Below the pieces are notes generated by a model. That model saw nothing but the letters and a program-made list of their open reading frames with translations. It ran no database searches and was not told the origin of the DNA. Both the position numbers and the translations under genes were made by a program. Positions 1 through 64,000 of a stretch of 64,000 bases of DNA are shown here, one piece after another. This DNA comes from Octopus sinensis (lineage: Eukaryota): contig NC_043001.1 in the NCBI RefSeq assembly GCF_006345805.1, forward strand, positions 63,674,001-63,738,000, read 5' to 3'. Within the stretch, counting starts at the first letter, position 1; the number at the start of each line of letters is the position of its first letter.

Positions 1-45
1 TTGCTAAGAATTTTGTCTGGTGCGCTAACAATTCTGTCAGCTCGA

Positions 46-71
46 ATAATAATAATAATATAATAATAATA

Positions 72-125
<54 letters not shown>

Positions 126-162
126 TAATAATAATAATAATAATAATATATAATAATAATAA

Positions 163-250
<88 letters not shown>
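46..250. repeat. (TAA)n microsatellite
   Basis: Direct reading. Confidence 0.95.
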
Positions 251-289
251 TGGAAAGTGTTATCGTGTACATTGGAAGTGTTATCATGA

Positions 290-777
290 TTGGAAGTGTT
301 ATCATGTACATGTTTTGTCTTGGTATAAAAGATGGGCTACAGCAAATATTCTGCTCAATACCACAGATTTGCTTGTCAGTTGTTTGACCATAACCAGTTG
401 AGCTGACGATATGTGCATCTCTGATCATGAGCAGAAGTAGTGGGGGAGCATCATAGCCATGTGTTGAGAAGGATTCTTTGGGGTTTGAATAATTCACCTC
501 TGGAAACATGGGTGTTTCGTTCAACGTCCTTAAACAACCCTTATTCAGGGACCTTTTGAGCGGGATGGGTTACTCAATCTGAAGAAAATTCTAACTGGGC
601 TCCACCTGCAAGGTCATGTGCTGTTTATCTTGATATGAGATCACTATGTCGCGCACATATGGTTGTGATGCATGTGCCTGGTGTACCCTTATCAGACGGG
701 TGGTCATGATGGGTATACTGGGCTTCGTATATTTTACCCCAGTGTCACTTTGATGGCATGCTCTGCTCGCTCACTCA
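290..777. mobile_element. Dispersed ~0.5-kb non-coding repeat between (TAA)n tracts (SINE-like or LINE UTR fragment)
   Basis: Highly similar second copy at ~21851-22336, which is also preceded by (TAA)n. Confidence 0.7.
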
Positions 778-798
778 ATAATAATAATAATAATAATA

Positions 799-874
<76 letters not shown>

Positions 875-2149
875 AAGAAGAAGAAGAAGAAGAAGAAGAA
901 GAAGAAGAAGAAGAAGAAGAAGAAGAAGAAGAAGAAGAAGAAAAAGACCAACAATAACCACAAAGAAATGTGTTTAAAAAATTATCTTATTCCTGTTGAA
1001 ATTTAAATCTCTAGCTGTGTATCATCCCTTATGAGGTACGTTTGTGTGTGGGATGGGGGGAAATACTTGCGTGGCATAACAATGTATAACAAAATATTTA
1101 TAGCAAAATAAAAATATTGTCAGAAGCAAGCTAAAAATGTTTAAAATAAGAAATACAAGAAAAAAAATAAAACCCTGAAGTATGTATGGATTATCGTGAG
1201 TGCGGTGAGGTAAAATAGATGTCACATTCACTGGGAAATATTGCTCAGTCACCCCATCAGTTGCTATTGTTATAGCAACGTCAAGTAACGTTGCTCTGTT
1301 CTAGAATCAGATTTGGAAAACATGTTCTTGTGGTGTTTTGTAAGAGTATCTGTTGATAGATAAATCTCTGACTGCTTACTAACTATTTTCTTAAACACAC
1401 CCTGCTGTTGTTGTACAGCAAGAGCTGCTACCTGGCACTCTAACTGCTGGAAAGTGCAACCATATTTTCCTCAAATTATACTTTTCCATCATGAAAAGAA
1501 AGTACACATTAGAAAATATAATATCCAGGATAGTTGCGGTTGAAATGTCTTTGATCATAAGTCTATTCAATGACGGCTGATCTGGAGCTAAGCAACAGCA
1601 ATATATCATTGGTAGTGTTATTATTTTTGTTGTTGTTAAGTCCCATGGGATGAGTTTTATCCGACAGATCTTTGACATGTTGTGGAGTTCATGATGTGAC
1701 ATGTGGAATTCATGGAGTGACTAATCGTGTAGTTTCAGTGATGAAAATGAACGTAATTCATTTGTAAGTAGGAAACAATGTAACTTCACCGAAACATCCC
1801 CGCCAAACTAGACATCTACCAATTATCCGAGTGTTTTTTTGTGGGGGGAGGGCTAGATTTTTGTTGTAACTGGAGGGAACAACTCTGCCCATGGCTCCAC
1901 AGGCTTTCCTAGATCAGTGAGATCGATGTCATTAATGTACCACTTAAACCTTTGTGAACGAAGGGCTGACGTTCTTGGAAATGAAGTGATTAGTGATAAG
2001 TGATTAGTGAAAGGTCTGGTGGAGTTGAGTAGAGGAGAAACAATTGGGACTGGAATGTTTGAGTGGAGTGGGGGAGGCTTATGCTCAGTCAGCTCCGAGG
2101 AACATTGGCAGAAAAGGCAGAGAGAGAAGACAGTGTACCTGACAGTAAG

Positions 2150-2448
2150 AGAGTAGAGTGAATATGTGAGTAACTTGATATCAGTCAGTTACGTGGTCCA
2201 TTTCTGGATGGGGTCTTGGATATCAGTATGGATTAAACAACATCATCCTATATGTGAGCACAATACTTCATTGTGGACCACAGCTGAACTTTGTTGGGGA
2301 TGAAGTGTCTTCTGTCCCCGAAGAGAAGGGTCAGACGTTGACATGTAGTCGTAGGTGTGTTAATAATGGGTTTTTGCTGAGAGTGATTTTCCTTGACAGT
2401 GAGGTCCAACATTTCAGTGATTTTGATGGTTATATTTGAGTGCAGGTC

Positions 2449-2491
<43 letters not shown>

Positions 2492-3290
2492 TAGGGTTTG
2501 TGTTTAGCTGTTGTCAGAGACAAGATTGGCACATCGTCAACAGAAGATACTTTTGAGGTCTTTTTCATGATTGAATAGTGCATGGGTGGGAAAGATTAGG
2601 CGGAAATGAAGAGTAGTGTCATCGGCAGAAGAGTGGAAATTTATTGTATGTAACAGGAAGTCATTGGTGTACAGAAGGAAGGAAACGGGGATAAAGCCAA
2701 ACCCTGGAGCATGCTAGAGCTGATGGAATGAGAAACAGAGATCTCCGTCAACACATGCAACAATAGTGGAATAGTGGAATCTAATAGGAAGCTACTGATC
2801 CAAGAAATGAGAATGAAGTAGAGCCTACGGGCAGGAGGGAAGTTTCGATAAGAAACTGGCATGCCAGACACAGTCAAAAATTTTGTTGATATTGAAGGCA
2901 ATGACAACATTACTTCCACCAAATTCCTTCAAGGCGAGATAAGGGGTGTACGAAACTTGGTTACCAATGCTTCTGGTTTTACAGAAACCATACTTGAGGC
3001 CTTTAAAGAGTGAGTGACATTCAAGATGGTTGTCGTTGTTAATGGCTGTCTCCGAAGATACTTTTAGCATTTGGCGTTGTGGACCTGGAAGTGTGGAAAA
3101 AGAAAATAGCTTTGGAGTTTTACCAAGTGTATTGCAGTGTAGAGTTGACTGCAAAGCGGGCGGCGAAGGAGGCTTCGTCTGCGATGTACTACTCGCAGAA
3201 CCATCAAGTAAAGTGAAAGAGGATTTTGAAAATCTACTGGAAATCTTTTTGACAAAAATAAAAAGGATCAGTTTCAGTTTGGAAGGCATG
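2150..3290 (-). pseudogene. Decayed CR1/Jockey-group LINE reverse transcriptase fragment
   Basis: IAFNINKIFDCVWHASFLSKLPS resembles the LDISKAFDRVWH motif. Also a QG..LSP..F motif, SADDTTLH (YADD) and MKYCAHI. Frameshifts and stops. Confidence 0.75.
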
Positions 3291-5488
3291 ATAGTTTTAG
3301 GGCTATAGATTGTGTGATGTTCATCTCTTTTTCATTAGCACTAACTCTCAAAAACTCAGAAATTTCTCATGGTGATTCCTAGTTCCAATCAATTTAATCA
3401 ATCTCCTATATGTTAATGATGTTTTATTGAACGGACCAGAATGAGAAGTAGACCCCCATTATGTTTGACTCTGAGTGTGGGGACAGTAATAAATCAAGTA
3501 GAAATTAAGAAAATTATCTCTGCTTTCTCTGTAATGTTTTATTTCCTTAGAATATTTATTTTGTAGACAGCGGAAAGATGGAAGGTGATATGTGGAATTA
3601 GAACGAAGAAAACAGGATTAAATGTTGCAAGATAGTATTTAAACTAACCTACAGTTCTACCTTCTTTCACGATAAAGAATAAATTAATTATGGCGAATAT
3701 TGTCAGTGTTAGTAGTAAATGTTCTATCAATCTCGTATTTGTTGTTTTTGTCTTCACTGAGTTTTGTCTGGTGTATTTGTATATTTTACCAAACTTCAGG
3801 TTTTACAAATGTGTACAACACCAATAAAGTTAGTTTTGAATTCAAGGACTATTCTCCTTTCTTCTCATTCATCTCTCTTCTTATAAGGACACAAATAGTG
3901 ATCCCTCTAACTGATGGAAACGGGATTGTTCCTGTCTGCACGCACTGCTCCTGTTATTACTACACTGAAATTGCACTAACAAACTGTTTTATTACTCTGA
4001 TTATCTCTACTACTGCTGCTGTTAGTGAAGTTGCTATCTTCAGCAGAGCTACACCACCAACGCTACCACTACAGCCCTCACTACAACCATCACTACCACC
4101 ACCATCACTACTACCACCATCACCACCACCACCTCCACCATCACTACTACTACCACCATCACCACAATCTCCTCAGCCACAACCACAACTACCTCCACCA
4201 TCACAATCACCACTACCACCATTACCACCACCACCACTATCAAAACCACCGCCATCACCTCCGTCGCCAGCGCCGCTACTGCTGCCGCCCCACCACCATC
4301 AGACAGTAGTAATGTTGGCAGGTAATGTTTCTACTTTAAATTCCGTAAATCTAGAAATACACATCTCCCGATACCGCAACGTCCTCCACCCCCACCTCAT
4401 TCCCACCCCGCAATTGGTAACAACGTTAGCAGCAACATTGTAGCGACGTAAACTCCTCTGCTATTGTTTATAACGTTGCTACCGATGCTATCAACTCACT
4501 CCACGACTGTTGCTGCTGCTGCCAAGTACCTGTATATCCTAGTTCCTGCATTCTTGAAATCACAAGCAAACAAAAGATCCTCTACGTGGTCTCTTTGCCT
4601 ACTAGAAATTGCAGTTAAAATTCCTTTCAGTCACATTCAACTAGCTTTGAAAAGACGTTAGATAATGGGATCCTGGGTTACCAGCACAGAGGAAGAGAAC
4701 AGGATTGTCACAAATAGAATATCATTGATCATAGGTCTGTTGTAACGGGCCTGATGTTAGTGTTAAACAACAACAACAATGTTATTCGGTACACGTTGAA
4801 GGTGCCGTGAATGCCTCTATAACTGCTTTGTGTAACATTGGCCATCTTGACATATAACAGAGAACCTAGGAAATCTGCACCATCCCACATTATCCTCACA
4901 TCTATACAGTCATGCGTGCAGTTAAACAGCCGACTGTTTACATGTAAACCAAAACATCACCACCATCACCACCACCATCAGCAACAACGTTAGCCAGTGC
5001 ACGTTAAGGTTGCGGTGAATGCCTCGACAGGCGTCTCGTATTACGTTAGTTACGTTTAGATGTACAAGTAAAACGTGGAAATAGCGTAAAAGTTCTTCCC
5101 CACCGCCACCCGCACAGTCACACAACCAGCACAGCAGTATACTGAAAACACGTGGCTCAATGAAAAAAGCTTTCCGTTTCTAGTCTCAATCAGATGCTGG
5201 TGGCTTCCGTTTAATATTTGCCGCGAAAAACTAACGTCATTCTGACTGACACATTTAGTAAATACGCTCACTCACCCATTTTCTTTCTCTCTCTCTCTTT
5301 TTCTCTCTCTTACTCTCTTTCCTTCTCTCTCTTTCTCTCACTCGCTCACATACACGCGCGCATACACACGCACGCACACACAAGTACATACACACACACA
5401 TACACACACACACATACAGACATATACACACAGATATAGGTACTGACAGTCACATATCAGCACACAAACTCACGCAAACACACACATA

Positions 5489-5690
5489 CGAGGGGGTGCT
5501 GAAAAGTTCCTGGTTTGGGGTAAAAGAAAATACTAGAGGATCAGTTAATTGTGATTTTATTTAACATATTCCCCACTCAGATTCACACACTTATTGCAGC
5601 AGTCCTTTAGTCTTTCTAAGCGACTGTAAAAGAACTCGGAAGGTCGGGCCTTCGACCAGGCCTTAACCTGTATTTTTCAGCACTCTCTCA
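5489..5690. mobile_element. Mariner/Tc1-type MITE
   Basis: TA|CGAGGGGGTGCTGAAAA ... TTTTCAGCACTCTCTCA|TA: imperfect TIRs with TA flanks. Confidence 0.65.
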
Positions 5691-5722
5691 TACACACAGA
5701 TAGTACATACATATATACACAT

Positions 5723-5774
<52 letters not shown>

Positions 5775-6653
5775 GTTTTAACAAATCGTGTCCTACCGAA
5801 GATTTCTGGTGTCATCTGAATTTCTCCCCACTTCCTCTCTCAGTTAGTTCCCTTTTGTTTGTTTGCAAATCGATTTTAGTTAATCCAGATATTGATTCGA
5901 GAAATTTCTCTTTCATGATGTTGTAGATTCGATTATCAAATCAGGTGACTTGTTGCGTTCTTGAGCAAAATATTTCATTTTACTTTGTTTCACAAGTCAA
6001 CTGAAAATGACCACCAGTGGCACCTTAGGGTTAAACCTCTGACGAATCGTTGGCCCGTTCGGTGGAAATCTTGCTCTATCAGACTGAAAAGCCCAGATAA
6101 GTCCCAACTTCACTAGCCTACTGTAGGGCTCGAGGTACACCCCAAAAGCAAAGAAGTTTAGCATTCGGGAGTGGAGCTGTTTCTGAGAGGGTAATATTCA
6201 GAATACTATCACCTTGTGATCTGTTGGTATTTTGTGAGAAAAATTAATGCTGGATAAAGAATGCTTTTTCAATTATAGTTTCTTTCTCTAACAGAACTGA
6301 TTACAAAATCAATGAGAATTCATATCGTGCCAGAACATCTCAGACGTAACCTTTAGTGAGGTACTATATAGTTTAATGTTTCATGACCGACTTTTCAGAA
6401 TTTCTACTTCAATACTAGACGGTTCTATTGCGGCCTGTGTTACATACTGTAAGGATGTCGCTTACACAGAAGAAAATAGTTAAGGTGGAATAAATTTGGT
6501 ATGCCTACGTGAAATCAAGAGATTTTGAAATTACGAAATTCGGAAAGTGTGTTATGTATACTCAGATGCACATATAGAAAGTTACATATATAGTTGTGTG
6601 TTTGTGTGTGTTGTGTGTGTGCGTATGTGTGTGTGTATGTGTGTGTTGTGTGC

Positions 6654-6685
<32 letters not shown>

Positions 6686-7470
6686 TCTCTTCTCTGAAGA
6701 AAAGTCCTTCCCAGTGAGTTATAATTATTAAATATACAAAATTATCATTTCAATTAACGGGAAGCATCTACATGGTCGTTCTGTCTGCTACAAAATAGCC
6801 GCCCAAATTCCCTCTAATCCAATTTTATCGTCTACTCGTTATACCTCTTAATACACAACGACGGAAAAGGCGCATGGCCAGAACACCTTTGATCATGGTC
6901 CACCCGAGTATAACTGACCTGATTCAACTTTCCAGGATTTGTTTTAAAATAAGTTCTCCTGCCTTCGTTTTTTTTTTCTTTTTAACCAGTTTCGTGGTTG
7001 TTCTGTTATTCTTCTTACTCTAATACTGTTTAAATAGTAACAAATCTGAGTCTAGTATTCTGGTTAATTTGTTTAAACGTACTTTAAGCAACAGAAAAAT
7101 ACTGAACTCTAAAGCTTAATAAATCGCACATTCCTCGTGCCTTTGATATAGTTTGGAGCTTTACTTTTTAAGTATCTATGTTCATTAACTTATTTGCTGC
7201 CGCCGCGACTGCTCCGACGTGAGTTAATGACCCCGCTAATGATAATACCAACTTCCAGTCCATAGGAAACCTGTTGTAACCATATTCAGCAAAACTGCTA
7301 CCAAGAATACCATCTAAAGTATGAGAAATACCATTTAACTACCCCTTTCACCAAATACTTCGATTAAAAAGAAAGTAAAAAGTTACCGAGTTATATAAAG
7401 GTGTGCTCTACATCACAACATTACCTTATACACACATACACACACACACACTCACACACACATATATATG

Positions 7471-7545
<75 letters not shown>

Positions 7546-7548
7546 ATA

Positions 7549-8228
7549 TTGATTTAATTTAATCAGGTTAGTTTACCATTAAACAGTAGATGAAACGGTG
7601 CATCGTATAAGAAATTACAGGGTAAATGTTTTTTAATTTTCTCCTGGTTTACGGAATTGATGTTATTTTGCGGTTGAAGCGTTTGGCTGTTATTTCTAGT
7701 GGGTGAATGGCCTATTAGGGCCGTTCCTTGATTGTGATGTTGAACTTAAAAATGGTATATGACTATTTAATTTTTTCCCACTAGGCCGCTGGTGGCAAAA
7801 AAATTCTACAAAATTTTTTTTGCCACCCTATATTGATTAATTATGAATTTTCTGGTTAATTCCGTAATGGAATCGGCGGCTTATATTTATTTGCTGCCGA
7901 TAAATTTGGCGCGAGTGCGATGATTTGAAAATTTTAGGTCAGATATTGCCGAGGCAGGGACGGGAATGCCTCGTGAAAAATATCTGTTCCGACTTGGCTA
8001 TTTCTTACTGATGAATCTAAGGGCCTATAGTAGATTGGCTTGATTTAATTTAATCAGGTTAGTTTACCATTAAACAGTAGATGAAACGGTGCATCGTATA
8101 AGAAATTACAGGGTAAATGTTTTTTAATTTTCTCCTGGTTTACGGAATTGATGTTATTTTGCGGTTGAAGCGTTTGGCTGTTATTTCTAGTGGGTGAATG
8201 GCCTATTATGGCCGTTCCTTGATTGTGA

Positions 8229-8230
<2 letters not shown>
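7549..8230 (+). mobile_element. HHR-bearing non-coding retroelement, family A (491-nt monomer, ~1.4 copies, in (TA)n)
   Basis: 7549-7739 is repeated almost identically at 8040-8230. (TA)n on both sides; internal hammerhead. Confidence 0.8.
8001..8105 (+). ncRNA. Type I hammerhead ribozyme with enlarged stem II (family A)
   Basis: tttctta-CTGATGA-atcta..(insert)..tagat-GAAAC-ggtgcatc-GTA-taagaaa. Perfect 7-bp stem I. Confidence 0.85.
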
Positions 8231-8279
<49 letters not shown>

Positions 8280-8390
8280 CGTCACCGTGACCGACCAGGC
8301 TATCAGATGTTGCTACACATCGCTGGTCACAATGCGCTTCGCATTGTTTTAGCTTTCAAATGACGCCACCCCACTGGCTAAGCGGACAGG

Positions 8391-8493
<103 letters not shown>

Positions 8494-8579
8494 CATAATT
8501 ATGCATAATTTACTCCTATCGACCCAGCGACAGAATAGAAAGCGTGTTTGAATGTGGATGAGGAAGTCTGTTTCTTCTC

Positions 8580-8649
<70 letters not shown>

Positions 8650-9605
8650 TTCATTTTGATATTTGGTCAGCTGTTATATTTTGTGTTGTTTGGTAAAAGT
8701 TAATGGAACTGAATGATTCAATAATGGCATACAGCAATTAGCGTGAGGAGTTGAGGGTGGGGGTTGGAAAGCTTATCGGGTGTTTAGCAAACTGACCATC
8801 TATATAACTATGTATGTTTGTGTACGTGGGTAAGTGTTTGTGGGTGTGCGTTTTCATACGTATGTACATAGATACATACCTGTAATTATAGGTGCACTTG
8901 GATGTGTAACACACTACCGAAATACCAATCTTGAGAAATTAGGCTTCTCAAAACCAGAAAGGAGAAGGCTGATTTGAAGACTACAGATCCAATCCATCAC
9001 TGGAACTGTAAAAATCTGTAAAACTTTTCAGAAGTTTAACATTTAAGTATATATGAGCATGTCTAGATATGCAACTATATGCATGAGAATACAGACATAA
9101 AACAAAACGTACGAAGCTGCACATATACATACATACACATACGCGCGCGCGCGCGCACGCACATACACACACACACAGAGTTTTCTAGTCGGAAGGGTAA
9201 GGTGTGCCTATGAACTTTTGTAGGGCTTTCATGATACTGATGAGGAAGGAAGGAAGGTAGGAAGGAAGGAAGGAAGGAAGGAAGGAAGGAAGGAAGGAAG
9301 GAAGGAAGGAAGATATCCTCAAGTCGAAAACTCAGTTTTGAACGCTGAAGGGACACACAGTGCCCCGTGGTTGTGTTAAACTGGGTGAATGCTCAAGTCG
9401 ACCCGAGCGCTTAATAGTGATGGAGGTATTGTGAGAAAATGTACATGATGAAAGTTACTTATGAGTGTAAGAGGATGTAAATAAAAATGCCAAAATAACA
9501 TGAAAAATAAAGATAAAATGTATTTATCACTCCCCAAATATTATACAAGTTTGATTACTGTTATATGATTGACTCGTTATTGGTGATTATATTATTTTCT
9601 ATAAT

Positions 9606-10000
9606 GCGCAGGAGTGGCTGTGTGGTAAGTAGCTTGCTTACCAACCACATAGTTCCGAGTTCATTCCCACTACGTGGCACCTTGGGCAAGTGTCTTCTAT
9701 AGCCACGGGCCGACCAAAGCCTTGTGAGTGGATTTGGTAGACGGAAACTGAAAAAAGTCCATCGTATATATGTATATATATATATATATGTGTGTGTGTA
9801 TTTATGTGTTTGTGTTTGTCCCCCCAACATCGCTTGACAACTGATGGTGGTGTGTTTACGTCCCCGTAACTTAGCGTTTCGGCAAAAGAGACCGATAGAA
9901 TAAGTACTAGGCTTACAAAGAATAAGTCCTGGTCGATTTGCTTGACTAAAGGCGGTGCTCCAGCATGGCCACAGTCAAATGACTGAAACAAGTAGAAGAG
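9606..10000 (+). mobile_element. tRNA-derived SINE with CR1-type 3' tail
   Basis: A/B-box-like head (TGGCTGTGTGG, GAGTTCATTCCC). Tail GGCGGTGCTCCAGCATGGCC shared with the LINE end at 37071. Another copy at 37834-38249 (-). Confidence 0.85.
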
Positions 10001-10027
10001 TTAAAAAGTTACGTACACTACCAAATT

Positions 10028-10465
10028 GGATTTTTCTAAAAGAAGGCCAGTTTTTTCTAGTTAACTAAATAATTTGAAACTTCGTATACTGGTAGAATGT
10101 GTCAAAAGAAAACATTAATTTCAATTAGTTTTTTGGAGAAAAATGTATTTTCTAACTTTTACGTAGTTTAATTCTTCGAATTTTAACCAATCGTATTCTC
10201 TCTTTTGACCTCAATTCATTTACTGCCGTGTTATTCATCCTTATCAGTCTTCTGTTTTTTGTCTTCAAAGGCTTGTTTATTTCAATGTCATCCCTGACTT
10301 ACGGACCGATTACCTGTGTGTGTGTGTGCGTAAAAGTTAGAAAATACATTTTTCTTCAAAAAACTAATTGAAATTAATGTTTTCTTTTGACACATTCTAC
10401 CAGTATACGAAGTTTCAAATTATTTAGTTAACTAGAAAAAACTGGCCTTCTTTTAGAAAAGATCC
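10028..10465. mobile_element. MITE with ~135-bp TIRs and 8-bp TSD
   Basis: Long near-perfect inverted ends GGAT.../...ATCC. ACCAAATT duplicated at 10020-10027 and 10466-10473. Confidence 0.9.
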
Positions 10466-10899
10466 ACCAAATTTTATAGATGATGTATATGTATTCCGAA
10501 CTATCAAAATAAACGATATTTACACATGAATACATGATCTTACAAGCAGGATACTTACATTTTCGAAAGGTTTTCAAAAGACAACAATTTTAGTTTATGC
10601 AAAAGCAACGCATTTACAACATAACAGCTATTCTGCACAAAGGCTATAAATGTCCATAAAAAGCGTTATTGAAATTCACTGCAAAAATTACTGTAGAAGA
10701 TTATTTCTCGTACAGACATAAGGAGGCACCATTAAACCGTGGCTTTCTGATTTTCAATCTGTAATTTTAAATTCCTTCTTTCTTTCCTCCCAACTTTTTC
10801 TTTGTTTTTCTTTCGCTTAAATCAAGAAATACATACGTGCATGATGTAAATAGACATCGTTCGTGCGTTTGTACTTGTTTTAGCTTTAAAGTTTTAGGA

Positions 10900-10951
10900 T
10901 TAGGGTTAGGGTTAGGGTTAGGGTTTTAAGGTTAGGGTTTTAGGGTTAGGG
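10900..10951 (+). repeat. Interstitial (TTAGGG)n inside a related MITE fragment ending ~11231
   Basis: TTAGGG repeats. The downstream end ...AAAGATCC resembles the TIR of 10028-10465. Confidence 0.7.
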
Positions 10952-11879
10952 TTGTCATAAATAACAGTGACAAACGAAATATACACCGCCGGAAGTTCTT
11001 GTTCACAAACAACAGCAGTAATTTTATTCAGCTGAATACACGTCATTGATTGGTTGAAATTACCGAAATACTACAACTTTAATGTGAAATAACTTCCTAA
11101 ATATAAACGTTTCTCAAAAATGCTAAGAGTAAAAGATGTTTTATATGACACATCCTATCAGTGTGCGAAGTTTGAAAGTGTTTAGTTACAAAAAATATTT
11201 TTTAAATCTGTCGGTCTAACGGTAAAGATCCGATTGATTTCTTTTTCTGAAAGCCCCAACTTATCCAAATTGTCATTTAGGCATTTACTCTTAAAACCAA
11301 ACGCACCAATTATTATTGGTATGAACGTTATAATTTAGGTATGGAAGCTGAAGATTTCGAAGCAATTGCCCACATTTATCCGCTTACTCTTTGATTACCG
11401 AAGAGATATTCACATCAGTAGGGGAGCTGACCTTGATGTTACATACATTTTCTTGACTATACCAAGCAGCATTATCCGGCTTCTTATGTTTGCAGATCAA
11501 GTCCGTTGTTTGGGCATTCGTTCTGTCTGCTTGTGTGTGTGTGTCTTCGAGCATCCTCCATCCGATTGCGCTTAAATTTGATTTGTAGATACCGACGGTA
11601 TCAGGGCGCGTATAAATCTTGAAAAAATTACAAAAATCGATTCCAGGTGAGAATGCGATCGATAAAGCAGTGGAAACGTGCATTTGAACGCGTAAGTACA
11701 TCAGCTGTTGCGATCGATATTACGAGTAGGCGAGAAAACGCACGTGCAGTTTGCGCAAAAAAGCCGGCTGGCTTGAAATAAGGCCACAAAATGGGACGGT
11801 CGGACAAGTTGTTTTGAGAAAATTTGGTTTAAATGTTTGACAACTCAGCACCATCGATTGGACGGGGGGAATTTTGCTC

Positions 11880-11958
<79 letters not shown>

Positions 11959-12370
11959 AAACAAATTTAGAATAATGGTCATTATATATCATTCTTTTAT
12001 TATATCTGTTTCAATATATATATACACACACACATACACACACTATATATATATAAGAAACAAGTTTAGAATAATGGTCATTATATATCATTATTTTATT
12101 ATATCTGTTTCAATACACACACACACACATACACACACACACACACACTCACACACACACACTCACACACACATACACACACACACACACTCACACACAC
12201 ACACTCACACACACTATATATATATATATAAATATATATATATATTGGAAACAGCTGTAATAAAGGAATTATATGTCATAACCATTATTTTAAACTTGTT
12301 TCTTACATATATATATATATATATATATGCTGTTTGCTAAGTCATTGGTTCTTTTTTTACCCTCGTATAG

Positions 12371-13122
12371 GTCTTCTCTACCATCTTCCTTATATTGGAA
12401 CTGTTCTTTCATTCCATTTCTGGGTTTTCGTATCATCTCTACTGTTTGGCTACACAAGGTACAAGATTCATCCTCCTACTGATGACGATGGCAACACTCA
12501 CATCAACCTCCATCATGGCCGTAACCATCACGACGATCGCCGCTGCTACGACTACGACGACCACTACGAACGCGATACCAAGATGACCGATAAAGAAGAT
12601 GGCTACAACGGTGACACCGATGACCCAGTCACTAATTACATTTCACGTAATACAGGTGTTGGTGGTGGTGTTGGTGGTGGTGGTGGTGGTGTTGTTGGTG
12701 GTGGTGGTGGCGGCGGTGGTGGTGGTGGTGGTGGTGTTGGCGGTGGTGGTGGTGGTGGTGGTGGTGGTGGTGTTGGGAGTAGTGCTAATGATAACACCTC
12801 TACTCCTGTTGCTACTACTTATACAGGTGAGGCTATGAAATCCCTCAGCTTTAATGATGCCATTGGTAACTTTAGGCGCAATACTGAATGGTTTAGGCCG
12901 CTAAAGTTTACTCATGATAATAGTAAGATGTCCACTTCTTTGAGTACTAAGCAGTCTAACAGTAGCATTGGTTATCTAAACTCGAAAAAAAATCGGGCAG
13001 CGATGACAGCCAACAAGATGTCTCTTAGTAGTGATTCTGATTCGGATACCATATATCCTAGTCGTCGATTCAATGCCCAGCGGGAGCAACAGCCTCTAAT
13101 TAGAACATATCATCTGTATTAA
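12371..13122 (+). CDS. Probable terminal coding exon of an unidentified membrane protein (hydrophobic segment, then Asp/His-rich, poly-Gly and Ser-rich tail)
   Basis: Pyrimidine tract plus TAG acceptor ending at 12370. 250-codon stop-free frame with complex sequence on both sides of the GGT tract; ends in TAA. Confidence 0.55.
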
Positions 13123-13412
13123 GATAAAGGCGGAGGTGGGGTGGCTTACAATGATCTGGTGGGTAAGTGTGCTGATGTGGGAGGGTTTAGGAGAGAGATG
13201 GGGGTGTTGGTTTGAAGTGTAGCTTGCTTTTATTTCTAGGAACGTATAGCGTTCAGTTAACGTTGGTTTGAAGTTACAGACATCGCTCCATGTTTGGTCA
13301 TGGTTTACGGGTGCGTGCGTGCGCCTGTGTGTGTGTATGTGTCTGCATGCGTCCATATACGTATGTGTGTATATATAGTTACATACACACGCGCGCGCAA
13401 GCACATACACAC

Positions 13413-13445
<33 letters not shown>

Positions 13446-14566
13446 TGTATGTATGTATGTATGTATGTGTTGTGTGTGTGTATGTGTGTGTGTATGTGTA
13501 TGTATGTATGTGTGTGTGTATGTGTATGTATGTATGTATGTATATATGTATTAAAAGAGGTGTGTATCTTTCTTGGAGTTGGCGGCAAGCTACCAGGAGT
13601 GGGGAGTAGGGAAGAAAGAAAGAGCAAAGAAAGTGAATTTAAAAATAGAAAAAAAGAGAAAGAATTAGAACAACAGCAACAACAACAATTAACTAAGAAA
13701 GAACTTTTGTATGAACATCAATCTCATCATGAGTATTATCATTAACAGGAACAACAACTACAACTGCAATGGCAGTAGCAACAACAGTAGTTGGCGTTCT
13801 GTAGCTGAAATTGTAAATAGATGAGGCAGGAAAAAGTTGTTGGAATGTTTCATTTGTTGGTAGGGTACGTTGCGACGCTGCTGGGGGGGGGGGAGAGCTA
13901 TCAGTGGTGGTGGTTGGGGTTGGGGTGGTGATGGGTATTGATGGTGGCTGTAGCGTTGACTGTGGTGGTTTCAAGATGGGATGAAAGTATACAGCATCAC
14001 CACCAAGCCCACCACCACTACCAACGCCGTCGCCAGTACTGTCGCCACCGCCACCGCTGCCAGCAAGCTATCTTTGGAGCTAGACCAGGAAATCAGATGG
14101 AATAGCAACTATTTAAAGAAGCAGCAGCAAAAGCAGCAACAGAGAAACTAAGATGCTGCTGATAATGCTGTCTTATCCACTTGATGTTACTCAACAAATT
14201 TATTTAGGATCTTTAATCATCATCATCATATAATCAGTAGCAGTAGTACCACCACAACCACAACAACAATCATTATTATCATCATCATCAACAACCACAA
14301 TAACAACAACAACAACAGTGCGATCTAATTCTTTTCTCTTGTATTTAGTTTTTCTTACCGTTTTGTTTTTTCAGGGAAGTTGAAATAAAAAGTAGTTTAT
14401 ATCAAATTCGTTCGTCCTTTCTTAATTTTTTGTCCCTATAGGAAAGGACTGGCTGTAAATATGTGCACTTCATATTTTACATAATCTATCTTGACGACTG
14501 GGATTTGAACCGAAATCAATGAATTCGGTTCAAATCCCGGTGCAGTTACACCTTCCCATCTGGATC

Positions 14567-14613
<47 letters not shown>

Positions 14614-14631
14614 TAATAATAATAATAATAA

Positions 14632-14662
<31 letters not shown>

Positions 14663-14720
14663 AAGAAGAAGAAGAAGAAGAAGAAGAAGAAGAAGAAGAA
14701 GAAGAAGAAGAAGAATGATG

Positions 14721-14782
<62 letters not shown>

Positions 14783-14786
<4 letters not shown>

Positions 14787-16762
14787 TTCCTGCTTCCAAA
14801 AAGTGAAGAAACAAATGAACCAAAAAACGATAGACCCATAACCTGCTTAACAACTATGTATAAAATGTTAACATCTGTCCTGACGGAATATACCTATAGT
14901 TTTTTAACAGACAGCAGCATATTGCCTAATGAACAGAAAGGATGTAAACGTGGATCCTATGGTTGTAAAGATCAGCTACTCATCAATAAGATGATCTTAG
15001 AAGATTGTCACAAACGACACAAAAAATTGTCAATAGCCTGGATAGACTATAAAAAGACTTATGATTGCCTACCACACAACTAGATTAAGAAATGCCTGCA
15101 AATGTATAAAATAGTACCTACTCTGCGAAACCTTTTGTCTGTAAGTATGAGATCATGGAGAACTACACTAACTTTGAACAGTGACAATGAATCTCTAAAT
15201 GCTGGCGATGTAAAAATTTAATGTGGCATTTTCCAGGGTGACTCACTATCACCACTTCTCTTTTGTTTAGCCTTAATACCTCTCTCAAAATTGCTCAATG
15301 ACGCGCAGTACGGATATAAAATGTTTGATAACAATATAAATCATCTCATTTACATGGATGATTTAAAGCTCTTTGCAAAAAATGACCAACAACTCAAGGG
15401 CTTACTAGCGATTGTTAAACAATTTAGTGATTACATCAGGATGCAATTTGGCCTCGATAAATGTGCAAAAGCTACCTTTATCAAAGGAAAAATGACAGAA
15501 AAATCTGACGTTAACATTGACCAGCAGCATGTCATAAAAGAGTTGGACTCAGCGGAGAGCTACAAGTACCTAGGGGTAATTGAAGGGGACGGAATAAGGC
15601 ACTCGGTGATGAAGGAACGGATCAGGAGAGAATGTTATCGCAGAGTAAGAGCAATACTCAAGACAGAGCTGAATGCGAGAAACAGGATCGAAGCGATCAA
15701 TGCTTTAGCCATACCAGTCGTGCCTTACAGTTTCAATATCGTTAACTGAACAATTACTGAAATATGTAATCTTGACAGAAAAATACGAAAACTGTTGACA
15801 ATGCATAGAATGCACCACCCTAAGGCAGATATAGAACGACTTTATCTGCCAAGAAAAGAGAAAGGCCGTGGACTTTTACAACTTGCAATAACAATGAAGA
15901 TTGCTACAATTGGCCTAGACACCTACCTGAAAAACTCTGAGGACTGGATGTTAAAACTTTTCTCAAAACATGAAAACAAGAAAGCATCATACTCAGTAAC
16001 AAAACAGGCTACGGAATATCTAAGTGAAATCCGAATACAACAAATTCCGGAATTAGACATAAAAGAAACAAGCACAGAAAAAGCTAAGCGCATGAAAACC
16101 CGTGCTAAAACTACTGCCTTAGATATTCTGAGTGATAAATGGCAAGAAAAACCTCTCAATGGCAAATACCCAAAGAGAGCGAATAATGCCGATGTTGACA
16201 AAGCCCTGACCCATCAATGGCTAATGGCCTCTGGCTTAAAATCTGAAACAGAAGGGTTTGTCATAGCAGCTCAGGATCAATGCCTACCTTCAAGGAACTA
16301 ACAGGCCAACATATTAAAGAACGGCAGTAGCCCAACATGTCGTGTATGTCAACAACAAAATGAAACCATTGATCATGTTGTCTCCAAGTGCAGTCTTTTT
16401 GCGCCTACAGAGTATCTCAACAGGCATGATAGAGCTGCACAATATATTCACTGGGTAATTTGCAAAAACCTGGACTTGCCCCATGAAAATAACTGGTGGG
16501 AACACAAACTACCTCCAGTGCTTGAAAATGACCGCATCTCACTCCTCTGGAACTTCACCACTCAAACTGACAGAAAGATAGATGCAAATAGGCCAGACAT
16601 CATATCGAAAGACTTCAGACAAAGAACATGCCTCCTTATTGATATGACTGTCCCAATCGATATATCTGTCAAGACCTACCAAAAACTGAGCAAATATAAA
16701 GATCTTGAAATAGAAATCAGCAAAATGTGGAACCAGAAGACTAAAACAATACTTGTTGTCAG
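14783..16762 (+). mobile_element. R4/Dong-type non-LTR retrotransposon (RT plus restriction-like endonuclease), truncated at both ends
   Basis: RPITCL, EQKGC, WIDYKK, GIFQGDSLSP, YMDDLK, YKYLG, CRVC..ETIDHVVSKC, RHD, RPDI..D..K..KY. In-frame stops. Begins directly at (TAA)n. Confidence 0.92.
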
Positions 16763-19700
16763 CACTTCCGTGTCTGTAAAGCTCCCCGGTACCACTGCCA
16801 GGTCAGGGATTTCTGGAAATTATCTAAAGGCCACGGCCCAGAAGTCCTCCGGAAAAAAAAACCAGTTAGTTGATCTCTCCCGACACCCGGAGTCTCCCTG
16901 AGTACGTCGTCGCTCTTTTCCTCCAGGTGGAGATTGTCGTGGATAGAACTTTTCCCCCATAGAACTCTATAGTGGAACTTCCACCGACCACATTGTCGAC
17001 ACTCCAGATGCCATGCACCCTTTCTTGCTCTACGCTTGATCCAGGACTGTAGTTCTGTCAATGAGACGAGCTGCGGAAAATCCTGTGTGACAAACGGTGA
17101 CCACACCTGCTCGTGGCCGCCGTTTGTCATACAGGATTTTCCGCACTAGTGATGACGCTGCCTCAACGCGTGTCTGCTCTTGATAGCAGATGAACCGTCT
17201 GATGAACGGAACACGTCCCTTCCACAGAAAGCGGAAGAGCAAGCGCTCCAGCTTAATCAGCCACGAAGCAGAGCAAGGGACGACGGTCAGGTAGTAGTAG
17301 TAGATGACGGAAGCGATGTACGCATTTGCCACCTCCGCCGGACCTTCAAGGGTAGCTTCCTCTCTGCCCACTTCTGGGTGAGATTGGCCCCCCTGCTCGT
17401 CACCCCCCCCAGTTCTTGTTCACCTGGAAGTCCAGGCCGAACTAGATCCCAAAGCATTTTAACCGGTCCTTCCGTCCAGCGCCCTACAACGCTATCGGTT
17501 GGCACGGATCTGTCTCTCTAGGTGCAGAGATGCAGGCCCACCGAATTGTCCTGATTAAATTTTGCTGTTATCACCGCTTCGTATTCCCTTAAAGTAGCGC
17601 CGATCACCTCGATTTCCGACACTATTACGGTGACATCGTCTGCATATGCCGACACGAAACCTCCGTATCTTAGATCAAGCGGGATGCCCCTCGAAATATC
17701 CAACTTCCTAAGTAATGGCTTGAGAGCACAGAAGGGGAGAGAGTGCCAAACGATTCCGATAGGCGGCCGTCCACTTTGACCACCGAACAGATGTCGCTTA
17801 CATTGCAGCGATCCAGCCTCTGAAAACAGGTGTACAAGCTCTGAAAACAGAATCCTCTTGCCGCTGCGAGGACATCCTCCAAGTATTGATGGTCGACCCT
17901 GTCAAAAGCTTTCGATTGATCCAAATTGATCAGGGCCCCACCCATGCCAAGTTCCTTCCTTACTCTTTCTATGCTGTAGCGCATGGGGTGGAGATTGTCG
18001 TGGATAGAACTTTTTCGGGATTGTGCATGTCTGAGCGTCACCGACCGGCTTATCAACGACAAGGCCAAAATCTTATAATCTGCGTTATTGGCCTAAAATT
18101 ATCTAATTGGTCCCCCTTGTTCGGGTTCTTTTTCAGCAACACCATATGCCACGGCTCTCAGCACTGGGTATTCTCCCGTTCTGCTGCCAGTTGTGGTAGA
18201 CATCTGCCAAGAAATCTCCGAACATGTCTGGCATATAAAGATAAATCTGCAAGGGTAGACCATCCAGCCCTAGAGACTTCTCCCTTGTGAAGCTCGTCAT
18301 CGCGTCCCGTATGCCTTCGGCTGTTAGCATTTCGCAGAACTCCGTATCCCTGGCCGAAATCTACCGCCATTCCCGGCACACAGCGCGCCCCGAACAGTTC
18401 GGCGAATTGCCGCTGAAACTCCATACACATCTGCTTGGATTCGTGTAGCATACGCCCGTCCCCGGCCCGTCAAAGACCGAATTGTGGTTATGTTGCTACG
18501 TTGCACCTTTGCCACCAGGGCCCATCGAACAGCTCGTCTCCTCATGTCTTAGGGCATGCACCCTAGCTCTGACGACACAACCTTCATGCTTGGTATTGAA
18601 GAATTGATCAAGAGCCAATCTCACCGCCATCACGTCAGTCACAATGTCGCTCCTAAGCGCCACATCTAGCTTCCTATCTAGCTCTTTCTTTATCCTAGAT
18701 TCCTCTAAGGCTATTTCCTTACTAGATCCTACTGCCCCTACTCTAATAGTCCTCTTCAGGGCTATCCACCAACTGTTGTTGACGATTGTGCCTGCCAACT
18801 TCTGATGGACTAACTTGTTAACCTGGTTTCTGAATGCTTGACGCGCTGAGAAAGACACGTTCATCTTCCAGTGCCCGGGGCCCGGCCTGTGGACCTTATC
18901 TAGCTCGACCGTACAGATCACAAATTTGTGGCCTGTGTAGCCGACGAGTGAACAACTTATGCTACTTTTATCGACTGGCCTACAGAATATCCTATCTAAA
19001 TACGATCTGGAAGACCAGGTGTTGTTCGCCCATGTCCACATCGGCGCGTTCGGGAAGTCCAGTCGATACCTGTCAGCCAATTGGAAACGACTGAGCAGGT
19101 TTCTGAGGTTTTTGCACCCACCTCTCATATCGGCTAGCCCAACCTATCCAAGTGTGCATCCAAAATGGCGTTCCAATCGCCCACTAGAACTAAAGTGCGA
19201 GATGTCCCAAGGAAAACCTCCAAACGTCCTAAAGAAATCTGGCTTCCCCACCCCAGTTGGGCGACTGATCTGAAAGTACCACCTTCGCTGTTGTTCACAT
19301 CCAGGACCATCAGCATACCTTCCAGGTCTAGGAAGATCGTCCGTACCTCGATATCCAGGTTTTTACAAAACAGCACTACCACCCCACCCCCACCCATCAA
19401 TTCAGGCCGACTAAGAGATACGTAGATCTCGAAATCGTCAAAAGTGGGGACTAGATCGGATAATCCTGCTTTTGCTGACGGCTGTCACATCCCAAGATAG
19501 TGACCTAAGGTCGTTGAGCAAGCAACCCTGCTCCCAGGGCGACCCCAGGCCACGAATATTTATACTACCTCCACTTAAACATCCCCGAACAGAATTTAGA
19601 GAAGAAACAAAGAAGCGCCTACTTACCACTCGGATGTCACTGGAGGTCAGGTGGCTCAGTGTCCCTTTAAAAGCCTAATCGTGGTCTTTACAGTAGGGAT

Positions 19701-21215
19701 TCCCACATCACCCTACATGGCCTTGCTTTTTGCTTTTTGAGCCAAAAAATGAACTAACTAACTAACTATCTCCCTAATGAGTTTATATGCTTCTGTAAGC
19801 ATTCGCACCAACAACAATGTTTCCGGCACCTGAAAGGTGCTGGTGCCAAAGATCACACCTTCTCTCTCGACATCCTCCCTTTGTGATAAGAGGTCCATCA
19901 ATTGTTTATTTGACTTCCTCACTAACAGGAAGTTAGGTGTTTGTGTGATTGGTTGTGACTGTTGGGAGTGTTTTCTTTTGATCGGTTGGTGTAGTTGGGG
20001 TAGTGTTGGTGGCGCAGTTTATGATTGTGGTGCTGGAGAGGTTGGTGATGCTGTCGGTGTCTGTGGCAGTTGTGGGTGTATTTTCTGTTTTTTGATGTGA
20101 GACTTGATGCATTTTTGTGATACCTTTTCTTTTGGGGGGAGGGGATTATTTTGGGGGTTTCCTCCTCATTTTCGTTTTTGTTGCCAATGAATGAGTCTGT
20201 GGAATCAGGGTGTGGATCGATGGGGTTTGAAGTGGACGGAGAGATGGAGGGAGTGGGAGAGCTTCGTTGGAGGATCCCCTGGGTGTTGCGTGTGTTTTTA
20301 TGTAACGTCTCTTCGGCTGTTAAAGGGAGTGAAGCTGGTGTTGTTGATGTTGCTAGTGAACTGAAGTTGCTGGTGCTGTTGCTGCTGTGGCTGATTTTGC
20401 TGGGGTTACTGTTGTTACTGGGTTTGCAATATCAGTTCACCAGCAACATCAACAACACCAGCAACAGATGCAACAGCTCCACTCCCTGGTATTAGTGATT
20501 TTCCTTCGTTTATTGGTTTTGCTGTTCTTGTTGATGATGATGCTGTTGTTGCCGGGGTTGGCGCTTCTTTGGTTACTGGTCGTTGTTGGTTTGGTTGTTG
20601 TTGTTGTTGAAGCTTTTAGAGGCCTCGTGTTGGTAGTGAGGGACTTCCATGGTTCCCTATCTTGTGTTGGGAGCAGAAGGCTTTTAAGTGTCCTGTCGTT
20701 CCACACAGGTAGCATCATGGCCTTCTACCCTCAACTGTGACATATAATTCTTCCCCTCCTGGATGGAGAATAAGGTCTGGGATCTTGTGAACAGCTTCTG
20801 GTTGAATGTGGAGGAATACCTCCACACTGGTCCCGGACCAATTTTCACGTCGTGTCCTGTTCTCCTGGACATTATTGCTCCCTGCCAAAACGATCGCTGC
20901 GAGAATCCACCATAGCGATCTTTATGCACACCATCCTCCTTAAATAGGATAGATGGAGTACATATTTTACACTCCAGCAGGGAACCACGGTATACATGGC
21001 AGCCAGAGCTTCAGATTTAAAGTGCACTGAAATCCCCGCAAACTGTTATATATCTTGATATATGAAGAATGTCTTTCAGTGCCCTTTCCACGCCCACCTG
21101 ACTCGCCGTCTCTGGCCGCTTCATGTTTACGGACACGCATCTGTAGAACATAGTTTTCTTCTTTGTTTCTGCCAACGCCTCGGTTGGGATGGCAATACTG
21201 GCTTGCACCTATTCC
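16763..21215 (-). mobile_element. Decayed Tx1/L1-clade LINE (ORF1 remnant, AP endonuclease, RT)
   Basis: SINIRGL, LVGDWNAIL, WTW...SYLDRIF, GPGHWKMN, KSLGLDGLP, LDQSKAFDRVDHQYL, AYADDVTV. Confidence 0.9.
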
Positions 21216-21494
21216 ATTCTTATTAATTTAGCTCCCTCAGCAAGACACATGTCTTTCCGAAGCAGATCCATACAAAAAAGAAATCCTTGCTTCCTGCTGC
21301 TGTTGCAGCGAATGTAGTCTGGTTCATATTGTCATTTATTAAGATGTTATTCGTTGTAGTGGTGGCGGTGGTGGTGTTGGTTACGGTCAAGAAACTGTCA
21401 CTATGTGCTGTCTTTCGTCGTATTCGTTGTAGTGGTAGTGGTGGTGGAGTCATCTGTGATTTTGATACTGCTTCTGTGAGCTATCTTTTGAGAA

Positions 21495-21807
21495 GGCGGT
21501 GGCGAGCTGGCAGAAACGTTAGTTCGCTGGGCGATATGCTTAGCGCTATTTCGTCTGCCGCTACGTTCTGAGTTCAAATTCCGCCGAGGTCGACTTTGCC
21601 TTTCATCTTTTCGGGGTCGATTAAATAAGTACCAGTTACGCACTGGGGTCGACATAATCGACTTAATCCATCTGTCTGTCCATGTTTGTCCCTTCTGTGT
21701 TTAACCCCTTGTGGGTAGTAAAGAAATGGGTATTTCGTCTGTCTTTACGTTCTGAGTTCAAATTCCGCCGAGGTCAACTTTGCCTTTCATCCTTTCGGGG
21801 TCGATAA

Positions 21808-21812
<5 letters not shown>
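21495..21812 (+). mobile_element. tRNA-derived SINE, second abundant family (further fragments at ~22340-22695, 28485-28630, 29012-29220, 45295-45810)
   Basis: AGCTGGCAGAA head, GAGTTCAAATTCC B box, conserved GTCGACTTTGCCTTTCATCC core; many copies in the window. Confidence 0.85.
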
Positions 21813-21850
<38 letters not shown>

Positions 21851-22869
21851 TGCCCTGATGCAGTACCGGGTAGAGGCTCTCATGGCTGCTGAACTTAACA
21901 GATTGGAAGTATTATCATGTACATTGTTTTGTCTTGGTATAAAAGATGGGCTACAGCAAATATTCTGCCCAATACCACAGATTTGCTTGTCAGTTGTTTG
22001 ACCTTAACCAGTTGAGAATGTCCCTTAGTGGCTGGCGATATGTGCATCTCTGATCACGTGCAGAAATAGTGGGGGAGCATTATAGCCATGTGTTGAAAGG
22101 TATTCTTAGAGGTTTGGATAATTCACCTTTGGAAACATGGGTGTTTCGTTCAACATCCTTAAACAATCCTTATTCAAAACCTTTTGAGCGGGATGGGCTA
22201 CTCGACCAGAAGAAAATTCTAACTGGTCCCTACCTGCAAGGTCATGCGCTGTTTATCTTGATATGAGATCACCATGTCGCGCACATATGGTTGTGATGCG
22301 TGTGCCTGGTGTACCCTTATCAGGCGGGTAGTCATAATAAGCTTTTCTACTATATGCACAAGGCCTGAAATTTACTGGTATTTAATTTATCGACCCCGAA
22401 AGGATAAAAGGCAAACTCGACCTTGGCGGTATTTGAACTCAGAACGTAGCAGCAGACGAAATACCACTAAGTGTTTCACCTGGTGTGCTAACGATTCTGC
22501 CGGCTCGCCGCCATTAATCATTTCTACTATAGGCACAAGGCCTGAAATTTTGAGGGAGGGTGCCAGTGGGTTGCACTGACTCCATTGCGTAACTGGTACT
22601 TAATTTATCGGCTCCGAAAGGATGAAAGAAAAGTCGACCTTGGCGGAATTTGAACTCAGAAGGTGAAGACAGGCGAAATGCCGCTAAGCTTGCCGTCTTT
22701 AATAATAATAATAATGATAAGAATAAGAATTTTCCGGTTGCCCAGTCCTGGCTAAGAAGGAATATGTTTACAAACACGACAGAGCTGGGACCTATATACA
22801 CTGGAAGTTATGCCAACACTACAGAACAACAGCAGAAAAAATATGGTAAAGGCAACCTAAGAAAAGATC

Positions 22870-23320
22870 ACAGAAAATGAGAACGCAACCATACTCTGGA
22901 ATATGCCAAAACACACAGATAGAGAAATCAAGGCTAATAGGCCGGATATAGTTGTCACAGACGACCAAGAAATGATGCCTTCTATTCAATGTATGAATAC
23001 CAACAGATGACAACGTTTCTTTTACAGAAAGGGAGAAACTTTCAAAATACAAAGATTTGGAAATTGAGGCAATTCGAATGTGGAGCCTAAAAACAGAAAC
23101 AATTCCCATTATAGTAGGCGCATTAGGCATGATAAAGAAAATATTCAGACAAATACAAAACAAAAGCACCTGGACTTACAAGTATATATAACAGACAGAA
23201 AATAGCATTATCAGGTACCGCACACATCCTACTTAAAACACTTACAATACAGTAACAATAAGGGCACCACAACAAACCACAGCAGATACCCAGTGGAAAC
23301 ACATGATAAAAATAAGACTA
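22870..23320 (+). pseudogene. 3' RLE-endonuclease fragment of a second R4/Dong-type LINE
   Basis: ILWN..TDREIKANRPDIV, KLSKYKDLEIE, IPIIVGALG, GTAHIL, followed by a (TGA)/(TAA) tail. Confidence 0.85.
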
Positions 23321-23321
23321 C

Positions 23322-23358
<37 letters not shown>

Positions 23359-23668
23359 AATAATAGACTCTCTCGTCGAAGACGACGTATGAGCGGTCAG
23401 CTTTTGCTGAACGACCTGCACAAATGATTTGTTTATAGTGATCAAATGCACGTTCCGTACTCACTCGTGCTCACTTTCTCCATCAAATCGACGTTGTCTG
23501 AACAGGTGCACCGTGTACTAGACATGTCGAAGTGACCGCAAAGCAACATGAGATGAAGTGTTTTGCTCAAGAACACAACGCATCACCCGATCTAGTAACT
23601 GGAATCGCGATCTAACGATCGTGAGTGCAACACACTAACCACTAGGCCATGCGCCCTCACTGGGGCGC

Positions 23669-23725
<57 letters not shown>

Positions 23726-23738
23726 TATAATAATAATA

Positions 23739-23782
<44 letters not shown>

Positions 23783-23994
23783 GTGATGCTACTGCTGATT
23801 TCTTTTATTTAATCACTAATCACCAAGACAAAGGGCGGTACAAGACAATACAATAAGGTATGATATGATGAGGGGTTAGATGAAAGCGTGTAAACAAAAG
23901 AATAACAAAAACAATGAAACAAAAATATACAGACAAGAAATATTCCCAATAGGGCAGAAACTTGCAAAAGCTGCTCGTAGAAATCTCGCAAAGC

Positions 23995-24540
23995 CGTAGT
24001 CACCCTTACTACTTCCGCTCTTGATCTACAATTGCATGCTCAGAGAAGACTCGTTCACTCGGACCATCCTTGCCATATCACTCATCTTTCAAATAATTTG
24101 CTGGAAAGCAGCACTACCCTCTCTACCCTCACTTTCCTGTTAAGGTGAAAAGTGAAAGAGTTGATGAGAGCTTGGCCAAAGAGTAATATGTCTAACTTCA
24201 GCCCCTCCAATCTGGTCCACTCCTCTTTCGCTATGACAACCAGGTAGATAAATATTGTCGGTCCTTTTCAATCAAAAAAAGAAAGCGGAGAACGATCTTC
24301 ACACTGAGCTCAGCCGAATGCCGAATATGTCATACACGCGAGAACAGGTGCTTGAGGTAAGCGCAAAGTCACAAATGTTGGAGCAGTGACAAATGCGTGT
24401 AGAACGGTTTCGTCGCTTAGCACGCATCTCGGGCCAACCCGGCAGGCGGCACTTCCGTGACTCCAGAGTTTATAGCGAACCGGCAATGCCATCCAACAGT
24501 GCTGTCCGGTCAGAGACTTCTGAAAATAATCCGATTATAA
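23995..24540 (-). pseudogene. Tx1/L1 3' zinc-finger (zf-RVT-like) remnant
   Basis: ALPVRYKL...PRC...ETVLHAF. Confidence 0.6.
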
Positions 24541-24839
24541 AACCTAATTGCCTGACTGGCAGAGAGCCATGAGTATCTGATGACACTCAGTCTACGCTTA
24601 ACCCAGGATTACAGCTCAGTTAAAGAATCCGGCTGTAGAAAAGCGAGCCTTACAAACGGCAACCACACCTGGAAACGCTTGAGATGTCTTAGTTCAACAT
24701 TAGACAGGAGGAACTTAGATGGCCTGTACAGAGACCTCAAAAAGGACCAACCCAAGACAAAAACAAAAAGACAGAAACAAAAAGAACAGTTAGTACTGTT
24801 CTTCTGTTCTTTTTGTTTCTGTCCTTCCTCTTAGAATGG

Positions 24840-26340
24840 TAACTCTAAGACTGTGGTGTATAAATACTCGCGGGCGCTGGAGGGTAGCGTGGAAACGGAG
24901 TCACCTGCTCAACGACCTCAGGTCACTACATCTGGATGCAGTAGCTATTAGCGAGACTAGAATTTCCGGAACGCAATCACTCTATCTGGACGACTACGAA
25001 GTTTAAACTACCTCCAGTCGGCATGGATCAAGTGGTGTGGAGTGGCGGTGCTGTTTTGGATAGGTCTTGACGCATAGGTGACTACGGTTTTCTAGATCCA
25101 ATCGGTTGGTTGAACGAAAGTAAAGATTATGTGGGAATATCTTATTAGGGAGTGGGGTGCAAAAATCTTGCAAACCTTCTCGGGCATTTCCAACTGCCTG
25201 AAAATCTTCTCGATTTACCGAACACGCCAATGTGGACATGGTCAAATCTCAGTGGGTTGCCCAGGTCATACTTAGGATTTTGATCATGCTAACTGATAGG
25301 CATTGTATCAGTTATCCATAGTTTCAGATCATTGACTATTCAGACCAAAATTCATGACCTTCCCAGTCAATCTAGAAAAGACAAATAGACAAGGGTCAGA
25401 TTACCAGAAGAAAGTGTTCTCTCCGTCACAGGAAGATTTCGGGTGTCAGATTAGTATACTAATTAAGGGAGAATTGACAGGAGCAATCAATTGATGGGCT
25501 TCACTAAAAAGGAAAGTCAAAGAGACATAAGTTAGTTTTAGCAAAGAAATTGCTTTAGTAAACAACAGAATAGAACATAGACAAGTCAATAGTTTAGATG
25601 GGGCACATAAAGGAGGAATAACAAAAGACGTACTAGCGGCCAGAATGGCCCTCAGCAATTTCTTCGACACAAAATATGGTTTCATTGTCCGAACTAAGGT
25701 GCATGCGCTGAAACATGAAGGCTAAAAGCCGTCGATTGAGTCCGAGTGGCAGCAGCATTGCTGTTTTCGAGGAACGGTATACCTGCGACAGCAGGCTTTG
25801 AGGCCTACCTCCATGGTTTGCTGTATCTAACTGACGGAGATTGAGTGTTGCGATAAACTGATTTCAGTGGAAGAAGTAACAGATTTGCTGAACCTGTCAC
25901 CAAGATTGAATGATCTGCTTTATGAGCTATATTTCGACATGGTTGTTTTGGCAGCCGTCTACTACAGCTAGCAATAAACTGGAAGCATCCCCAGTCGTGT
26001 GAGCTGGGAAGTGGTGACATTGCTGAAAAAGGAGAACGTGATGGAAATTTGCAGGCCCTTAACTCTATTCAACATTAAATTAAAGATTATAGCTAAGGTG
26101 CTCGCCAAGAGGCTGTCGCTTATTGTCGGTAATGTAGTCGGAGACGCGCAAACTTCCCGGAGTAATGGTCAATTTGGATAAATCTAAAAAACTATCTGGT
26201 GGTTATCCTAAGAGCTGCCGGTTTTCGTTTCCGTCTTCAGAAGCTCGATCACCACAATGTACAGTGGAATCTGCTCGACGGTCAAATTAAACGGATACTT
26301 CTCAGATTGATTCTTGGCATCGACGAGAACAGTCTGAGTG
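24840..26340 (+). pseudogene. Highly decayed Tx1/L1 endonuclease-RT remnant
   Basis: VVTLLKK...RPLTLFNIKLKIIAKVLAKRL; resembles the 16763-21215 element. Confidence 0.65.
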
Positions 26341-27149
26341 GTCACTTCTGGAGGACTCTAAAGTTGAAGATTATGGAGAGCATACAAAAGTGCTTACCAG
26401 CCAGTGCTACGGGTGTCAGGAGAAGGGGGCATTATCTGTTCAGGACAAGCACTTCGGGTTTTCAGACTTTCGGAGTCGATAAAACAAGTAAGGATTGAAC
26501 ACTGGGGTCGATGTAAGCGACTGGGCCCCCTCCCCAAAAAATTTGCGTCTTGTGCTTATAGTAGAAAGGATTGTTATTGTGATCATATGGCAAGCAAAAA
26601 TGTATTACATTCGGAATTAATGTCCTTGATACTGGATCACAATCAGTTTCATTTGATATCGAGGATCTTCCGAACAATCCTTGTATTCTTAATAGAGCAT
26701 ATTTCTGTACTGAAGCATGTTACGTAGTTAGATCGATTTCAATAGGGAAATTACCAAGTCTGCTGGTGACGGTACCGATAGCACTTTATAACCACTGAGA
26801 TTACTTTATCAGAAACCATCTAGTCTTCTCATTTCCCTGAAGATTGACGCAACTCTACACAAAGATAAATACATAATAAGAAGAGCGTGATGCGATATGA
26901 ATTAAATACAGATTGACTCTGTTCATTTCAATAAACAATATTTCTATTGTACGTCTGTCTTTCTCGGGTTCAAAATGAAAAATGAAAAATACACAGAAGT
27001 TCAGAAATTCAAAATTTGAAATGGGATATCCTGCATTCCTTTCTAGACAAAATGACTAGTAACAAGGATAAAGAAAAGAAAGACGAAAAAAGAAAGCAGA
27101 GAAGAGAACACAGTCAAAAAGTTTAGCGTAAATGTCGTAATTCTCGTCT

Positions 27150-27700
27150 CATTTTGTTAATTCCTCCAGGGTCTGAGGTTTGTCATTCACAAGTATATTT
27201 ATCCTCATGTGATTCGGGAATTTGAAATGCAGTGGAGTCAGGATATTTTCTGAGAATGTGTACTTTCAGGTGTCTCTCAAATTTACAGTCGTTTGATGTA
27301 AAATGTTCGGTTAGTTCCGTCGAAGTACTGTTATTGTGCTTGATGTTATACCTGTACCCATTGAATCTTTTAGTTAATGTTTCTGTTACACAACCAACAC
27401 GTTATGTTTGCTGTACTCGGATGCGTACACCAAATGGAATCGTTTTAAGCCCCACCTTTTGTATAAATCATAACTTCTCTGTTATAATTTGTGATGGAAT
27501 TGACTGTCATTCACGATTTCCTTCAATCGAAACGCACTACAATCGCGTTTGACATAATGGCGCACAAAATCATTTCTATGTTTCCAATAATCCTCTGTAT
27601 CAGTACAAATCCGTTTTATCCTCAAAGATTGAGACTTTGGATTTGATTTAATTGTATAATGTGAATGACCTGAGCAATATGGAATGGCGTAGGTTTGCAA
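27150..27700 (-). pseudogene. Penelope-like element remnant (RT thumb plus GIY-YIG endonuclease)
   Basis: SGHSHYTIKSNPKSQSLRIKRICTD matches the PLE thumb pattern. Downstream VG..TETLTKRFNGYRYNIK..ELTEHF..LKVHIL..DPGGIN. Confidence 0.75.
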
Positions 27701-29490
27701 AATTACTCTGCCACAATGAAGAAATTTTATACGACAAAACTACATTTACAGAAATAGATAAAAACAATTTCACAAATGACACTGAATCTAGAATTTTTCG
27801 GTCAGAAACCGATTAAACAGAATAAATTATTGAAGTGATCTTGAAAAATCACCATTATATTACCATAGAGTTGATGTATCGTTGGTCAATATGTATGTGT
27901 TAACATACTGTATTAATACAGTATGTTAAAAATAATTACTGAGCACCCATAGTCTTCCGGGACTTCGAAATTATTTATAATTCGAAGTTTATAAAAGTTT
28001 TGGCTTGTCCCCATATCTGTTGACGAGGGTGCCAGTTCAACCGATCAACAGAAAAGCCTGCTCCGGAAATTAACGTGCAAGTGGGTGACTACTACATAGA
28101 TACGCGTACCCTTTAACGTATTTCTCAGGATGATTCAGCGGGAAACAGAATGTGACATGGCTGGCCCTTTAAACTACAGGTACTACTCATTTTTGCCAGC
28201 TAAGTAGATAGGAGCAACTAGAAATAAAGTCTCTTGCTCAAGGACACAATGCGTCGCCGGGAATTGAACTCACGATCATAAAGATCGTGAGCCGAATACC
28301 TTAAACACTAGCCATGCGCCTTCACTTCACCTGTTGAACAAAAAAACTAAAATTAAGCATCTAAATGGCACATGTTAATTTTTGGAAATCCCAATTGTTC
28401 TTTTTTTTTTTCTTTTTGGATCCATTATTGAGAATATTTTTACTGATGATAATGACTATTTTGTTTTATTTTAACTATACTTTTTATGTTCTGAGTCCAA
28501 ATTCCGCCGAGGTCGACTTAATCTTTCATCTTTCCAAGGTCGATAAAATAAGTACCAGTCGAGCACTGGGGTCGATGTAATCGACTAACTCCTCCTCCAA
28601 AATATCACGCCTTGTGCCTATAGTAAAAAGGCTTATTTTAACTCAATTTTAAGGTGGCGAACTGGACTATTTTACTGAGTCAATTTTACGGGATAAAATG
28701 AAGTATCAGTCAAGTACTGGGGCCCATGTAATCGACTGGCCCTTCTCCTCAAAATTGCTAGTTTTGCGTCAAAATTAGAAAGAATTATTCAAACTACATT
28801 TACGTGTTTTACTTTCAATATTTCTGCTGAATTTAATGAGTTTTGTGCAAAACTTTGAATCATTATTTGACTTTTTGAAGTTAAAATTAACACATAAAAT
28901 GGAATTCTTACACGTTATATATACCCCACACCACACCAAATTTCATTCGTCAAGCAATATTTTCCAAAGAAATAAGTATGTCGTTCCTTTTGTCCTTCAT
29001 ATATGTATATAAGGCGGTAGTTGGCAAAATTGTCGCTACGCTGGGCAAAATGCTTAGCGGCATTTCGTCCGTTTTTATGTTCTGTGATCAAATTCCGCCG
29101 AGGTCAACTTTGCTTTTCATTCTTTCAGGATCGATAAAATAAGTACCAGTTGAACACTGGAGTCTATCTAATCGACTTATTTCCTCCCCAAAAATGCTGG
29201 CCTTGTACTAAAATTTGAAATCAATATGTATGTGTGTGTGTGTGTATAAATGTGAATGTGGAATGTGGAATGTAAGTTGTTGACCTTACCACTATTTTTT
29301 TCTTTTGACTCTCTCTCTCTCTCTCTCTCTCTCTATTTATCTCTCTATCTATCTCTCTTTCTCTCTCCATTTTTTCCTCTCAACACTTTTTGTTGAAGAG
29401 CGTAGGCCCGAGACGTCAAAGGCTTTTCCATTCTCCCCGAGCTAATACACCTGCTTGTTCTCTCGCCTGTCTTCGTTTTCTGTAAATTTG

Positions 29491-29531
<41 letters not shown>

Positions 29532-29608
29532 GTCTGGGGAGTCATATTGTCTTAATGCCTTATCTAACACACTCACGGTTCGATTTCCACTCATTCATTA
29601 TATATATA

Positions 29609-29675
<67 letters not shown>

Positions 29676-29753
29676 GTCTGGGGAGTCATATTGTCTTAAT
29701 GCCTTATCTAACACACTCACCGATTCGATTTCCACTCATTCATTATATATATA

Positions 29754-29811
<58 letters not shown>

Positions 29812-30187
29812 ATATATATATATTATATTATATATATATTATATATCACGTGATCACGTGACCGACCAGACCATCAGATGTTGCTACACATCGCTGGTCA
29901 CAATGCGTTCGCATTGTTTTAGCCTTAGAATGACGCCACCCCGCTGGCTAAGCGAGCAGGCCAACAGAAGAAAGAGTGGTGAAAGAGTACAGTGTTTGTC
30001 CCCCTAGCATTCCTTGACAACCGATGCTGGTGTGTTTATGTCCCCGTCACTTAGCGGTTCGGCAAAAGTGACCGATAGAATAAGTACTGGGCTTACAAAA
30101 GAATAAGTCCCGGGGTCGAGTTGCTCGATTAAAGGCGGTGCTCCAGCATGGCCGCAGTCAAAACTGAAACAAGTAAAAGAGTAAAGA

Positions 30188-30240
<53 letters not shown>

Positions 30241-30291
30241 TATATATATTATATATATTAATATATTATATAATATCTATATAATATATAT

Positions 30292-30334
<43 letters not shown>

Positions 30335-30450
30335 CTCTCTCTCTACATATATATATATTATATATATATCTATAATATATATTATATATTATATATATAT
30401 ATATATTATATCTCTCACTCTACAATATATATATTATATATATATCTATA

Positions 30451-30496
<46 letters not shown>

Positions 30497-30741
30497 ATAT
30501 ATTATATATTATAATATATATATATATATATTATATTAATATAATATATATATTATATATAATATATATATTATATATATATATATATATAAAATAAATA
30601 TAAGAGAGTGGTCACTATATGGCTCACTCTAGCACCAGTTAATCCAAAAGGTTTCAACCACAAAAATATGTTTCCCATGAAAGTCAGTACGATTGTTAGC
30701 TCACACGGACAGGGCAAATAAAAAATACAAAATACAGATTA

Positions 30742-30822
30742 TTTTGGGACAATTGTTTCGCTATTAATGAATTAAATGTATTTTACTTACAAAAAAATCC
30801 ACTTGTAGCTCGTCAGCCAAAA
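30742..30822 (-). ncRNA. Type I hammerhead ribozyme (family B)
   Basis: Minus strand: ttttgg-CTGACGA-gcta..tagc-GAAAC-aatt-GTC-ccaaaa. Confidence 0.85.
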
Positions 30823-31268
30823 CTATCTGGATGAAATCCACTCAATCACACGCCAGATTTTACCATAACGATAAATACGTGTGTGGTTCAATTGATTACA
30901 TCCGACGTTATAATTCAAATGCCCCAACTAACAGCGCGCCAACTTTCACGAAAACAAATACTGCATTTAGAAATAAATGCAGCATAATTATAATTAATTA
31001 ATAGGGTGAGAGAATTAGATACTAATTTAATAGTATATCTATTCAACACCAAGTGGCCTAGTGCTCCGAGAAACCTGGATTATTATAATATTTTATAATA
31101 TATTATAATTTTTACAAAATAAATATAAGAGAGTGGTCACTATATGGCTCACTCTAGCACCAGTTAATCCAAAAGTTTCAACCACAAAAATACATGTTTC
31201 CCATGAAAGTCAGTACGATTGTTAGCTCACACGGACAGGGCAAATAAAAAATAACAAAATACAGATTA

Positions 31269-31350
31269 TTTTGGGACAATTCTTTCGCTATTAATGAATT
31301 AAATGTAATTTTACTTACAAAAAAATCCACACGTAGCTCGTCAGCCAAAA
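31269..31350 (-). ncRNA. Type I hammerhead ribozyme (family B), stem III variant
   Basis: Same motif with GAAAG instead of GAAAC. Confidence 0.65.
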
Positions 31351-31453
31351 CTATCTGGATGAAATCCACGTCGGATGTAATCAATTGAACCACACGCGTA
31401 TTTATCGTTATGGTAAAATCTGGCGTGTGATTGAGTGGATTTCATCCAGATAG

Positions 31454-31535
31454 TTTTGGCTGACGAGCTACAAGTGGATTTTTTTGTAAGTAAAATTACA
31501 TTTAATTCATTAATAGCGAAACAATTGTCCCAAAA
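31454..31535 (+). ncRNA. Type I hammerhead ribozyme (family B)
   Basis: ttttgg-CTGACGA-gcta..tagc-GAAAC-aatt-GTC-ccaaaa; palindromic ACAATTGT stem III. Confidence 0.88.
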
Positions 31536-31828
31536 TAATCTGTATTTTGTTATTTTTATTTGCCCTGTCCGTGTGAGCTAACAATCGTACTGACTTTCAT
31601 GGGAAACATGTATTTTTGTGTGTTGAAACCTTTTGATTAACTGGTGCTAGAGTGAGCCATATAGTGACCACTCTCTTATATTTATTTTGTAAAAATATTA
31701 TAATATATTATAAAATATTATAATAATCCAGGTTTCTCGGAGCACTAGGCCACTTGGTGTTGAATAGATATACTATTAAATTAGTATCTAATTCTCTCAC
31801 CCTTATAATTAATTATATATATATATAT

Positions 31829-31881
<53 letters not shown>

Positions 31882-31911
31882 ATATATTATATATATATAT
31901 TATTATATATA

Positions 31912-31977
<66 letters not shown>

Positions 31978-32042
31978 ATATATAGATATATATATAATAT
32001 ATATATATGTAGAGAGAGAGATATAAATAATATATATATATA

Positions 32043-32078
<36 letters not shown>

Positions 32079-32365
32079 GATAATATTATATATATAGAGA
32101 TATATATATAATGTATATATATGTAGAGAGAGAGATATAATATATATATATATATATATCTTCTTCCATTTTCCTGAGCGCCTAATAATAATAATTATTA
32201 AGTGACGGGGACATAAACACACCAGCATCGGTTGTTTAATTGTTCCACGTGTTGTTGTTTTTTCTGTTTTCCCGTTTGGATTAACCTTATATATATATAT
32301 ATAATATATTATATCTCTCTCTCTACATATATAATATATTATATATATCTATTTATATATATATA

Positions 32366-32406
<41 letters not shown>

Positions 32407-32569
32407 TTATGTATATATATATATATTATATATAATATATAGTATATTATATATATATAGATTATATATTTATATATATTTATATATATTATATATTATA
32501 TATATATATATATGATATATCTATATATATATATATATTATATATTATATATATATAATATATAATATA

Positions 32570-32611
<42 letters not shown>

Positions 32612-32905
32612 TATTATATTATAATATATATATATATATAGATATATATACATATAATATATATATAAATAGATATATATATAATATATATATATGTAGA
32701 GAGAGAGAGATATAATATATATAATATATATATATATATAAGGTTAATCCAAACGGAAAACAGAAAAAAAACAACAACACGTGGAACAATTAAAGTATTA
32801 TTATTATTAGGCGCTCAGGAAAATGGAAGAAGATATATATATAATATATATTATATCTCTCTCTCTACATATATATACATTATATATATATCTCGATATA
32901 TATAT

Positions 32906-32975
<70 letters not shown>

Positions 32976-33006
32976 CTCTCTCTCTACATATATATTATAT
33001 ATATAA

Positions 33007-33094
<88 letters not shown>

Positions 33095-33165
33095 ATATAT
33101 ATATATATAATATATATATATATAATATATATATATAATAATATATATATATTATATATATATAT

Positions 33166-33212
<47 letters not shown>

Positions 33213-33248
33213 ATAATATATATATATATAATATATATATAATAATAT

Positions 33249-33291
<43 letters not shown>

Positions 33292-33388
33292 TATTATATA
33301 TATATATATATAATATATATAATTATATATATATATATATTATTATATATATATATATATTATATATAATATATATAATAATATATAT

Positions 33389-33422
<34 letters not shown>

Positions 33423-33516
33423 ATATATATATATATATTATATCTCTCTCTCTACAATATATATATATATATATCTATTTATATATATATTATATATATT
33501 ATATATATATTATATA

Positions 33517-33579
<63 letters not shown>

Positions 33580-33799
33580 ATATATATATAATATATATAT
33601 ATATATTATATATATATATATATATATAATATATATTTATATATTATATATATATATATATTATATATATAATATATATTATATATATATATATAATATA
33701 TAATATATATATATATATATATATAATATATATATAATAGATATATATAATATATATATATGTAGAGAGAGAGATATAATATATTATATAATAATTATA

Positions 33800-33852
<53 letters not shown>

Positions 33853-34043
33853 TTAATCCAAACGGGAAAACAGAAAAAACAACACACGTGGAACAATTAA
33901 AGTATTATTATTATTAGGCGCTCAGGAAAATGAAGAGAGAAGATATATATATATATATACAATATCTCTCTCTACATATATATATATATTATATATATAT
34001 ATTTATATATATATATCTATATATATATATATTATATATAATA

Positions 34044-34075
<32 letters not shown>

Positions 34076-34203
34076 TATATCTCTCTCTCTACATATATAT
34101 ATATTATATATATATCTATATATATATATATATAATATATATATATATATATAATATATATATATATGTATATATTAATATATATATATATATAATATAA
34201 TAG

Positions 34204-34253
<50 letters not shown>

Positions 34254-34370
34254 AATATATTATATATATATTATATTATATATATATTATATATAATACA
34301 TATATTATATATATTATATATATATATATTATATATATATATATATTAATATATATATTGCAATATATAT

Positions 34371-34415
<45 letters not shown>

Positions 34416-34481
34416 ATAGTATATATATATTATATATATTATATTATATATATATATATTATATATAATATTATATATATA

Positions 34482-34518
<37 letters not shown>

Positions 34519-34610
34519 ATATATATATATATATATATATATTATATTATATACATATTATTATTATATATATATATAATATATATATATATATATAATA
34601 TATATATATA

Positions 34611-34911
34611 TGGCGCGAGTGCGATGATTTGAAAATTTTAGGTCAGATATTGCAGAGACAGTAGTGGAACTGCCTCGTGTAAATATCTGCCCCGATCTGG
34701 CTGACTTTACTGATGAATCTACCGGCCTATGGAAGATTAGCTTGATTTAATTTAATCAGGTTGATTTACCATTAAAGAATAGACGAAACGATGCATCGTA
34801 TAAAGTATTACAGGGTAAATGTTTTTTAAATTTTCTCCTGTTTACGGAATTAATTGTTTTGCGGTTGAAGCTTTGGCTGTTATTTCTAGTGGGTTGAATG
34901 GCCTATTATGC
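34611..34911 (+). mobile_element. Diverged partial copy of HHR element family A in (TA)n
   Basis: Aligns by eye to ~7907-8210. Confidence 0.85.
34704..34806 (+). ncRNA. Type I hammerhead ribozyme with enlarged stem II (family A)
   Basis: acttta-CTGATGA-atcta..tagac-GAAAC-gatgcatc-GTA-taaagt; perfect palindrome ACGATGCATCGT. Confidence 0.85.
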
Positions 34912-34931
34912 TATATATTATATATATATAG

Positions 34932-34964
<33 letters not shown>

Positions 34965-34995
34965 TATATACATATATATATATATTATATATATA

Positions 34996-35028
<33 letters not shown>

Positions 35029-35059
35029 GATATATATATATATATAATATAATAATATA

Positions 35060-35104
<45 letters not shown>

Positions 35105-35301
35105 TATATATAAATATATATATATACATATATATATAATATATAGCATAATAGGCCATTCAACCCACTAGAAATAACAGCCAAAGCTTCAACCGCAAAA
35201 CAATATTAAAACAGTTTCGCCATGGGCTCTTAGGAGCACAGTTCGATTTGTTTTTTGCTCCGCCTCTGTTCTGTTTTTGTGTTTCCAACGGATTTCCTTT
35301 T

Positions 35302-35389
35302 TTCTTCCTGATGAGAAAGACACAATATGGTCCCATTATTCAATCGGATTTTGGTAATTTGTGCCTTTCGAAACACGTGTAGAATGAAA
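35302..35389 (+). ncRNA. Type I hammerhead ribozyme (family C)
   Basis: ttcttc-CTGATGA-gaaagacacaa..ttgtgcctttc-GAAAC-acgt-GTA-gaatgaa, followed by AATAAA. Confidence 0.8.
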
Positions 35390-35539
35390 TAAAACGATTT
35401 CTGTTCAATCTGCGTTCAGCTCCATTTCTTCAATTCACCAATAATGTTTTATATATATATATATATATATTATTTAATTATATATTATATATCTATATTA
35501 TATATATATAATATATATATATATTATATATTAGAATAT

Positions 35540-35592
<53 letters not shown>

Positions 35593-35602
35593 TTATATAT
35601 AT

Positions 35603-37129
35603 GAAAACTGAAGGAAGGTAAAATATGCCCCATTCATAAAGGAGGTAGCAGAGCGGAAGCCAAGAACTATAGACCTATCTCTCTGACCTCACACATCAGC
35701 AAGGTCATGGAACGAATAGTCAGAAGGAAGCTGATCACCTTTCTTGAAGAGAATGACTTGCTGCCCGACACCCAACATGGTTTCCGACCAGGGAAAATCT
35801 GTTTAACTCAGCTCCTACAACACTATGACTGGGTGCTGAAACGGCTGCTCAACCACTCAAATGTGGAAGTGATATATCTCGACTTTGCAAAGGCCTTTGA
35901 TAAAGTCGATCATGGAATGATATGTCACAAACTACGTGATCTCAACATAGTTGGAAAACTGGGAGAATGGCTTCATGACTTTCTGAAAGATAGAAGTCAG
36001 GTGGTAGTGGCCAATGGGGCCACTTCCATTAACACGCAAATAGTGAGTGGTGTTCCGCAGGGCACTGTTCTGGGACCACTACTGTTCATAATGGCCCTTT
36101 CAGACATGCCCTCAGCCACGCAGAGAGCAACGATCACAAGTTATGCAGATGATACAAAAGTTTCACAGGCAATACAGAACCCTGAGGACACTAAACACCT
36201 GCAATGTGAGCTAGACAAAATATACAAGTGGGCCGAAAAGAATAGCATGCAGTTCAATGCTGAAAAGTTTCAAGCTCTATACTATCAGCATGCAAAACTA
36301 AATGCAATACCCAATGAATACACTGGACCCGGAGGAATAGCAATCCCAGAGGCACAATCAGTGCGTGACCTAGGTATTTACATGAGTGATGACGCGACCT
36401 TTCGTGTACATGTTGCTAAATTGGCAATGAAATGTAGACGACTGGCCGGATGGATCCTCAGAACCTTTAGAACAAGAAACCATGATGGTCCTCTGGAGGA
36501 CACTTGTCCTAAGCCACTTTGACTACTGCTCTCAGTTATGGTCACCATCCAGTGTCAAGTTGATCGCAGAGCTCGAGGCGATCCAACGTAGCTACACGAA
36601 GAAGATAGCTTCTATGCAGAATGTAAGCTACTGGGAAAGACTCAAGAGATTAAAACTATATTCCCTGGAGCGTAGGCGGGAAAGATATGCCATAATATAC
36701 ATCTGGAAGATCCTGGAGGGACGTGTCCTGAACTTTGGCATCGAGAGTTACGCAAATGCCAGAACTGGGCGCCACTGCGTGGTGCCTAGGACTCCAAACT
36801 TGCCATCAAGATGTAGGACAAGATTCTGTGATAGCCTGGGCTTCCGAGGCCCACAGCTCTTCAATATCCTACCGAAGAACCTGAGAGACCTGCATGGGGT
36901 GGATGCAGATGTCTTTAAAATGAAGCTGGATCTCTTCCTGTCAGGTGTCCCAGATGAACCAACTTCACGGCAGGAGGTGCAGATGAGGGCAGCTGCATCG
37001 AACTCTCTCATGCACCAATGGCAGTTGCTAGAAAGCTTTCGTGAAGTGAAACCAAGTAGCAACACCAAATGGCGGTGCCCCAGCATGGCCACAGCTCATA
37101 AGCTGAAACTAGAATCAATCAATCAATCA
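35603..37129 (+). mobile_element. 5'-truncated CR1-group LINE (RT, one frameshift near 36477) with (ATCA)n tail, inserted in (TA)n
   Basis: NYRPISLTS, QHGFR, YLDFAKAFDKVDH, SGVPQGTVLGPLLF, YADDTK, VRDLGI, LERRR. Confidence 0.95.
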
Positions 37130-37488
37130 TATATATATATATATATATATATTATATTATATATATATATATATTATATTACATATAATATTATATATAT
37201 TATATATATATTATATTATATATATATATATATATTATATATATATATATTTTTTGTACTTGTTTCAGTCATTTGACTGCGGCCATGCTGGAGCACCGCC
37301 TTTAGAGTGGTGAAAGAGTACAGCAGGGATCACCACCATCCCCTGCCAGAGCCTCGTGGAGCTTTTAGGTGTTTTCGCTCAATAAACACACACAACGCCC
37401 GGTCTGGAATCGAAACCGCGATCCTCCGACCGCGAGACCGCTGCCATAACCACTGGGCCATATATATTATATTATATATAATATATAT

Positions 37489-37534
<46 letters not shown>

Positions 37535-37607
37535 ATAATATATATATAATATATATATATATATATTATATATATATATAATATATATATAATATATATA
37601 TATATTA

Positions 37608-37686
<79 letters not shown>

Positions 37687-37690
37687 ATAT

Positions 37691-37721
<31 letters not shown>

Positions 37722-37833
37722 ATATATATATATATATAATATATTAATATATATATTATATATATATATATATAATATATTATATATATTATATATATAT
37801 ATTATATATATATAATTATAATATAATATATAC

Positions 37834-38249
37834 GCTTTACTCTTTTACTCTTTTACTTGTTTCAGTCATTTGACTGCGGCCATGCTGGGGCACCGCCTTA
37901 GTCGAGCAAATCAACCCCGGGACTTATTCTTTGTAAGCCCAGTACTTATTCTATCGGTCTCTTTTGCCGAACCGCTAAGTGACGGGGACGTAAACACGCC
38001 AGCATCGGTTGTCAAGCAATGCTAGGGGGACAGACACACACAAACACCACACACATACAAATACATATAATATAATATACATATATACGACAGGCTTCTT
38101 TCAGTTTCCGTCTACCAAATCCACTCACAGGCATTGGTCGGCCCGGGGCTATAGCAGAAAACACTTGCCCAAGATGCCACGCAGTGGGACTGAACCCGGA
38201 ACCATGTGGTTGGTTAGCAAGCTACTTACCACACAGCCACTCCTACGCC
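37834..38249 (-). mobile_element. tRNA-derived SINE (same family as 9606-10000)
   Basis: Reverse-complement match including head and tail. Confidence 0.85.
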
Positions 38250-38272
38250 TATATATATATATTATAGTTATA

Positions 38273-38311
<39 letters not shown>

Positions 38312-38394
38312 GGTCCCGGGTTGATCCGGGGTTAACCACAGTAAGTAAGGTACTCAATACATAGCAGAGTAAAATTAATTTATTATATAGAAGG

Positions 38395-38445
38395 AGCTTC
38401 TACAGGACTAGTACTGTTTCATTCAAGAGAAATCTTCAGGAAGCT
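38395..38445 (-). ncRNA. Type I hammerhead ribozyme (family D)
   Basis: Minus strand: agcttc-CTGAAGA-tttctcttgaat-GAAACAG-tactagtc-CTGTA-gaagct, then AATAAA. Stem II is weak. Confidence 0.75.
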
Positions 38446-38780
38446 ATTTAACAAGAATTGTATTAGCATTTATACATTTAGGCAGGTTTAAAGGAGTGGT
38501 GGTGGGGGACTTTTTTGGGGGTAGGCATAGCGCAAAATATCATACTTGGGGGAGTGGTCAAGGAGTCAGTGGTAAGTTAGATGAAAGAATAGATAAATAA
38601 AAAAATAAAAAAATATTTTTTTATTTTTTTATTTATCTATCTTTCATCTAACTTACCACTGACTCCTTGACCACTCCCCCAAGTATGATATTTTGCGCTA
38701 TGCCTACCCCCAAAAAAGTCCCCCACCACCATCCTTTAAACCTGCCTAAATGTATAAATGCTAATACAATTCTTGTAAAT

Positions 38781-38832
38781 AGCTTCCTGAAGATTTCTCT
38801 TGAATGAAACAGTACTAGTCCTGATAGAAGCT
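38781..38832 (+). ncRNA. Inverted copy of the family D hammerhead (1-nt insertion near the cleavage site)
   Basis: Mirror arm of a palindrome centred at ~38614. Confidence 0.6.
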
Positions 38833-38900
38833 CTTCTATATAATAAATATATATTATATATATATATATTATATACACACTCACACTCAGCACGCGCACG

Positions 38901-38951
<51 letters not shown>

Positions 38952-39059
38952 GCTTCGTTTTTGTATCTGGCTTACAAGATTTATATGAAATCGTGTGTTG
39001 TGTCTGGAGAGTCATATTGTCTTAATGCCTTTATAACACACCCACCTGTTCGATTTCCA

Positions 39060-39157
<98 letters not shown>

Positions 39158-39413
39158 AATATTATATATATATATATATGATATATATATTATATATATT
39201 ATAATATATAATATTATATATATAATATATAATATATGTTATACATATATATTATATATATATATATATTATATATATATATATATAATATATATTATAT
39301 ATATATATATATTATATATTATATATAATATATAAATATAATATATATATATATAAATATATATATATATTATATATTATAATATATATTATTATATATA
39401 TAAAATATATATA

Positions 39414-39455
<42 letters not shown>

Positions 39456-39531
39456 TATTTTATATATATATATAATATATATATTTTATATATATATATA
39501 AATATATATATATATAATATATATATTATAT

Positions 39532-39564
<33 letters not shown>

Positions 39565-39577
39565 ATATATTATATAT

Positions 39578-39608
<31 letters not shown>

Positions 39609-39733
39609 ATATATATATAATATATATATATATATAATATATAAAATATTATTAGAGACAAAACCACTATTTTGCAAAACAACAAGGAAAGACTTAATTA
39701 ATACATAAAATTTTAATAAATAGTCAAAAAAAG

Positions 39734-39776
39734 CCACTACAATTGTTTCTTGTCTTGATCGACAATCTTCAGGTGG
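39734..39776 (-). ncRNA. Minimal type I hammerhead (family E)
   Basis: Reverse complement of ccac-CTGAAGA-ttgtc-gatcaa-gacaa-GAAAC-aatt-GTA-gtgg. Confidence 0.9.
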
Positions 39777-39815
39777 ACTTCCAATAAGTCAGTTTCAAAT
39801 TATGAACTGAAAAGT

Positions 39816-39858
39816 CCACCTGAAGATTGTCGATCAAGACAAGAAACAATTGTAGTGG
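39816..39858 (+). ncRNA. Minimal type I hammerhead (family E)
   Basis: ccac-CTGAAGA-ttgtc-gatcaa-gacaa-GAAAC-aatt-GTA-gtgg; perfect stems I and II, palindromic stem III. Confidence 0.92.
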
Positions 39859-40116
39859 CGGTTTTTTTGACTATTTATTAAAATTTTATGTATTGATAAG
39901 TCTTTCTTGTTTGTTTTGCAAACTAGTGGTTTTGTCTCTAATAATATTTTATAATATTTTACTATAAAATTGGATTTAATCCTAAATCTGATTTTTTCCC
40001 TGTAAATTTGGATTATTCTTCTAATATTTATTATTTAATATAATATATATATATATATATAATATATATAATATATATATATATATATAATATATATATC
40101 ATATATATATATATAT

Positions 40117-40165
<49 letters not shown>

Positions 40166-40415
40166 TATATATATATATATGATAATATATTATAATATAT
40201 ATATAATATATATATATTATATATATATTATATAATAATTGTATACATATAGATTATATTATATATATATATTATATTATATATATATAATATAATTATA
40301 TATAATATATATATATTATATATATATATATAATATATAATATATTAATATATATATATAAATATATATATATATTATATATTATATATATATATTATAT
40401 ATATATAAATATATA

Positions 40416-40451
<36 letters not shown>

Positions 40452-40533
40452 TATATATATTGTATATATATATATATAATATATATATTTATATATATAT
40501 AATATATATATATATAATATATATATATATATA

Positions 40534-40570
<37 letters not shown>

Positions 40571-40734
40571 ATAATATATATATATATTAATATATATATA
40601 TATATATATAATATAATATAAATATTATATCTATAATATATAAAAATTATTAGAGACAAAACCACTATTTTGCAAAACAAACAAGGAAAGACTTAATTAA
40701 TACATAAAATTTTAATAAATAGTCAAAAAAACCG

Positions 40735-40777
40735 CCACTACAATTGTTTCTTGTCTTGATCGACAATCTTCAGGTGG
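40735..40777 (-). ncRNA. Minimal type I hammerhead (family E, duplicate)
   Basis: Identical motif in the direct duplicate ~1001 bp downstream. Confidence 0.85.
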
Positions 40778-40816
40778 ACTTCCAATAAGTCAGTTTCAAA
40801 TTATGAAACTGAAAGT

Positions 40817-40859
40817 CCACCTGAAGATTGTCGATCAAGACAAGAAACAATTGTAGTGG
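40817..40859 (+). ncRNA. Minimal type I hammerhead (family E, duplicate)
   Basis: Identical motif. Confidence 0.85.
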
Positions 40860-41051
40860 CGGTTTTTTTGACTATTTATTAAAATTTTATGTATTGATTA
40901 AGTCTTTCCTTGTTTGTTTTGCAAACTAGTGGTTTTGTCTCTAATAATATTTTATAATATTTTACTATAAAATTGGATTTAATCTAAATCTGATTTTTTC
41001 CCTGTAAATTTGGATTTATTCCCTAATATTTATTATTTATATAATATATAT

Positions 41052-41083
<32 letters not shown>

Positions 41084-41107
41084 ATATAATATATATATCA
41101 TATATAT

Positions 41108-41192
<85 letters not shown>

Positions 41193-41328
41193 TGGAAATC
41201 GAACAGGTGGGCGTGTTAGATAAGGCATTAAGACAATATGACTCTCCAGACACAACACACGATTTCATATAAAGAATCTTGTAAGCCAGATTCAAAAACG
41301 AGAAGCCTCTGTGTGTGTGTGTGTGTGG

Positions 41329-41387
<59 letters not shown>

Positions 41388-42337
41388 TGAGTGTGAGTGT
41401 GTATGTGTGCATACATACAGGCTATGGTAGAAGATACTTGTCCATGGTGCCGTTCAATAAGATTGAACCGCACAGCGACCCCAATATGTAACTGATGTTT
41501 ATATCTTGGCTATGGAGAGTTTAATTATATTGCTGACAATGTATTTAAACTAGAATCAACCATTGCAATCTTTTATAGGAGGAAGTCCATAACTTCTTGA
41601 ACCAATTCCAGTTAGTCGAGCAAGATAAAAACCTCCTTTGGATATGTCCTCCGAACACTGAAGTACAGAATTAATATACTTTAAGAAATAACATCCTTTA
41701 ACATTATAATTTTTCTTCTGCGTAGGATTTATATACTTATGGTAAGTGAAGGAGATATTTTAACGTTTGTGCCTTTCTCGATGGCATTAACATGTGTAAG
41801 TGAAGTGAAATTGGTTTCCTCATGACACATTTGCAAAATAATGTTTCTAAACATGTATTGGACAGTGGGATCACCACCTGAGGGTGGCCATTGTTCTCTT
41901 TTCCGTGTAAAGTTAATGTTTATCGTGTCGAATTAAAATCTTAATAATTAATTGGTTATGTTTTAAACTGAATAATTATTGTTTAGCTTATGGATTACTT
42001 TAATTATTAACTATATTAAAATTACGTTCTATCAAATATGTATGTTAAGTTAGTTGTGCCATGCGATATTCCAGCTGATGTTTTTTTTAGTGTTCAGCAA
42101 GTTATTGAGCTGACTTCAGAGGTTATCTGGCCCGTCTGGTAATGACATCCATACAGCCGTGGTAAAGTTCGGGTTCATTGTCTAACCATGATGATATAGT
42201 AGAATTCTTTTACACACTTCTCTATACTCTCCTCTGACTTTGCTCCCAAATATTTTAGTGATAAGTATTCAAAAGAAAAGTATTTTCTGATAACGCCAGG
42301 ATAAACTTATCTGGGTAGTCTATCTACGTGTTTTATA

Positions 42338-42550
42338 GCAATACAAACTGTTCTTAACTTGGCCCCACTACAATGTTACAGCAATACAATCTGCGACTAA
42401 TTAGGTCATACTATAGATGTTGTTGCAAAACCTACTATGGATATTTAGGTCACACTATACATGTTACGGCAATATATACTGCAACTAAGTAGGTCGCATT
42501 GTAAATGTTACAGGAATACAGGCTCTGACTAATTAGGTTACACTATGGAT
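42338..42550. repeat. Degenerate minisatellite, ~44-bp unit, ~5 copies
   Basis: GCAATAC-like unit starts at 42338, 42381, 42425, 42469 and 42513. Confidence 0.75.
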
Positions 42551-45500
42551 AGTCGTAGAAACGGCTTAAAGCCTCTCCTTGGTCAAGATTTACTGCTTTA
42601 CTTAAAACATTCCAATATCTTGTAAAATTTCGAACACCTGAAGATGCATTCGACACATATGGTTAACCATGACCAGAACTTCTACTTCAGAAGTTCGACG
42701 TCTTTGTAACAGCCATCTTACTCGGCGTGCACCCAATAATAATGTTCATGTTTTCCTTAAAATATATTCTGGTGTAAGTCAAATGGCACAGAAATTAGGT
42801 TTGGGTTTTGTCTCACCAAGAACTTACCTTCTTTCATCGATGTTGCTTGCCTCTTGGACTATTAATAATTATTGAAAAAAATGATAATTTGTTTATAAAG
42901 TAAAACAAGAAATTTGATTTTGAAATTATAATTCAGTTTTATTTTTCAGATTTGGTTAGCACTTGATTTCCAGAGTGAAAACGCCAGCCAAATACATTTT
43001 CAAGTTATTTCAGATAAGAAATTTTTTTAAAAAAATGATGCTAGGAGAAAACCCCAGAAACTAAGCAGCAACGCAGCCTTATTGGTATTATGGTGAGCGG
43101 AAGTGCAGATTAAGCATGTGGTTCCAGTAGATTCCATCTGCAGTTAGTACGCTTTTCTTCATTTTTGTTGTTTAATTTTCACCAAACGTTAAAAAACCAG
43201 CCAATAATTTCACTGATTCAAGTTCATTGAAGACTGTCTGAGTTTGGTCAGTGAATGTATTACCAAGTCCAAATGTTTTTGATTTCCAGTATATCGTTGG
43301 TTCGTTTTAAAGACATGTAATTGAAGATTTAAAAAATCTCAAATAATTCATTACATTTATTATTTATTGATTGATTAAAGTTTTTTGAAATGTTTTCTCC
43401 AAGAATAAAAACTGTTAAAATGCTGTTCTTCTTGAAGAAATTCTTTCCGAGGCTACCAAATAAGCGAATAACATGTAGTATAGCTCTTACTTTCCATACG
43501 TCTGTATGTTTTTTTTTTATGAACTTGTTCTATTGCAGTCTCTGTGACAGTATTCCCAGTTTTTTGGTTTTGCTTTTGAGACTTATCCGCTCATAAATCT
43601 TTCTTTTAAGATTAAGCTATCTGCAGTATTACAGTGTTTGTTGTTTTGAAATAAAAGCCGGGTAGAGCAAGACTCCATTGCTGGCTGGCATCGATTGACC
43701 AAAAATATATAAAAACTCTCTGAATATAATACGTTAAGGAAATTTATGAAAGAAAAACATACAAAAGTATTGTAAGTCAAGTTTAAAGAGATTATGGGAT
43801 TTAACTCAAACTGAAGTAAATCATATTAACAAGTCGTAATCGCAATATTATTAATAATATTAAACATATTACTAATAATGTGATTATTATTAATAAACTA
43901 TAATAGTAACTATAGTATATCTGAAAATTGTAGTTGTACGAAGATGGAACTCGCTGCATTCATAGCCTTAAACTCTGATCACTTCCTTTCAAACCCTCCG
44001 TTTATTCAAATTGAATTAGTCCATACAGGGTAACATTAGTTTTTAGACTAAATTTTAATAACTAGTGAAATTAGTACTAAGCATGTCAACCAACCAAAGT
44101 GATATTCGTGAAATTTAATGAGGTTACCAAACGTATATCTACAAATATAAATTTTCCTTTTTTAAACTTATTATTTATGAGAAGTCAAAATATTATTTCT
44201 GTTCTGAGTTCAAATCTCTCTGATGATTCCAGTGAGACAGAACATTAGATTACATCGAATTCATTCATACTTCCTACAACAGTGGCAAGAAATCATTTTA
44301 AGATTAACGTCAACTATAAACTCGGAATTGTGGTCTGACGAAGTTCTTGTAAAACAAAGAACGTATTAGATAATGTAGTCCTAGATAAACTGTGTCTAAA
44401 TAAAATACAGGAGACAGAAGATAATGTAGTTCTAAACTGACTGTGTCTGAAAGATAAATATAGGACTGACATGATTAGAATGCATTTGACGACAAGCCTA
44501 CTAGATCAGGGTCGATCTGGGTTTAAATGAACTGAGTTGCTATTAGTATTAATGCAGATTTTATATTAAGTATAACAGAGACTGAAGAGGAGTTCCTCCA
44601 CTATAACAACAAACAGCGGCCACAACAACGACAATACAACACATGAATTTCATTCCAATTACGAAACTGAATTCCCCACAATAAATGAAACAATACCAAA
44701 GACATTAACTAACAGCATCAACAATAAAACAACAAGCATGAATATTACCTACTCCACCACCACCATCACTGCAACAACAAAAACTATAATAAGGGGGAAA
44801 AAAGCAAGACCAACTTAAACGGCAACGATATTTACATTGTGAATAACAATGAAACCCCCAAAACCAAACAAATCAAACATAAAACACAATAAGGTACATT
44901 GCCCAACACCAACACTCATTAAAAAAAGCAGAAAATATACACCCACATCTACAGCAACATCAACCCCTCCAACATCACAATCCAACACATTCACCGCTAT
45001 CACAAACAGCTCCACCAATATTATCATAACTGCATCAGCCCTGGAAAGAACCCTCTACCACTACCGATAGCAACAACCAGCCGTACAAACACAAAACTTC
45101 GTAATTGTGAGGAGGGCCAACAAAGAATTAATGACTCTCATTGCACCCTCATTAAACAAATCCCTGTTTTCTATTCAGATCGTATCACCGCCACTACTGT
45201 CGCCACCTCCTGCTTACTCTATTTTATTTTTGATGACATTTTAACTAGAATTAAAGGAAAAGATGTGGAAAAAGTGGCTCCAAACATTTAGTGTTAAACT
45301 GATACTTATTTTATCGACCCCGAGAGGATGAAAGGTAATGTCGACCTCGGCGGAATTTCAACTCAGAACGTAACGACGGAATAAATACCGCTAAGCATAT
45401 TACCTGGAATGCTAACGATTCTGCTGGCTCACTCAATAATAATAATTATTATTTTAATTATTATTATTCCGCCGTTCATCCTTTCATCCTTTCGGGGTCG

Positions 45501-46205
45501 ATAAAATAAGTACCAGTTACGCACTGGAGTCAATATAATCGACTTAATCCCTTCCCCCAAGTTGTGCTTCCAGTAGAAAGGATCATTATTATTATTATTA
45601 TTGCGGCGAGCTGACAGAATCGTTAGCACTCCAGGTAAATGCAGCATTTCGTCCGTCTTTACATTCTGAGTTCAAATTCCGCCGAGGTCGACTTTGACTT
45701 TCATCCTTTTGGGTCGATAAATTAAGTACTAGGGAAACATTGGGGTCGATGTAATCGATTTATCCTCTCTCCCAAAATTGCCGCCCTTGTGGCAAAATTT
45801 GAAACCATTATTTTTATGTAATCGACTATCCCCCTCTCACAAATTTCAGACCTTGTGCCTCTAGTAGAAAGAATTATCATTAATATTTCTATCGAGACCG
45901 TTTTGAAAAAATCAGTTACCATTCGAATACTGGGATGTATGAAATCAATTGTAACCACTTCAACTCATGTAGCTTTGTGGTTGCATTATTATTCATTATC
46001 TTTCACATAATGACGTTTGTATATAGAACAAACGAATTCGTTGATCTCGAACTCCCAGTGCTGACCGTTTCAACACAGCAGCAACCCTACTGTATAGCGA
46101 AAAGTACAACATACGAAACAAGATTTGCATCACATTTAATTACCATAGAAAGTAAGTTTGGACCTGCATATAGTTATACAAGACACGTAAGATTATGTAT
46201 GTATA

Positions 46206-46424
46206 CAGTAATCCCTCGTCATATCGCGGTTCACCTACCCTGGTTTATTATTATTATGTTGATTCCTCTGTGGTGTTGTTTTGTATTTATAATAAAATAA
46301 ATATATACAAATTATAAAAATAATAATAATAATAATAAATATACAGCACAGTTTCTACTTCGCAGATTTTCACCTATCGCGGTGTTTTTGGAACGTAACA
46401 CACGAAATAGTCGAGGGCTTACTG
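46206..46424. mobile_element. Tigger/pogo-like MITE
   Basis: TA|CAGTAATCCCTCG ... CGAGGGCTTACTG|TA. Confidence 0.8.
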
Positions 46425-47765
46425 TACATATTTGCATGCATACATAGTACATACATACATGTATAAGACTAATCTGATGAGACCAACACTCAAATAAAGA
46501 CAGATCAAGAGAAAGAATGCGAATGATCAGGTTCAACCACATGAGGAGAATAATGTGCGCAATGGAAATACTTTTCACCAAGCAAGGACAAGCAATGAAG
46601 AAGAATTGGTGACAGATTAAAGCAACTGATATGAATGACATAAGAGGTTTCGTCAGTGTGACTAAAGCATTGAATGGTATATGTACAATGGGTTCTACAC
46701 GGTTTAGATGGTACAAAACGTATAAAAGAACAAGCAGCTGCTAATGATTGAGTGTTAAAATATTTCTACGATTTGTTTAATTGTGACTGTACGAAAGATC
46801 TCTGGACAACATTGTACAAAGGTCAATGCTGAAATTCTTAGCCACATCACCTGACATTAGAAAAACCCAACAAAAGCAATTTACTCCCTAAAGACTAACA
46901 AGTCACTCGAACTTGACAATATTTGACTGAGAGAACTGGAGTAAAACAGGTAGGTGTGATTGCATCTACCCTCTTTTTCATCTTCCTCTCAGTTATACTC
47001 GGGTTTTGTCCACATAAATAGCAAGATATTTAATCTTGTCAGACTCCGTACTAAACAGGAAAAATACGACTACGTCGATAATTAAGCTTCAGTATTACAT
47101 TGATGCCACAGTTGGTGCTTCTGCAGACAATTACCGATATTTTCCATGCAATATTTGAAAGATGGGTTTTAATTACCAACATAACTAAAACAAAGGTGTT
47201 ACATGATCAAATCCCAAACATGTAAGAACTTATTCCAACTATTTGGCTTTTTGGGTTGGAGGTCTAAAATGTTGAATACTTCCAAGATGTGGGCAGACAC
47301 AACACTACATAAAAAAGGTTTGAGTACAATCCTTGCTCCCCTGAAAAGACGAGTAAATGACGATGATGACACGAAACAACTAAATTTTACATTTTGGGGG
47401 GGTTTTTTCACTATCAGTTTTTAAAAGAATGAAAAAGTAAGTCTGAAGAGAATAAATGAAATTCTTCAGAGATGTCCTTAAGAAGATAACAGTGAATTCG
47501 AGTGGGAATTGACGGTGGAATACTGACGTAACTGGAGGTGGCTCATCAATGATGAAGGTCATTACTTCAATACGATTCAGATTGACTTTTCTATCTTTGT
47601 ATGTATGTGTGTGTATGTCTATGTATACACACACACACACACACACACTCATATTACAGCCATGTATGTATATATATAAATATATTTAGTGAATCCAAAC
47701 ATGAACAAAGAGAAAACCCAAGTATAGTGTTATTGGACGCTCAGGAAAGGAAAGAAAGAAGAAGG

Positions 47766-47800
47766 ATTTAACGTTTCGAGCGGAGCTCTTAGTCAGAAAC
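47766..47800 (-). ncRNA. Degenerate minimal PLE-type hammerhead (family F)
   Basis: Minus strand: gttt-CTGACTA-a-gagc-tcc-gctc-GAAACGTT-aaat. The core G8 appears mutated. Confidence 0.55.
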
Positions 47801-47860
47801 ATAGAAAGGTCCAAGGAAGGGAAGGCGGAGAAAGAAAATCGCCAATGATACACACGCGGT

Positions 47861-47869
<9 letters not shown>

Positions 47870-47891
<22 letters not shown>

Positions 47892-47949
47892 GTATGTATG
47901 TATGTTATATATATAATATTATATATATATATATATATATGCATGTATG

Positions 47950-48014
<65 letters not shown>

Positions 48015-48400
48015 TGTATGTTATATATATAATATATATACATATATTTATGTATTTATAAATAATATATGCAATATATATAAAATATATGTATATAAAT
48101 ATATGTATATTCATATATATATATATGTGTATGTAATATATATATATGTATATAAACATATATATATATGTGTGTGTGTGTGTGTGCGTATGTATATAAA
48201 CATATATAATATATGTGTATTGTATATAATATAATATATATATGTGTGTGTGTATGTATAAATAAAATATATATATATATATATGTGTTGTGTGTTGGTG
48301 TTGTGTATGTCTATAAATATATATATATATATGTATAAACATTATATAATATATATATATATATATAGTATATATAAACATATATATATATATGTATATA

Positions 48401-48446
<46 letters not shown>

Positions 48447-48538
48447 TATATTATATATAAACATATATTATATATTATGTATATATAATAAACATGTATA
48501 TATATATATATATTATATATATATTATATAATATATAT

Positions 48539-48599
<61 letters not shown>

Positions 48600-48653
48600 A
48601 CATATATATATATATATAAACATATATATTATATATAAACATATATATATATA

Positions 48654-48692
<39 letters not shown>

Positions 48693-48764
48693 ATATATAT
48701 ATATATAAAAATAATATATATATATATATATATATATAAACATATATATATATATATATATATA

Positions 48765-48803
<39 letters not shown>

Positions 48804-49694
48804 ATATATATATATTACATATATATATATGTATATAAACATATATATATATATATGTATATAAACATTATATATATATATATGTATATAAACATTTATA
48901 TATATTATATATGTATATAACATTTATATATATATATGTATATACATATATATATATGTGTATAAACATATATATATATGTGTGTATATAAACATATATA
49001 TATATATGTGTATATAAACAATATATATGTGTATATAAACATATATATATATGTATATAAATTTATATATATATGTATATAAATATATGTATATATATGT
49101 ATATAACATATATCTATATATATATAAACATATTATATATAAACATATATATATTATACATAAACTATATATATATATAAACATATATATTATATACATA
49201 AACATATACTATATATAAACATATATATATATATAATCATATATATATATATATATATATTATATATGTTTATATACATATATATATATATATGTTTATA
49301 TACATATATATATATATATGTTTATATACATATATATATATATGTTTATATACATATATATATTATATATGTATATATACATATATATATATATGTAATA
49401 AACATATACATATATATGTATATAAACATATATATATATATATGTATATAAACATTATATATATATGTATATAAACATATATATATATATATATATATAT
49501 ATAAACATATATATATATGTATATAAACCATATATATTATATATGTATATAAACATTATATATATATATGTATATAAATATATATATATATATGTATATA
49601 AACATATATATAAACATTATATATACTATATATATATATATATATATATATGTAGATAAACATATATATATTATATTATATATATATATATATA

Positions 49695-49737
<43 letters not shown>

Positions 49738-49822
49738 ATATATATAAACATATATATATATATATAAACATATATATATATATATATTATATATATATAT
49801 ATATACATACATACATATATAA

Positions 49823-49864
<42 letters not shown>

Positions 49865-49890
49865 TATATAAATTATATATATATACACGT
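47870..49890. repeat. (TA)n / TATATAAACA-type low-complexity satellite
   Basis: Direct reading. Confidence 0.9.
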
Positions 49891-51330
49891 ATGTACACGT
49901 GTGTGTGTGTGTGTGTGTACAACTGCAGTATACATCTTACCGCTTCATTCACAAAAATTTCTCACCCATTCACAAATATGAATCTCTACTCTATTCACCA
50001 AATCTTCGCACCACACATATATCCGACCACCACCACGCATACAACACTAGAAGTGTATGTCAAGAAAAATGGTAAGAAAAATGAAGAAATAAACAATATT
50101 ATAACAAATATTAAAATGACACGTGCTCATATTAATGCCGGCAACAAAAGCAATAAGAATAAAAACTGAAGAATTAAGACATCAAAATGGCAGTAAAAGG
50201 ATACAAATAAGAATACTGAAGTCAGTCGGCAAACAATTCCATGATGGAATTAGTTCAGATTTGTTGTACATCTTTCATCATCTACTATTATATATGTATG
50301 TATATATATATATATATATATAGATATATCTATATATATATATATATATATATATACATAATTGACTTCAGTTTTTCTTTCAGGAACAGCTGTTCACATC
50401 TGTTTTTGTCTGTTTGTTGTTTTGTTGGAGTGTTATTGTTTTGTTTATTTTGGTCCTTCGACAAGACACTTAACGTTGTTTTTACCAAAATTTAACAAAT
50501 ATTAAATGTAACCAAATTTATTTCCAAGATGAAGATTCTAGTCATAGATTTTTAAAGTTTATTTTCTTCATGCAAATATTCATTTTCAAAACAAATCATT
50601 GTTTTTCTTGTTTTTGTTTTTTGTTCTGTTTTGTTATTGTTTGTTTGACGATCTTTCACACATTTCCAAAGTTGTTGTTAAAGAAGACTTGGTTGTTTCA
50701 ACTACGACCTGTGATGTTGGTCTCTGGTTTATAAAGTTCCAAACAATTATGTTTCCAGCAAAACTACAAACACGGCAGGACTAACGCTTGGCTTTTGCCT
50801 TTAAAATTTTTTCTTGTTAAAACGTTTGATTAATGTGAATAACAGAGAGATAAAATTACTGAGAGAACACCGGTTGGTGATATAGTGTGACTGTCGTTGG
50901 CATATTGATCTTTGTGATCATCAATCAATCAATGATAAACAATATGATGGCTGGATTATTGTTTAACTGGTGAACTAACTGGATTATAAACAGGATATCG
51001 ATAGAGAAGGTGCAGAGTAGGTTTGTTTTCCTCCAAATAATTTTCACAATTTAAAAATATATAAAAATAAAAAAGATTAGAGATGTTCCACTAATCTTAA
51101 TTACATCTTTTTTTAATTAACTGCTCTTTATTGTTAACAGCGTTGTTTAATGCTGCTTGCATTGTCATTATTAGAAATAATGTTTGTCTGGCTAGTTATG
51201 GCTAGTATTCGCTTTTAAATAATATCTGGCTGAAAACATTAAATTTCTTACCTTTCTCGTGAGGGGAGAAAATAAAATTGCAAAAGAGTCAGGTCGGACG
51301 GGAAGGAGAAAGTTATGAGGCAGTTGCATT

Positions 51331-51855
51331 TTAATACAATGCTACATCGTTGTAAGCATCGTCTAAATCTTTAATGAGTTGGTTATATTTATCCTTCTCT
51401 TCGTTCAATGAGACTTCCATTTTCTCCAGATCTTCTTCCAGTTTGGTCACCGTTCGTTCGGCGTTTGTTGCCCTCAACTCGGCTTCCTTCAGCTTCTCCT
51501 GGTTTGTTACTTCTTCGGTCTTTTTCACAGACAAAGCTTCATCACTTCTCTCAAGTTGTAACTCCAACATTTGTATCCTCCTTTGCAAGTTCTGGATCTC
51601 TGTATCACACTCGCTAACTCTTTCTTCGGCGTAGTGCATCATGTCCTGGGCTTTAGACAGGTCATTGTTCACAGTATCCAGTTCTTTCTCCATGTTAGAA
51701 TATTTCTTTTGTAACCAGTTCAGTTCCTCATCCAAGCGGCCTCTTTCGGTCTCGGTGGACTTCAGTTTTTCCTCAATGACCTCCACCTTGTCCATAGCAG
51801 TTTCTTTGGCCACTCTGATGGCCTGGACTTTTTTCAGATATGTGTCACGATCCAT
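51331..51855 (-). CDS. Short intronless tropomyosin-like coiled-coil protein (174 aa)
   Basis: KKVQAIR start, LQRRIQMLELQLERS (cf. LNRRIQLLEEDLER), KLKEAELRATNAERTVTKLE (cf. [20 protein letters not shown]). GCCATGG Kozak context; uninterrupted ORF. Confidence 0.85.
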   Translation of the reverse strand: MDRDTYLKKVQAIRVAKETAMDKVEVIEEKLKSTETERGRLDEELNWLQKKYSNMEKELDTVNNDLSKAQDMMHYAEERVSECDTEIQNLQRRIQMLELQLERSDEALSVKKTEEVTNQEKLKEAELRATNAERTVTKLEEDLEKMEVSLNEEKDKYNQLIKDLDDAYNDVALY

Positions 51856-53324
51856 GGCTAAAGTTTACTGTCAATCGGAGAAGAAAGAAAGTTTATTAAA
51901 AATTCCACTCGAAGGAACCGGTTCGAGTTGAGAAGAAACGAAGAAAACGCACTCCGCTCTCTGGCTGCAGAAATATGGAACTGAGAGAATTGTCTTCCGA
52001 CTGGCAGTACACCTGCTACTACTCAGCTGTCTTCACCCCTTCCTTCCTCTCAAGCATTACCTCCTCCCTTATCTCTTTTACTGTACATCACCCCACCGCC
52101 ACTCATGTAGATAAATGAGGGTGAGGGGGTACGAAGAGTTCTCAACCCCATCCCTTCTTCTATTAGTTAATATGGTTAATACTAAGGTAGAGGCAGCAGT
52201 GGCGGTGAAACTCATTACTCATTTATTTATTTATTTAGTCTTACAGCGAAGTTTCAGTTTTTATTTAATTATTTATTATTATTATTATTTCTTTTTTTTT
52301 TGTATTTCCATATTTTTATTGGTGAAACAAACCTCTTTACTTTGTTCCGCAACTATTCACCCATACATACACACTCTCTTTCTCTGCCCCCTCTCTTTCA
52401 TTCTCCCTCTCAAATCACGCGCGCGCACATGCACAAACACACATTTATGTAAACAGAGAGCACTCTTTAAAAGGATGACGAGGTGAGATGGCTGGGTATA
52501 TGTATATCTAGACGCACCCGTACATATACATTCATAAAACATACATACATACATACATACATATGTGTGTGTATCTATCTATCTATTTTATATGTGTGTG
52601 TGTGTATTATGGGAAGGGGTTTATTCATTAGTTTGGGTGAGAGGCAGTGAGAGAGAATAAAGGCGTGTACGTCTGGAGACGTGATGATGTAAAAGGTGGA
52701 GGGTGGGATTAAAATATTGGCAACAGTCAGTTGCAGTTATCTCCCTTTAATCAATTTTCAGCTAAAACCAAACTTATTATTATTTTTTTTTCGTTAAATT
52801 TACATTCTTGGAGTCGAAGAATTATTTGAACATTGGACAAAATGTCTTCTGGCATTTGTTTGCTTTTTACGTTCTGAATTCACTTCCTATGGAGGGCATC
52901 TTAGCCTTTCACCCCTAAAGTGTTGATAGATTAAACTCGTTAGTAGCTAAGCACTGGGGGTTAATTTAAACGTTATTAATGGGCTACCTTGTTACAGTAG
53001 GACCTAACTATTTCCCATGTAGTAGGGTTCCGGCTACAGGTGAAGTGGTGTACAGGGCCAGATACACTGCAAGACACCATTATTATCAGTAGAACCGTCA
53101 ATTATTGTCAACACATCATTTTCACACACACACACGCACATACACATCCCCCCGCACAACATAAAGCTTATTATTCACCGCATATACTGACACCAACACA
53201 CATACATGTTATCAATCGTACACACACACACACGTACACAGGTACAAAGACATACTATCATTCACACATACATACACATCATAAAGCGGGCCACATTATT
53301 CAGACTGTATCACACACACATGTA

Positions 53325-53396
<72 letters not shown>

Positions 53397-53564
53397 CTCT
53401 ATTTCCCGTTCTCTTGCATTCTCTCCCTTTTCCCATTAAAAAGAATCATGTATAAGAAAAACAAAAATGTTTTTTTCTCCATGCGATTTCTTTTTTTTTT
53501 TATGCTGTTGCAGCTTCACTACCACAACCAGCAATTGCATCATCATCATCATCTCATCATCAGC

Positions 53565-53659
<95 letters not shown>

Positions 53660-53971
53660 CGGCGGTGGGGTGGTGATGGTGGTGTGTGGTATTAGGGGTG
53701 GCAATGATGATGGTGACGATGGTGGTGGAGATGGTAGGGTGTTCCGTTGCTACTATTTTTGGTGTTGTTGTTGTAACAGTAAACACAAATAGTGATGGAA
53801 TGTGGACACCTTAGGTTTTTGTACATGCTGGAAGTGGCTGCAACTGTTTCGTTGTTCTTCTTCTTCTAGTGACGGTGGCGGTGACGTAATAATTAAAAGT
53901 GTTGACATGTTGATGTTCGTGCTAGTTATAATGATGTCGGAGATATTGTGCTTATAATAGTTAAAACTGTT

Positions 53972-54050
<79 letters not shown>

Positions 54051-54147
54051 ACACATACACACGTACATATATATATATATATATATATATGCATGTATGT
54101 ATAAATACATATATATATAATATATATATATGCATGTATGTATAAAT

Positions 54148-54178
<31 letters not shown>

Positions 54179-54217
54179 CATACATATATATATATATATA
54201 TGCATGTATGTATAAAT

Positions 54218-54288
<71 letters not shown>

Positions 54289-54479
54289 CACTGTCCCTGC
54301 TTCCGTTATGTTTATACGTATCCCAGCCAACCATTACAACTGCCACATCCACCCACGTCCCCAACATCTCAACCACCATCTTAACCACTCCGCCACCATC
54401 TTCTCACTCTTACCTTTTAAGTTTTCTAGTTTCAAATAACAATAATTGAAACAAATCCGTTTTACTCAAATAGTAATCC

Positions 54480-54539
<60 letters not shown>

Positions 54540-54860
54540 ACTCACATACACACACACATACACACACACATATCCATGTATAGTTAATCTTTTCCTTTCC
54601 TCCCCGTCTCTCTTTCTCTCCCATCTCTCCCTTTCCCCTTCCCTCTAACACTTTGTTACAGATGCTCACCCACACACTTTACTTCCAATTTTTTTAAATA
54701 TTATCTCAGATGCATACATACAAATACACATACACTTTATAGACACTAACACACACATACACTCACACATACATACACATTTACATACGTATACATATAC
54801 ACTCTTACTTATACACATACCTGCAAACATACATGCACACATTCATACACACATGCACAA

Positions 54861-55988
54861 ACGGGGGTGATCGAGCTAAATTTGACAATTTTTTATGTCT
54901 CCTTTTTTCAGTAATACCTTGATGTATTGTTGAAAAGTCAACGGCGTTGGTGACTATATAGATTAAAGTTGTAGTTGGGAAAAAGTGAGCTGACATGGAG
55001 GACTGGGAGTCATCTGAATATTGGGAAAGAGTACCTGTATCATGATTATTCACGCTGGCTATCAGCATACCGACACCATGACAGCTGCTCAATGTTTTCT
55101 TAATACTGTAAAGGCTATAAGAGGTGACATGGACAACTGCAGCGAAGACTACGAAGCTGTAGCCAGCATGAAGGAACACAACAGGCGTTCTGACTCCGTC
55201 CGCACGCCTAAATTTATCCAACAACTGTAAGACAAGGTGATAGAAGATCCAAGGAAAGAAATGTAGGCTTTGGCGAGAAAAATGAAGCTGGCCCTGAATG
55301 AGAACCTTCGCTACCACTCGTACAAGAGTCACATGGGACAAATTCAGACAGTCAAAGCCAAGGAGAACCGCTTGACGAAGGCAAAGAAGTTCCTGAACAT
55401 GCTGAGGCATCCTGTTGAACCGGGGATGATCTGGTTCTTCTTAAATGAAAAAAACTTCAGCCAGAGCCAGTTGCAAAGGGTCTTAGGCTCAATTCAGACG
55501 GTTATGTGGAGCTGCTGGAAACTAATCAAACCCGGGCTTGAAAGGATTATTACTGGAAGACCATATGTGTAGTAGCAGGAGTTTGCACCTTGCTATACTT
55601 CTAGAAAGAGTTAAAACTGATTGTAGGAGAATTTCTACGATTTCACCAGGCTCAATTACTGCCCTCCCAATTTTCCCGATTGTAATCCCATGGATTACTA
55701 TGTGCGGAGCGAAGTTGAAAGAGACACCAGCCGCTCTACCTGAAATACCAAGGCGGGGCTGGTGGCGAAGATCAGGGAGATGTTCGAAGATTTTCGCAAG
55801 GACGCAGTGAGTAACACATGCACCAGGTACTGGAGCCGTCTGAAATCGTGGTAGCAGTTGGGGGCAGCTACTTTGAATAAATTATTATCTCCCAGTTTAT
55901 ATTTTTGATTTTTTTTAATATTTTTATTTTGGATGGGATATTTTGTTTGCTTTTCCTTTTATGAAAACTGTCCAAATTGAACCCCCCA
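54861..55988 (+). mobile_element. Decayed Tc1/mariner-superfamily transposon
   Basis: IWFFLNEKNF (cf. WFSDEK), PPNFPDCNPMDYYV (cf. SPDLNPxD), weak inverted ends, stops. Confidence 0.8.
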
Positions 55989-56006
55989 AAAAACTCTCTG
56001 TGTGTG

Positions 56007-56044
<38 letters not shown>

Positions 56045-56379
56045 TTACAAGGAAAGATTCATATATATGTATATACATTCATGAATATATATACACACAT
56101 CCATGCAATCTTCTATCTTGACACATGTATGCATGCATTCATTCATACATACTTATCTCAGCCCTGTGAAGGAAATACAAAGGCAAAATGAAAGGAACTG
56201 TAGAGATAAAAACAATTAATGTCACCCACACTTCTTTTTGTCAATGACATCAAACTGTGTTTAAGTAATAGTCACGACACCAAGAAGCAGTTAAAACCAG
56301 TCACAACATTGTCGTAGAACATAGGAATAGAATTTAGTCAGGTTAAGTGTTCATATTTAGTAATCAAATGAATGGCTTG

Positions 56380-56940
56380 TCTACATCCCTTGTCATCAGT
56401 GATGGATATTACAAATATCTTGGATTTGGCAAGAAAATTGCGTACGTTCGTGCTATGAATAAAGCTAGAGTGACAAAAGAATATTAGTATAATGTCGATA
56501 CGGTGTCCAAATCTGGCACTTACCCAAAGTAGTACCCAGCGAAACTATTCAATACCTGTCAGTAAAAAGATGCGAGTTTTTGTTTGCACGCCATTGTGAA
56601 GTTGATCGTTGTTTTGTGGCCTATACACATCCAGTAGCAGACTTCCCTGCTTCTGCAGCAGTTACTGTAGATTTAGACACTCAAGCATTTGAATTTTCTG
56701 ATCAACTCGATTAATTGAATCACTAAGCGTTCATTGGAGCTTAATCATTGTCTTGAGTTTGTCTGTATTCGTGTCTTTTACTTAGAGCAACAGATCTTCA
56801 CACTCGTTACAGTTGGTTGAAAACTAGTCTTCATTCGTTAGAAATAGCAATAACAGGGTACCATCAGTGTATCGCAGCGTACTGATTCATTTACCACTGA
56901 TCAGCACATCACTGACATGGTCTTCCAGGGCATTCTCATC
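56380..56940 (-). pseudogene. Decayed RTE-clade LINE RT fragment
   Basis: ISGK*ISTLRYTDGTLLL resembles IGGRNINNLRYADDTVLL. Confidence 0.5.
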
Positions 56941-57319
56941 CCTGTTTCTCTAGATACATTGTACCAATCCGTCTTTTCCTATGACGACTCAGTCCCTGCT
57001 ACCGCTATGTTTTCTCTTTGTACAGGTTAAATACTCTCTCTAATTCGATTTTTGCCTAAATTAATTTAATTCAATGTCTTATAAAAACGTGTGCGTGTGT
57101 AATGTTCATAAATTAAACGCATGGTTCCGGAATATCTGGAAAATTGTAAAACGATTCTGCAACAAAACTACCTTGACGTAAGCCCAGCTCCAAGACCAGA
57201 TGGCCTTCCAGTTCTCTTATTAAACCCTTATGCCTATTTAGTAGCGAGTAGACTTCCGCCAATGCTGAAAAGTGAGATAAATAGGAAACACAGAAGAAAG
57301 GCAGAAGAACATTGACAAT

Positions 57320-57462
57320 CAACTATACACCCTTATCATTATGCACTCAACTATACATCGATATCATTATATAGTTAAATATACACTCTATCACTATGTC
57401 GTCAACCATCAGTATGCACTCAGTCACACACCTTTACCATTATATTATCAACTATACACTGC
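57320..57462. repeat. Degenerate ~28-bp tandem repeat
   Basis: CAACTATACAC..TATCATTAT-like units. Confidence 0.6.
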
Positions 57463-57519
57463 TACATATATGTGTGTGTGTATTTCTGTTCGTGTGTACG
57501 TTTGTGTGTGAGTGTGTCG

Positions 57520-57566
<47 letters not shown>

Positions 57567-58196
57567 CGTGCGGGCATATATATGAGCATATTTATATGCA
57601 GATACATATAGATGTGTCGAAAGCACAATGGTTTGCAATAGAGCAGCTGATGATGGGGTGTCTATGTATATTTCGACATAATTTTTATCGTAATATTCCT
57701 ATAGTTATTTATACGTCCCATTTTTGGTTCATATTTTTTAGCGTATTTTAATATTCTCCAAAATGTTGATGTTATCCCCTATTAAAGTTTTAGTTGTTTA
57801 CAGTTTCCAATGTCTGCAATAAGACTAGGGCTAGTTTAATTCTTTCCATTGCCCCTTATTTTTATGCTAAGGTTTATAAGGATCTAAGGCATTTAATTGG
57901 ATTTAGTTCAGAATTTTAGATTATTAGACACATCAGAAATTGAGTGATTTACAGGGCATACTGAGTTAGATATTAACCAGGAATTACGTTATAATGGATT
58001 TCTGACATATATGTATGCATGTGTATGCATGTGCACGCGCGTGTATATATGTGTGTGTGTGCGCGCGTGTGCGTGCGTTTGTGTATGCTTCGCTCTATTT
58101 CTTTGTAACTGTTCCATTCTTTTAAACCCTTTCCTGTTTTCGTCTCCCTCACTCCACACTCATTTTGAATTGACATGCATAGAAATAGATTCTCAC

Positions 58197-58244
<48 letters not shown>

Positions 58245-59824
58245 ACACACACACACACTGCCCCCTCTCTTTGTAACTCTCTCTTTCACTCACTCTCTCT
58301 CTCTGACTCTCTTATTTCTCTCTCTCCCCTCTCTCTCTCCTCCCTCTCTCCCCCCCTCTCTCTCTCTCTCGATAAATAAATACATAGAAAGGAAGAAGTT
58401 AAGAATAGCAGATAGAAAGAAAGAACAAATGTAAGAAAGAAGCTACTAAATTCTATGCAGCCCTAATAAATGCCAAATGTTAGCACGTGCTAGTGTTTAT
58501 ATTGCAATTAACTGATTCACCGTGCATCTTACTAGTGTTTAAGAGGGACCAGTTCCTTTCTCAATCTGAAATCACTCTCATCGTGCCCGCTTCACCTGCT
58601 TGGTATAACCAACGTAGCTAATTCTCCCTCAAATATTAAATCCTCTAGTCTTTAAAACAAAAACATAAAGCACTGGATAAGGTAGTTTATTACACACTGT
58701 TTGAATATAATATGGAAATGTCACAGCTAGAATGTCTTTCATCATAGGTTTGATCGATCAAAGCCGACTCAGGCATTAACAACAACAGCAACAACAACCT
58801 AGGTCAATAAACATGTTCGATCGCTACAATAACCATTAACTGATTGGTAAATCAGCTGCCAACCACTACATACTGAGTGTATTACACACTCAGAGTATTA
58901 TTGAAATAGTGGGGACAACGTTGAGGGGATATGTGTTCAAGATTGATTTATCGTCCCAGTTATCGTTAAATGGTTTAACATTAGTTATTGGTAGAGTAGC
59001 TGAGTCGTTAGGGCACTGGACAGACAGCGGTATTTGTTTCTACTTTCCTTCGACGCTAACTTTACTATTAATTTTTTTTAGTCAATAAATAAGGAACTAA
59101 TCCAGAACGGTGGATTGGCGGGCGAGTCAGACAAAATACCTTGTAGGTTTTTGGACCAATTTTATGTGCCCTCGCGGTTAAAAACACCTGCGACAACATT
59201 GTTGTGAAATTATATTATTAGTTGGATTAAACCCAAAATTAACATCAGTGACGTAGAGAGAGGAAATTTTGTGTCTGGAGGACTTCAGGCCTTCCTTAAA
59301 TCAATATTGAGGAGGAACTTTCCATAAATATATCCAAAATCTCATGAAACTAACTGAGGCCTTTCGTCCTTCGTGGGATGTATAAATCAGAGCGTCAGTC
59401 AAGTACAGTGGTCAATTTAATAGTTTGTAATCTACCCCAACGAAAAATGTAGTTTTGAGTCTGTTAGAAATTAATATTCTACAAATGCAATTTAACCGTT
59501 TGTCAACTTTCAAACAGTTGGTGTAACTAAGTTAACTGTATTATATATAGTTTACTGTTTATTACTGTATTATAGTAAGACCTTAAAACTGAGTTATCAT
59601 ACTATAACATTATCGTATCACAACATTACATTAATACAGTATAACGTTATTAATTCAGTGATATATTAATGCATTAACACAGTTAATGTATTAATTCATA
59701 GTGACTTGGGAGGACGGGCTTGACAATTTCTCACTAACTAAACAAAGCCAAAATCAGGACTTGGTTAATGAGGTTTTTGTCAATGGCGCCCAGCTTCAGT
59801 CCCTATTGAAGTCAACTGCTGTTT

Positions 59825-60091
59825 TCATCACTAGCTAGCCACTTACACCATCTAATTAATAGAAAAATACAATATAGACTTTCCTGGGCTATAATAGATT
59901 CTGGTATAGCCCAGGAAAGTCCAGCACTCCATTTGTGGACTCTACTTAAAGAATCCCTCAAAATTTTAACCCATAACTCACCACAATTGCTTAATAAACA
60001 CAACGAAGCCTTCACAATGTGTAAACACAGATTCTTCCGCACTTTTAAATTATTTCATAAATCTAAATGTAAATTTAACACCCACATATAA
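59825..60091 (+). pseudogene. C-terminus of a PLE GIY-YIG endonuclease
   Basis: SSLASHLHHLINRKIQYRLSWAIID...LKESLKIL..LLNKHNEAFTMCKHR matches the PLE pattern LS..IW.LK...W.I...E...LLNKR.E...C.H. Confidence 0.7.
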
Positions 60092-60959
60092 ACCTCGATG
60101 ATCATTAAGATATACCTCTCTATATCTCTTCTATCAACCTTACCTCATCACTTTATAAGATAAATATTTATTCTTTAATTTATTTTAAAACCTTAACCTA
60201 ATAAATCCCCTAATACTTAACTCTAACTCCTACTCCTAAATAATTTAACATTCATCTAGTTTCTCCATTCACGACTACCTATACACCCATAACCCCATTG
60301 CTAAAATAACTCTACAGCCACTGACATTTTTTAAAGCGTTTACTACTAGATTTCCTCCCCAACCCCTATACACTAGAAGAATACCTATTTCTTTATTACC
60401 CACAAGGGGCTAAACACAGAGGGGACAAACAAGGACAGACATAGGTATTAAGTCGATTACATCGACCCCAGTGCGTTGGTACCGACAATTCTCTTTAAAT
60501 TCCCTTCATTTTGCTCTATTTTGTTTTTTACGTTATCTTCATTTACCTCCACCTAATCCCTCTTCTGGCTATCTTTGTACACTATTTTCTTAGACACTAT
60601 ATTTTTATATACCATATTTTATCCTTAACGCCAATCCTTAACTTCCTCCCTCACTCTATCTACCTCTCTTTCTTTCTATTTACTTATTTTCTTTTTACCA
60701 CTTAATGGCCACCTCCGCTACTATTCTGTAATTGAACGTTGATATGTTCGCATCTTTTTTCTAGATGTTTACAATATCAGAACTTCAACCTACATGGATT
60801 TACACAGGATTGCTCCTAAGGACTTATTTCTACAAGATCGGAAAGTTGAACTGTGAACTTTTGTGCTTCTTTTTTCTTCTCTTTCTTCATCTTATTCCTC
60901 CACTCCTACCATCTAAGTCGCCATTTCATTAATTTATACCCTTCTCATTTTCCCTATTT

Positions 60960-61015
60960 GTCTCCGATGACGGGAGATCCCATACTCTGGGATATTCCAG
61001 AAATAGCTGTAAGAC
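60960..61015 (+). ncRNA. Degenerate hammerhead (family G) in the PLE 3' region
   Basis: gtct-CCGATGA-(long stem II)-GAAAT-agct-GTA-agac; two deviations from consensus. Confidence 0.6.
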
Positions 61016-62527
61016 TTCGAAAAAGCTGCGCGCCATCCATTGAGAAGAGCCTCATCAACCGAGTCCTAATATTTGGCTTTGTTTAGTTAGTGAGAAATTT
61101 TCAAACCCGTCCTCCCAAGTCACTATGAATTCAGTCGTGATGATTGTTTTTGCAGTGCTGGATAGCAAGAACAAGTGTGGTCGGAGCGATGTTACTGCTA
61201 CCTCCGCTGGAAAGATGTGTCAACCCTTCAGAACCACATACATTTCCCAGTCAGAGGCTTGATATAGCATATTAATGCTTTGAATTGTTATGATGCTGTA
61301 TATCAATAATAAGGAACATTATAAAATGTACCAAACTGAGCAACGAAACTACTGATTGCATCGAGATCATACATTTTGGCTATCTTCTGTGTCAGAATCG
61401 GGCCTATAAGGTTCAGTTTTTTCACAATAAAATCTTCACCGTTCATTCCTAATATTCACAATTGTTTGAAATTTCAATTGTATTACACAATATGACTTAA
61501 ACTATTTAATCTAATCCAGTAGCTGAGTAAAAGTCTGCATTAACAAATTAATGAGATAATACTGAAATGTTATAACTCCAAGACGAATTTTACAGCCGTT
61601 TTCTGGCAGAAAATGCCATTAACTGTGTTGTTTCGATTTTCCTTTTCTTTCACTTCCACTTGAACTTGAACAAACAATCCAGAAATATGCGTATGAGTTT
61701 AAGTACATAAGTATGCAGACCTATATAATTGTGCATATACACATGTATATATATATATATGTGTGTGTGTGTATGCGCATGCGTATATCAATATACACTT
61801 CTTTCTTTCTTTCTCTGGTTCCTCAGCCCCCACTATCACATTAGCCAATACAATAAACACCTCCGTCTATTTTTAGAAACCTGACCATTATATCTTATTC
61901 TTCCCTTCCCTTTTGAGGTTTACTACCCCTGTACCATTTTCTGTACTCATCCCTCCACCTTAGTGACTTTCAAAATTATCACCCTACCTCCCACACCTCA
62001 CACATATTCAGTCCTTACATCCTTATCTCTTTCTATCCCTCCCCTACTCCTCTGCCATCCCCTCATAATATCTTGACCACCAACTAACACTACTTTTCTC
62101 ATTTTCTCTTCCTCTTTCTTTCTTCTTTCCTCACGTATTCCTTTTGACCATTCTCTTCATTTTAACACGCACATCTTTTTTCTCCTCTCTATCTACTTAA
62201 TACTACCACTACATTCTCAAAATTCAATTCCCACCAGAAGACCCCTTTGAATGAACAGCACATGGAATCTACGTCTCCACACTTTCCATTTGTAATGACA
62301 AAACATGAAGTCCTATCGGAATTTACATACCATGGACCAGAAGCATTTCTACCACTTCTACACACCACTTTCCTTAGATAATGGAGCTGCAACTATAACA
62401 TCCCACATATGTTTTTATTTTTACTTTTATTTTCTCATTTCCCTTTATACTTTTTATTTCCATCCTTTTCCAAAATAACTCCGTATATTGAACTCTACTA
62501 TTTCCCTCTATTTAACCATTTCACCTT

Positions 62528-62575
62528 GTCTCTGATGAAGGAATATCCCTAATATCCCAGAAACAGCTGTAAGAC
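62528..62575 (+). ncRNA. Type I hammerhead ribozyme (family G)
   Basis: gtct-CTGATGA-aggaatatccctaatatccca-GAAAC-agct-GTA-agac; palindromic ACAGCTGT. Confidence 0.8.
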
Positions 62576-64000
62576 TAACTTGCTCTTTATAAATGTACTG
62601 AAAATTTCACACAACCTTGGCTTTGTTGTGTCATTTTATTTAACATATACATGCTCATACAAGACCCACATTAGACTCTTCACTCGTATTACTATCGAAC
62701 CGAGAGTTTAACTACGGTCCTTCCATAGCACTTACATAGCCTTACCTGCCACCTTGGATCTTCTGGATATTAATACTTCTCATACCTTTGCTATATCTCC
62801 ATATTATAATTCTGAAATTCAAAAAGATTGTTTGTCTGGTTTTGGCATTGAGAGCGTGTTAAAGGCCACTAGATCCCGTCGGATTGACTCCAAAATTTAC
62901 AGGGACATGTAAAATGAGGTGAGGGTGCGAGTGGGCTAGGTTAGAAATCCCCATCTTAAAAGGTATCGTTGCTAGGGCCAAAAACGCACACTTTAACAAG
63001 TCTACTCCCATTCTTTTATGTGTCTGTCCTTCTCCATCTCTCTCTTTCCTCCCTTCCTTTCACCTTCTCTCTATAATGTCGTTTGACAGCGTCTATTATC
63101 TTTCCCCCGCCGCCATCGCATTCTATTATCTGCCTGTCTTCCTCCATCTCTCTCTCTTTTTCCTCCCTTCCTTTCACTTTCTCTCTATAACGTCGTTTGA
63201 TAGCGTCTACTATCTTTCCTCCGCCGCTTCGTCAGCGCTGTCACTCTCTCTCTCTCTACGTCTGTCTGCATTCATAGAGAGAATTATCATCGCCACCACC
63301 ACCACCACCACACAATCATGAGAATCTTTCTCTTAAAACAAATCATCTTTAGGTTTCAAAATATTTCATTTTTCAGTCCTCTCTTTCATATATCACCTTT
63401 TCTTCCTCGATCTCTCTTTTTTCCCCCTTCCCTCTACTTTCTCTCTATATAAAGACGTTTGACACCTCCGCCGTCTCTCTTTCTTCTCCAACGCGTCTCT
63501 CAATGTATTTCTGTTTGTAACTATAAAGACGAAACGTGACAGCCGCAAAAGTTTAAATATTCCCACCACAGGTCTTTCAGAAAGGTGAATTATTATCTCC
63601 CACCACCACCGCACAATTATAACAGATATTATTTATCAGAAGATATGTTGTTATTTTGCGTGGATAAAAGATTTAAAGAATTTATTTGTATGCTCAAGGT
63701 GACCGTCGTTAACAAAAATTTGTCGGTAAATTTGAAAAATTTTCCAGTTTTGAAATATTTACTTCTTAACTTCATTCGTTTTCTCATTGTAAACCAAATC
63801 ATCTTTAGGTTTCAAGATATTTTATTTTTCAGTCCTCTCTTTCATATATCACCTTTTCTTCCTCTCTCTCTCTCTCTCTTTTCCCCCTTCCCTCTACTTT
63901 CTTTCTATAACTACGTTTGACAGCTTCACCGTCTCTCTGTTACTCTTTCTTCCAAAATTTACAGGGACATGTAAAATGAGGTGAGGATGTGGGTGGGCTA

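Follow-up and report, generated by a model that had tools for sequence, protein, structure and literature searches.

A dispersed hammerhead repeat family of Octopus sinensis that is probably copied as a non-autonomous Penelope-like element

RESULTS

The insertion and its hammerhead motif

We analyzed a 64,000-nt stretch of the Octopus sinensis genome (NCBI RefSeq assembly GCF_006345805.1, contig NC_043001.1, positions 63,674,001 to 63,738,000), referred to here as the window, whose own positions are used throughout. At 7549-8230 on the + strand, a 682-nt insertion of a repeat that we call family A interrupts a (TA)n target, the left part of which is 7462-7548 and the right part 8231-8276. The insertion comprises 1.39 periods of a 491-nt noncoding unit, and its first 191 nt (7549-7739) recur at a spacing of 491 nt (8040-8230) with a single substitution (7718 G, 8209 T). 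It starts within the extension hairpin of stem II of a hammerhead motif (T7549 can be assigned to either target or element), such that only the 3′ half of the motif is present at 7549-7615 (GAAA, stem III and GUA, preceded by part of stem II and followed by a stem I strand); a complete type I motif, predicted to be cut at 8098/8099, occupies 8000-8106. The unit between the two predicted cleavage positions (7608-8098; 36.7% GC) is the predicted circular monomer, and we numbered it from phase 1 to phase 491, phase 1 being 7608, the first base after a cut. The longest ATG open reading frame (ORF) in this copy is 26 aa on the + strand and 11 aa on the − strand (55 aa in one array of the family). 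The unit folds at −149.5 kcal/mol (z = −5.4), which was equalled by 0 of 100 shuffles, and the computed fold contains an extra hairpin at 7941-7985. Pol III A and B box and TATA consensus patterns had no match within the unit. Measurement thus bore out what a sequence-only reading of the window had described, namely, a 491-nt monomer present about 1.4 times, an opening of ~190 nt repeated with one substitution, a start inside stem II, one complete hammerhead, no ORF and a hairpin at about 7941-7985. Its remark that the monomer is long for an animal retrozyme did not hold up, since 491 nt, although above the ~170 to 400 nt given for retrozyme units in the cited part of one source (PMC7229834), falls within the 51 to 972 bp given in that of another (bioRxiv 10.64898/2026.07.22.740005).

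The interval 7695-7844 forms a predicted initiation module, consisting of a closing stem, a hairpin, a short end site (phase ~131, position 7738), a second hairpin and a long end site (phase ~234-237, positions 7841-7844). The second copy of the repeated segment, 8040-8230, stops at the short site, which is one of two fixed 3′ ends of the family, and the 5′ end of the insertion is joined directly to the TA target. The window copy is therefore a true single arm joined to target, with one complete and one half ribozyme.

The motif at 8000-8106 has an 8-bp stem I, CUGAUGA, a branched 68-nt stem II, GAAA and then GUA before the predicted cut; its stem III has 4 bp and a palindromic UGCA loop. Because an Rfam search of the window yielded nothing that reached the gathering score, and 7500-8300 matched none of the hammerhead families even at E ≤ 10, the ribozyme call depends on motif, pairing and covariation. 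The core CUGANGA is intact in 127 of 130 matched copies. For covariation, we used 18 distinct variants drawn from the commoner haplotypes (18 of 230 distinct strings). Their catalytic core is constant except for N7, three of the eight stem I pairs have both bases substituted and stem III is paired in all cells, which, given that the sequences are related, are not independent events. Pairing drops to 28 to 44% in slid controls. The first pair of stem II is unpaired or not Watson-Crick in 13 of the 18 variants. A second cut, at 7607/7608, could in principle occur if the half motif 7549-7615 paired with 8000-8019, the strand that carries CUGAUGA: each of the 17 pairs imposed on the fold is standard or G-U, and the fold constrained in this manner lies 11.5 kcal/mol above the unconstrained one.

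Other elements in the window

The window also carries other hammerhead families. Family B (30600-31817), the second, has motifs at 31460-31529 (+) and 30816-30748 (−) and the same TA-flanked head-to-head build as family A. The two share a closing stem and a short motif as well as a hairpin that precedes the long end, and the layout of the predicted initiation module recurs in the window copy of family B. At locus L045, a piece of family B stands directly upstream of a family A arm. The fourth hammerhead family, F, occupies 39640-41040 with four motifs (39738-40855) on both strands; it is two-armed with two ends and is present twice in a duplicated AT-rich block, which may be an assembly duplication. 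A repeat of ~120 nt, its copies 89% identical, occurs at 8277-8394, beside the insertion after the TA run, and at 29846-29964; it stands outside family A.

The stretch 17000-19143 is presumably a broken LINE-type retrotransposon fragment. Two further such fragments, at 15083-16901 and 35605-37276, both have Pfam RVT_1 matches. An uninterrupted tropomyosin-like frame of 176 aa at 51331-51864 (−) (Pfam PF00261, E = 1.5e-20) is possibly an intronless gene or a retrocopy.

Family A has variable 5′ ends and two fixed 3′ ends

A similarity query against the 2.72-Gb genome gave 164 family A matches, 94 to 100% identical, at 39 loci (39 loci scored out of 900 candidates). Searches for exact junctions with the target found 459 + 91 = 550 short-end junctions and 535 long-end junctions, reversed-pattern controls giving 0, so that there are at least 550 insertions genome-wide. 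On contig C1, the two junction lists held 47 and 45 entries with 15 in common, which yields a rough estimate of ~1,800 loci. Near-identical family A words also occur in sequencing runs of three organisms. Family A is a set of many young, protein-free copies. A plain satellite was ruled out by the dispersed loci with identical ends.

Subfamilies that are 84 to 94% identical retain both end positions, even though their short-end sequence differs. One diverged copy in the window, at 34604-34910 (+), is 87 to 90% identical and has compensatory stem I changes. A short inverted piece of the same diverged subfamily, at 35147-35209 (−), is joined without TA to hammerhead family E. This head-to-head arrangement (35147-35447, with the family E motif at 35308-35381) is also seen at locus L228, and at L231 a family A arm stands head-to-head, again without TA, with a further TA-ending repeat.

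The 5′ ends of family A copies fall at all phases, whereas the 3′ ends lie at phase ~131 or at phase ~232-241 and run into (TA)n, which was reached by 69 of the 70 arm ends examined (the exception is the + arm of L031). The sequence-only reading had proposed aligning the copies for permuted start points; on alignment, the 5′ ends proved variable, but the 3′ ends have two constant positions ~106 nt apart, an interval that corresponds to a “tail.” Because permutation is confined to the 5′ ends, and both constant 3′ positions are of the type seen in Penelope-like elements (PLEs), we classify family A as a non-autonomous PLE-type element.

Insertions usually consist of two arms joined head-to-head. 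Among the 39 loci picked by similarity, 32 had two such arms, 31 of them with one short and one long end and 0 pairing like with like. We then have, from the short-junction lists for contigs C1 to C3, a set of 100 loci (93 of the first 100 in the main list plus 7 from the second); a second arm was present in 81, and in 78 of these it ends at phase 232-241. Median arm lengths in this set were 358 and 320 nt, and several seemingly single arms are accompanied by a short remnant of the long end. Some members form tandem arrays that contain two or more complete ribozymes, the longest having 17 units; a unit is preceded either by a further unit or by an arm in inverted orientation, and in no case by an ORF. 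The assembly contains homopolymer errors and collapsed or duplicated loci. An assembly palindrome artifact was rejected as the source of the arms, which differ in fixed end site and in flanks.

Both arms are probably copied from one template

Arms differ by 0.72% within a locus versus 3.4% between loci. At 58 testable two-arm loci, 55 pairs differ at 0 or 1 informative sites and 42 are identical (4.8 expected), and only 1 differs at three or more. Both arms are thus likely to be copied from one template. They appear to be primed separately, as the two arms are not nested at 23 of 76 two-arm loci, and yet coupled, with stops no more than 10 nt apart in RNA coordinates at 17 of the 76 (2.1 by permutation). 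Arms of different families are joined at 2 or 3 of 98 loci, which means that two RNAs are sometimes used.

The junction spanning the cleavage site is intact in 168 of 176 copies. Arm stops from −4 to +30 nt around the cut were in excess on the first pass (24 versus 6.8 expected, or 25 versus 7.0 with a slightly different refinement) and numbered 8 versus 5.6 on later passes. With a narrower window of −4 to 15, first-pass stops numbered 11 versus 4.7 (P = 0.01), exact phases being blurred by homopolymer errors. Correspondingly, arms crossed the junction at 114 of 139 first encounters and at 99 of 107 later ones (Fisher P = 0.023), and at L105, L109 and L256 arms start within 1 to 2 nt of the cut. 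An excess of stops confined to the first pass fits a mixture of linear cut RNA and closed circles, but RNA structure that stalls the enzyme only before the RNA is hybridized could look similar.

The arm-nesting and coincident-stop (n = 76), crossing and first-pass or later-pass stop counts leave out L113 and L114 (triplicates of L112) and L224 and L262 (where the array exceeds the fetched stretch); arm-difference and private-allele counts further leave out L109, L124 and L227. The haplotype test (n = 58) omits L113, L114, L224, L262, L124, L033, L053 and the window copy.

A candidate helper element and sequencing data

A genome search for GIY-YIG nucleases gave 5,029 candidates, of which 150 were scored. 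PLEs with reverse transcriptase (RT) and GIY-YIG domains are abundant in the genome; they end in (TA)n and have two ends ~40 nt apart. In some of those scored, the nuclease is preceded by a CxxC motif, which is a mark of the Neptune type (PMC8557442). None of the RT plus GIY-YIG ORFs belongs to family A, which is therefore not an autonomous PLE. No unit-like sequence was present at 79 other GIY-YIG or PLE loci from this scoring (150 of 5,029 candidates), and a search with the motif shared by families A and B, varied such that neither family itself would match, led, at 29 of 30 inspected loci (75 matches), to family A variants and at 1 to an unrelated match. At the PLE loci labeled L076, inspection by eye suggests a 3′ hammerhead-like motif with U and A replacing C3 and G8 of the core, a replacement described for some PLEs (PMC4209133).

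When PLE protein was compared with 108 family A loci by tblastn, an adjoining PLE piece was found only at L124, in the opposite arrangement; the other matches are separate insertions by their position. L124 (1441-4594) comprises a family A arm, an inverted 106-nt family A piece and then the 1.3-kb 3′ end of a Neptune-like PLE. This PLE family is 91 to 96% identical, has two ends 44 nt apart and is represented by a 3,869-nt contig in sequencing run X7. With one chimera and a loosely similar end motif, it is the best candidate for the mobilizer of family A, which we take as a weak hint.

None of the data sets listed as holding the unit is on record as RNA. Contigs of runs that we guessed to be RNA cover the unit. 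The summed depth of the unit was about tenfold that of the adjoining PLE fragment in the three guessed RNA runs and likewise in a large run that is probably genomic; with ratios so similar, depth cannot rank expression and speaks neither for nor against it.

DISCUSSION

Proposed mode of copying

Copy number, the fixed and variable ends, arm pairing, shared haplotypes, stop statistics and covariation were all established directly on genomic copies. Our explanation for them, to which we assign a probability of about 0.68, is that family A is a non-autonomous PLE (a non-LTR retrozyme) for which a PLE enzyme, acting in trans, copies a single RNA, which is probably often a circle. The parts of this reading differ in strength: that family A is a young, non-autonomous, PLE-type hammerhead retrozyme seems to us very likely, insertion by two-site priming on one RNA is likely and a circle as a frequent template is somewhat favored. 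As we picture the cycle, tandem copies would be transcribed, and the hammerhead would excise 491-nt units, some of which would be ligated to circles. A dimer of a PLE RT-GIY-YIG enzyme would then bind the module 90 to 240 nt past the cut and nick both strands of a TA repeat. Each nick would prime reverse transcription, starting from the short site (phase ~131) in one case and from the long site (phase ~237) in the other. Both runs would proceed upstream, around the circle if present, and the two cDNA ends would be joined head-to-head. Where the second arm is missing, the first would be joined straight to the target, as may have happened with the window copy. Transcription, cleavage, circles, the enzyme and its identity are the components of this cycle that we infer.

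The sequence-only reading had likened the insertion to a reverse-transcribed circular RNA. The near-identical dispersed arrays, the lack of an ORF, the variable 5′ ends and the arms that cross the junction several times sustain its view of a retrozyme; the circular RNA is something that we infer. It had also offered a retrozyme and PLE pLTR formation as alternatives, and both apply: the two are not exclusive, given the pair of constant, PLE-type 3′ ends. As family A has no PLE ORF and no sequence partner among the PLEs examined, “retrozyme” and “PLE pLTR-like” coincide here.

Alternatives

Two-site PLE priming might instead act on linear, uncut or partly cut multimers, with arrays lengthened after insertion by unequal crossover and with no circle involved; we judge this unlikely, although part of the evidence leans its way. 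Among 21 arms with four or more near-full units, 10 carry an allele in some units only, with higher-order periods (period 4 at L262, period 3 at L039 and roughly period 2 at L040 and L042) or block switches (L099 and L231), and a monomer circle alone does not explain such heterogeneous or periodic arms. Locus-private alleles, at sites covered by three or more units, are found in all units (8), some units (11) or one unit (103). The coincident stops of the two arms at 17 of 76 loci would also fit a shared linear 5′ end. A lizard PLE studied in vitro uses uncleaved RNA as its main substrate and can dispense with hammerhead cleavage (PMC11167929), and a preprint prefers local tandem amplification (bioRxiv 10.64898/2026.07.22.740005). 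Against this, a cut probability per junction should produce an equal stop excess everywhere, whereas the excess is seen on the first pass only. The other 11 long arms, of up to 8 units, lack unit-level heterogeneity, the two arms of a locus are of one haplotype and crossover after insertion would not easily homogenize inverted arms.

That a single cDNA folds back and primes itself, with the endonuclease then setting the second end, is very improbable as a general account. Shared haplotypes would follow trivially from it, near-perfect junction palindromes occur at 17 of 76 loci and self-priming was suggested earlier for PLE palindromes (PMC3846280). The 23 of 76 two-arm loci with non-nested arms, however, could not have arisen from a single folded-back cDNA; some pairs are fully disjoint, e.g., at L105 (phases 1-131 and 145-237). 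In addition, L228 and L231 join arms of two families head-to-head, and both sites act as RT starts in vitro (PMC11167929). Self-priming as the sole route is excluded; it may apply at a subset of loci.

That the copies are 5′-truncated ends (solo pLTRs) of an undiscovered autonomous PLE is hardly credible: every terminal feature is PLE-like, half of the matched Xenopus families resemble PLE termini (24 of 57 matched known elements, with 21 of 22 elements being PLEs; bioRxiv 10.64898/2026.07.22.740005) and our PLE survey scored 150 of 5,029 candidates, but what precedes a unit is never an ORF, in arrays that reach 17 units, and the single adjoining PLE piece among the 108 loci, at L124, is oppositely arranged. 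The sequence-only reading had named, as the finding that would count against a circular RNA, that all copies be fixed-end pLTRs attached to PLE ORFs. This is not what the copies show: a PLE fragment adjoins 1 of the 100 junction-picked loci, again L124.

Copying in trans from one RNA, our preferred reading, allows a more specific and tentative version, which we hold to be possible rather than probable. The two RTs of one Penelope dimer would roll around the same circular RNA by strand displacement, each from its own fixed site. First-pass stops would then reflect cleavage in vivo, arrays of period 2 to 4 would stem from circular dimers to tetramers and cross-family arms would mean that a single machinery serves several retrozyme families together with a Neptune-like PLE.

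Comparison with known systems

How retrozymes are copied and how the tandem and inverted insertions of PLEs originate are stated to be open questions (bioRxiv 10.64898/2026.07.22.740005, PMC8557442, PMC11167929, PMC7229834). Family A leads to predictions that could be counted in an in vitro PLE assay: each insertion should have a short and a long start, its two arms should come from the same template, and run-off at the cut should occur on linear RNA and be absent on circles. It also offers a natural 491-nt substrate with a definable loading module. PLE-dependent retrozymes, inverted copies, a one-sided tail, microsatellite bias and two internal start sites are already described in the literature. 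In the parts of the retrozyme and PLE sources cited here, we found no strict short/long pairing, shared-template test or pass-dependent stops, and an incomplete literature search turned up nothing on cephalopod retrozymes, although preprint supplements may list further families.

Like metazoan non-LTR retrozymes, family A consists of noncoding, low-GC (36.7%, i.e., <45%), highly self-paired tandem units with a type I hammerhead each; it likewise forms dimers to multimers and coexists with PLEs, which have been proposed as mobilizer or origin (PMC7229834; bioRxiv 10.64898/2026.07.22.740005). It differs from them in its branched 68-nt stem II, 4-bp stem III and lack of a G10.1-C11.1 pair. Circular RNA has been shown for metazoan retrozymes (same two sources), whereas for family A the circle is predicted from genomic copies, and in Xenopus only one of nine tested retrozymes cleaved (bioRxiv 10.64898/2026.07.22.740005). 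Fixed two-site 3′ ends, head-to-head arms and TA targeting, as found in family A, are not described for retrozymes in the cited portions of PMC7229834, in which “inverted” occurs 0 times, and bioRxiv 10.64898/2026.07.22.740005.

These features are those of EN+ PLEs of the Neptune/Poseidon type, with which family A shares partial tandems, an inverted, 5′-truncated head-to-head copy, a “tail” at one end, microsatellite or AT-rich targets and a hammerhead upstream of two internal start sites (PMC8557442, PMC3846280, PMC11167929, PMC4209133). For the lizard PLE, in vitro work revealed two internal start sites, equivalent to the “tail,” with cleavage and extension of both strands, and the same source predicts a dimer (PMC11167929). 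Family A departs from EN+ PLEs in having no ORF, a tail of ~106 nt rather than 30 to 40 nt, arms that can both span several units and no sequence link to the local PLEs among those examined. In being a non-autonomous PLE derivative it resembles MRC1 of Chlamys, which has pLTRs and multicopy head-to-tail insertions, but MRC1-type elements generally resemble their partners at the 3′ end (PMC8557442), a similarity that family A does not show to the PLEs examined. Family A clearly represents a kind of element that is already known and, as an element, is ordinary.

Follow-up and report, generated by a model that had tools for sequence, protein, structure and literature searches.

Layout of the family B locus

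The window analysed here, a stretch of 64,000 nt (64 kb), is eukaryotic and AT-rich, and abounds in microsatellites, LINE fragments and SINE pieces. Repeat families were delimited by masked self-BLAST of the window, an unmasked repeat search having been swamped by microsatellites. One of these families, family B, occupies a single locus, with no further copy found in the 64-kb window, and consists of a 1.48-unit tandem on the minus strand (unit 527 nt) that meets an inverted arm of 0.85 unit head-to-head, the whole lying inside (TA)n. The features of the locus are the following:

30186 to 30590, no strand: left (TA)n-rich target flank
30591 to 30841, minus strand: copy 1 of the direct repeat (segment B1), similar to a pseudo-LTR and bordered at its 3' end by (TA)n, some 157 nt downstream of the cut
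30741 to 30823, minus strand: hammerhead 1 (type I, intact), with its core from 30816 and its cut predicted after 30748; stem I has 7 bp and can be extended, stem II has 50 nt, and stem III is palindromic
30842 to 30908, minus strand: segment C of 67 nt, lying upstream of the hammerhead and found again as the inverted repeat's spacer
30909 to 30989, minus strand: segment D, 81 nt, single copy; predicted long-range helix with segment B in the monomer RNA
30990 to 31113, minus strand: segment A of 124 nt, lying downstream of B and supplying the inverted arm with its tail
31005 to 31185, minus strand: structured domain common to family A, with 23 shared predicted pairs and 3 double plus 2 single changes
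31114 to 31369, minus strand: copy 2 of the direct repeat (segment B2), whose 5' truncation coincides with the inversion junction
31268 to 31351, minus strand: hammerhead 2 (type I), with its core from 31344 and its cut predicted after 31275; its stem III palindrome is interrupted at 31282
31368 to 31369, no strand: head-to-head junction with 2-nt microhomology, where the arms meet by their 5' ends
31368 to 31815, plus strand: inverted 5'-truncated copy C-B-A, 0.85 unit; one-sided tail reaching about 125-129 nt further 3' than copy 1
31453 to 31536, plus strand: hammerhead 3 (type I, intact), with a stem II of 51 nt and its cut predicted after 31529; fold z -5.87 sense and -2.10 antisense
31816 to 32140, no strand: right (TA)n-rich target flank; no specific mirror of the left flank and no definable target-site duplication

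Read in the ribozyme sense, the left arm (779 nt) runs B2-A-D-C-B1 on the minus strand before entering (TA)n, and the right arm (448 nt) runs C-B-A on the plus strand, again into (TA)n. The inverted arm aligns to 30989-31369 with 373 of 384 matching, and to 30581-30908 with 321 of 332. Segment C is absent from copy 2 and segment D from the inverted arm. A previous sequence-only reading of this DNA had held that the path of the inverted arm is nowhere contiguous in the left arm; this is indeed so, because copy 2 stops 67 nt short of a C-B-A path. A linear sequence of 846 nt (a partial tandem of 1.61 units) is, however, long enough to contain both arms. The predicted cut site is crossed three times in family B, and all three crossings are identical downstream, without a scar.

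The same reading had assigned to the inverted arm the alleles of copy 1 instead of those of copy 2, and this did not hold. When the aligned differences among copy 1, copy 2 and the arm were grouped by us into events, the shared segment of about 255 nt gave nine, of which the arm agrees with copy 1 in three and with copy 2 in three, the last three being private to the arm. The only substitution sites are the two that had been cited, and both are changes private to copy 2; the remaining seven events are indels of 1-2 nt. Two near-identical duplicates elsewhere in the window differ by 9 indel events and 2 substitutions per 393 columns and, because the rate in family B equals this one, its seven indels may be sequencing noise. 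At one of the substitution sites copy 1 and the arm retain the palindromic stem III, as in family C, a state that is probably ancestral and would thus be uninformative on templating. The 3:3:3 star of differences would fit one insertion event. The other change, a 2-nt substitution private to copy 2 (31325-31335), gives it a context that now resembles the inversion junction 35 nt away, possibly by templating and possibly by chance.

Two further observations concern the surroundings of the junction and of the locus. The truncation points (31353-31382) sit on two sides of one predicted RNA stem, and a 10-nt word recurs at 9 of 10 positions across the junction; post hoc, one may imagine that two cDNA ends could have paired at this word. 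The locus itself is located between the CT/AG markers of palindromic TA arrays, in which a repeat of about 95 nt, family G, is also embedded (32141-32290, minus strand; 32740-32835 and 33850-33945, plus strand).

Hammerhead motifs and predicted folds of the unit RNA

A descriptor scan found 10 hammerhead motifs in the window, three of them at family B, compared with 0-2 per shuffle in 20 shuffles. The family B motifs have the core, the stems I and II and the short palindromic helix III of a type I hammerhead, intact in two of the three copies and with one helix III pair broken in the other. The predicted minus-strand cuts, after 30748 and 31275, lie 527 nt apart, in agreement with the spacing given in the earlier reading, from which hammerhead 3, on the plus strand of the inverted arm, was absent. 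The enlarged stem II of about 50 nt, also noted there, was found again as an irregular hairpin of 50-51 nt; stem II measures 51 nt in family B, 68 nt in family A and 55 nt in family F. The canonical hammerhead helix II has 4 bp, from which the 51-nt stem of family B departs. No match to the Rfam hammerhead families was obtained at E <= 1 for the window or at E <= 10 for the locus, and the long stem II may explain this; the Rfam matches that were obtained were microRNA-like only, at hairpins and microsatellites, and were dismissed as chance.

The 8 nt of stem III form a palindrome, and the stem is able to pair only if two ribozymes meet. In copy 2, which was passed over by the strict descriptor, a C-to-G change at 31282 breaks this palindrome and weakens the dimer helix III to -3.3 kcal/mol, compared with -6.4 kcal/mol for the intact form. 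Predicted pairing probabilities in family B are at least 0.96 for stem I and at least 0.86 for stem II. In the lowest-energy fold, the catalytic core is itself partly paired; the hammerhead fold is 4.6 kcal/mol costlier, and forced pairing of both left-arm stems III costs 6.9 kcal/mol. The hammerhead would probably process tandem transcripts as a dimer, and weakly, and processing by the family B locus itself is probably impaired because one dimer partner is mutated. The earlier proposal that double cleavage releases a unit monomer is made doubtful by the dimer dependence of the hammerheads and the broken stem III of copy 2. A read-through transcript of 30591-31815, in either direction, is predicted to form a hairpin with more than 400 long-range pairs; such a hairpin is a possible small-RNA or editing substrate and would also block hammerhead folding.

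The 527-nt unit is non-coding: its six-frame translation is stop-rich, its three longest frames gave no match in Pfam, and no coding remnant was found within it, so that the single ORF with telomerase-like RT and GIY-YIG of an autonomous PLE is missing from family B. As in non-LTR retrozymes, the non-coding monomer is low in GC (32%) and highly self-paired in its predicted fold (69% paired, z -4.7 to -6.4 in the sense direction). The antisense monomer reaches z -4.1 to -5.3 with 55% paired and, being strong too, led us to drop the fold z-score as evidence on the strand. A long-range helix of about 50 nt is predicted between segments D and B (30907-30956 with 31195-31255), with an energy of -30.9 kcal/mol in sense versus -19.4 kcal/mol in antisense; most of its component helices have P 0.94-1.0 and the last 0.77. 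Together with stem I, this helix brings the predicted monomer ends together. Linear and circular monomer folds fall in the same energy range.

Families A and B are homologous, with a local score of 82 versus a null of 28.6 +/- 3.8 (maximum 45, 200 shuffles) and 71.4% identity over 262 columns. When the two were folded independently, 23 of the 63 family A pairs in aligned columns recurred exactly in B, with 3 double (compensatory) and 2 single changes, a count based on two sequences and predicted folds and excluding the MAFFT alignment, which misregistered one helix. The antisense control gave 8 recurring pairs out of 51, and neutral simulations (n = 40) a mean of 2.7 shared pairs (maximum 11), with double changes numbering at most 2. 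The 3' end of family A, at +132 from the cut, aligns to +157 of B, where copy 1 ends at +158, and the inverted arm ends just past another hairpin shared by A and B. A second family A copy ends about 20 nt earlier, and hence the 3' end site is not absolute. The structured domain (31005-31185) is a candidate binding or start region for a reverse transcriptase.

Comparison with other families and published elements

Three other families of the window bear on the layout of family B:

7551 to 8230 (plus), 34612 to 34918 (plus) and 35139 to 35204 (minus): family A, hammerhead with a 68-nt stem II
39655 to 40030, duplicated at 40632 to 41035 (1 kb apart): family C, head-to-head hammerhead pair in (TA)n
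38310 to 38850: family E, head-to-head pair in (TA)n; a palindrome of 440 nt, near-perfect and spacerless, one of its arms being longer by about 80 nt

At 7551-8230 family A is a direct partial tandem in (TA)n with a unit of 491 nt. The family C duplicates (39655-40018 and 40653-41021) differ almost only by indels, and two arm-to-arm substitutions are kept in both; this duplication is either real or an uncollapsed assembly. The hammerhead-like core of family E was read by eye and failed the descriptor. When the 3' ends are placed at the last G/C before the microsatellite and counted from the cut, each head-to-head locus has a short and a long end: +83/+167 and +86/+168 in C, +10/+92 in E and +144/+273 in B. 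The stretch 35139-35450 is a head-to-head chimera made of an exact inverted copy of a nearby family A end and of family F, whose hammerhead has a 55-nt stem II and its cut at 35381.

In the published descriptions of PLE insertions, partial tandems bear at their 5' end a 5'-truncated copy in inverted orientation, one end has a tail of 30-40 bp and (TA)n serves as target; non-autonomous derivatives are also described (Craig et al., PMC8557442). A pair of direct pLTRs and a single inverted one, mostly head-to-head and also around captured sequence, were reported by Arkhipova et al. (PMC3846280), and hammerheads of the dimer type, whose helix III is palindromic and which form opposite-strand pairs separated by 100-700 bp, by Cervera and de la Pena 2014 (PMC4209133), who proposed circular templates for more-than-unit copies. 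Purified PLE protein was shown in vitro to cleave AT-rich DNA, to initiate reverse transcription internally at two sites and to extend both strands, unprocessed RNA being the main substrate and hammerhead cleavage dispensable (Frangieh et al., PMC11167929).

We compared family B with endonuclease-bearing PLEs (Penelope/Poseidon, Neptune and Hydra clades; for example Pen2a_Av of Adineta vaga and PAc of Anolis). Like these, family B has two direct repeats, here the pseudo-LTRs of the partial tandem B2-A-D-C-B1, an adjacent inverted 5'-truncated head-to-head copy (31368-31815), a microhomology junction, a repeat-borne type I hammerhead whose helix III is palindromic, and an AT-rich target, both ends of the locus lying in (TA)n. 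Unlike these, it is without an RT/GIY-YIG ORF and has a unit of 527 nt, its tail, one-sided and drawn from downstream of the repeat as described for PLEs, is about 125-129 nt long versus 30-40 nt, and its stem II has 51 nt versus 7-8 bp; its inverted copy is 67 nt longer at the 5' side than the adjacent direct copy, whereas in Pen2a_Av it is shorter.

Animal non-LTR retrozymes (coral, mussel, axolotl, Xenopus) share with family B a non-coding unit with a type I hammerhead, the low GC, the self-paired predicted monomer, the tandem organisation and a presumed dependence on PLEs; retrozymes have been linked to PLE pLTRs (Li et al., bioRxiv 10.64898/2026.07.22.740005). The two cores lie 527 nt apart; family B, however, has only 1.48 units and no long array, one helix III variant and a long stem II. 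Its unit is outside the 170-400 nt of the circular RNAs described from animal retrozymes (Cervera and de la Pena 2020, PMC7229834) and within the 51-972 nt of the bioRxiv survey. It also has an inverted arm, and the word 'inverted' occurs 0 times in PMC7229834. For Octopus vulgaris, 31 recently active PLE families are reported in PMC13282606, and 'retrozyme' and 'ribozyme' do not occur in that article. Among the listed titles and beginnings of abstracts from mainly non-subscription literature, no paper on cephalopod retrozymes was found.

The tandem-plus-inverted layout of PLEs and the idea of a circular or multimeric template are already published (PMC8557442, PMC3846280, PMC4209133). What is new here is the homology of families A and B, their shared and covarying predicted fold, their common 3' end position and the unusually long stem II.

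Origin of the locus and competing explanations

We consider it probable that the family B locus is a recent insertion of a non-autonomous, Penelope-type, non-LTR-retrozyme-like retroelement, moved in trans by a PLE RT/GIY-YIG protein. Such an insertion would begin with a more-than-unit RNA, presumably transcribed from the element and highly folded by prediction. An endonuclease would then cut both strands of a (TA)n tract, which is the target seen at the locus, in the manner suggested by the in vitro work (PMC11167929). Reverse transcription would be primed by each free 3' end within the RNA, at an AU-rich site that directly follows a conserved hairpin on its 3' side; the observed ends place these sites at about +157 and +280 from the cut, the former conserved in family A. 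Both cDNAs read through the hammerhead sites without a scar and, because of this, their template would be an uncleaved multimer or a re-ligated circle. Finally, both cDNAs would stop early and be joined head-to-head at the 2-nt microhomology observed at 31368-31369.

This origin by PLE-mediated insertion is favoured by families C and E, which are likewise head-to-head pairs in (TA)n with a short and a long end. It is also favoured by the direct partial tandem of family A, the homology of A and B and their common 3' end position, the scarless cut-site crossings, the non-coding unit, the 3:3:3 star of differences, the in vitro behaviour of a PLE (PMC11167929) and the recently active PLE families of Octopus vulgaris (PMC13282606). 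Counted against it are the overlong tail, a unit above 170-400 nt, the missing Rfam match, the lowest-energy fold that pairs the core, the cost of pairing the left-arm stems III, the strong antisense z and the single family B locus, as well as the missing autonomous partner: among the 107 of 198 window ORFs that were scanned, the other 91 being of low complexity, there was no GIY-YIG or PLE-specific match.

In L1 twin priming, cDNAs started from two target ends become joined head-to-head through microhomology, as we propose for family B, and they copy two non-overlapping parts of one RNA. Unlike this, both family B arms contain B and A, and therefore a multimer, a circle or two RNAs would be needed. 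The earlier conclusion that a circular or multimeric template is implied is accordingly kept in part: if RNA was the template of the arms, it must have exceeded one unit, but circularity is not implied, because the 846-nt linear tandem holds both arms. An uncleaved tandem transcript as template has our confidence at a level slightly short of even, and a circle, overall, is a tentative possibility that we hold clearly less likely.

A rolling-circle mode, in which a single circular RNA of 527 nt is reverse transcribed from both target ends, would be a special case of PLE-mediated insertion, with which its probability overlaps, and is given the same low standing as the circular template in general. 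It would account for the seamless cut-site crossings and for the different phase of the two arms, and it is in keeping with a predicted monomer whose ends are juxtaposed by stem I and the B-D helix and with the circular RNAs shown for other animal retrozymes (PMC7229834). A linear template suffices, however, and linear and circular folds do not differ in energy range; one circle predicts identical copies, but copy 2 has two private substitution sites. A mosaic of copy 1 and copy 2 that switches at the cut site fits 4 of 6 informative events, but with P = 0.34 this is not significant and was set aside. Published in vitro data also weigh against a circle, since purified PLE used unprocessed RNA (PMC11167929) and only 1 of 9 frog retrozyme dimers was cleaved (bioRxiv 10.64898/2026.07.22.740005). 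The locus alone is no proof of a circular RNA step.

We also considered that the inverted arm arose by self-priming or a DNA-level fold-back, an origin that we regard as doubtful. A longer left arm would have been turned into a palindrome; copying would have ended at the AT-rich boundary between A and D and returned to (TA)n, and 67 nt would have gone missing beside the centre. Alternatively, copying would have switched between the direct repeats. The sequence-only reading had dismissed a simple fold-back, rightly in that the arm is no plain mirror of the present left arm, yet a palindrome minus 67 nt at one side of its centre gives the same sequence. The near-perfect, spacerless palindrome of family E points in this direction, self-priming has been proposed for head-to-head PLE repeats (PMC3846280), and exact local inverted DNA copies lie nearby, 32199-32235 of 30017-30053 (SINE) and 35139-35204 of 34853-34918, which count against PLE-mediated insertion. 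A fold-back, however, requires two or three ad hoc steps and leaves unexplained the one short and one long end in B, C and E; the right flank is no mirror of the left (rank 11 of 22 tracts), and a fold-back of the whole locus including its flanks was rejected (ranks 11 of 22 and 14 of 22). An assembly or read artefact, namely a fold-back chimera in this (TA)n-rich region, is very improbable. The differences are mostly indels of 1-2 nt, and the near-identical family C duplicates, differing almost only by indels, suggest a noisy long-read consensus; but a chimera would mirror adjacent sequence, and here copy 2 lacks segment C, the arm lacks segment D and the flanks are unmirrored. Moreover, substitution differences are present and the layout recurs in other hammerhead families.

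The features that most deserve attention are the length of stem II, the length of the tail and the domain of covarying pairs beside a conserved 3' end. How PLEs complete their transposition, what the hammerhead does and where the inverted copies come from are presented as open questions in PMC8557442 and PMC11167929, and a 527-nt element with conserved fold and 3' end position and two defined ends may serve as a tool for the study of RT recruitment, internal initiation and circle-versus-multimer templating. More speculatively, and with less confidence than for a circular template as such, families A and B might form an undescribed octopod clade of circular retrozyme RNAs of about 500 nt, whose hammerheads have a long stem II and whose covarying domain attracts a Penelope RT and sets its start sites, the locus then being two cDNAs made from both target ends on one circle. 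If true, this clade would be a minimal natural substrate for how the tandem and inverted structures of PLEs form, which the literature describes as unresolved.

The search for family B in bacterial and archaeal genomes returned 11 loci, all of them 20-22 nt matches without wider similarity, mostly to one coding motif, and these were put down to chance. Elsewhere in the window, an uninterrupted 174-aa tropomyosin-like ORF (51334-51864, minus strand; Pfam E 1.5e-20) had no match at E <= 1e-20 in a near-length protein search, and it was uninformative on the host lineage. Broken LINE fragments lie at 14523-16900 (plus), 17000-19150 (minus) and 35605-37050 (plus), with RT domains found by Pfam in the first and third; they may be Dong/R4-, L1/Tx1- and CR1-like. 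Among the 120 listed of 1049 matches to a LINE RT fragment, a protein of Octopus vulgaris had the highest identity (79%, across 78% of the query). The SINE presumably resembles octopus SINEs; these two resemblances would suggest, tentatively, that the window probably comes from an octopod. The 37-nt SINE piece at 32199-32235, inside a family G copy, has 2 and 4 mismatches to two other SINE copies besides its exact inverted match at 30017-30053; we read it as a locally templated insertion. A MITE-like pair of 138-nt inverted repeats (99%) with a 165-nt spacer, without a hammerhead and outside (TA)n, lies at 10027-10466, and a short interstitial run of telomere-type hexamers at 10900-10955.
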